DNA of 53,284 nucleotides, counting the filler, from Squatina squatina (lineage: Eukaryota): NCBI GenBank assembly GCA_031763465.1. It is 3 parts of 3 records of this genome, joined end to end, with 100 filler letters (N's around TTAATTAATTAA, not from the genome) between each part and the next. Parts side by side here need not be neighbours in the genome. Positions count along the whole stretch, not along the records: positions 1 to 24,016 come from JARFOE010000013.1; 2 more parts are not named here. One strand, 5' to 3'. The translations under genes and the position numbers were made by a program. Below, in pieces: positions 1 through 53,284 of the stretch (within the stretch, counting starts at the first letter, position 1; each line of letters starts with the position of its first letter). Under the pieces are notes generated by a model. That model saw only the letters and a list, made by a program, of their open reading frames with translations, did no database searches and was not told the origin of the DNA.

Positions 1-1273
1 GTTAACACACTTTTAAACTTTGTTTTGATGTAAGAAATTAGCATGTCCTCTGTAACTAAATTTCAATTTAAGGTGTGAATATAAAAGCATTAAGATTCTG
101 TAGGAAGAACTCAAATCAATTCAACATTAGAACTTTGGCAGATCATTGCTCTAAATGAGCATCATGAAACCAATGGAGCTGTAGTCTAAATATTAAATTT
201 CCTTGATGATTATTTTCAATTTATATTTCCCCAATGTCACTCATTCTAATGTAAATCTTTCTTTCTTTTCAACTGCTGTGATAAAGTAATGCTGCTTTTT
301 GCATGATTAAATATGATGGATAAGATTGGATGGATGAAAATCATGAGCTGTTAATAGTAAATCTGTGCAAATTCAAACGTCAGAATGGTCCCAGCTTGTT
401 CACTCCTAATGGCAGGGAGAATTAGGGTTCCTGTAGATTACCTCAGATAAACAAAACACAACTGGAGGATTTACCTTCAACTTTATAGTAAATGTCATTA
501 CTCACACCCTTTCATGTTCTTCTTTAACCAAATGTTGTTGGCAAAAATACAAATATATTTGAACTGAAGTCCGCCATGTGCTATAAATTGTAGAGTGTTA
601 ATCACGTGTACAATATCAACATTGAAAATTATGTAATACAAAATTTGACGTCAGAGACAACAAATGTGATTGTGATGTGTGTCATGAAATGGAGCACCAC
701 ATAAACTGTATTAGAAGGAAGTTGAAGATTATAATGTAGATTTGCACTCTAAATAATTCAGATTTTGTTCATGTTTTGCAATTTATTAATAAATATGGTT
801 AAAAACGAAGAATATTTACCGGTTGTTTTCCCTTCTTTATAACAGCCCTATTCAAGGTGTACATCCAATTAGAATCAGATAGTAGCCTAGAAAGGGGTTG
901 CATGCACAGCCATCGCCTCTAGACATATGACCCAAACTGATGCTCAGAAGGCAGTCTGCAACCTCCTGCTCACCAGCCTCCTGCGATTAATTCAGCATGT
1001 CCTTGAAACTATCTGCCTGCAATCTTAATGTGGGGGCTACAAGCACTGTTATTTCATCCACTGCGCGTAAAAGGCTTCCGTTGGGGCTTTTTTTTAATAT
1101 ACACAAAAACAAATTATGATTTGATTATGAAATGTGGGTTAGAGTATGAGCAAAAAAAATTAAAACTGTTTCTNNNNNNNNNNNNNNNNNNNNNNNNNNN
1201 NNNNNNNNNNNNNNNNNNNNNNNNNNNNNNNNNNNNNNNNNNNNNNNNNNNNNNNNNNNNNNNNNNNNNNNNN

Positions 1274-1352
1274 ACATGCGCAGTGCACTTGCGAGGTCCA
1301 TCCGGGTGCGTGGGAACATCGTACCCACCCGGGGGGATCGCAATTTCAGGGC
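1274..1352. mobile_element. DNA transposon terminal fragment
   Basis: ggtgcgtgggaacatcgtacccacccggggggatcgcaatttcagggcc recurs almost identically at 38352-38403, and a similar end (gcaatttcaggccc) lies at about 17028-17041. Confidence 0.6.
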
Positions 1353-2074
1353 CACTAATTAATTATATTCACCTTTTTTAGAGGCAGGCACTGGCTAGAA
1401 AGCATCGCCACCCACTGAGCGGAGCAGGTGCTTTGCTCAGTGCAGCCCAATTTGACAGTGGGATCCTAGAGCAGGCGTTAGCCCCCTAAATGGCATAGGC
1501 AATGCCCAATGCCTGCTTTAGGCGGAAGCCTCAGATGCTTGAAAAATGTCCCAACTAAATTTTGGATTGGAAGTTTTTCAGGTGTTTTATACCTGTAAAA
1601 TTGGCGCAACGAGGTCCATTTTCTATCCCAAGATCACACATATTGTGCAGAAAAAAATTGAGCTATTTTTTGCCCAACCATAAAATTGTTTTTCATGTCA
1701 ATGCTACAAACAGAAATATGAGACATGAGCATTTCTGTAAAGTGCCTTGGGATGTTTTGCTATGTTAAAGGCACTTTTTAACTTCAAGTTATTATTATTG
1801 AACGATTACCAAACACAACCTTTAGATCCAATGGCCCTGCATCCTATAGAGTGAAAATTGTAAGGATCTGAATAGGCAAACAAGATGCATAAATTAAATT
1901 AGGCACTTCAAGCATTACATGCATTAAGTTGGGCTTTTCCTTGAATAGGTACTAACTATGTTGAATCGCAAAGAGTTAAATACACCTAAATAGAATAAAA
2001 TTTGCCACAAGTTACACAGGCTCTACAAGACCTGCATCGTTATAAAATGTCTCCAATTTATATCGGAGACAGAA

Positions 2075-2127
2075 GATTAAAAATGAACATCTTCTGTGAC
2101 AAAGGATTAAAAATGAACATCTACTGT
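2075..2127 (+). repeat. Short direct duplication, period 30
   Basis: gattaaaaatgaacatct(t/a)ctgt at 2075 and 2105. Confidence 0.7.
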
Positions 2128-2534
2128 ATTTAAGCACCAATTAAATGCTAACATGAAAGATATATTTATCATGCATACAAACAACTCCAACTCTAATTGC
2201 ACACTATTTCTAGTATCAAAATACTGATAGCACCATATTAATAGTGGATATTTACAGGGACTTACAGTGTTCAATAATAACCTTACGACAAATAGCAAGT
2301 TTAATTAGAAGTCCCAAGAAGAAACTCATGCAAATACATTTTAACGAGCAAGTCATCTTGTCTTCCTATTTATAGACTCGTCAACCAAAAATCATTTCAG
2401 TAGCAGTCACTTTAAGCTTTCTCCTTTTACCGAATAAATAAGAGGAATACTTTTCTTTTTCAGGTCTGGCAGGTTACCTATAACCTCTCTTCCTCCCCTC
2501 CCTTTATCAGCGCGATTAAAAGGCTCATGAATCT

Positions 2535-2640
2535 TCCAGTCCTGACAAAAGGTCCAAACCCAAAACATTAATCTGTCTTTTCTCTTTACAGATGCTGATG
2601 GACCTGCTGTGTGTTTCCAGCATTTTCCATTTTTATTACT
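2535..2640 (+). mobile_element. Penelope-like terminal fragment
   Basis: ccagtcctgacaaaaggtc..aaacattaatctgtc..acagatgctgatggacctgctgtgtgtttccagcatttt is homologous to 49920-50020. A further reverse fragment lies at about 8055-8107. Confidence 0.65.
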
Positions 2641-5384
2641 AATGTTCAATATTTATAATCATAAAATTCACAACATAGAGGCCTAGAAATTCTTTTGAGT
2701 TGATCAGCCGTCACAAACTGAGTGCAGGGAACAATTTTTGTGCCGGAACGTGTCGGCATTAGGCCCATCCAATATTGGGACTCGTGCATCTTTTAAATGA
2801 AAATGCTGAGCTGTGGATACCGACCAGACATCACCAGGCAGCTCATCAGCAAACAGACTTTGAACTTTGAACCATTGCTTCGCCAGCAGCAGTGCTGAGG
2901 TAAGACATTAAAGGGGAAGGGGACTCAATTGGGACGGAGGGTGATCTGGAGATGGAGGTAGTGTTCGGGATGGGGAGGGGGTGATCAGGGGCCTGTAATT
3001 GTCTACGGGATTGCAGTGGAGTCGGGAGAAGGACACCTCCATATCCCAGCTGCACATTCAGGCAAACCTTTTAAGGGCCGCTGGTTTGGCCGCATGTAGA
3101 CCTGATTATCCTGAACTCAACTGGGCCAGCGCCACCTGCATTAAGGTAGCCCAATTTTACACAGGGGGCCTCAAACTNNNNNNNNNNNNNNNNNNNNNNN
3201 NNNNNNNNNNNNNNNNNNNNNNNNNNNNNNNNNNNNNNNNNNNNNNNNNNNNNNNNNNNNNNNNNNNNNNNNNNNNNCTTCCATGCTCCTTGACATTGCC
3301 AAGATGCAATCTGGCAGGTTTGTCTTTTGCCATTGTGTCTGTGCCGGATTTTTGAAAGAGCTATTCTATTAATCCCACTTGCCTGCTCTTTCCCCATAGT
3401 CCTGCAAATTTTTCCTTTTACTTCCATTGAGGTACAACAAAATCAGGAAAGATGTAAAAGGGGCTGCCGATTTACTATCACCTGTTTTACACTATTGCAC
3501 AAAAGTCCATATTACCCCCAATGTGTTGAAAGAGCATAAGGACACACTGTGAGAGGCAAATATGCTGTGCATTGCCATGCTTTTCAAAAATCAAGTCGAT
3601 ACATTTGATCCTTGGTGATTAATTCGGGTTCTACCCTAGCGGTCATGTGGACAAGATCTTTAATATTAAACTGAAACAGTGCTGTGAGCACTGGAGCAGA
3701 ATGTGTCATTTTTTTAAAGATGGATTCACATATTTCAAACAGATTGTCTGATTTTCTTTCTATCGAACTGTGGAAAATGTTGTATCTATTGTAAAATGTG
3801 ACAGTTGTAACGAAAATAAATGGGTATCTCAAACCCTGTTACTAAGGAATCTGTCATGCAATGTACAATAATGTGTCGCATTTATGTTGTAACATTTTTT
3901 CCTATTTCAATTCTAACTATTGATGTAAATGTCCAACAGTAGGAAATGGGAATTTTGAATCAGATCCTTATTAAATAGTTCAGAAGTCAAACATAATGCA
4001 GATTTCCAGGAAACTATCTCTCCCTTTCAAAGTTCAGTTTACAACTCACTGCTTCCATTCTTATTTATTCAGTTGATATTTTTCATGATTTTAATATAAC
4101 ATTTAGGCATAGATCTTCATTGGGTAAAATATTTCTTATCACATCATAGACACTTATTGTATGTTTCTTTAAACAGCTAACAACAACACCTAAGGTGAAA
4201 ACTGAGTCAATTTAGAATTGGTATTGCAATNNNNNNNNNNNNNNNNNNNNNNNNNNNNNNNNNNNNNNNNNNNNNNNNNNNNNNNNNNNNNNNNNNNNNN
4301 NNNNNNNNNNNNNNNNNNNNNNNNNNNNNNGGTGGGAAATCTGGTGAATGGCATCAACTTAAAGGCAACCTGCAACCTCTTAAAGGGAAGGTGCACTTTT
4401 CAATGGTAACCATCACAAAGTAGAAGCAGCGTGTAGCATGGCTTTACCCAAGGTTTTTTGACGTAGCGATGGAGGTAGCCACCTGAGATGCCTGATGAAT
4501 GGTTCCCACTTCAGGAACAACATCTGTGCAGATTGAGTGCAGGTCGTTCCACTGCTAAATTGGTATGATTTGAGACAGTTTTACACCCAAAAAATGATGC
4601 AACACATACCAATTTCTACCCCATTTTTGCTTTGTTTCTTGTGCTAGAATTGGCTACTGAGGTTAAATCAGAAGCATGATTTAGTGCCTCTAAATTACAT
4701 TGACACTAGCACATAACGTTTATTTCTGTAAAACTATGAGTGCATTGTGAGTCTTAAAGTTGTTCAACGTCATTATTCTTTGCCATAATGCCATTTTCAG
4801 GGTTTTTTAAATTATAGTTCAAAGAATGGGTACATTTTGTCCCAGAGCATTCAGGATTACATTAAACTTCATTAAAGGGGCATTAACAATATAAACCTAC
4901 CACTGTAATATTTTACATTATACAATGCACTTTAATAAATCCATTGGCACATGGAAGGACATGCAAAATATGAAAGAAACCAAGACCTTAAGATGAATGT
5001 ATTACTTGTTCCAGAACATTATTCATAAAGCTCACGGTGATCTATGCAGTAGAAAATGCAGCCCCCTTCATCTTTTATTATAAATTAACTGTTAATCAGG
5101 ATGTCACAATTTAGCAGTGCTCTGACATGCTAAGACAGTGTGATATAAAAAAACTAACAATGATAATTGAATCTACTGCTTTTTCACCTATGATGATAAT
5201 CTTCAAATATGACAGTTGAGGTTTTCATGCCAGATCAACATAAGAGGTACTTACAAGCCCAAAGCACTTCTACCTGGAAAGAAAGTTCAATTTACAGGGA
5301 ACTGACAGCACTGATAGCATGGTGTCATCGCTGTTGTGATTAGTGAAATTGTGATTATCCTTCTTTACAAAATCATACACTGTC

Positions 5385-6070
5385 AACCTAAATTGTTAAT
5401 GTTGTCAATGGTGTCTTCATCCCACATCTGCTCCTGACTTAGGCAGTTTAACAGCACAGTCAGTATTTGTGAATTACAATTTAACAATATGCACTGTAGG
5501 TGCAGTAATACAAATAAAGCAGTCTCACAAAATGTCAATGATTTGGGCCACAATAGTGTCACGGCTATCGGCAGGCTGTAAGCCAGACTGAAGGAATTGG
5601 AATAGAAAGTGGTGGACACACAGTTGGGTAGCGATGACGCATTCTGGAAGAGGAAGGAGAGGTTGGTGATAAGGAAACATTTCTCAAGAATGGAGGTGGT
5701 CGAGAGATGTTTTTTTTTTAAAGGAGTGAAGAGAATTAGGAAATTTAATTTTCTTTTAAAAATGGTAGGGGGAAACAGTGCCTAAGGAACCAAAGTAGCT
5801 AATGATGTTGGCAAGCATTAGGCCAAGGAGACTGGTCAGAAATTATTTTGGGACAGTGTCCAGTGAGCATATGATGGTGTTTGGAGAAGATGAGTCAGAT
5901 AAAGTCTGAAGAGCTGTAGGGGAAAAATTGCTGAACTTTGCATGATGGAGGTTGGAACAGTTGGAAAACTTCAGAGAAGAGAGAGCTGGTGGGATGAAGA
6001 AGGCACGGATAGTTTAGGTGATGGTTTCAGTTTTGGATAAAAGCAAATCCATGAGTTACAGACACTTGAA
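5385..6070 (-). mobile_element. Heavily decayed L2-type LINE reverse transcriptase fragment
   Basis: Minus strand gives PLKKKTSLD..VIATQL..FLQSGLQPADSRDT..DIL*DC, matching the L2 pattern LQSGFRP.HSTET..NDIL. Confidence 0.6.
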
Positions 6071-8500
6071 ATTTTACTAGGTGCCAGTGAATATTCATAA
6101 AATTAAACATTTATTGTCAGACCTGGACTAGAAATTTGGTACCACCCCAATTTTTGAAATGTTGAACAAGTAGCGCCAGGTACTAATAATTCTGAGATTC
6201 CAGTAAGTTGGCAGCTAGTACTCCAAGAAAGAACTGGAATGCTAAATCAACTGATAATGACCTCACTAGGGTGCTACAGGGGCTCTAACAGCAGAAAGTG
6301 GATGAATTTCAGGTGCAGTGCAATTGCAAATTAAAATTCACACTGNNNNNNNNNNNNNNNNNNNNNNNNNNNNNNNNNNNNNNNNNNNNNNNNNNNNNNN
6401 NNNNNNNNNNNNNNNNNNNNNNNNNNNNNNNNNNNNNNNNNNNNNTTTAGTTGTTCCTTGCATTCAACCCAGTTTATTTGAGTATTAAATGTTTTTAATT
6501 TAAAGCATTTCTGTTCACATTTTATTTGTCTTTGTACATAGCCAGTCAACCACCTGGACTTTTTCTTACCACCTTTCCTTCTTTTGATTTTGGGTACATG
6601 TTTGTTTTCAACATTTTTAGTTTTGTTCTTAAAAACTTTTCATTTATATTTTACATTGGTCTCAATTTACCTTTTCCAAGTCATCTGCCATTTTGGAGAA
6701 GTTTGCCCTTCTGAAATCCAGTACCAGTTGAAGGTTCTCAGTACCTTTAGTTCTACTAGCCAATTGGAACCGTATTAATAAGTTTTGATTCTACAATTTA
6801 AATACTTTGAACACATCATCTACAGTTTTTACCCTACTCCCCTCGAACTCCTCAGGGACATGGACACTTACTGATCAGATATCCAAGCTATGAGCAAAAG
6901 TCAATGAACTAGAACAGTTACCATAAAATTGCATTACACTGTAAGAGAACAGATAATAGACATGGCCAGTGCGTAGCTGTTCTTCTCAATCAATTAACTG
7001 CAAAAGCATTAAGGGAGTGGAATCCATTGAATGATCAAATTACCACAGTAAAATTCATCACCAGCCATTGGAAAACTTGCATTAGCAGAATGCTATGCTC
7101 CACCAAGTAATAGTTTTGAACTAGAGAAACAAGATTTTTATGACAAGCTGCCTGATGATTTATATATAGCAACATATCAAATCATGACAAACTTATGGTC
7201 ACTGGAGATTTGAATTGAAAAACTGGGACAGAAAGCATGACATTTGAAGAAGGAACTGATGCATACAACATTGGTACAATAAGTGAAAAAAGTAAGAGCT
7301 TTTCTTCTGCTGGAAATATCCAGATTATCATGCCTAGGTTTCCAGAAAGTGTAACCAGAAATCAGATTGAGTATCGGAGCTAAGTGGTGTAAATCTCTAT
7401 AAGACGTCTGATCATATAAAGAATCGGACATTAGAAGTGACCACTTTCTGGTAATAACTAAGACCAATATAAAGAAAAGAAACTAATTCAAGTGCTCTCG
7501 ACTGCCATATGATTTCAACAGATTGAAAGATCCACTTATAAGTGAACAGTTCCAGCTACATCTCTAGGAAAACAGAGATTGAGAAGTGGAACCAATTTAA
7601 AGCCTTGATGGAAAAGCAGTTCTTTGCTACAGCGGGGGCTACTTAAAGAGTAGTGATAAGCCAATAGGAATGGAACCTAAGTGAAGGACAAAAAAGGATT
7701 AAGCATTGAGGTTAGTAAAGGGACCCTTTATAGATCTCTAAATGATGCCGAGGGGAGTAAGGGGAAAAATTACATAAAAGTGTGAAAAAAGATGAGGAGC
7801 AGAGAGCAGCTGCCCAGAATTCTATCAAGGCTATAAAAGTTAATGAAACAACTTATTACACAATCAGGGTCCAGAAATCAGTGTCCGTGAAAAGTAAACA
7901 AGTTACAGTTTTCAATGCAGAGGGCAGAACAATTCCAAGTACTTAACCACCCTGATTCAAGGTTACCACCTCATTTAAGAGCAAAAGGCAAGACTAGAAC
8001 TATTGGAAGATGTGTTGCAAGTCAGAATAAAGGAGGCACAAAAGCAAACTACTGTGGAAGCTGGAAATCTGAAATAAAAACAGAAAATGCTGGAAATACT
8101 CATCAGGTCACAGACTTGGGGCCTCAAATTGTCTGCAGCCACGCTTGAAATGCTGCAGCACTGATTAGCGCCCAAACAGCGCTCGGCATTAATAACGCCA
8201 GGGAGCTCTGAAATTCGTTAGTGTTTTTTCAGTTTCCAGGTGTGGCCTGGAGGTGCTGTGGGGGCGCTGTCTTGAGTGTAGAAAACAACTCCATGTGAGC
8301 CATCACTGTAAAAAAGTGCATTCCCATTGCCTTGATTCGGAAAAGTAGCCTGGCTGCTTGCTTTGCTCCTGTGAGATCAAATTGTGAAAAATGTCTGCAG
8401 NNNNNNNNNNNNNNNNNNNNNNNNNNNNNNNNNNNNNNNNNNNNNNNNNNNNNNNNNNNNNNNNNNNNNNNNNNNNNNNNNNNNNNNNNNNNNNNNNNNN

Positions 8501-8670
8501 TGAAGGCTGAGATAGACAGATTTTTGAGCAATAATAAAGTCAAAGGTTATGGGGAACAGGCAGGAAAGTAGAGTTGAGATCAGAATCAGATCAGCCATGA
8601 TCTCATTGAATGGTGGAGCAGGCTCGAGAAGCTGAATGGCCTACTCCTGCTCCTATTTATGTTCTTATGC
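8501..8670 (+). mobile_element. CR1 LINE 3' end
   Basis: KAEIDRFLSNNKVKGYGEQAGK* followed by the 3' UTR gctgaatggcctactcctgctcct. Confidence 0.85.
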
Positions 8671-9689
8671 TTGTAAAATAATTTGTTCCATTTCAGATTT
8701 GTTAAAATTCAGCTGCAAGTTGGCCTGAAATAACTAGGAACATGAAATTGAGATTTTTTCCTTCCCACCAAGCTGTTCAGAATCCTTCAAATTGTCTACA
8801 TTAAGCTACCTTATCTAAAGCAGTATTCCACCTTTCTTGTGTACGAACTGTAGTGCCCCTTTCAAAATCAAAACTTCTAAAATATAAACTGTTATTCTTC
8901 AGTCAAGGGAACACAGCTTTCCAAGTCCAAAGTATGGCATGTGATATATAATTTCAGTCAGCTTAGTCCATTCTGTAATCACACACATGCTGTGTTTATT
9001 TTCTAGTTGTTTGTGGCTTCTGTGTTGTGACTGCAAGCCAAAAGCAGGAATTAGAGTTTTCTAATTGCGAGAGGCTCTGGTGAAGTAACCGTCCCTTCCT
9101 TAGAAGCGAGTTTCAAGAATTTCCCAGTTCAGGTAGTCAGCAGGCCAGGTGCAGAGTAACTGTTTCATTTGTTAAATCAGAAAGGGAGAGGGAATGGTTT
9201 AGACCCTCAGCTGAAATCTGTCAAGCAACCAATCTGCCTATGTGTTTGTAAGCTCCAAACAGTAATGGCCGACAAAAATTCTTTCTAAAGATGGCGCCTT
9301 TAAATAGTGCTCCTCCAGCTGACTCCCGACTGAAACTTGACAGCTGAAGCTGTCGTTGTCAGTGCCAGACGGTAAGAGGGGGGCGCCACCGAATTTCTCT
9401 TCCAGGGCGGTAACGGGGGTGCTACCTGTGAGCGCCTCTGGAAAACGGTGCTATTCTCGCTGCGCCCAGGTGAAAACCCATTTGCACCCCATTCACATCC
9501 CTCCAGGTGCTAACTGGAGGCAAAAATACCTGCATATCACCCTGAAGGGCTTTTTAATTGAAACAGCAAAGGATAAGGGATGGTTTAACAGAGGTTTTAA
9601 AAATTATGAAAGGCTTTGAGATGGTAAGGGAAGGAAATGGGATGAGTATACTGCTCCAACAAGCACAGGCGCAATGGGCTGAATCGCAC

Positions 9690-9913
9690 AGGAGCACATC
9701 ACCTTCAGGTTCCTCTCCAGGTCACACACAATCTGACTTGAACATATATCGCTGTGCCTTCATCATCGCTAGGTCAAAATGCTGGAATTTCTGAGCATAG
9801 GGATGGCAGTGGTTCAAGAGGCTGCCCAGCAACACCTTCTCAGGACAACAAAGGATGGACAGTTAAAGTGGCCTTACCAGTAACGCTCACATTCTAAGAA
9901 CAAATTTAAAAAA
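9690..9913 (+). mobile_element. LINE 3' end (CR1/L2-group family with a QRFKK.AHHHLL C-terminus)
   Basis: ctgacttgaacatatatcgctg..gcagtggttcaagaggctgcccagcaacaccttctc..A-rich tail. Reverse homologue of 15742-15860. Confidence 0.65.
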
Positions 9914-10194
9914 AGCTTACTTCTGTGCTGTCATTTTTATGATTCATTGGGAGGGACCACCTGAGGCATTTAAAGGCATAGTCAGGTGTCAAAAATCTTT
10001 CCTAAACCAACTTTCAAACTTATCTGAGATAACCTGTACAAATATATTAAATAAAGAAAGCGTGATGACAATGACAAATAACGATCAATATGGTCAGTCT
10101 GTTATAAACACCCTTAAAACATGTGCAAGAGTAATAAGAAATACTCAAAACCAGTGCTATTTAATGTCAATTATGCTTCACAATTTGAAAGGTA

Positions 10195-10622
10195 TTAACA
10201 TTTATTTGTATTTTTACATGTGGAGAACTCCAATTTTCTGAAAATGTTGTAAGTACATGCAATGTACGGAACACTCAACTCACATATAATGCAATACAAT
10301 ATTTAAAAATTGTGTACACTTTACATACCAGTATTGATTTTCTTGCAGAAATTGATCATTTTTATTCATTGACAATAATTAATACAAAAATAATTTCACA
10401 TTTATAAAATAGATCATTGCATCACAATAAATTACAATGATTATATAATTACTCACTTTGTATGTACAAACTAAGAAACTGTCGTAAATGGGTTCACTCC
10501 ATTCCCACAAGGTAGGATAAACTATGCACCTAGGCAATTTAAGGCAGTTTTTTTTCAGTCAAAAACTATTCGAGCAAAATCTATTTATCAACAATATCTA
10601 TAGATCAACTCTAAAGCATTAA
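10195..10622 (-). other. Candidate 3' UTR end and polyadenylation region (possibly HNF4G)
   Basis: Minus-strand AATAAA at 10366-10361 and 10206-10201, a TGTACATA Pumilio-type element at 10468-10461, and U-rich composition. It lies downstream of the HNF4G exons. Gene assignment is inference. Confidence 0.3.
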
Positions 10623-11530
10623 ATGTTAAACTTTGATATTACNNNNNNNNNNNNNNNNNNNNNNNNNNNNNNNNNNNNNNNNNNNNNNNNNNNNNNNNNN
10701 NNNNNNNNNNNNNNNNNNNNNNNNNNNNNNNNNNNNNNNNNNTTGTTATTACTCTGAAAGCTAATCTGATTTGAGATTATCACACACTTCATAAACAGAT
10801 ACAGAATTGTAAGTATTCTGGTAAAAACGAGGTGTATTATTTTTCAGTAAAGCTCCCTCTTCTGGTCATACAATATAAAACCATGTTGTAAAACTTGGCA
10901 GCCACACTGCTGCGAGTAAGAGTATATACCAGAGCTGGTACTGTAAGATATGAATTTAAATGGCAAGACTCAAAACAGGAAAGTTTGCATGAAGAACTAA
11001 GAGAGCTACCTGGTGAAGTGACATTGGCTATAATAATCTTGTAAATTTGAGTTTCATAGTTAGTGAAATCATCAGTACCCCTTGGTTGGTCATTTATTCT
11101 CCACAAAGGCTTTCATTACTCACCTTCAATTTTCACTTACCTTAAAAGTGAAGTTAACCAGTCTCAGAAGGCAGAATTTATGGTTTATAACATAACCAAG
11201 TATGAAACACCTTTCTTCATTGTCACAGCTCTAAATTATGGCTACATCAATTGGAAAATAGTGAAATATAGATGTAAATTGATAAATCTGATCTATAATT
11301 TATAAAATTTACATGAACTTTTGACATGAACTAAGTTTGTTTTGTCATTATACAAATAACTTCAACCGAATCCCTTTAAAATATTAACCTGAGATTGCAA
11401 CTTGTGTTTGAGAGCAAAACCTTTTGCTCCTGAAATGGTACACCCCACAAAACAACAGCATTGGCAAAGACAAGAAATTAATACAGCCATTTATAGTTTT
11501 AAAATTAGGATCTTTTTACTTTTTTTGTAG

Positions 11531-11667
11531 AATGAAGCGAATTCAGTGTAGAGCACTGACCTGTCTCCATAACCTTTTATCAGTATTTGAAGTGGAGGGG
11601 CTTGGAGGACCAGCTGCACTTCAGGCTCTTTCACAGCACCTAACACAGCTTGTTTTCTCTCAGTCAG
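11531..11667 (+). CDS. HEATR3: HEAT repeat-containing protein 3, single internal exon
   Basis: ttttttttgtag acceptor and gtgagt donor. [45 protein letters not shown] resembles recalled HEATR3 [42 protein letters not shown]. Confidence 0.85.
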
Positions 11668-11754
11668 GTGAGTTAATTGGGTAACAACAGCTATAGTTAG
11701 GTACTTAAAATTTCCACTTTTGTCCTTTCCATGTTCTAACTATAGATCATCAGA

Positions 11755-11833
11755 TCATCTCCTAATCTGAGGAAAGACATTCTTGCCATAGAGGGAGTAC
11801 AGAGAAGGTTCACTAGATTGATCCCTGGGATGG
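11755..11833 (+). mobile_element. CR1 reverse transcriptase C-terminal fragment
   Basis: SPNLRKDILAIEGVQRRFTRLIPGM at a contig end. Confidence 0.8.
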
Positions 11834-11933
11834 NNNNNNNNNNNNNNNNNNNNNNNNNNNNNNNNNNNNNNNNNNNNNNNNNNNNNNNNNNNNNNNNNNN
11901 NNNNNNNNNNNNNNNNNNNNNNNNNNNNNNNNN

Positions 11934-12077
11934 TTTGAAGAGTAGGCAACAGCAGTAGCAGCTCTCCAAATCGTCCTCGGGAATCATACTGTCGATCATT
12001 AATGTAATCCTCCAAACTAACTTGCACTTGGTAACGCATATTCTTGATTTTTGATGGATCATTTAAAGCTTTAGCAT
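11934..12077 (-). CDS. HNF4G: HNF4-gamma ligand-binding-domain exon (about exon 8), truncated by a gap
   Basis: Acceptor tattttcccacag, then (D)[53 protein letters not shown] and [14 protein letters not shown] fit HNF4G. Confidence 0.93.
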
Positions 12078-12707
12078 CTGTGGGAAAATAAATACAAGAT
12101 GAAATAAAAATTTGTACACATAATTGTCACTATGAGATAAGAAGGCGATAAGCCGTAGCATAAGACAAACTCATATAGGTGTCAAAGAAGCGAGAGTTGC
12201 CCAATAGCAATTGACCTTTCAGATTGAGGATTTGTTTAGTAAAATGTAGGAAGTGAAAAATTATTTTTTTATTATACAACTGACATCTGTAGACAATACA
12301 GGTAACTTTCCATCCACTACAATTAATAGACAAAAAACATTATAGGCTGTATGCCTGTCATTTTCCAAGAGGTGCCACTCTACACAGTACCAAATTACTG
12401 AATCGCCACTAATATTTCCAACCTAACACGAATTAGAACATCTAGAACATTATTTTTTTTGTGTTTGTGCGGAGACAGAATTTGTACCCACCTCAGCCTT
12501 AACGAGATTCCCCAAAGCAAAGTTTTCAGCTGAATGCATCTCCATGATACGGAATCACTATGGGCTGTTCAACAGCACTTGATCATGAGCCTGACAATTT
12601 GAACTTTTTCCCTCTGCTCTTCTGCAGAAGAAGGTTCCACATTACAGGAGGGATCAACTCCTCATGGGAGGAAGTCTGTTATCCCACCAAATTTAAGGCC
12701 TTGAGAT

Positions 12708-12779
12708 TTTTAAAAATTCATTCCTGGGATGTGAGTGTTGCTGACAAAGTCAGCAGTTATTGCCCATCCCTAACTGCCC
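12708..12779 (-). mobile_element. LINE 3' tail, same family as 15742-15860
   Basis: aaattcattcctgggatgtg..ttattgcccatcccta is nearly the same as 15749-15810. Confidence 0.7.
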
Positions 12780-12879
12780 NNNNNNNNNNNNNNNNNNNNN
12801 NNNNNNNNNNNNNNNNNNNNNNNNNNNNNNNNNNNNNNNNNNNNNNNNNNNNNNNNNNNNNNNNNNNNNNNNNNNNNNN

Positions 12880-12977
12880 ATAGTGTTTTCCTGTTGCTCT
12901 GTCCCCACAGATTGCACACAAAATGATAATACTATTGTCTGATGTGTTCATGGTGTTTGTCTCAGTTGGAGAAGTGT
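12880..12977 (-). CDS. HNF4G: HNF4-gamma exon 2, start of the C4 zinc-finger DNA-binding domain, truncated by a gap
   Basis: Acceptor tttcctcactcag, then (D)TSPTETNTMNTSDNSIIILCAICGDRATGKHY. The MNT.DN stretch before LCAICGDRATGKHY fits HNF4G better than HNF4A. Confidence 0.93.
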
Positions 12978-14801
12978 CTGAGTGAGGAAAGAACATACAA
13001 TCAGTCCAGTTATACTTAGCAGGCAGCACAGTTACAAAGCCATGAAAAATCGTCACTAACAGACACCTGTCATCCTCTCTTGTCATTTCAATTAGTATGT
13101 GCTGTTATGTTACACTACAAAGTGAGCCACATCAAATGCCTTTATTATTCTGATGAGCCTCTTTGTACTGTCAGAAGCAAAAGGATCTAAAGATTCCCTT
13201 GAACATTAATTTTGCTACCACAGTTATTCTTTGATCACGTATGGCAACTATGTGCAATAAAACAGCTATCAAAATCTGTAAAAACAGTCATCTTTTCGAA
13301 AAGGATGTGTTTAGCTGAAGGAGTAGTATCATTTTGCAATGATGTACTTAGTCAATTTCAGGCCAGTTACATAAATTCAAAATCAAATAATCTACATCTG
13401 GTTTCAGAAGGCTGATTCAGGGATGGAGAAATCAAAAGTATATTAAAATATAATTTGTCGTTTAATACAAATGCAAACAGGGAACAATGTGCTTTCTCTT
13501 TCAGTTCTAATGCTCAGAAGAGGGAGCAGTGGAACTTTAGGCATGCTTTCAAATGGAAATGATTAAGACTGACATTGGCACAGTTACAAAACTATCTGCT
13601 GTCTCCTAACAAGTAACCATAAATGATTTCTTAAATGACAAATCTTGTACATTTGCCAACAAATAATGCCTCTTGAGCACTATGATATCAAGGACAAAAC
13701 CTAAACTAGTGTAGCAGGATTATAATATCATCTGAATCACAATCTGAAAGTCATTAGGAATATTTTCTATGTAACTGGGACTAGTCAGTCGAATTCAATC
13801 ATTCTTAATTTCAGTTTGATCTCTTCCTTTTAACTCTCCCACTTGCATTGGAAAATTCTCCATTGTTAGAGGTTTTAGAAAGTAATCCTCCTTAAAACTT
13901 AAGAGACGCACCCTGAATAGAATTAGATTTGGAGAGTGCCAATGTGATAAATATCTAAGCTAATGTCTAAATCATAGCCTAGAAATTACTGTTGGGATGC
14001 TTGATATATTTATTAAATAATGAACCGAGGAATGTTATACAAATGTATTAAGCAGTCATCTACTAATACCTATCACCAACAGTAATTTCCAGGCTCACTT
14101 TACATAAACCAGTATGCCACAAATAATCTGAAATAAATGTTGATTTACATACAAGTATATAGTTAATCCTGTATTGAGTTTGTAAAAAAATAACCAATAA
14201 TTAAAAGCTTTACACTGGTTAGTAATCAGTGAAGGGATGAGGTAACTATTAGCTTGTTATCTAATTAACATGGTCACCGGCCTCTTAGAAATTTCACTTC
14301 CCATCTTGTCCAAAAACTAGTTGTGTACAATTTTTAAGCTCTGGAAAAAAGCTCAATGGTTGGAATGTCTGTTCCAATGAAATTGAATGATTTGAGCAAA
14401 TTAATTAATGAACACATTTAGCTCATAAATGTACATTAACTCCTTTTACTGGTGAAGTTCTCAAAAGACTAAAAATTATAGGATTGAAATAAATGGAGCN
14501 NNNNNNNNNNNNNNNNNNNNNNNNNNNNNNNNNNNNNNCTGACTTTACTTTAAGCTATTGACACACTAATTGACAGCCTGCAAGTAGGTGGCACATGATT
14601 TTAAAAAAAACAGTATCCAGATTTACAACACTACTGTTGCTTATTAAGAGTGTAAGGAAGAATCTCAATAGACTAACTACAGTAAAACTTATTTTAAATT
14701 CATCAATTCTTTATAAAATTTACTATTGATTCATTATATTACTTCAACCTACTGATCTTCATAACTAAGCAATGTATTATCAACCAACTACTGTAACTTA
14801 C

Positions 14802-14916
14802 CATGGGCACTGTACAGCAACTGCATATTTTCAAACTCCAAAGCAGTGTAAGATGGGTCTAAAGCTTCACTATAATTTGCCATGTCCATATCCAAGAACG
14901 ATTCAGACAGCCTCAT
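14802..14916 (-). CDS. HNF4G: HNF4-gamma proximal coding exon 1 (AF-1-containing N-terminus, HNF4gamma2-like)
   Basis: Manual translation gives MRLSESFLDMDMANYSEALDPSYTALEFENMQLLYSAH plus one base, then a gtaag donor. It resembles recalled human HNF4G MRVSEPILDMDMANYSEVLDPTYTTLEFETMQILY. The phase 1 end joins exon 2 in frame (G+AC = Asp). Not in the ORF track. Confidence 0.93.
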
Positions 14917-15741
14917 TATGAATGTACACACAGCTATGTCTTATACGTCCCACTATCCGACAGCACTGTCCACTAGATTGTCTTTTACACATTCATAATT
15001 TTGAAATGCTGCCCACAATAAACTACGTGATCAGCTTGTATAACTTTATGTGGTGGAATGGGAGGAGTCCTTGAAGACACGGACTCATTCTGTACAGTTA
15101 TGTTACCTGTGGCTTCTGGACCAAGAGAACCTAACTGAGGTTATGATGTTCATGGAATTTTAATGTGCTTTATCATTTGACATTGAAAGTCAGCAATAGC
15201 TATTGGCTTTCTAATCACATTAAGTGCTCTAAAAGAGGACTTTGCTACATAAAAAATACAGTTACACTGGAACATAAATGAAGCATAAAGGGAAGATATC
15301 TATATGGATCAAGTACTTTGGCTTAATTTTTCAACCGTTACCAGAAAATGTTGTGGCTGTTTGTTCAACTTTGCAAACTACTGCTAATTATATTCATTTG
15401 CAAAGTCAACAGAAAACAGAATGAGGCTAGATTTATTACAACAAAACTTGACTTATTAGACTATGTGAGGTACCACTGCACCTCTTCAGAAGATGTACCA
15501 ATATTATTGTTTAAATTAGGATAAAAAATAAAGTGAATGAAGTGCTGAATGAATCACTTATTGTATTAAATGATGCTCTGCGTTTGATAACCATTGCTGG
15601 AACGTCACAAAGTTCCACAGCACTTTGTGTAGAAGGAGGGATCAGTAAGCTAAAAATAGGAAAAAGGTTATTAGCCACAACATTTATCTCTATTATAATG
15701 CATTAGCACACTCGAGATTGTGTTCTAAAGCAGGAATACAT

Positions 15742-15860
15742 TTTTTTAAATTCGTTCCTGGGATGTGGGCTTTGCTGGCAAGGCCAGCATTTATTGCCCA
15801 TCCCTAGTTGCCCTCGAGAAGGTGGTGATGAGCCACTTTCTTGAACCGCTGCAGTCCTTG
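15742..15860 (-). mobile_element. LINE 3' end, same family as 9690-9913
   Basis: Minus strand GLQRFKKVAHHHLLEGN*, then gggatgggcaataaatgctggccttgccagc and a poly-A tail. Confidence 0.75.
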
Positions 15861-16329
15861 TCTTTAGATGATAGTGATAAACTACTTGAGGTTTACTTGT
15901 AGTCTATGGCATCATCTCAATCCCTACTTTCTAACAAACATCAAACTGTGCATTACTCTACACACAGAGGGTTCATCTGCATAAATTTTATAGAGTTTCC
16001 TGAGCACTTTACAGTATAAATATTCTCAATGAACATGATGCATTTATGCATACTAGACACAATCGAGAATAGCACACTTGTGACTCCATCAGTTCTATGC
16101 TGGTTTATGATTTATTCTTAAACTACATTTGAAAAATAAAATCACAATTGTGCCAAAAACTATAAACATGCTTTGTTATTGTACACTGGATATCACTGAA
16201 AATTGCTTATGCAGCTGAACTTGGAAAGTAAACACAATTCTAACCGAAGAACTATAAAATACTTTACACAGTCCATATTGAAGATAGTGAAAAATGCTTT
16301 CTTCAGAAAATACATCACCTTCCCAATGT

Positions 16330-16844
16330 CAAGACAGAAGGCAATGGAGCGCTAAACTGGATTCCTCCAAATGGCTGGCTTCCCGATGGTGCAGGGTGCC
16401 ATCAATTGCACTCACATAGCCATAAGGGCCCCACATACTCAGGCAGAATGGTTCCGCAATTGCAAGGGCTTCCTCTCTCTCAACGTTCAGTTGGTGTGCA
16501 ATCTCAAGAGGATGATCATGACCGTCGATGCCCGCTAGCCGAGCAGAGCCCACGACACATTCATAGTGCGGCAAAGCAGAATCCCTGAAAAGTTTGAGGG
16601 TCCCCATGCCCCCTGTGGATGACTGCTGGGAGACAAATGGTACCCCTTGCTAACATGGCTCATGACCCCCCTTCAGAACCTCCGCACTGCAGCTGAGCGC
16701 AGTGACAGCCATCCCTCAACAAGGATCATCATAGAGTGTCCTCAAGCAGCGATTCCGCTGTCTTGTCAAAGCACTGCAGTACTCGCCTGACCGGGTCTCC
16801 TTTGTTTGTTGTAGTGTGCTGCAAGCTGCACAACCTGGCCATCC
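16330..16844 (+). mobile_element. Decayed PIF/Harbinger (HARBI1-like) DDE transposase
   Basis: Translates with stops and frameshifts to AGFPMVQGAINCTHIAIRAP..RNCKGFLSLNVQLVC..HDTFIVRQS..LLGDKWYPLLTWLMTP..TRIIIE..LKQRFRCL..LQYSPDRV..VVVCCKLHNLAI. Confidence 0.9.
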
Positions 16845-19800
16845 NNNNNNNNNNNNNNNNNNNNNNNNNNNNNNNNNNNNNNNNNNNNNNNNNNNNNNNN
16901 NNNNNNNNNNNNNNNNNNNNNNNNNNNNNNNNNNNNNNNNNNNNGAACGCCCAGGGATCCAAGAGCCTGAGGTAAGTTCGTAATATTTTTGAGATTGGAG
17001 GCATCCGCACGCAGGAAGTCTCCAATTGCAATTTCAGGCCCAATACCTCTAACTGCCTCACTGAAAACTTGCTAACCTCTTTAAGTCCAGACAAGATCCC
17101 TAGTACTGGCACCAAAGAGAGATAAGGAAACTATAAACCTGGTAGTATATTTTAATCATTTCTAGATCACAGTATATCTGGCAGTTAACATACTGGTAAC
17201 TGCCACTGGGAAGATCTAATTCATTGTGCTTACTTCACATTAATAGCAAATTAAATCAAACTGTAATCATAGACCATTTATGACTGCAGTTATTCTGTTA
17301 AAGTACAACTCAGCCTTAATTACTGGCACAAGTAATCCAAAAGGCCACTTCCTGTTAATGGTTAGTTTGGCTTGTACATATGTCTGATTGCATAGCTATA
17401 TGTATTAGAAATGACAAGCAAACTACCAAATCTTCTGAAGAATAAAGCAAAATGAATGGGATTTTTCATTCAGATATGGCCATGTAACCAAAAATGTTCT
17501 GCTCCAAACTCTTTTGTACTTAGTTGGCTAATCACAAATCAGGAAGTGGTAGTTGCAGAAAACTCTTTCGCAATTTTAGATCAGCAAACTTTTAGTGATG
17601 TTCTATCCTTGAAAAAATCAGCACATCTCCATGTAGTCTTCAAAGCCAAGACACTGCATTAAAAACATCATAATGGTATGTGCCCTATTGGCTTGTCCTT
17701 GGTGCATTTCCCTCAAGAGTTGTAAAGTACTTGCTGCGGAGGATGTTCAACTAAAGCCAATTTTTACGAGAGATGAGAAATTCAAAGTCAACAGACTTAG
17801 GCTGCTGGATATTTTGTCAAATATAATTCAAATACTCACCCTGTTACAACCCAGAGATTTAATATTGCCAATGCTGAATCAGTATGATTCTTTTGTACCT
17901 ATTTATTCCCAAATTATGGAGTAAATATTATTATTGGCAGTGTTGTCATAATNNNNNNNNNNNNNNNNNNNNNNNNNNNNNNNNNNNNNNNNNNNNNNNN
18001 NNNNNNNNNNNNNNNNNNNNNNNNNNNNNNNNNNNNNNNNNNNNNNNNNNNNCCACGTTTCTTTTTTCTGAGCATGAAGTGAAACAATAGATGATGCATT
18101 CCTCACTAGTTGCCTCATGGTTTTTCATTCATGCAACCAAGGAGATAGGTTGATACGGTTCTAGCGCTTCTAAACTGCTTAAATTAACATAGCTCTGAGT
18201 CTCTGATCCTTTACTTTTCCCCTCACGAACTCCTAACACTTAAAAATCAATTATCAATTATTTTAACAGGAGGCAGAATGTTAAATATCTTCACTGCCAG
18301 CATGGGAATTCCACTGATGTGGAAAGTGGGATTACTGAATGGAACAACGAAAGCAAACAGAATGCAAGCCATAATATGTTCCCAAGATACCTCACAACCT
18401 TTTCCTCACCTTTAGCCACAAACAAAAGTGCACAGTAAATTAATTCAGCAAGCAATAATCAAAACGTTTCTAATAAGAGGCTTCAGGAAGAGGTAGTACA
18501 AAATCACAAATGTTTCCGCAGTACCATTTTCAAATATTTTTGTTCTAAATATTAAAACCCAGTCTCAATAAGGCTTTATATAAACTACCTAAATTAATGA
18601 AAACTTTACTGCAATATGAACATTTGCTGCTGCAGGTTTATACATTTCAATATTTCTATCAACGTTTAGTTATTTCAAAATAAAAATCTGTGTTAGAAAA
18701 ATATTATTCAGCCTTCTTAATTTTTTGCGGAGCTTGAAGCAATCCCATCCATCGCTATCTTTGAATTTCCTCCTCCAAATTACTTAATCACCAAGAGTCT
18801 TGCATATTAGAGCTTTTCAGTTTTCACAGTGAAACCAGAGGACTGANNNNNNNNNNNNNNNNNNNNNNNNNNNNNNNNNNNNNNNNNNNNNNNNNNNNNN
18901 NNNNNNNNNNNNNNNNNNNNNNNNNNNNNNNNNNNNNNNNNNNNNNCGTGATAAAATGGCGTTGGGTGCTTCCCGCTGTGATGCCAATCCATTCACGCCT
19001 TCCTCCATTTTAACTGACAGATTTCTGGCAGCATTGGAGCCTCCCGCTACAGGCAAATGGCAATAACTATTTACTGTTAATAATTGATAATGAGAGAAAA
19101 TGTCAAGCCTAACTGTTTCAAATACATCTTTGACAGCACAGATTACTAGTAACTGCCTCTAATTCTATTACATGAACATGTATAAGTAATATTCACTTCT
19201 TTCTTAAATTATGAAATACTTGGCAAGTTCCTAAATAAAATCATTTGGATGTATCCTATCTTTTGAAAACTAATCCCAATACAATCAGTTATTACTGGGA
19301 CAAATGCAATGCTGAAATAGCAGTAAGTGTACTGCAATAAAATTCTCGTATTCAAACCTGTTTACTTAGTTACATTACTTAATTGCCGAGACCTTCGTAC
19401 CTGGTGATACCTAGAGCATACACCATCTCTGCCAATAATCCTTTGCATTTTGAAATTCCAACGTTGTTGCTAACAAGCAGTGAATACTTTGTTTAAACAT
19501 AAGCTCAGAAAGGTGTGGTAAGATCTAAAAGTTTACTGGGCTCCACCAGCCACCTTCAGTAAACTGGTTTCAAGGAACTGAAGTGATTACATGTATCTTT
19601 AAAGTGTAAACCCAATGAAATGTTGTCTTGTTCTCCTCACTCTTGAAATTTGAAAAGAGATGGGAATGACTTGTGTAACAGTCAGATTAAACTTGTATCA
19701 GTCTTTTATGTTGGATTTTGTTCTATCAAAGGTACTCGTTTTAGTACAAGTGTAGCCCAGATGTATCTTTGCAGCAGATTTAGTTACATAACTTTCCAAT

Positions 19801-20916
19801 TTTCAATGCTTTCCCTCAGAAAAAATTAAAGTTCATCAACATGTATAGGAACAGTATCATCTATTGTACACGATAGAAAGTAGTCTGAACAGTGTTAGTG
19901 CTTATAAATCGTCCTCGTGAACCTCCCAATGCTGTTGCTCACAAATTCCACTTTAACCATTGCATGCACTATCTAATCTCATGAAGGTCTGCAACTTTCA
20001 TCCATGTAACAAACTATGTAAAAAAACTTTAGGAATGCTATTTCAAACCCTCGTGGACTAATTTATTATTTATTCATCTTTATTCTTTTCAAGCTAACTG
20101 CATCATAAGTAACTTGCTATGTCTTGCAGCTTCTGGATAATTACTTTGTCAATAAATCACTCTATGTGGGTAGTCGTCTGACATCACGCTTCCAATGGGT
20201 GAGGCTCCACACCAGTGTGCGATTCCATAAAAGTATCCCTCATTGGTTTTAGTCTGAATACAATGGTCTGACAGTGTAATATATAGCAGCTTCTTGAGTA
20301 GACAGGAGGATGGGGTGGGCATCCTATGTAATCTCTGGTACATTACCTTTGAATGGTAATAGTTAGTCCCATGGCTTGCCATCCTACTCAAAGCACACAG
20401 AGGTGGAGTTTTTTGTTCACAGGAGACTTCTTCCACTGGAAATTACTTTCCTACTGTGAACAGTGAAAAGTGAAAAGTGGTGAGAGAAAGCCCGAACTAT
20501 AACAACTATCTTTGCAGCTAAGAGGCAGTAACCTTGAGTGGCTGTGCATGCATGCTGATTCTGGGATATATAAGTTATCGTTATTGCCCTGAAAGCAATA
20601 GGTTTTTTAGCAAACAAACACTGATAACTTATCTTTTGTGCTGGGAAATCTCCACCTCATGTGTGGCTGTTTTGTTCAGGCAATGCTATAAAGTTCTGTC
20701 ATTTACTTCACACAAGCAGTAACTTCCGTTGTAACCCTTAAAGGACTAAAACATTGCCTTATGTCCAAATAAATGAGTATCCATCTCCATAGTGTAATCA
20801 CTATAACCGCTGAATTATTCCCACAATTAAGCTCAGCTGCATAATGTTTTGAAAGCATCTTATGGAACAGCTAAACTTCTCATCCCTTTAGTTCTCAAAA
20901 TGTTAGAATACATTTT

Positions 20917-21161
20917 GGACGGCCAATTCGTGGTAAAACTTCTGGCATGAAAGTGGCGCAAAACTGGCGTTAAGCCACTTTTGACGCTAAAACGTGGGCT
21001 CAAAACGGGCGCAGAGTCTATAATGCTCGAGGTGCTGGCGTTAGTCTAAACGCGGTGCTGTGATGTCATCATTGCGTGCGCCGTCCAAAATGGGCGCCCG
21101 TCCAGAATTGCACAGTGTCAGTGTGCACTAAATCGAGCGGTGACAACGCCTGCTTTTTTCA
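20917..21161 (+). mobile_element. CpG-rich non-autonomous DNA transposon end (Harbinger-MITE-like), truncated by a gap
   Basis: Begins gg..ccaattcgt and shares gtcatcatt..caaaatgg.cgcc..agaatt..gcg.tgacaacg with 22867-23140. Confidence 0.55.
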
Positions 21162-21525
21162 NNNNNNNNNNNNNNNNNNNNNNNNNNNNNNNNNNNNNNN
21201 NNNNNNNNNNNNNNNNNNNNNNNNNNNNNNNNNNNNNNNNNNNNNNNNNNNNNNNNNNNNNACCAAGGGGTGACGTGGGCATGCAAAGGAAAGAATTTAA
21301 TAACAATCTTTTTAAAAAAAAATTCCTCCCCCATCACTTTCTCAAACTCCCAAACGTTACAAAGATGCCGAAATAACAGCGAGAGAAGTCGAGGTGCAAG
21401 TACAAGAGGTTACTGCGGGCGAGAGGGGCGCTCCCTTCACGTGGACTGGCCACTGTTTATCTACTTCACGTCACACGGCTCCCGGGGGAGAAGGAAGAGG
21501 GGGAAAATAAGCCGCCGATTCTTAC

Positions 21526-21740
21526 CTTTACTCTTTTGAAGCCGCGCTCCTTCTGCTTGTTGTCATTGCGGTGGGCCGCGGGGGCAGGCCGGCCGGTGGG
21601 CGGCACCGAGTGGGCTCTCAGAGAGCGAGGGCAGCACAAGCCGAGAGCGCCCGACTCTTAGCTCCGAGCCAGCAGCAAGGTGCGCCCTTCCCATCTGCTG
21701 CCGAGGGCGGCTCGGTCCCAGGCGCCAGGCCCCGGCCAAC
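21526..21740 (-). other. HNF4G: Putative non-coding distal first exon of HNF4G (5' boundary approximate) carrying two uORFs
   Basis: GC-rich segment just downstream of the promoter, ending in a strong AAG|gtaag donor at 21526/21525. The frame that would join exon 2 is closed by TGA at 21565-21563. Confidence 0.6.
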
Positions 21741-21744
21741 CTGT

Positions 21745-21830
21745 CACTGCATCGATCTTTGAATAAACTCCAAGTGGGTGGAGATGTTAAACAGTAACTA
21801 ACGTCAAAGCCACTCGCCCGGCTCCACGCC
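21745..21830 (-). promoter_or_regulatory. Distal (P2-like) HNF4G promoter: HNF1 site, GT/CACCC box, ONECUT-type site
   Basis: Minus strand reads TAGTTACTGTTTAACATCTCCACCCACTTGGAGTTTATTCAAAGATCGATG. It contains an HNF1-type palindrome (21786-21798), CCACCCAC (21774-21781) and ATCGAT (21751-21756). It lies in a CpG island upstream of HNF4G exon 1 in the same orientation. Confidence 0.72.
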
Positions 21831-22866
21831 ACTTTACCTTGTGCCGAACTGGCCCTTCTCGGCTCCCTCGCACTCGTCCTCTACGTTACCTTCTTGATTT
21901 ATTTATTTTTTTAATTATTTGTTCGTAGGAAGTGATGATGTTGGTAAGAAAAGTCATCCTTCCTTACTCATCCCTGGTTTCCTTCAAGTCATCAAGAGTC
22001 AACTTTATGCAGACTGGAGTCAAGCATGGGCCACACCGAGTCGGGAGATTCCCCCTTCCCCGAAGAACAGTTGGGTTTTTAAGCAAAATCTTTGTCCATT
22101 TGTCTTTTCTCCCCCTTTCACAAACAATGATCCTGGCCCTAGAGTAATTGAATTCAAAATTACCGGCTTGCCGATGGAGAGAGTTGAACTTTGAACTCAC
22201 AGTCTCGGAGGTTGCCGGTTCAGTTACCGTACCCACCGGTTACAGTGACAGACATGTCGAGGGGAAAAGAAAGAAAGATTAGAATGGGAGCGGAAGGAAT
22301 AGAGTTCTCTCGTTACTTTGAGAAAAAGCAGTCAAGGTGAAGGGAGCTCACCTTCCTAAGGTTCCTAAGGTTATGGGAAGGGAATGGGAATTTTCCTGTG
22401 CATTGTCCCAGAATCTTTACAGGAAGTATGCACATACTTACATCAGGCAAAGAAAACATTTAGAGGGCTATCTAGAAAATGGTCCCTAGCCATTGGTTCA
22501 AATTTTCCCTGTCATGCATATAAATGTACATTAAAAGTTGGTTGTTGTGTCATAAATCAGCTAATTCGGTTGACATAGCATGGGATAATAACTACAGATA
22601 TTTGAGGTCACATTGGCAAGGGGGAACTACCTTAAAAAAAAGTAACGTCTTACGTGGTTGTTATGAACTTCTCAGGCTAATGCTGGTTCAGCAGTCATCG
22701 TTCTGCTGGAGTTTCTCTTCATTCATATATTAAATGGTAAGGATTGCAGCTTGCAGCACAAACAATTGCAAACCTTGGATGGCTCATGCTACAAAGCACC
22801 CATAGATTGTGCAACGCAACACAATCGCTCTTCGATCAAATCAAATGCTTGTTTAACAATAAACCA

Positions 22867-23140
22867 GGGGCACCCAATTCGTCCTTTTTTTTCGGCGCCA
22901 ATCTAGCGTTAAATCGGCGTTAAGGGCTTAACGCTGAATTAGGCGCTAAATTTGGCGATGGGAAATTCGTTCCCCCTTAATGCTGGCGCTAACTGGGCGT
23001 TAAAGCTTTAAGGCTGAAAGCACAGAGTTCACCATTAGAGGGAATCAATTACGTCATCATTCGGCGCAACGCCAAAAATGGCCGCCTGCTGGAGAATTTG
23101 ACAAGGCTGCTGAGCCTTAAAACTAGCGCTGACAACGTCC
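22867..23140 (+). mobile_element. CpG-rich non-autonomous DNA transposon end with repeated gcgttaa palindromes, truncated by a gap
   Basis: Homologous to 20917-21161. Contains the perfect inverted repeat gcgttaag-gg-cttaacgc. Confidence 0.55.
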
Positions 23141-24016
23141 NNNNNNNNNNNNNNNNNNNNNNNNNNNNNNNNNNNNNNNNNNNNNNNNNNNNNNNNNNNN
23201 NNNNNNNNNNNNNNNNNNNNNNNNNNNNNNNNNNNNNNNNTTTAAATACTTAAATGACATCTCACATGAACCTTTGAGCTTTGTCTGAGGTTAACAATGG
23301 AAATAACGATGTACAAGGAGGTTGTTTATTTATACAATTAATGGCCTTAAAATGCCACAATGATTGTCCTGGATTCCCATTATAACTTCAGCAGGAGACC
23401 AGTGCAACTCCTGAAGAAATTATATAGAAGATTGCAAACTCCAATGGAATTTCAGGGCCCATGTTTATGAGAATGGCCACATGGATATTTACTGATCCAA
23501 TTCAGACTCCACTCACTCCCTCGTCACTCTCCTGATCTGGAGCTGGAAATGTACATGCATTTTCCAATCTGCAAAATTCCCTCACTAAACAGCAATAAAC
23601 ACTGAGTGACCTCAGGCTGCATGGACATCAAAAAACCAGCTCGCCTTCAACACATCACCACCAGAGCAATTTATTATGCATCCCAAGAACAACTCATCAG
23701 TACTAATAAAGTCACTTTTTGTAATGCAAGCTCTGTTTTCCTTCATGTAGCTTACACTATCTTTCAGAAGTTAGGACAGTGGGATATCACAATATTTGCA
23801 ATATCCATACAGAAATGTTTGAAATCCACAGTTTAAAGATTCTTATTTAATTTGGTTTACTCTTATTAATGGAACATTTACAATATATTTATTTCAGAAA
23901 TGTTTTGCGCAACTTTTCAAAACACAGGGTGAAATTGATATTCAGCGGTAGAGCAAAGCAGGCGATAGCGAATCAGCAGCTTGTTTTACACCCTGCACGA
24001 TTTTCTTTTCCATTTT

Positions 24017-24116
24017 NNNNNNNNNNNNNNNNNNNNNNNNNNNNNNNNNNNNNNNNNNNNTTAATTAATTAANNNNNNNNNNNNNNNNNNNNNNNNNNNN
24101 NNNNNNNNNNNNNNNN
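24017..24116. other. Artificial scaffold linker: 44 N + TTAATTAATTAA + 44 N
   Basis: A 12-mer with stop codons in all six frames, centred in a spacer of exactly 100 nt. Confidence 0.95.
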
Positions 24117-26384
24117 TTCAAAGGATCAACAGTTGCAAACCTCATTAAGCAATGCATTGTCGTCGCATATCCCCACACCTTATCAAACATGTCCTCCTTC
24201 ACCGTCTGACTCCTTTAAATGGAGTTTGCTTACTGATATTTTTCTTAAGGGAAGAAGTTTAAGATCTTTTGTTGAAAATCTTAAATTATAGCAATCAGTT
24301 GTAATATTTCAGAAAAAGTATTAAATTACCAATTTTACTCAAGTGTCTGACAGTACAGTACAAATGGCATATAATAAATCGTATTAGATTTTAATGCTTT
24401 TTCTATGACTTTAATGTGTGAATTCCATTCTGAATTGATGTCATTTCAATTACATTTTAGCAGCTGTCAGATGAGGATATACTGAAGATAGTAATCTTCA
24501 GTTTCTATAAGCTTTGTCTAAACAAATGACAGCATGTAGAATGAACCATGCGGGAGTCACTGCAGATTCTATTAATAACTCTTCACAATAACTGAAACAG
24601 CCCCATGGTGAGCTAAATGACTTTCCAATTCAATTTTCTCCTCAGNNNNNNNNNNNNNNNNNNNNNNNNNNNNNNNNNNNNNNNNNNNNNNNNNNNNNNN
24701 NNNNNNNNNNNNNNNNNNNNNNNNNNNNNNNNNNNNNNNNNNNNNCCTTTTAGTAAATGATTACAATAGTAATTGATCACCAGATTTCATCTTAAGAGGA
24801 TTTTTCTTTCTTAAAATGTAGATCTGTTCCATAATAGAAAAATTAATATTATTATGAAGTACAAATATGTACCTCATATGAACGCTGCCAGTTACATTCA
24901 TTATTAAAAGGTGCTAATGTTATTCATTAAACTCGTTCTCTATAAATTTTCATTTAAATACTTCCATATCAAGATTTGCCGTAAACACATGTGTTATTTG
25001 ATTTTCACATTTGCAACAACAGGCCCACAGATATTGCAGATCGTGTGAAGAAACTGTAATTATTAATTCAATATTTCGGCTGAGCCGAGGTGACATATTT
25101 GAAAAAGTCAAAAAGAATGGAGCTGTGCTGTGCAGAAAAGTATTTTGTACTGCACATTTCCAGCTGCTTTTTATTAATATATCCACTATAAATGGATCAG
25201 TAGTTTAAAAAGGAAATCACCTTAAAATAAAAACAGCAACTATGAGTGTTTGAACTGCAACTGTGTTCTGATTTTTTCATAGAAATATTTTTGTTTCTGA
25301 AAAGATTTTGTCATTCAGACCATGATCACAGCCGCCAAAAAGAATCAAACCAGTTCTAGAATTATGTGAGAAACATACCAGAATAGAAATAAAATTACAT
25401 TAATGCCTAACTGTTGTGCATTACACTTCTGTATTAAGGACTCAGAGCCCAGTCCTTTAAGTTGCAGGGGATTGTCAAAGAGGCTTTATTTAACATCTGC
25501 CGGTGTTTCAATTTTGCTTGTTAAGTCTAGAGATATGTAACATATTATTTCCAAGTGGATGGGTGAAATTCTCCTTTGTAATGTCCTAGTTTTGCCCTTC
25601 AGTCTATCAGCTGTGTCCCATTTCACATTCTGAGGAAGTTTTGGTGACATAGCAGCATGATTGTTATAGACTGTTGCTAGACATGTTATCTCTATTCTGT
25701 AGCTGATGGACATCACGAGACAGCAAGTAAAGTTATCATTATTGCAGCAAAACAAAGAAAAGTTGCCAAACACAAGTGGATTGAGGTCACATGTTTTAGC
25801 CAAACAAACAACCTCCCACTCCAAATATTCAGCTAAGATGAAGCTTTTTCCTATTGGGTGACTTGGGACCTACAGCAAACTATCAAATCAATTATACACA
25901 GTAGGTGACTAATGAGTAACATCATAAAGATTAAACAAGTCAATTTATTACAGCTTAATTTGCTGAAAGAAATTCATGCAAATATTTATTAGAATTTATA
26001 TGAATTTTGTTAGCTTTGTATATATTTGCCTGGAATTTTTTTTGAATTGGTTCAAGTCTTGTAAGCACTTCAAGAGAGCTGCAATTAACAATGTAAATGT
26101 TTTAATAAAAAATGAATAATATACAGACGATTGAACAGTATTTATCTGTTGAGAGTTTGTGTAGACTACTGTGCCTGATTAACATTAACCAGACATCGAT
26201 AATTCACAGCCCGGACTATGTAGAGACTTTAAACAAAATACATTCACAATGGCATTCAAACCATATAGATNNNNNNNNNNNNNNNNNNNNNNNNNNNNNN
26301 NNNNNNNNNNNNNNNNNNNNNNNNNNNNNNNNNNNNNNNNNNNNNNNNNNNNNNNNNNNNNNNNNNNNNNCAATGAAATACTTT

Positions 26385-26752
26385 TGAAGACTTTTGGTCA
26401 CTGTTTTAAAGTAGGAAATGCAGCAACCAATTTGTGCACACCAGGGTCCCACAAATGGCAATGTGATAATGACCAGATAATCTGTTATACTGCTGGTTGA
26501 GGGATATTGGACAGGACACCAGGGAGATCTCCACTCCTGCTCTTCAAAATAGTGCTGTGAAATAATTTGCCCATCTGAGGGGCCTCGGTTTAACATCACA
26601 TCGGAAAGGCAGCATCTCCGATAGTGCAGCATTCCCTCAGTACTGCACTGGCGTGTCAGCCTAGATTTTGTACTCTGGTCGCTGGAATGGTACTTGAACT
26701 CACAACCTTCTAACTTGCAGGTGAGAGTGTCACCCATTGAACCACATCTAAC
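26385..26752 (-). mobile_element. tRNA-derived DeuSINE (SacSINE1-like)
   Basis: Shares cctcggtttaac, ctccgatagtgcagcattccctcagtactgcactg and the tRNA-like head with three other copies in the window. Confidence 0.8.
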
Positions 26753-27584
26753 GCTCTGAATACCTCAAGGTGTTTGATCAGTTTCCCCCTCCTGCATCTC
26801 TCTACTTTTGCATGCCCCAGTTGTAGTCTTGTTTCCTTTTGTGTGTGCATGTTGTTTTCTCTTCTTTGCCCCTGACCTCCAGTGACTGCCATTCCCAAAT
26901 TCCCTGCCCAACATATATGGTGATTGCAGTTAACAGCCCTTTTTTGATTATCTGAATGTTGTGCTACCAGACAGCTGAGGCTAAGAACTTCAGAGGGATC
27001 ATGGCTGCCAGCTTGTGCTGTATCCTAGTCAATTATTTAAATCTTTGACTTTACTGATTCATACCCCACGATACTGGAATGCAACAATAAACTTGAGATA
27101 CTGTCTTTAAGGATAGTTATAGCTTGTGAAAAGGTTTGCGTGATCGTGCCATATCAAATAAAAACATACACTTTTATCAATTCTATGTAAATTATTCTTT
27201 ATCTTAATATTTGAAATTTGTTTTCAAATAAGCAACTAGCAGGTGAGAGACAGATGACACAAAAGCTATTTTTACACAGCCGACTGCTTCATTATCTATA
27301 TGTCAGCTTCAACAAACCTAAACTGTAATTCAGCTTCCGAGGCACGAAAGGAGGAGAATATACCAAGCAGAATATTACAAAAATACAAAGAGGAAAAAGT
27401 TATGTCAAATAATTTTTCATAGTATTAAATATCCTGACAAAGCTCAGTGACCTAACATGAAGTATTAAGCATTGAGATTCAGAGGAATTAAATCCTCTCA
27501 AATGAGAGCCACATTTTCACTATAAAGTTTGCTCCAGCACCTTCGCACATAAACATACCACATCCGAGATAAGATGTCCCTTAC

Positions 27585-27684
27585 CTTCAACAGTTGCTTC
27601 CAGCAGACCAAACTGTTCCAACACTTTAACAAATAACACAATCACTACCAAAACTGCTATCATCTCAAGCCCTTCCAAGTTCAT
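27585..27684 (-). CDS. KCNIP4: Kv channel-interacting protein 4, KChIP4a-type alternative first exon (transmembrane KIS domain)
   Basis: Manual translation gives MNLEGLEMIAVLVVIVLFVKVLEQFGLLEATVE plus G, then gtaagg, with start context accATG. Nearly identical to recalled KChIP4a MNLEGLEMIAVLIVIVLFVKLLEQFGLIEAGLE. Not in the ORF track. Confidence 0.9.
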
Positions 27685-30582
27685 GGTGATCAGGTCATTG
27701 TCTCACCAGTGCTGCTGAGAAATGAGTTTTTATTTTTTCAGCTAGGCTCTGTTTGTGAGGCCATCAAACTATGTTAAAGCTACAGTTCAGAGAGTGAATA
27801 CATCCTGTATATACCAAGACAGGCCAGGAGTGGCAGGCAGATAACTCAGGCCTGTCAGGATTATCTACTCTCTCGTTATCTCTGTTACACAGAAAAACAG
27901 CTGTGCATGAACAAACACATGGATCACCAAAAGATTTAGGAGGTCATCCACTAAAACACTCTGGAAAGACTGTGGATCAGGTGTGATAGCTAGGCTTCTG
28001 GGGTTTCACATCTTTTTTATGCCAATGCTGCTGGGTGGCATTGTTGTGGATGATCAGTTGCCTTGGTAACAGGAAAGAGCAATTGAGTGNNNNNNNNNNN
28101 NNNNNNNNNNNNNNNNNNNNNNNNNNNNNNNNNNNNNNNNNNNNNAAGTGAGCTGAAACACAGTGACATGGCAGAGCAGCTTTTAATGCATTCCTTTTTT
28201 ATTGATTGTGAAGCTTGCATTACAGTACCTTTGAAGAGATTTTTGTAGCTGAAGCTTACTTTGAATATCCAACTGTCATTTATTTCTGCCCGTGCGAAAG
28301 CTTATTGAATGTTACTGCGGCCAGGTTTTGAAAGGTTAAATGATCACAAACTATTGTCAATTAATTTAGTAATTGTAACTGATATTTAATCAATTGAGTT
28401 TTAAAAAAAGTTTGCTGTGTTTACCTTTTGAAACCTGCTGCATGAGCATCAGACAGATGTTATGCAGAGAAGGGAATGATTAATGGTAATTGCACACTTT
28501 AGCTCCAGGAAGCAGAATATTTATAATGGCATCAGTGCATTTGAAATCCTTCAATGTGATGAGTGGTGGAAGTCAAACTACTGCAATGTGCTAAGAGCAG
28601 TAGAACCAGCAGGGCGAAAGCTGGAAAGTCAGAAACCATCACGGACAGAGGAAAGGAAAAAAACTTTAATAACAGACAGCAAACACAGTCACCAGCTCCT
28701 TGCAGCTTGTTGATCGACAGCAAGACACGTATAGATTACGATTACAACCTTGGGTAATATTAAAATAATTTAATATAGAGATAATATTAATATTGACATA
28801 TAAATAATAGGCTTGAAATACTTGAAGCCAGATTGTAAAAATGATATATGTCTCTTTCAAGTGTTAACATTGCACAATGTAATTTCCAGGTATACGATTT
28901 TAAGACCACTCATTTTGTTTTCATTCATTCCATGAAATTGTTAGCCAATCATAATGTCTACTTAAAACATATTTGTCCTGCAATAAGCTAATAACGTCAA
29001 TTATTTCTAAACTGTATTTAAAATACATATGATTTCAAAATATGTCCTTTTGAAGATTAGTCAGTGTTCATGAACTTTTCAATAAACTACCTTTTTTGTG
29101 TTTTTTTCTGTTTACAAGTGAGGGTGTACCAAAAATCTATGAAAGCTAAATTAAGATGTGTTGATCCCAGTTTTGGGTTTATGAGGAAATATCAACAGGG
29201 AACCATAGAAAATCCTGGAAAAGTAAATTCTTTCGAAAAAACACTGCAGGGGGCAGATTCCAGCCTAAATGTTGGCAGGGTCAGGGTTATGGGGGTGGGG
29301 AAGTCGGGGATTCTTTAATTTGAATGGGAATGGTAGGCACATGTGCCACTAGGGGTGGATCTGGGGTACTCACCTGCCATAGAGGTTGAAAAATCCGACA
29401 GTACAGTGGCTGTCTGCGAGGGGTGGGGAGGGTCACTCTGAATGGCTATGGTATCAGAAATGGAGAAGGTTACTTTTAAGAAATTTAAAAATAAAACTCA
29501 CCATTTGTCTTCAGAGGACAAGGCCACAATCCTAACCTGGATCCCCAGGTGGGGCCCAGTTCTGCCGCCTTTGAGACAAGAGATGATGGAGTACTTGCCA
29601 TTGGAAATCCCAGCTCCTGACCCCAGCACCATTCCCTCTTATGTCTCGGGCCTTGTAAGGGGTGAGCAGAACTTCAGCCCCTTACAAGGTGCAAATACAT
29701 TCCAACAGCAGACTGAGGCCTAGCATATCTAGCTCCTTGCCTAAGTGCTGGTGCACTCCTGCTAAAGTTACAGCGGGAATTTGTCAGAAGGGTTGTAGGT
29801 TTTCAGCCTCACTTATGTTACTTTGATTTTCTGTCCTTCGCATCATTGAATCATATAGCATGAAAACAGGTCATTTGACCCACCATTCTACATCAGTGTT
29901 TTTCTCCACATTAANNNNNNNNNNNNNNNNNNNNNNNNNNNNNNNNNNNNNNNNNNNNNNNNNNNNNNNNNNNNNNNNNNNNNNNNNNNNNNNNNNNNNN
30001 NNNNNNNNNNNNNNTCTGAAGTGCTAACCTACTCTAAATCTTTATAAACAAGCTCAGTATGCTGATCAGGTTTTGGATGATTATCTACAGGAGCTCAAAT
30101 GTTATCCCAGCAAATGTTTTCCAACCTTTTGCACCCCCTGTTGTCTGTGATTAGATCAGACCAAGGAAATGAAAGGTAGGATGTGATCTGACCTTGCTTA
30201 CTGCAGAGAAAGATCACTGGCGAGCAGACTTTTTCCTACTAGGGATATTGCTGATGTTTGTTGCAATGCTCCTGTCAAGTCTGCAGCAAATGTTTGAAGA
30301 AACCATTTTCTTAGTTATTTTCAAAGAGGATGTATAATTCAAAGAGGTTAACCTGCCCAGAGGCATTACCAGGCTACTGCTTTAATTTACCATTAGTGTA
30401 CTCTTTATTGGCTTCATTAACATTTCCATCATGACTATCACTTGATCATCATTGACAATATATTACAATAAGGCAATACCCATATTACTGCAACTTAGAA
30501 GTGTTTTAATTATGATTGGTGATTTATTCCAAGATTAGAAGTGTGGAAAGAAAAAGGTTGATTTGGATGAACTGAATTAGAT

Positions 30583-30843
30583 TTGTGTTCTTCAAAAGGC
30601 CTAGTTATGATTCTGTCTTGCGTTTTTTTCAGTTTACATATGATGATGGTGTTCAAGGTTCTTCAGCCTCCAGTCATTGGACGATATCAAAGACATGTCA
30701 ACAATCAAAGTAGAGGACTGAAGTTGGGTAACAGCAAAGAATACAGTGAGAGTGGAAATGTCGTACAACAGTGCCAACAATTAGTGGAGGGGAAAGATTT
30801 GGGAAAGCTTCAGACAAGAACAGTAAGCTCACACTCCTCCCAG
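30583..30843 (+). CDS. Possible GCNT2-like (beta-1,6-GlcNAc transferase) N-terminal fragment, truncated by a gap
   Basis: Open frame with a hydrophobic segment GLVMILSCVFFSLHMMMVF, a polar stem, then VVQQCQQLVEGK, similar to recalled GCNT2 LAEACHQIFEGK. The start codon is unclear and no catalytic domain is visible. Confidence 0.3.
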
Positions 30844-32319
30844 NNNNNNNNNNNNNNNNNNNNNNNNNNNNNNNNNNNNNNNNNNNNNNNNNNNNNNNNN
30901 NNNNNNNNNNNNNNNNNNNNNNNNNNNNNNNNNNNNNNNNNNNCTCCCCCCTCCTCGGCTCTAACTCTGTTTTACCTTTCCTCTTCACTGGCCTATAATG
31001 CTCGTTCTACTTTTGCCTTTGCCCTCCCTTCCCCCATGTCAAACGTTTCTCTATCATCCCCTCTAAGCTGTAACCCCATTCTACCTTCCCCCTCTGGCCT
31101 GTGGCCTCCAGCTCCCCTGTCCTTCCTCAGTCCTGATCCAACAAGGCATTGCACTCCAACCTCATTTGATGTTAACACACCATTTGGTCTTGATATTACA
31201 GGTAACGTCAAAATTAAACTCGTTGGAAAGAACAAAATTATTCATCACTTGATAGCTTTAAACTGATGTGCTGTGCAATGAATTTTCCAAAAACAGAATT
31301 ACTCACATTGATAAAATCACAGAATAACTTTGAGACATTTTAGTTCAAAGATATTTAAATTTGTGTGGCCAGCAACAAAATTAATTAATGGAATTGCTTT
31401 TTTATATTGACAAGGCAAAATTCTTTCAAGAGCACCGATGCTGCTGAAATAGATAGCAGGTGAGTTTGAGATGACAGAAGTGATCTGTCAATGGTCAGAG
31501 AGGTTGCTTCAAGGAGGTNNNNNNNNNNNNNNNNNNNNNNNNNNNNNNNNNNNNNNNNNNNNNNNNNNNNNNNNNNNNNNNNNNNNNNNNNNNNNNNNNN
31601 NNNNNNNNNNNNNNNNNNGCATGTGCAAATGTAATGAAGACTGGGGCCATTTTTTCATTGAGTGCAAAATGCAACCCAATGAAACTAATAGTGCAGACAA
31701 TCATATCTCCTATTGTTTCCAGGGCCCAACAGTAAATCATGATGGCTCAACGCATTGTACGAGATTGTCGTCAAGGGTTAAATATGTTAATGTGCTGCTT
31801 TCTAAAGCCCAGAAATTGTTTGTCTTTTTAACTTGCAACAGTCTCCCCGAGCCTAATGGTCTCCACTGGCTGATGTAAAGCTGAACAACCCGGGGCCGAT
31901 GTTCTCAAATATATTTACTACAGTCACCCTGAGGATCTCTGCAAATCAGCGAGAGAACCGTGTTGAAAAAGAACTCCATTCTGGACTAAATTATTTATTT
32001 CAGTCTACTTGATGAAATGGCTTTCAGATGCATTTACCCTTTAGCACAATCTAATAACTTGCAGGGACATCAACAGTGTAACAGCATATAATTACATTCA
32101 CCTCACAATAAAAATGCTCAGCATATAATGCCTGAAAGCAAAATTTGTTTCTGTGGATTGTAGGCAGTGGCTAGCATTAGATTAGTTTTCTCACATTTAT
32201 ATGATTATTATCCAGCCAGTGGACTGGTTTGCAGAGCAGTTTGTTTCTTGTGTCTGAGAATATGCCTGATTGAAAAACAATAGACTTCCATTTGTAGCAC
32301 TTCTCCAGTTAGTGCAACT

Positions 32320-32490
32320 CCTAGAATCAGAATAGTGCAGCGCAGAAGGAGGCGATTCAGTCCATCGAGTCTGCGCCGGCTTTTCAAAGAGCAATCCAGA
32401 TAGTCACACTCTCCCACTCTTGTCCCCTATCTCTGCAATTTTTTCTCCTTCAAGTATTTGTCCAAATTCCTTTGAAGGCTGCGATTGATT
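32320..32490 (-). mobile_element. CR1 3' tail fragment
   Basis: agaaggaggcgattcagtccatcgagtctgcgccggct is homologous to the tail near 49150-49210. Confidence 0.65.
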
Positions 32491-32494
32491 CTAT

Positions 32495-33024
32495 GGGTGA
32501 GAAATTGCATAGCTTCCCGTTTGGAGCGTTAACTTTTGCGAGCTTCCGGTCTGGTGCTCCAAGAAGGAAGTGGAGTGCNNNNNNNNNNGCTAAATTGAGC
32601 GCTGCCACTTCCCTTAGAGTGCTAAAAGGAGCAGAGGGGTGGTAGCGGCAGAACGCTGCACAATATTCCGTGCAGCGCTGCTGGATTCACAGGCTCCTTC
32701 CCTCTCTTAAAGAGAAGTTCCAATTCTGTGGGCATTGGAAACTAAGGCTGGGAAAGGTAGTCGATGGCACCCACAATACATACAAAGCCGCCCCAAGCAC
32801 TGAGTGCAGGGCTGATCAATTGTGGCCGGGAAAAAAAAAATGAAAACACAGCACTATGAGGACATGATTAAATTTTGGCCTACCTGACCACTAATGCCTT
32901 TAATTACCACTCCAAGCGGCCGGTCGAGGTCACAACACCTCCTGCAGCTGCGTTATTGACGCCTGGTGAAGCTGCAGGGTGCGGAAGCGAATTTTACCTC
33001 CAGGGCGATAATGGTGTGCTGTGC
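32495..33024. repeat. GC-rich interspersed repeat (MITE-like)
   Basis: Shares gaattt..tccagggcg.taa.gg.gtgct with about 9390-9425. Starts gggtgagaaattg and ends at a gap. Confidence 0.45.
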
Positions 33025-34510
33025 NNNNNNNNNNNNNNNNNNNNNNNNNNNNNNNNNNNNNNNNNNNNNNNNNNNNNNNNNNNNNNNNNNNNNNNNNNNN
33101 NNNNNNNNNNNNNNNNNNNNNNNNTCTCCACTGAATAATAATACCTGCCAAGAAATCGTTAAGACTTTTAAAACTAATTTAACATCAATGACAACTTCAA
33201 GCCTTAGGGTATTTGGGAGACCTGCTATGAGACCAAATTGGTTCGGCCGGATCAATACCATGCAGAAGACTGAAGTGTTGTTCCGACAAACCAGAATGGA
33301 AAAAATGGAAGTTACAGTGTATTTCCTCAGATGTCATCTATATGTTCTGCAAGTAAATACATGGGTGCTGTATGTCACATTGGTAACGTCACTTCAGCTG
33401 TGCCTTTTGAATTTGAGCGAGAGTTCACTTCAGAATCCAATGAGCAACTCGAGCTGTGGATATAACTGGCTTCGTAGAATTGTACTCAATATTCACTCAA
33501 CCTTTTGAAGTTTTCACCAATCTGTTTGCACACTGAGAATTATGGTTACATTTCCACCATTTTGTGTTTTGAAGTGAAATAACCACATGCATTGTAATGG
33601 CAAAGATGAATAAATATCACAGCCTTAGTCTATTAACTGATCTCGTAATTATATGCACTTTGCTTTCCACCTCGATCCCTTTGCTTGGAGTAGAACATAT
33701 TTAAAACAACCATATCAGTTGAGCCACGCATATGGATGAAGTTATGTAACACAATGAACATTGAAACATGAATTACCAAGAAAACTGCAGAATCGTGGTG
33801 AATGGCATGAAATGCCTATTGTACACTGCAACTTTCAATACAATCATTGCAAAATTATCCAACGCTGACATTTCTGATTCTGTATTAGGAAAAATAAAGT
33901 TATAGTATGTACAGTGTTAAGATTATCGATTAGAATTAAATGATGTATTTATTTTATAAATTGCCTTTTTAAGAAACGGGAGCACCAGGTATAATTCATA
34001 TTTCACAACAGAGTTAATGCTATTGAGTGAAACTTTACCAACGGCAGCAATGACATGATAAATGCAAGTACAACACTTTGCCTACCTTTACGTCGACTCC
34101 TTTCTTTTGTTTGGAATGACAAAGTACCCATCAGAGCCCCCATCTTCAATGATTTTATCAGAAAACTTGCAGCCAGTGCTCTTCTCAGACACGCAGAGTG
34201 TGGCTAATGTTTATGTCTTGGTTACGATACGGTGAATAAAAAAATCAAAGCACAGTTTGAAAGCGGAGATAAAGGTGCACATAAAGCGTAATGACTTCTT
34301 TTGTCAACACTCTGCAGGCTTCTTGCTGCGATATTATTATTCAACTCTGCTGCACATCGGAATTTTAATTTTGACGTGTTCATTCACAGCTCAAAGACAT
34401 GTTTGAGTGGNNNNNNNNNNNNNNNNNNNNNNNNNNNNNNNNNNNNNNNNNNNNNNNNNNNNNNNNNNNNNNNNNNNNNNNNNNNNNNNNNNNNNNNNNN
34501 NNNNNNNNNN

Positions 34511-34842
34511 ACCAGATAATCTTCATTTTGTTATGTTGATTGAGGGACAAATATTGGCCAGGACACCAGGGATTGGTTTAATTTTTTTCTTAGCTTGGTG
34601 TAAAAAATAATAAAATGCAAAATAATTCAAAAGGAGCTTTGAAGTAGTGCCTTGGAATCTTTTATGTCCACCTGAGAGAGCAGATGGGGCCTCGGTTTAA
34701 CGTCTCATAAAATACAGCACCTCCGACAGTGCAGCACTCCATCAGCACTGCATTTATATGCTCAAGCACCTGGAGTGGGACTTAAACCCATAACCTTCTG
34801 ACTCAGAGGCGAGTGTGCTACCCACTGAGCCACTGCTGACAC
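34511..34842 (-). mobile_element. tRNA-derived DeuSINE (SacSINE1-like)
   Basis: Minus-strand head with A box TGGCTCAGTGGG and B-box-like GGTTTAAGTCCC. Body homologous to 26385-26752. Confidence 0.8.
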
Positions 34843-35399
34843 TAATTTATTCAAATCACTAAAAACTGTAGGCTGTGGGAGAGCGGTGAGCAGCATTCTG
34901 TGCTTGCCTTCAGCTATGAAAACAAAAGAAATGTTTTAGCAACACCGCAATTAGACCACTCAGCCAATCTGGGACACTTGGTAGGTACACTCGCACCAGC
35001 TCTTGCCAATATCGACAGCTGAAGTCAGCATAACATGATGGATCGCTGTTCTCCCCAGTGTTAAGTCCTTATTATTTTAGATGTCTTCACAATTGAAAAA
35101 ATTGATTGAGAAGTCACTATAGAAGTGGGGATATTATACATCATGCATGGGATTTATTCTCCAGGCAAATCTGGGGACATGCTCCATGGAATATTAGATT
35201 TTAGACGCGCTTGCCAACATCTTGGAGTAGACTTTTTATATGTATTGGTTGATTTTCCATGGAATTGCTCATGGGAAGTCAAGACCAAGTGTCGTCTTCA
35301 GGTGCAGCAAGGGACATTGAACCAGGGTGTATAGACACAATTCAGTCCCCAATTAAAGCCCTATATTCTGTCCTTATTTGTATATTTTCATTATAAATT

Positions 35400-35750
35400 C
35401 CTATAAAATTCTTACAAGGATCAACAGGGTATATGCAAGGGATAATGTTTCCCCTGGCTGGGGAGTCTAGAACCAGGGGTCGCAGTCTCAGAATACGGGG
35501 TAGGCCATTTAGGACTGAGATTAGGAGAAATTTCTTCAGTCAGAGGGTGGTGAACTTGTGGACTTCTCTACCACAGAAGACTGTGGAGGCCAAGTCATTG
35601 AATATATTCAAGAAGGAGATAGATAGATTTCTAGATGCTAAAGGCATCAAGGGATATGGGGAGAAAGCGGGAATATGGTGTTGAGATAGAGGATCAACCA
35701 TGATCATATTGGCATATCCTGCTCCTATTTTCTATGTTTCTATGTTTCTA
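35400..35750 (+). mobile_element. CR1 LINE 3' end
   Basis: MFPLAGESRTRGRSLRIRGRPFRTEIRRNFFSQRVVNLW..IFKKEIDRFL, ending in a short (tttctatg)n tail. Confidence 0.9.
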
Positions 35751-36901
35751 AGACAAAATATTAATCAAGAAATAGTAACAGCTTGTAACAAAGGTAGTGC
35801 AATAATCGTGGGGGGCTTTAATTTTCAAATAGACTGGACAAATCAAATTTGCAAATGTCGTCCGGAGGACAGGTTCCTGGAATGCATTCGGGACAGTTTC
35901 CTAGAACAGTACATCATGGAACCNNNNNNNNNNCAACCAGGGAAGAGGCTATTTTAGATCTTGTATTGTGTAATGGGAGAGGGCTAATTAGCAATCTCAT
36001 AGTAAAGGATCCTCTGGGGCTGAGTGATAAAGTATTATTGAATTTCACGTTAAGTTTGTGAGTGACTTGCCTGTATCCGAAAGTAGAATCTTAAACTTAA
36101 ATTCAATTACACAGGTATGAGGGGCGAGTTGGCTAAGGTAGATTTGAAAAATAGATTAAACGGTATGGCAGCCGCTAAGCAGTGACTTGCATTAAAATAC
36201 ATTTTTCATCATTCTCAACAAAAATACATTCCATTGAGAACCCAAAACTCCACAGGAAAAATGATCCATCCATGGCTAACTAAAGAAGTTAAGGATAGCA
36301 TTAGATTGAAAGAAGAAACCTTATAATGTTGCGCAGAATAGTAGTAAGTCTGAGGATTGGGAGAGTTTCAGAAACCAGCAAAGGATGACCAACAATTTGA
36401 TAAAAAGGTAAAAAATAGAATATAAAAGAAAACTAACAAGAAATATTAAAACAGATTATAAGAGTTTCTACAAGTATGTGAAAGGAAGAGAGCAGTAAAA
36501 GTAAATGTTGGTCCCTTAGAGGCTGAGACAGATGAAATTATTCTGGGGAATAAGGAAATGGCAAAAACTTTAAACAAATATTTTGTATCTGTCTTCACAG
36601 TAGAAGACACCTAAAATGGTGGCAAAGCAAGGGTCTAAAGAGTGTGAGGAACTTAATGTAATATAAGCAGAGACAAAGTACTAGAGAAACTAATGGGACT
36701 AAAAGCTGACAAATCCCCTGGACCTGACGGCCTACATCCTAGAGTTCTGAAAAAGGTGGCTGCAGAGATAGTGGATGCATTGGTTTTGATCTTCCAAAAT
36801 TCACTAGATTCAAGTTTGCTGATGATAGAAGCTAGGTGAGACAGTAAGCTGTGAGGCAAACACAAAGAGTCTGCAAAGGGATATAGACAGACTAAGTGAG
36901 T
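35751..36901 (+). mobile_element. Decayed CR1 ORF2 (endonuclease to reverse transcriptase) with an internal deletion
   Basis: IIVGGFNF..DW, FLECIRDSFLEQY, TREEAILDLVLCN, PWLTKEVK and KSPGPDGLHPRVLK, then a jump to KFADD..LQRDIDRLSE. Contains stops and frameshifts. Confidence 0.9.
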
Positions 36902-37001
36902 NNNNNNNNNNNNNNNNNNNNNNNNNNNNNNNNNNNNNNNNNNNNTTAATTAATTAANNNNNNNNNNNNNNNNNNNNNNNNNNNNNNNNNNNNNNNNNNN
37001 N
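36902..37001. other. Artificial scaffold linker: 44 N + TTAATTAATTAA + 44 N
   Basis: Same structure as 24017-24116. Confidence 0.95.
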
Positions 37002-38351
37002 TTGGGAATTGAATCAGAAGGAAGGTCAAGTGATCAAGATTAGATATAGGTCAGTGACAAGGTCACTGCAGGATTACAAGTGAGTGGATCGCAGCACAAT
37101 GATTTTTCTCAAGTTCTATTTTCATTTTAAATGTATTTTAAAGTCCCACTGGGAGGGTGTAGAGAAAGCATGGGAACAGCTTAGAACAGATTAAATATTT
37201 CCTACTAAAACTGCAATTACAACAACTTGCTGCTACAGCTATACATAACTTTGCGGATAAAGGCAAATAAGGATAGTTCCCCTCTGCTGCAACCTAACCT
37301 GTCTTGCATCCCTTTTCTTCTTCTTCTTCCAAGTTACACAATAAGAGAAAACTCCCTACTAGGATTCACATTTTTTGCATTATGACTGTAGCAATAAAAA
37401 ATTTGGCAGCCAAAACTTGGCCTAAAATGTTGAGAAATGGTGATAAATTAGAACTAAAAATAACATCCAGCACAAAGCTAATTTCTGAGGTTCTTCTGAA
37501 AACTCTGTCTGTCACCCTCTAAATGTTAACTTCCTGTCTGCCCTCATTGCCCATTTTAGTAGGGCAAATTCAGCACACAATATATTCTTGGTGAGAATCA
37601 CAGGACATTGCATTGCACTAATATACATCCTATTACAATGAATTTAAATATTTAAATGAACCTCATGCCTGTTTTTGGTATTAGTTCCTTGGGTCCAACT
37701 AGAATTTTTTTGCAAGAGGAATCCATTGAGATTGATCTTGGTCCAATTTTCCTGCCCATTCCCCCTCCAGGGCCCAATCTGTTCTGGCACCACCAGTAAT
37801 ATCACAGAACATGTAAAAAGCCGTAAATCATGTTAACTTTTTATTCTCCAATACTCAAGCCATGAAGGTTCACACAGTATATAAAAAAGAAAAAAAGATG
37901 ATAATAGCATTTGATCAAATAGATACAACACAACCTTCCAGAGAAAGAGGAAATACGATAAACTATAAAGAGTGACCGTACAATAGAGGTTAAGAGCTCT
38001 TGTACAAGCGATTTGTTCTCACAGTTCATCTGACCCCATCTTCCATCCAGGGGTGCAGTCAGCATGTTGCAATGTAAACATAGGGTTGCACTTTTAATTG
38101 GAGAAGTGCTGATGTGCTTATATGGAAGATACCATTTGGCTGTTGTTATTATGCATGAGATTGGTGCGCTTATTGCCCCAGGTTCTCCGCAATTTATTTA
38201 ACTGAACTCCCAGTTTTGTCACATGATCATCCAAAAGACAATGGGAGTGAANNNNNNNNNNNNNNNNNNNNNNNNNNNNNNNNNNNNNNNNNNNNNNNNN
38301 NNNNNNNNNNNNNNNNNNNNNNNNNNNNNNNNNNNNNNNNNNNNNNNNNNN

Positions 38352-38403
38352 CTAGGTGCGTGGGAACATCGTTCCCACCCGGGGAGATTGCATTTTCAGG
38401 GCC
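38352..38403. mobile_element. DNA transposon terminal fragment, same family as 1274-1352
   Basis: ggtgcgtgggaacatcgttcccacccggggagattgcattttcagggcc. Confidence 0.6.
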
Positions 38404-38756
38404 AACATATGATGATATATAGTGTTTATTCTACTTACGAAGTGGACCTATCAAACTTTCTTCAGACTTCCTTTCATAAGAAATAATCCTCATGAAAATG
38501 GTTTCATTGCCTATGAAGTACTCTCCTTTTCTTGATTATCTTTTATAGACCTTTAGAGCTCTTCAGAAACATTTTGAATGCAAAGATTGCTTGAAACATC
38601 CAGTTTTCAGCTATTTCGAATACCCAAGTTTGCTTGTTTATAAAACAAGAATATCTGACTTTATCCCAAACTTTCCCAATGACCCTGCTGCTCTAGAAAT
38701 GATGCTTTGCAATGTAATTAAGGCATGTATTGAGTTTTTTGCCTTCTCTTCTACAG

Positions 38757-38918
38757 GTCAATGTTGACCACTACACCAAAGAGGTCACCATGAAGAACCT
38801 TGTTGAACCTTCAGCATCAACCTTTGAACTGGCACAGAAGAGAGTGCTCACTTTGATGGAGAAGGATTCATTCAGCAGGTTTCTGAAATCTGAACTCTAT
38901 CTGGAGCTGATAAAGTAA
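38757..38918 (+). CDS. RGS5: Regulator of G-protein signalling 5, last coding exon
   Basis: Acceptor ccttctcttctacag, then [53 protein letters not shown]. It matches recalled RGS5 [53 protein letters not shown], including the stop position. Confidence 0.9.
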
Positions 38919-41069
38919 CATTGTAGCTGGGCTGTGCAAAGTGTGGGAGGAGTGGGACCACAGAGTCGGTAACTGAATATTCCCTCACTGCTGTTAGCTA
39001 AACAAAACTATTATTCCAACTGTTGTTCCCTTTAAAGCTTTTGGCACTATACTGACATCATTTTAATCTAACACTTGTCTTTGCATAGCCCGAAAATAAA
39101 CAGGCACCATCTTTGGCAAAGTGTTTGGACCTTTAACATTGTACTTGTCTTTTATGTGTGTTTTTATCTCTTCCTTATTTTTCCTATGAGATTATACCCA
39201 GCGATAAATAATCACGTGGCGTCAAGCAAATTCTTGGGCAAATCAAATCATTCCTTTAGAATTCTTATCACCATCCTGACAAGAATCTGGAAGAATGTTT
39301 TCAAAAAAAACATTTAAAGCAAAGAAATTCTAGTCCTTCCACTGAGCAAGCAACTTTTATCCTTCCTATATTGAGAAAACAGGAGCTCTGTGCAGTTGGT
39401 ACAGCAAATACTGCAGAAAGTATTTTAGTGAAATCATCAAAAGGTTTCTATGTTTACCAGTGAAGTGTCCTCTAAACATACAACACTCTACTACATAGAG
39501 TGTGGTAAATACATAATGCTATACAACTGAATAAGCTATAAGTAAATAACACTATACTACAGTATAAGGCTATGCTCTTAAACAAACCTGAATATTCTGA
39601 TGGTTTGCTTTAATCTACAGAATCACTGGCAGAGTAAGCAATGCAAGTATCAGCAGATGCAGCCTCCATGCTCGTATAGCTTTACTGAGACACGTGCCTT
39701 CATAAACCACTTACTCTGGCAGTTTAACCTGACCACCTGATCATCACCTGTGCCAAGGTGAGGTGTGGCTATTCCATCTAAATTACAGCGTTCGAGCAGG
39801 AGAATCCCGAACATTCTTGAGTTACAGAGAAACCAAGATGGTTATGCATTCAAAAATGTTTTCAGTAATTTAGTTGGTTGACTATGGCGCTTGCTGTTTG
39901 TTCACTGGTAGTGGTTTTACTGCTAGCTTTTTGCTGCTGTTGTTTGTTCATTGGTAGATTTCCTGTCAATTTACTTATATTTGAGGCAATCAGTGTCATT
40001 CAGTTAACAGATTTCTGGTTCTTGGTTTCGTGTGGAAAATATTTCGTAAGCTTTTGCTGGCTGGAGCTGTTTTCGGCTGCTGCACACACCATGAATTCAT
40101 CAAGTGAACCTACCTCAGTTTTGCTTTTTATTCTTTGTGAATTTTGTGCTTAAGGTTCGTGTTGGGTAATGGGAAGCATCAAACATTCCAAGGTCATAGC
40201 ACAGAATAAAGATCCCTTTACTTTGTCCCAACACCGTGTCAGAATCAGAACCTCAGGACAATATCTATGCTCTACCAGTGTAACATTTCCCGTTTTTCCT
40301 ATTCCAGCAGAAGACTCATAACCCATGGAAAACCAGGATAACACAAATGTCGGCCTGTAATGTGTGCTGTTGTATAATGGGCTGGAATATGTGGTGGGTA
40401 ATAACGGTGAACTAACAGCTTTTGCCTGTTGGAAATAATCACTTTATGGCTATCTCTGGTCACTTTAATAATCAGGATCGACTGTATACCAATATGGTGG
40501 GTATATTGTGTTTAATCAAAGTTTAAGACAGAATATAACACATTAGTTATATTGCAAAAATATACATCCATAACAAGTAGCTTGTACCAATCACAATCGG
40601 GCAAACGGCTGGCGCACTTAAACAGTTCTCTGGTTTGTGGCCTCTCTTCCTTTGCCTGGAACTTCCTTCGGTGAGCATGGGAGCACTCTTGAAAGATTGT
40701 TCGACTGGCCCAACTTCTGTGTAGTTCCTCACCACCGCCTGCAGGGACAGGCTCTCAGGATGTTACTTTTATTCTCTTTTTAGGGGTGGGCCTGAAATGA
40801 GATATTTGAGAACAAGACAATTCGACTTTTATGTATCGCGTGCAGGGTGGAGCTGGAATAACTTAGTCGATGCAGTGCTTNNNNNNNNNNNNNNNNNNNN
40901 NNNNNNNNNNNNNNNNNNNNNNNNNNNNNNNNNNNNNNNNNNNNNNNNNNNNNNNNNNNNNNNNNNNNNNNNNNNNNNNNGCCCCAATAAACAGTTTGCA
41001 CGCAAGCAAAGTAACCAAATAAACTAAAATGTGCCAGGATTCACGGTTAATGCACTGCTGTAAAATATC

Positions 41070-41128
41070 TATATACAATCTATACCAACATGTCCATGTA
41101 CAATCTGTACCAACATGCCCACGTACAT
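41070..41128 (+). repeat. Short tandem duplication, period about 25
   Basis: tacaatctataccaacatgtccatg followed by tacaatctgtaccaacatgcccacg. Confidence 0.7.
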
Positions 41129-42662
41129 TTTATACGTGCTGTTTATTTTGATTTTAAAAGGTTCCAAAATATCATTTAAATTCATACAAGGGAACTATTT
41201 TTGTCATTTCCGAACATCAGCAGACAATAAACATGAAATAGAATAGTCTCAATCCTATCACTGAAAAATTTCTAGCAGCAATTATTTTTCTCTTGTACCT
41301 TTATGCCTGAGAACATTTTGATCTCCTTTTATGATGGGCTATCATCCAGCAAAGCTAAGATCAAACCAATTCTGTCATGGAATGGCTGGAATGTGTTGGA
41401 TGACTTGAAGGAAAACAAGAGAGGATGGAGGTGAAACGAGCATAGAAAGTAGCACGTGTCTGGAATAAAGTTGAGCATTTTAAGAAAGGAAATGGCTGAA
41501 GGAAGCCAAATAATCAGATATTAATGTCGTTAGGCCCTTACAATTATCTTTCGTCTCATATTCAGTAAGAGCTTAATATGGCAGCACATATTGTGAACTG
41601 TCTGATTGAATGATTTCATTTTGTAAAACAAATCATCGGACTAATTAGCTTGAAGTTAGGAGAGTGGTTCCTGTACTGCCATGTTAAGGAGCAACACGGT
41701 CAAATTAATCTTAATAAAGAACTGCGTAATTTCCTAACAATGATTTCCATTTTCTTTGCTGGAGATGAACATAGGTTAACATGCTGCATTAACAAAGATT
41801 AATACTGTTCTCATGTTATCCTGATAAAGAAAAAAATATTGTATTGTGTTCCATTAAAAATAAACCATAAACACACACACAGAAACACAAAAGGAAGTCC
41901 TGGAAAGGTTGCTCTCACCATCAGCAGTTGTACACTCAAACAATGAATGGAATGATTTGTCGGCTGTGTATTCTTTGCCCATCTAATGAACTATGTCTAC
42001 AATGTTAACCAAAATATTTAAAGTGAATGCTTAAGAGTTGATTCCTGTACTTTTAATTGTGTAGCCAGTGCATGCTCATTATTAAATGTACTCCATGTAA
42101 TGCATGTGCGTTATTATTCCAGTGCTCAGTCTTATCATGAAGGATAATCTCATATTAAGAGTTTCAGTAAATGCTTCATTGGTTATGGTGAGAAATCAGT
42201 GAAAAACCTAGCTGAAGGGCCAAAGCCCATAGAATAGGACCCAGCCAGGGTTGAAACAAGTCAAAGAAATGATAATGTAAATCATGAAGTAGTGGTGAGG
42301 GGATGCCAAATTTGTAAGGTATATTTTGTATTGGAAAAGCTGCTGGGAGATTATACAAAAAAAACACACTGCTGACCTTACATTTTCAAAAGGGCCAGCA
42401 AATGTCAACTAGTAAGAGTTTTTTTTTATTGTGAAGCTAAAGTATCACCTGGGAGAGTGGTGAGGGTGTGTGCATGGAAGGAGCGGAATAAGAATCGGCC
42501 AACTGAATTGTCAGGAATTGTACACTGTGCTATTATTCTATTATTAAGCCAATATCTATGTGNNNNNNNNNNNNNNNNNNNNNNNNNNNNNNNNNNNNNN
42601 NNNNNNNNNNNNNNNNNNNNNNNNNNNNNNNNNNNNNNNNNNNNNNNNNNNNNNNNNNNNNN

Positions 42663-42880
42663 GAAAACAGACGCAAAGTATTCATTCAGAACCATACCCA
42701 CGTCTTCCGCCTCCACACACAGGTTACCCTTGTGGTCCCGAATAGGCCTTATTCTTTCTTTAGTTATCCTCTTGCTCTTTATCTATTTATAAAACATCTT
42801 TGGGTTTTCCTTGATTTTACTTGCCAGTATTTTTTAATGCCCTCTCTTTGCTTTCCTAATTTCATTTTCAATTTCACCCC
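42663..42880 (-). mobile_element. CR1 ORF2 fragment
   Basis: Minus strand encodes EAEDVGMVLNEYFASVF and the preceding basic region typical of CR1 ORF2. Confidence 0.85.
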
Positions 42881-44079
42881 TCCACTTTTCTTGCCAGTGG
42901 TAAAATAAGAAGATTACACCATTGAATCAATATGGGTGCCACCTTGTCAACACTTGCTTTGACTGGTAATTGTTTAGATTGAACAGTTGCTGCCTGGTAA
43001 GTTTGATACTTAGTAGTGAGAATCTATTTGTGCTGGGCCACATCAGATGGAGTTAAACCGCAACGGCTTAAAGCGATAAACTAATGCCAAATTGGCGCAA
43101 TTATCTTGACAATCACCATCCAAATGAGTGTTGTATGTTTTGATCAATGGAAATCATTTCTGAAGCCAAAATCATAAAACAATCATATCTGGGAGGCAGG
43201 GTACTGAACAGTAAAATCAGGCTGTTACTGAAGTTCTATTTTCAGCTTAATGTCTAAATGAAGCAAATACTGAAATTCTAAGTATTATTCATTATTAAAA
43301 GTTAACCTTTTCATTATTATTCTACTTTGCATACAACATGTATCCACTCCAATGGTTTGAACTCCTCATGATCCGACAGCCTCTATTGATTATATAATGC
43401 CATGAATGGTTTGCTGAAGGAGGGCAGATTTGAGTATTGTCCAGATGTGATTGACGCTAAAATGATGTGCAGTTACGCTCTCCACTTCACAACCTGATGG
43501 CAGTGTACTTCTGAAAAATGGAGGAACCTTTAATCTGGGTAACCGACTGCATAAGAAATCGTCCATGTCTTCATTTATAGAGAGCAGGCGTTTTTTCATA
43601 AAACGAAAGAAAACTCAGCTTCCCATCACAAACGTGATGTTCAAGGCATTATATCATCATAGCAATGACTTTAAATATGCTCATGAAATGGTGATGATAT
43701 TCCCTTGAACTGCATTAAAAACAATGCTTCACTTTGAGCTCAATCCAACTCAGACGCAAGCATTTAACTACCAATTATCAACACCTTCATGTTAATTTTA
43801 TGAAGTGTTCATTCGGGAGTTCAGTTCGATAACTGAAATAGTTGAATCGATATGGGTGTAATGATTATCCCTTTCTTGTTATCTGAACATTAATGTACTG
43901 TTAAAGCTGATAAATGACTGCAGTGGCCCTTTTGTGCATTCTGTCTTATCTTGGAAGAGTTACAAACCTAATGAAGTAAACATGTATCTCTATACCAAAA
44001 TATGCCTGTTTTCTTCGATGTAATTAATAGATTTTCGTATGAACAGCTCCTGAAAGGTTCAAAGAGTCACTTAGCAGCT

Positions 44080-44237
44080 CATTCTGAGTCTGCCTGAGAA
44101 AAGACTCACCATGGCTGCTTGCATCCAGTGCTTCCACTGCAGTAGCAAGCCGATGCGTTGCCTCGGCCTGTGCCGCAATGGAGGATGCCATATCGCCCAT
44201 GAGATATCTCATGGCCGCTGTATCCTCACATTCACAC
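44080..44237 (-). mobile_element. Possible fragment of a Harbinger accessory (Myb/SANT-type) ORF
   Basis: MGDMASSIAAQAEATHRLATAVEA is an Ala-rich helical stretch resembling repeat-derived ORFs recalled from shark genomes. It sits at a contig end, as repeats here do. The SANT domain itself is not visible. Confidence 0.3.
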
Positions 44238-47200
44238 NNNNNNNNNNNNNNNNNNNNNNNNNNNNNNNNNNNNNNNNNNNNNNNNNNNNNNNNNNNNNNN
44301 NNNNNNNNNNNNNNNNNNNNNNNNNNNNNNNNNNNNNTTCCTAGTCTTCAATGCATCAATTTTGACTCACATAGCTAAACCATTACATTACAAAAATAGA
44401 AACAGAAAATCGTGTTTTCAACATTGTGAAATAATATCGCACTGGTTCTGAGAAAAACTCACAGAATGAAAGGCAAAAGCTTTGTTGATTTATTAGTCTT
44501 TTGTAAATTCAGTGGCTGACTACAATGAAGCAGTCCTGTGATTTGCATGCACATAGATTGACAGTGGGCTTGACTGACTAATTCGGTTATTTATTGAAGA
44601 AGTAAAATAAATGTATTTAATCACAGTGAAAATGTCACTGCCGGTCTCCAAGATGGTTTGTTGATGCAGAAAAATAGAAATAGGAGAAAGTGTGCCAAAG
44701 TACTGAAAGGAAATTGCTAAAGCATATTGTTGGAGTCCCGTGATGAGATTTTGATTTCAATTTTTCTTTGGGAGGCGGTATGGAGAAAGTGAGTATTTTA
44801 AAACAAAATCTACTCATAAACCCAAAGGACAGGGAATAATGATATGGTAATGAGAGCATGCCAAATAGTGCCGCTGTAGTATTAACTCATGAATCTGTAG
44901 CATTAACCGTACCCTAGATTTACTCTCACTTAAAATACAGAAAACAGTGCATCCACTGGTCTGCAAATGTTGATAGGCTTCTTTCCTTTGGTTTCCTCAG
45001 GTTTAATGTGGATCATTTATTATTATTCACATCCTACCCTTGGCTGGATGAACTCTGGGATAACCCCTGAGGGATTATGTATTGGTGAGAACTACTCCAA
45101 CAAGATAATCCCACAATTTATTACAATCAAACTGGACATTCAGAGCATGACCATTTGGAAAACAAAAACAAAGCTGGGGATTATGAACCCTTTGAGTACC
45201 ATGACAGTCCTGTTCAATTTTCAAAGCTCTTCTTCTACATGATGTGCATGTGTATTGAATTTCCAAACATCCTATTGTGGATAAAAATAACAATACAATA
45301 TAGTAAGTGCGGCCGAATTGAATTAATATCAGAAAGCCTTCACAATTTTAAACAAAGATTTATTGTTTTTTCATATAATTTTCATCTGAACATGTTATTA
45401 GCTAGATTTTAAAATCATCTCTGTATAGCAGATGTGAAAAATTAAATTGCGTCGCAGAGAAGCCCCCTTGTTCCAACAACTGCAACAAAATGGCTTCTGT
45501 GCGTCTAGGCTGGGGTTATCCCGAGACTACAGATCTTGGACTGGTAGCTACACCATCAATTTACAGTTACTAGTTCCTGGCTGTAAATGTAGCCCTTGAG
45601 GACAGTACAGCATTCTGCACATACATGCTTACGTGTGTGTGCAGTGCTCTACTCCAGGTGGTAATTTTTGAATATTCTGAGACCACAGATAGTGTTGGGA
45701 TAAATCCTTCCTTATCATTTTAATAGATTCGTAAAGTTAGAGATAGTAATATGCCTGAGAATTAACTTCATTTACTCATACTTCAAAACATTCGTCATTT
45801 AACATTTCATTCAGTATTGTATACATTTAGCCTCACGTCTGAAACCGTCAGCACAAAGAACTTCTCGGGGTAAATTGTGAGAATGGCTTATCCAAGCCTA
45901 TTCATGACAGCAAAGTAAAGTTTCTACTGAGTTCAAATATTGTACCTCTTTTTATACCATTTTCTACATCCTGTTGGATGCAATACTGTCAGGTGTTTTA
46001 TGACCTCCCCCCATCCCCCAGTTCTTTGGACAGATTACCAGATAGGGAAGAGGGGCCTCACATCTTCTTATACCATACNNNNNNNNNNNNNNNNNNNNNN
46101 NNNNNNNNNNNNNNNNNNNNNNNNNNNNNNNNNNNNNNNNNNNNNNNNNNNNNNNNNNNNNNNNNNNNNNNNNNNNNNGCAAGACTCTGTCTTGCTCCTG
46201 CTGGAATGTGTGGATATTGGGCAAGGACAAGTATTAGGCTTGGCTTTGTTGAACCCTCCTTCCATCCAAGTTGGAAAGGCTGCAAGACACTCATTGTCTG
46301 GCCTCAATGAATAGCCGGTTGGGCGAGGTACTGGAAAGCTGCAGAGGCCCTTGGAGCCATGTTCCAGCAAGTATGAATGCCTTCCAGGGAGGAGGGGAGA
46401 AAACAGGTGGGGAAAAATTACATACTTTTGCTCCTCACGACTGCAGTAGAACTTCCTAGCTAACCTAATGTGCCCAGTTCAGCTCCACATTACTGGAGAT
46501 TTGGGGGTGAAAAATGAAAACTCTCCAATCTGTCAGTACCGCTTGAAGACTGCTTTCAGACTATTCTCATCCTACCCACTCTGAATGCTTCAGTTATTAA
46601 TACAGTCAAAACACAACAACAAGAGTTCCTTGTCAAGACAGGGTGAAGTAATGATCCAAAGCAATGCCGGATTCATTTGTTCTACCCTTCACATTCTACC
46701 AAGGTGAGTGAAGATGTAAAATAAAATTCTTTACATTTGTTATATAATTGGTGATATTGGCCCAAACAGTACTATTAGGTTTTGGCTATACTCAATGAGC
46801 AGGTAGCCAGTAACGACAGGATCGGTAGAGTAGCATTTTTGAAAATAATAGTGATAGTGAAAAGGGTTCTACTTAAGTTACCTTGTTACTAATGGATTAA
46901 GGTGTGCTCTTCACACTTCTGTAGCAGGTTAATGCACAAGAAAACCTGTCTGTAATATAAGGGGTATTCTGCGCATCTCATTGTGAGGGAGCAGTGCAAA
47001 AAACTGCACATCACATATTGTCTAAAATGGTTTCAGGGAGACAATTACCTGTGAGCTGCGCCTGTTTTGTCCTTCTTGATGGGCGCTGAGCTGTGGTCAC
47101 TCAGCATCTCCGGCTTTGGCAACAAGAAGCCAAGGCGATGTTTCATGTCCTTTGCGCTGTGAGGAATCGACAGAAATGATATTAAGGAAAGGAGCTAATG

Positions 47201-48747
47201 CCTGTGTTCCAAAGATNNNNNNNNNNAAACCTCAAACATTGAAATGCTACATAAAGCTTGTGAAAAAATGCATCAACTAATTGTGAGCATCTTGCACAAT
47301 TAAATATATCAGCGATAAAACATTTCAATAAAACACAGAATATATTATATTTGATTTAAACAGTAGTACTTCACTACGTTGGTCTTTAATATAAGACGCA
47401 TTGTTTACAGCTTCCACTTTTTATTTATATATAGCGCAGCACTGTCTAATAAGGTGTTATCAGGCTCTTGCAGGGAGGAGTTACTGTATCAGATGGAAAT
47501 ACTGGAAAAAAACTGTTTAAGGGGAAATACAGATTTTTCTTCTAATTGCTAGGCTCTGGGGCTTGAATTGTTGCTAATGCCAAATCAGTATTAAGACACG
47601 AAAACAGCAACCGGGTCAGCGCAGAAAGAGTTCTTTTACATCAATGATTTTCCTCAGTTATATTCAAGCCCTTTGAAGAACTGACATCGCATTCAAGAAA
47701 CTAAACATGTCACGACAGGAAAGGGTCTAATAAAGAGTCTATCAAAAAACACACAGCACACTCTTATCTAAAATAAGCAGAGCTCAGAGGGATTTGCAGC
47801 AGTAACATGTCATTATGCACTGAGGACAAAAACCTTTTTGATCTGAATTCGGTTCTTTTTTAAAATTGATATTTTTACACAGAACTGAAAGAAGCTATGA
47901 GCCAGGTAGCTGTGCAGGTCTCAACTGCATTCAGCTCTCTGATCCTTTCTCATAAATGGAAACTAGGCAAATCACCCAATAATTTACACAGTGCTGCCGC
48001 AAACGTTCCCATTTCTTCCTATTGAAATCTGCCCGCCTGGTCATTTAAAGTCCATAAAATACACTCGTTATAATCTTTCTCGCTGTATTTGGTTAATCAA
48101 AACATTAAGTGAACATTGCTGGAAATGTAAACACAAAAATAAATCTGAACTCCATACAGTTAAAAACATACCTTCTTAGGCAAGTAGCAGGCAGATCAGC
48201 TAGTCCTTTACACATGTTGATATTAATCAGTCTCTGTTGACTAGTGTCAGGTCTATGGCAATACTTCACTTTGGCTTTGATACGTTCGGGATTCTGATCA
48301 GGCTCTTAGCAGAGACAGGGCTTTTATATGGTNNNNNNNNNNNNNNNNNNNNNNNNNNNNNNNNNNNNNNNNNNNNNNNNNNNNNNNNNNNNNNNNNNNN
48401 NNNNNNNNNNNNNNNNNNNNNNNNNNNNNNNNTCTTTAAATCCACCAATAATGTCACAGCCCTTTTTCACCAATGATGGTCTGGTATTTTCCAAACTGCT
48501 GGACACCTCCCCCCTACCTGCCCCTGCTCCCAAGGTTAGAGCAAAATGTGAAAATAGAGGCAGAAATATAAATTGTGGAGGAACTGAGCCTCAAGGAGAG
48601 AATCAAAATATTATAAAGCAAGTGGGGTGCAGGCAAAAATACAATACAAGGTGAGCAAGAGATTAGTGGCTTCCAAATGTGAACACCCTACACTGCCTGC
48701 TCCTCCAGAGATAGCAACTAAGTATTTGTAGATCTTTAATTGTTTGT

Positions 48748-49147
48748 GTCTCACCTGAGCCAGAAGATTGAGAGGTCAAGCTCGACTTCAGAAACTTGAG
48801 CACAAGAACCAGGCTAACACTACCAGTATGGTACTGAAGGAGTGTTGCACTGTCGGAGGTGCAGCTTTTCGGAAGAGACGTTAAAACGAGGAGACATTAA
48901 ACCGCCTCTCAGCTGTGTGTAAAAGATCCCACGGCACTATTTCGAAGAAGAGCTGAAGAGCTCTCCCCAGTGTCCTGGCCAATATTTATCCCTCAACCAG
49001 CATCATTAACAATTAATATGATTATATTCCGTGGGAACTTGCTGTGCGCAAATTGATTGCTGCGTTTCCTACATTACAACAGCAGCTACACGTCAAAAGT
49101 ACTTCATTGGCTGTGAAGCACTCAGATGTCCTGAAAGACGTTATTAA
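48748..49147 (+). mobile_element. tRNA-derived DeuSINE (SacSINE1-like)
   Basis: Reverse-complement homologue of the copies above (gcactgtcggaggtgc, aaagatccc, tgtcctggccaatatttatccctcaacc, ctgtgcgcaaattg). Confidence 0.8.
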
Positions 49148-49564
49148 AACATAGAATCAGAAATCTACAGCATGCAAGGAGGCCATTCGGCCCATCGTGT
49201 CTGTGCCAGCCGACAAAGAACAATCCAGTCTTAACCCACTTTCCAGCTCTTTGTCTGTAGCTCTTCAAGTGCACATCCAAGTACTTTTAAATGCTGAGGG
49301 TTTCTGCCTCCACCACCCTTTCAGGCACTGAGTTCCACATCCCCACCACCCTCGGGGTGAAAACATTTCCTCAACTCCCCTCTAAACCTTCGACCACCTA
49401 CTTTAAATTTATGCCCCTGGTTAATGACCTCTCTGTTAAGGTGAATAGGTTCTTCCTATCCACTCTATCAAGACCCCTCATCATTTTATACACCTCAATT
49501 AGGACTCCCCTCAGCCTCCTCTGATCCAAAGTAAAAAAAACCTCAGACTATCCAATCTTTCCTC
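49148..49564 (-). mobile_element. CR1 LINE 3' end
   Basis: catagaa tail, ggccattcggccc hairpin region and tttatacacctcaattagg, all reverse complements of CR1 C-terminal sequence. Confidence 0.8.
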
Positions 49565-50020
49565 CTCTTTCGTTTAGGCACTTTACAGCCTTCTGGGCTC
49601 AACATCGAGTTCAACAATTTCAAACCATAACCTCGGCTCCATATTTTGATTTATTTATTTATTTTCTGTTTTTGTTTCCCCCCAACCCGCTCCCCCCCCA
49701 CCCCCTGGCAGCTGCTCATTCCCCATTCACACCCTAGCAAGACTTACCTTTTCTTTCTTAACCTGTCTCATTACCATCTCCTTTTGCCTTGCACAATCTC
49801 TTAATGTCCTTTAATCTCTTCTGCCTTCCACAGACCTTCCCTTTTGTTCTTTCCTCCCCTCCCCTCCCCTCTTTCCCTGCTCCTGCATTTCCTTAAAAAC
49901 CTGTTACATTTCTACCTTTTTCCAGTTCTGACGAAGGTCATCGACCTGACACGTTAACTCTGTTTCCCTCCACAGATACTGCCCACCTGACCTGCTGAGT
50001 ATTTCCAACATTCTCTGTGT
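49565..50020 (+). mobile_element. Penelope-like element 3' end
   Basis: LFRLGTLQPSGLNIEFNNFKP*, a pyrimidine-rich UTR, then tctgacgaaggtcatcgacctgacacgttaactctg..tgacctgctgagtatttcca. Confidence 0.8.
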
Positions 50021-51117
50021 TCACACCAACTATACTCTCTTTCTATAACATCATCTGGGCAATTTGTTCATGAAGTCCAGTGGCCAGGCATCAGCCACCC
50101 TTCCTGGTAACCCTTTCTAGTTATCGATCGTCCTCTATGTCAGGAAATACTTGCTGATATCTTTCCAAAGATACTCTTCACAACCCTGAGATTGTGGCAT
50201 TGAGTTTCTTCACCCTACTCCAATCAGCTTTATCAACTAGCTATTTCTGATGTATTTGTTGCTGTGTTGGCTCCTTGCAATAATTTTGTTTTGCTAATTA
50301 GTCCTGACTCTGGTGATCATTCAGCACCAAACAGTATTTCCATCTCCTTTTGTAGATCAGTTCAACCCAAATTAGGAATGTTTTCCCTTAATGCACTTAG
50401 TTTTGGTGTATTTTTGCACGGAAGGTGGTGCTTGATAAAAGATGCAAATTCCAAAAAAGTTTTCACGGTACATTAAAATGGAAATTGAAGATAAGCATGC
50501 ATTTCTCAGTAAGGAGCCAACCCTTTGAAAATCACATTGGTTGCCCAGCTTTTACGCTTGGGAATCAGCAGCTATCTTTTAAAGTTATTATGTGCTCAGG
50601 TATTTCTGGTCTATGAGGCTCAAATTCCTGGTTACAAGCCAAGCAGTTGGTCTCTCACTGTCTAATATATCACAACATGCTAACTGTTGGAAGTAATAAC
50701 ATAGCATTCAGAATACGTCATAGGGACTGGTCAGATGGGCTGCAGTTGTCATTTGCAGTCCTGTATGTAAAAGCTCTCTTGCTTATATGATTCCATTTAA
50801 AACAGGCTCTTGATAACATACAGACTTTGGTCCAGACAATATTGAGCTGGTATAGCTGTGCTGCTACCTCATTACTTACTTACTCATTGCCACTAAGAAT
50901 ACTGTTCCTACACCGTCTATTGGTGAGTCATCACTCAGTGGCCCTGTTCGCCCAGCAGCTGCCAAGTTGGCTATGTACTGAATTTGGAGCTCTAGTTAAA
51001 CATCATTTTCTGACTGTTTCACAGCAGTTATGTCTGTCAGTCATTCATGCTGGGCCCATGTGAGAAACCCATTGTAAATCCCCTTGCTGATATTCTGTCT
51101 CCTCTTCCCCTTATTGC

Positions 51118-51628
51118 ATTAAAAACAGAAAATGCTGGAGACACTCAGAGAGAAACAGAGTTAACGTTTCAGGTCAGTGACCTTTCATCAGAACTGGAAA
51201 AAGTTAGAGATGTAACAGGGACAGAGAAAGGGGGGATGGGAGGAAAGAAAAAAAGGGAAGGTCTGTGACAGGATGGAAGGCAGGAGAGATTGAATGGCAA
51301 AAGGGATGAAAGTACAAGGCAAAAGGGGTGGTAATAGGACAAGCAAAGAAATACACGATGGGTCTAGAAGAGGTGTAAATGGGAATGGCAGAATCATCGA
51401 CAGCTACTGTCCGAAATAATGGGGGCAAAGGTTATGATCTGAAGTTATTGAACTCAATGTTGAGTCCGGAAGGCTGTAAAGTGCCTAATCGAAAGATGAG
51501 GTGCTGTTCCTCGAGCTTATGTTGAGCTTCATTGGAACAATGTAAGAGGCCAAGGACAGAGAGACCAGAGTGGGAGTGGAACGGAGAATTAAAGTGACAG
51601 GCGACCAGAAGCTTACACCTACGGACTG
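51118..51628 (-). mobile_element. Penelope-like element 3' end (GIY-YIG C-terminus)
   Basis: Minus strand LVACHFNSPFHSHSGLSVLGLLHCSNEAQHKLEEQHLIFRLGTLQPSGLNIEFNNFR plus the same terminus as 49565-50020. Confidence 0.85.
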
Positions 51629-51914
51629 AAAGTGCAAGTTTTTTCTTGTGAAAGTTTGAACGTACTTTTTACTAACATTTTAGCCCTTTATTCCTATGAG
51701 GAATTAATGACCTGTCCCTAAATGCTCTATTTTACATTCGTAGCATATTAAAAAAGAATTTACAGAACATAGAAACATAGGAACTGGAATAGGCCATTCA
51801 ACCCTTCAAGGCTGTTCCACAATAAAAAAAAACATATTTTACATCTTGAAAAATATTGACATGTGTCTAAATGCTTAAATCTATATGAAAACCTAGTGGT
51901 ATTTTAACTCATAT

Positions 51915-52457
51915 CCATAGGAACATAGGAACAGGAGTATGTAATTGAGCCCCGCAAGCCTGTTCCACCATTCAATGAGATTGTGGCGGATTTGTATCCT
52001 AACTCCATTTTCTGCCTTGGCTCCATATCCCTTAATAGCCTTGCCTAGCAAAACTCTGTCAATCTCAGATTTAAAATTATTAATTGAGCTAGCATCTACT
52101 TCTTTTTGTGAGAGAGAGAGTTTCACACGTCTACCACCCTTTGTGTGAAGAAGTGTTTCCTAACTTATCTTCTGAATGGCCTGGCTCAGATTTTAACTTT
52201 ATGTCCCCTTGCCCGAGACCTCCTGCCAGCAGAAAATGTTTCTCCCCATCTACCTTATTAATTCCTTTCAAGATCCTAAAAACCTCAATCAAATCAACCA
52301 TTAATCTTCTATAGTCCAGGGAATATAAGCTTAGTTTATATAATCTCGCCTCATAATTTAACCCTTGGAGCCCTGGTAACACAGGTGAATCTGCGCTGCA
52401 CTCCTTCCAAGATCAATTTCTCCTTTCTAAGGTGCGGTGCCCAGAACTGTACACCGT
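51915..52457 (-). mobile_element. CR1 LINE 3' end
   Basis: LPGLQGLNYEARLYKLSLYSLDYRRLMVDLIEVFRILKG and FKSEIDRVLLGKAIKGYG, with a cataggaa tail repeat. Confidence 0.9.
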
Positions 52458-52726
52458 NNNNNNNNNNNNNNNNNNNNNNNNNNNNNNNNNNNNNNNNNNN
52501 NNNNNNNNNNNNNNNNNNNNNNNNNNNNNNNNNNNNNNNNNNNNNNNNNNNNNNNNNGAGGTATCAGTGAACAGCGGTTCAATACATGATGCTCATGGTT
52601 CAAGGGGTGTAAAGGTTCCACAATTTCTAAAAGGAACACGACAGAATAGTTGCACCATATGAAAATCAAGTCAAGCGAGTGGAAATGTAAATGTTTTAAA
52701 TATACACATACACCAAGACACATTAC

Positions 52727-52828
52727 CGGAGATGTATAGAATCTGGACAAACCAAAATCTCCAATTTTCACACTTCCATCTTGGTCAATAAATATATTTC
52801 CAGGCTTCAGGTCTCGATGTATAACACC
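52727..52828 (-). CDS. Ser/Thr protein kinase catalytic-loop exon (subdomains VIb-VII), eIF2-alpha kinase GCN2-like but divergent
   Basis: ttatttctaaag acceptor and gtaatg donor, 102 nt, phase 0-0. [34 protein letters not shown] has intact HRD and DFG motifs. Orthology is not resolved. Confidence 0.8.
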
Positions 52829-52994
52829 CTTTAGAAATAAGAAAATATTTGCCATGTTCAATCCACAAAATAGTTCTGAAAAGCGTTATGTTCTACCAAT
52901 AGAATTTCACTTTAATCACAGCTCCAATAGAGTTTTAAAATGAGGACTGGCATTAGATTTAATCGCATGTTTATATATAGAAAATTGGAAATGT

Positions 52995-53284
52995 AAGGAC
53001 ATGCACTTTTCACATCCCTAAGGCATCCCAAAGTACTTCACAAACAATGCAGTACTTTTGAAGTGTAGTCACTGTTTTTATGTAGGCAGCCATTTTGCAC
53101 ACAGCAAGATCCCACAAACAATAATGAGATAAACAACTAGCTAATCTGTATTAGTGGTGTTGGTTGAGGGCTGAATGATGGCCACAACACAGAGAACACC
53201 CCTGCTCTTCTTCGAAGAGTGCCATGGACTCTTTAGCATCCACTCACCTCTGTTTAATGGCTTATCTAAAGGATGATATCTCCG
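52995..53284 (-). mobile_element. DeuSINE 3' part, running off the window end
   Basis: gcacacagcaagatcccacaaac, ggttgagg and cctgctcttcttcgaa are shared with the other copies. Confidence 0.75.

Follow-up and report, generated by a model that had tools for sequence, protein, structure and literature searches.

A candidate distal promoter core of HNF4G in Squatina squatina and its twin in HNF4A P2

The human HNF4A P2 promoter lies about 50 kb above P1, and MODY1 mutations affect both its HNF1 and its IPF1/PDX1 site (PMC10438950, PMC2923625, PMC3042965). P2 is activated by HNF6/OC-2 and HNF1 (PMC10438950, PMC2923625; Briancon 2004), and its exon 1D is kept in most vertebrates (PMC10438950). The element described here, from the HNF4G locus of the shark Squatina squatina, resembles HNF4A P2 in its HNF1 13-mer, its CACCC segment, the similar offset of an ONECUT-type hexamer, its distal position, the distance to a splice donor and a predicted product lacking AF-1. 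It differs from P2 in having no 1D reading frame, in the replacement of the GATTA segment, in a CRE-like site abutting the HNF1 site, and in its CpG-island context.

A precedent outside the HNF4 family is provided by the Runx genes. Runx1/2/3 possess dual promoters (P1 distal, P2 proximal) and binding sites common to the paralogues, which are taken to predate the duplication (PMC4236176). The two-promoter design and the shared binding sites are found in both families; however, all three Runx paralogues carry tandem motifs for auto-regulation by Runx, whereas in HNF4 a 25-base cross-regulatory HNF1 module is seen in two of three. With this precedent the HNF4 case is not a new kind of system. 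A catalogue of 309 paralogous vertebrate conserved non-coding sequences also exists, and its main text does not name HNF4 (PMC3595034). Like the members of such a catalogue, the HNF4 stretch is alignable beyond chance between paralogous loci and is kept between species at HNF4G, but it is the short promoter core of a metabolic/endodermal regulator and not a long neural enhancer.

For mammalian HNF4-gamma a short form without AF-1 and a long form with AF-1 are described, and the same 2023 review calls it unclear whether separate promoters or splicing give rise to HNF4-gamma-1 and -2 (PMC10450339). Both N-termini are encoded in the shark DNA analysed here. While the review leaves promoters versus splicing open, the shark sequence speaks for two promoters that correspond to P2 and P1. 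PMC7600215 mentions two promoters for HNF4A only, and PMC5574553, PMC4362833, PMC12495751, PMC8582545 and PMC2671044 contribute nothing on an HNF4G promoter core. A likeness between HNF4G and HNF4A P2 was not found in the literature searched, which includes few subscription papers. HNF1A reportedly controls Hnf4g directly in mouse pancreas (Boj 2001), and human annotation presumably includes a distal HNF4G start; either of these points may lower the novelty of the finding.

The HNF4G locus and the element above it

The window, that is the whole stretch of DNA analysed (53,284 nucleotides), is a pack of three stretches of the S. squatina assembly GCA_031763465.1, the first of which carries the element (positions 1 to 24,016, JARFOE010000013.1; G000:C13:7039580-7063595). 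The following features were identified, in window positions except for the last one.

11934..12077, minus strand: HNF4G ligand-binding-domain exon, cut by a gap; top PDB match HNF4-gamma (1lv2, E 2e-22)
12880..12977, minus strand: HNF4G exon 2, interrupted by a gap; the short isoform starts at its first in-frame ATG, 12951
14802..14916, minus strand: proximal coding exon of HNF4G, of exon 1A type, encoding the N-terminus with AF-1; 73-97% identity to 11 proteins
21526..21694, minus strand: candidate distal HNF4G first exon; upstream ATG at 21694, last base 21526 before an AAG|GTAAGA donor; the true 5' end may differ
21751..21756, minus strand: ATCGAT, a hexamer of ONECUT/CUT type at offset 42 relative to the HNF1 site (HNF4A P2: ATCAAT at 44)
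21762..21767, minus strand: TTTATT hexamer, aligned where HNF4A P2 has a GATTA (TAAT-core) segment
21774..21785, minus strand: 12-base CACCC-box segment, 11/12 identical to HNF4A P2
21786..21798, minus strand: HNF1-type 13-base site, 13/13 identical to the site in the HNF4A P2 of the same genome
21799..21806, minus strand: CRE-like TGACGTTA, directly next to the HNF1 site; not present in the HNF4A P2 of the same genome
21262..21900, no strand: CpG-island-like stretch around element and exon, GC 56%, CpG observed/expected 0.87
L020:4777-5019 (G000:C162:5889777-5890019), HNF4A strand: shark HNF4A P2 and exon 1D, with ONECUT-type and TAAT-core segments intact

The minus-strand string that the original prediction quoted from upstream of HNF4G is found letter for letter at 21798-21750, within the 21745-21830 interval. 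Its motif names rest on consensus patterns. We take the 13-mer as an HNF1-type site with two mismatches to the HNF1 consensus, ATCGAT/ATCAAT as an ONECUT/CUT-type motif and the octamer TGACGTTA as CRE-like; TTTATT may be a core of CDX/posterior-HOX type. A hexamer of the latter kind is expected by chance in the 17-base gap where it stands with a probability of about 3%.

The gene downstream was predicted to be HNF4G and not HNF4A, and the best PDB match, the identities of the proximal exon and the existence of separate alpha and beta loci all agree with this. Ten of the 11 proteins matched by the proximal exon are named HNF4-gamma by NCBI, and one is a hypothetical shark protein. The scaffold holds only three HNF4G exons; over window positions 1-14800 most exons, both beyond exon 2 and at the end of the gene, are missing. 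Exon 2 (12880-12977, minus strand) reads SIIILC where the listed shark and ray proteins all have G/E-I/V/M-S/N-x-x-C, so that a few unusual substitutions stand ahead of the zinc finger.

In total the genome has three HNF4 genes, named by their best hits: gamma on C13 (the window), alpha on C162 and beta on C16. With HNF4-alpha of sharks and skate the C162 proximal exon shares 97-100% identity, and the C16 gene is 89-97% identical to shark HNF4-beta. A scan with the Pfam profile PF00104 was too patchy to list the paralogues. A tree of 17 HNF4 proteins splits into three groups with good support, in which alpha joins gamma against beta under midpoint rooting only; the order of duplication cannot be read from this tree, which has no outgroup.

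The neighbours of the three genes were compared with the human blocks: GST-fold GDAP1L1-like exons at HNF4A, CAP-family exons at HNF4G, and cofilin-like, kelch, USP and DHHC genes at HNF4B. We assume that these neighbours fit human paralogous blocks. The GDAP1L1-like exons stand just about 11 kb above HNF4A P2 (G000:C162:5.857-5.922 Mb, L017-L023), a region with large gaps in which no CAP-family (R3HDML-like) match is listed. Shark HNF4B (G000:C16:19.40-19.48 Mb, L026-L034) lies between ubiquitin-hydrolase and DHHC genes, after cofilin-like and kelch genes, which we take to be USP10, ZDHHC7, COTL1 and KLHL36.

The assembly is very gapped, and the element is carried by a piece of 1,879 bases (21262-23140) between two 100-N gaps. 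A dispersed repeat of 270 bases with at least 39 other matches (87-90%) occupies 22868-23140 of this piece, and a decayed repeat remnant is found at about 21907-22080, starting some 110 bases upstream of the element.

Likeness to the HNF4A P2 of the same genome

The original prediction compared the element with a human P2 string; this reference was replaced by the shark's own HNF4A P2. When the element was aligned locally to both strands of the 100 kb surrounding each HNF4 paralogue, the top match was C162:5889777-5889820, on the HNF4A strand and separated from exon 1A by 32 kb of scaffold; around HNF4B nothing rose above background. Across HNF1 site and CACCC box the two copies agree at 24 of 25 bases. 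Aligned with the sequence upstream of HNF4A exon 1A (27,460 bases without N), the 86 bases of 21745-21830 scored 56, compared to 27.5 +/- 2.4 (maximum 40) for 300 dinucleotide shuffles.

The C162 match is the shark P2 promoter, because exon 1D stands behind it: 194 bases past the matched site there is a 16-codon exon with a phase-1 GTGAGT donor, whose peptide is identical at 12/16 residues to the chicken (NP_001383735.1) and at 6/16 to the human N-terminus (NP_787110.2). Exon 1D-like N-termini are also found in a ray, sturgeon and paddlefish.

The likeness was predicted to exceed chance outside the HNF1 motif, and it does. The 39 bases following the 13-base motif score 26 versus 6.0 +/- 2.9 for shuffles, none of 5000 of which reaches 26. 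Most of this signal comes from the 12-base CACCC segment (11/12 identical, p 0.02 on shuffling so short a piece), while the last 27 bases beyond the CACCC box have p = 0.09 on their own. The predicted common order and spacing of HNF1, CACCC and ONECUT-type sites holds firmly for the first two. For the third the offsets of ATCGAT and ATCAAT are close (42 and 44), and a pre-specified ATCRAT would fall within three bases by chance with a probability of about 0.004, but its own segment stays at p 0.09. The strongly supported shared core is HNF1 plus CACCC, 25 bases. The prediction also had the TAAT core of the HNF4A version replaced at HNF4G, and this is what the alignment gives: TTTATT stands in the place of that segment, with the GATTA itself facing TATTC, and the TAAT-core segment is not kept. 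We take this base range in HNF4A P2 to be the PDX1 site.

Further matches of 21864-22080 and 21262-21390 to the HNF4A region turned out to be repeat remnants or A/T runs. A BLAST-type search with the 81-base element against the same genome returned only the self-match, the method being too insensitive for a 25-base core. Above HNF4B no P2-like element was seen, the best score of 27 in 48,306 bases being background; a third of the HNF4B upstream region consists of gaps (18,942 of 27,851 bases read), so that this negative does not mean absence. Three alternative RefSeq N-termini of HNF4B likewise had no match on the fetched C16 DNA, a third of the region being gaps, and given these models with other N-termini HNF4B may have a distal exon of its own.

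The candidate distal exon and its predicted product

The distance from the HNF1 site to the donor is 273 bases at HNF4G and 243 at HNF4A. The frame of the candidate exon into exon 2 is shut by a stop and has no ATG, no 16-residue 1D peptide is encoded, and the exon contains two short upstream ORFs, one from 21694 and one from 21566. Because the distal exon has no open frame into exon 2, it is likely, judged from the sequence, to yield the short HNF4-gamma-1 without AF-1. Of 50 listed HNF4G proteins from cartilaginous fishes, 25 begin at the proximal exon, 20 (from 17 species) at the exon-2 methionine and five otherwise. Short models starting in exon 2 exist for HNF4A and HNF4B too.

Just inside the intron that follows the candidate exon, at 21436-21477 on the minus strand, TGACGTGA, AGATAA and CACGTG occur within 45 bases; we assume AGATAA to be GATA-like and CACGTG to be an E-box.

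In two models of Chiloscyllium plagiosum (XP_043545072/3) exon 2 is preceded by an N-terminus of 50 residues that joins it. In a frameshift-tolerant comparison with 297 blocks this N-terminus fits best on the candidate exon, with a score of 47 versus 26.3 +/- 4.8 and 37 for the next block; 2 of 2000 shuffles reach 47 (p about 0.0015). Both of its ends resemble the window translation, one at the upstream ATG and the other just before the donor. XP_ records are RefSeq predictions, and this N-terminus occurs in only two of the 50 proteins. Two other HNF4G N-termini, both from rays, and an internal variant gave background scores on the element's contig (29, 31 and 23).

The sequence twin, the identities of both genes, exon 1D behind the HNF4A copy, the donor and the closed frame are direct observations. 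They make it probable, in our judgement, that the element is the core of a distal HNF4G promoter, inherited together with HNF4A P2 from the duplication that split the two genes. In S. squatina HNF1A/B would then bind the 13-base site, assisted by a CACCC-box factor and probably an ONECUT factor, and transcription would start in the CpG-rich non-coding first exon. Splicing is predicted to join 21526 directly to exon 2 and leave out the proximal exon, with translation from the exon-2 methionine giving HNF4-gamma-1 without the AF-1 activation region, the same outcome as with HNF4A P2; the proximal exon would give HNF4-gamma-2. The dual-promoter layout had been predicted to predate the HNF4A/HNF4G split and to have left the paralogues alignable. 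The alignments support this, and the bamboo shark has a homologous exon that comes first in a predicted HNF4G model.

Alternative readings and meaning for the HNF4 family

The twin could be real and ancient and nevertheless serve at HNF4G now as an HNF1-bound enhancer, or lie within the 5' UTR of a broad CpG-island promoter. We consider this unlikely, although several observations speak for it. The setting is CpG-island-like at HNF4G but not at HNF4A P2 (GC 37%, CpG o/e 0.42), and the coding exon 1D has not been kept. In addition, contigs of other organisms cover the element in two (X2 and X7) of the four runs used for comparison, out of 14 with small word shares. Both contigs extend beyond the HNF1 site on its upstream side, one as far as about 21860 and one past 21835.

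The X2 contig covers 21652-21809 with 16 differing letters, four of them unplaced. All 12 listed substitutions fall downstream at 21691-21734, one of them in the upstream ATG, and none at 21735-21809. The X7 contig covers 21740-21835 with four differences, all unplaced, and a 7-base tandem duplication that spares the HNF1 13-mer. This duplication changes the spacing of the CRE-like octamer to the HNF1 site. X7 is probably DNA, and the RNA status of both contigs is a guess; the lack of a contig in X1 and X3 is no evidence of absence. Because both contigs continue upstream of the HNF1 site they are evidence of conservation at HNF4G and not of transcription, and no run recorded as RNA contains 21400-21900. 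If they are RNA, transcription would start above the element. However, the covering contigs may be DNA, the donor stands at a P2-like distance, and the decayed repeat about 110 bases upstream leaves little space for another conserved core. We prefer the distal promoter core as the reading of the element.

Reference-guided scaffolding could have misplaced the contig, whose true locus would then be elsewhere, e.g. as a distal promoter of HNF4B; this we rate as very improbable. The element stands 6.9 kb of scaffold from the proximal HNF4G ATG (14916), on the same strand, across four 100-N gaps of unknown size, and the contig itself has 100-N gaps on both sides. A teneurin exon (L044:8295-8606, plus strand, G000:C13 at about 7.028 Mb; best PDB match teneurin-4, E 3e-23) is found on the same scaffold about 11 kb past the HNF4G 3' side, that is about 11 kb beyond the left end of the window, where the human gene order has ZFHX4. 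Either the gene order differs here or the scaffolding is wrong, and as the exon is at odds with the human order scaffolding errors are a concern; with the four gaps and this exon nearby, placement errors are possible. That no P2-like element was seen above HNF4B, in the bases read there, would also fit a misplaced contig. On the other side, CAP-family exons lie farther upstream of the element on the HNF4G strand, in the expected order; we take them to be CRISPLD1-like, CRISPLD1/PI15 presumably holding that place in human. Moreover, the N-terminus of the bamboo-shark model, which is named HNF4G, maps on the element's contig, and this sequence match is an independent link of the contig to HNF4G.

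That HNF4A and HNF4G underwent a short gene conversion within the shark lineage, instead of retention since the duplication, is a shade less probable again. The identity of 24/25 is very high for such old copies, which split some 500 million years ago. But identity decays motif by motif, as selection on binding sites predicts, and both flanks are unalignable: neither the 40 bases upstream of the core nor bases 53-99 downstream align between HNF4G and HNF4A, and a global alignment of the two first exons gave no likeness outside the core. The genes are on different scaffolds, and the HNF4G version is kept in other organisms.

That two HNF1 targets each gained an HNF1 site beside a CACCC box by chance or convergence is the least probable reading and already largely refuted at the sequence level by pattern search, shuffles and 13-mer comparison: although both motifs are short and common and the third segment is not significant alone, all 13 positions agree, non-consensus bases included, and of 435 HNF1-like 13-mers in the fetched DNA only those at HNF4A (12) and HNF4G (11) have more than 8/12 matches in the next segment, the remaining 433 having at most 8/12. 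When up to two mismatches are allowed, a degenerate pattern of 25 letters matches just two places in 1.5 Gb, both exact, which are the HNF4G and HNF4A sites; its reversed control finds one place, and as the pattern was written after the twin was known the count speaks for rarity and not for independent discovery.

With the distal promoter core as the preferred reading, we lean slightly towards a wider one. The HNF4G of all jawed vertebrates including people would keep a true twin of the MODY1 P2 promoter, HNF4-gamma-1 and -2 would be duplicated counterparts of the HNF4A P2 and P1 isoforms, and the HNF1-to-HNF4 feedback would predate the second vertebrate genome duplication, the HNF4G copy having later lost exon 1D and swapped the PDX1-type site.

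Through its analogy with the best-studied diabetes promoter, the comparison maps a likely HNF4G promoter at base level and makes the two-promoter question for HNF4-gamma-1 and -2 directly testable. If common descent is true, the HNF1-to-HNF4 link and the switch between forms with and without AF-1 would date from before the HNF4A/HNF4G split, and the shared promoter may help to explain the mutual backup of HNF4A and HNF4G in the gut.
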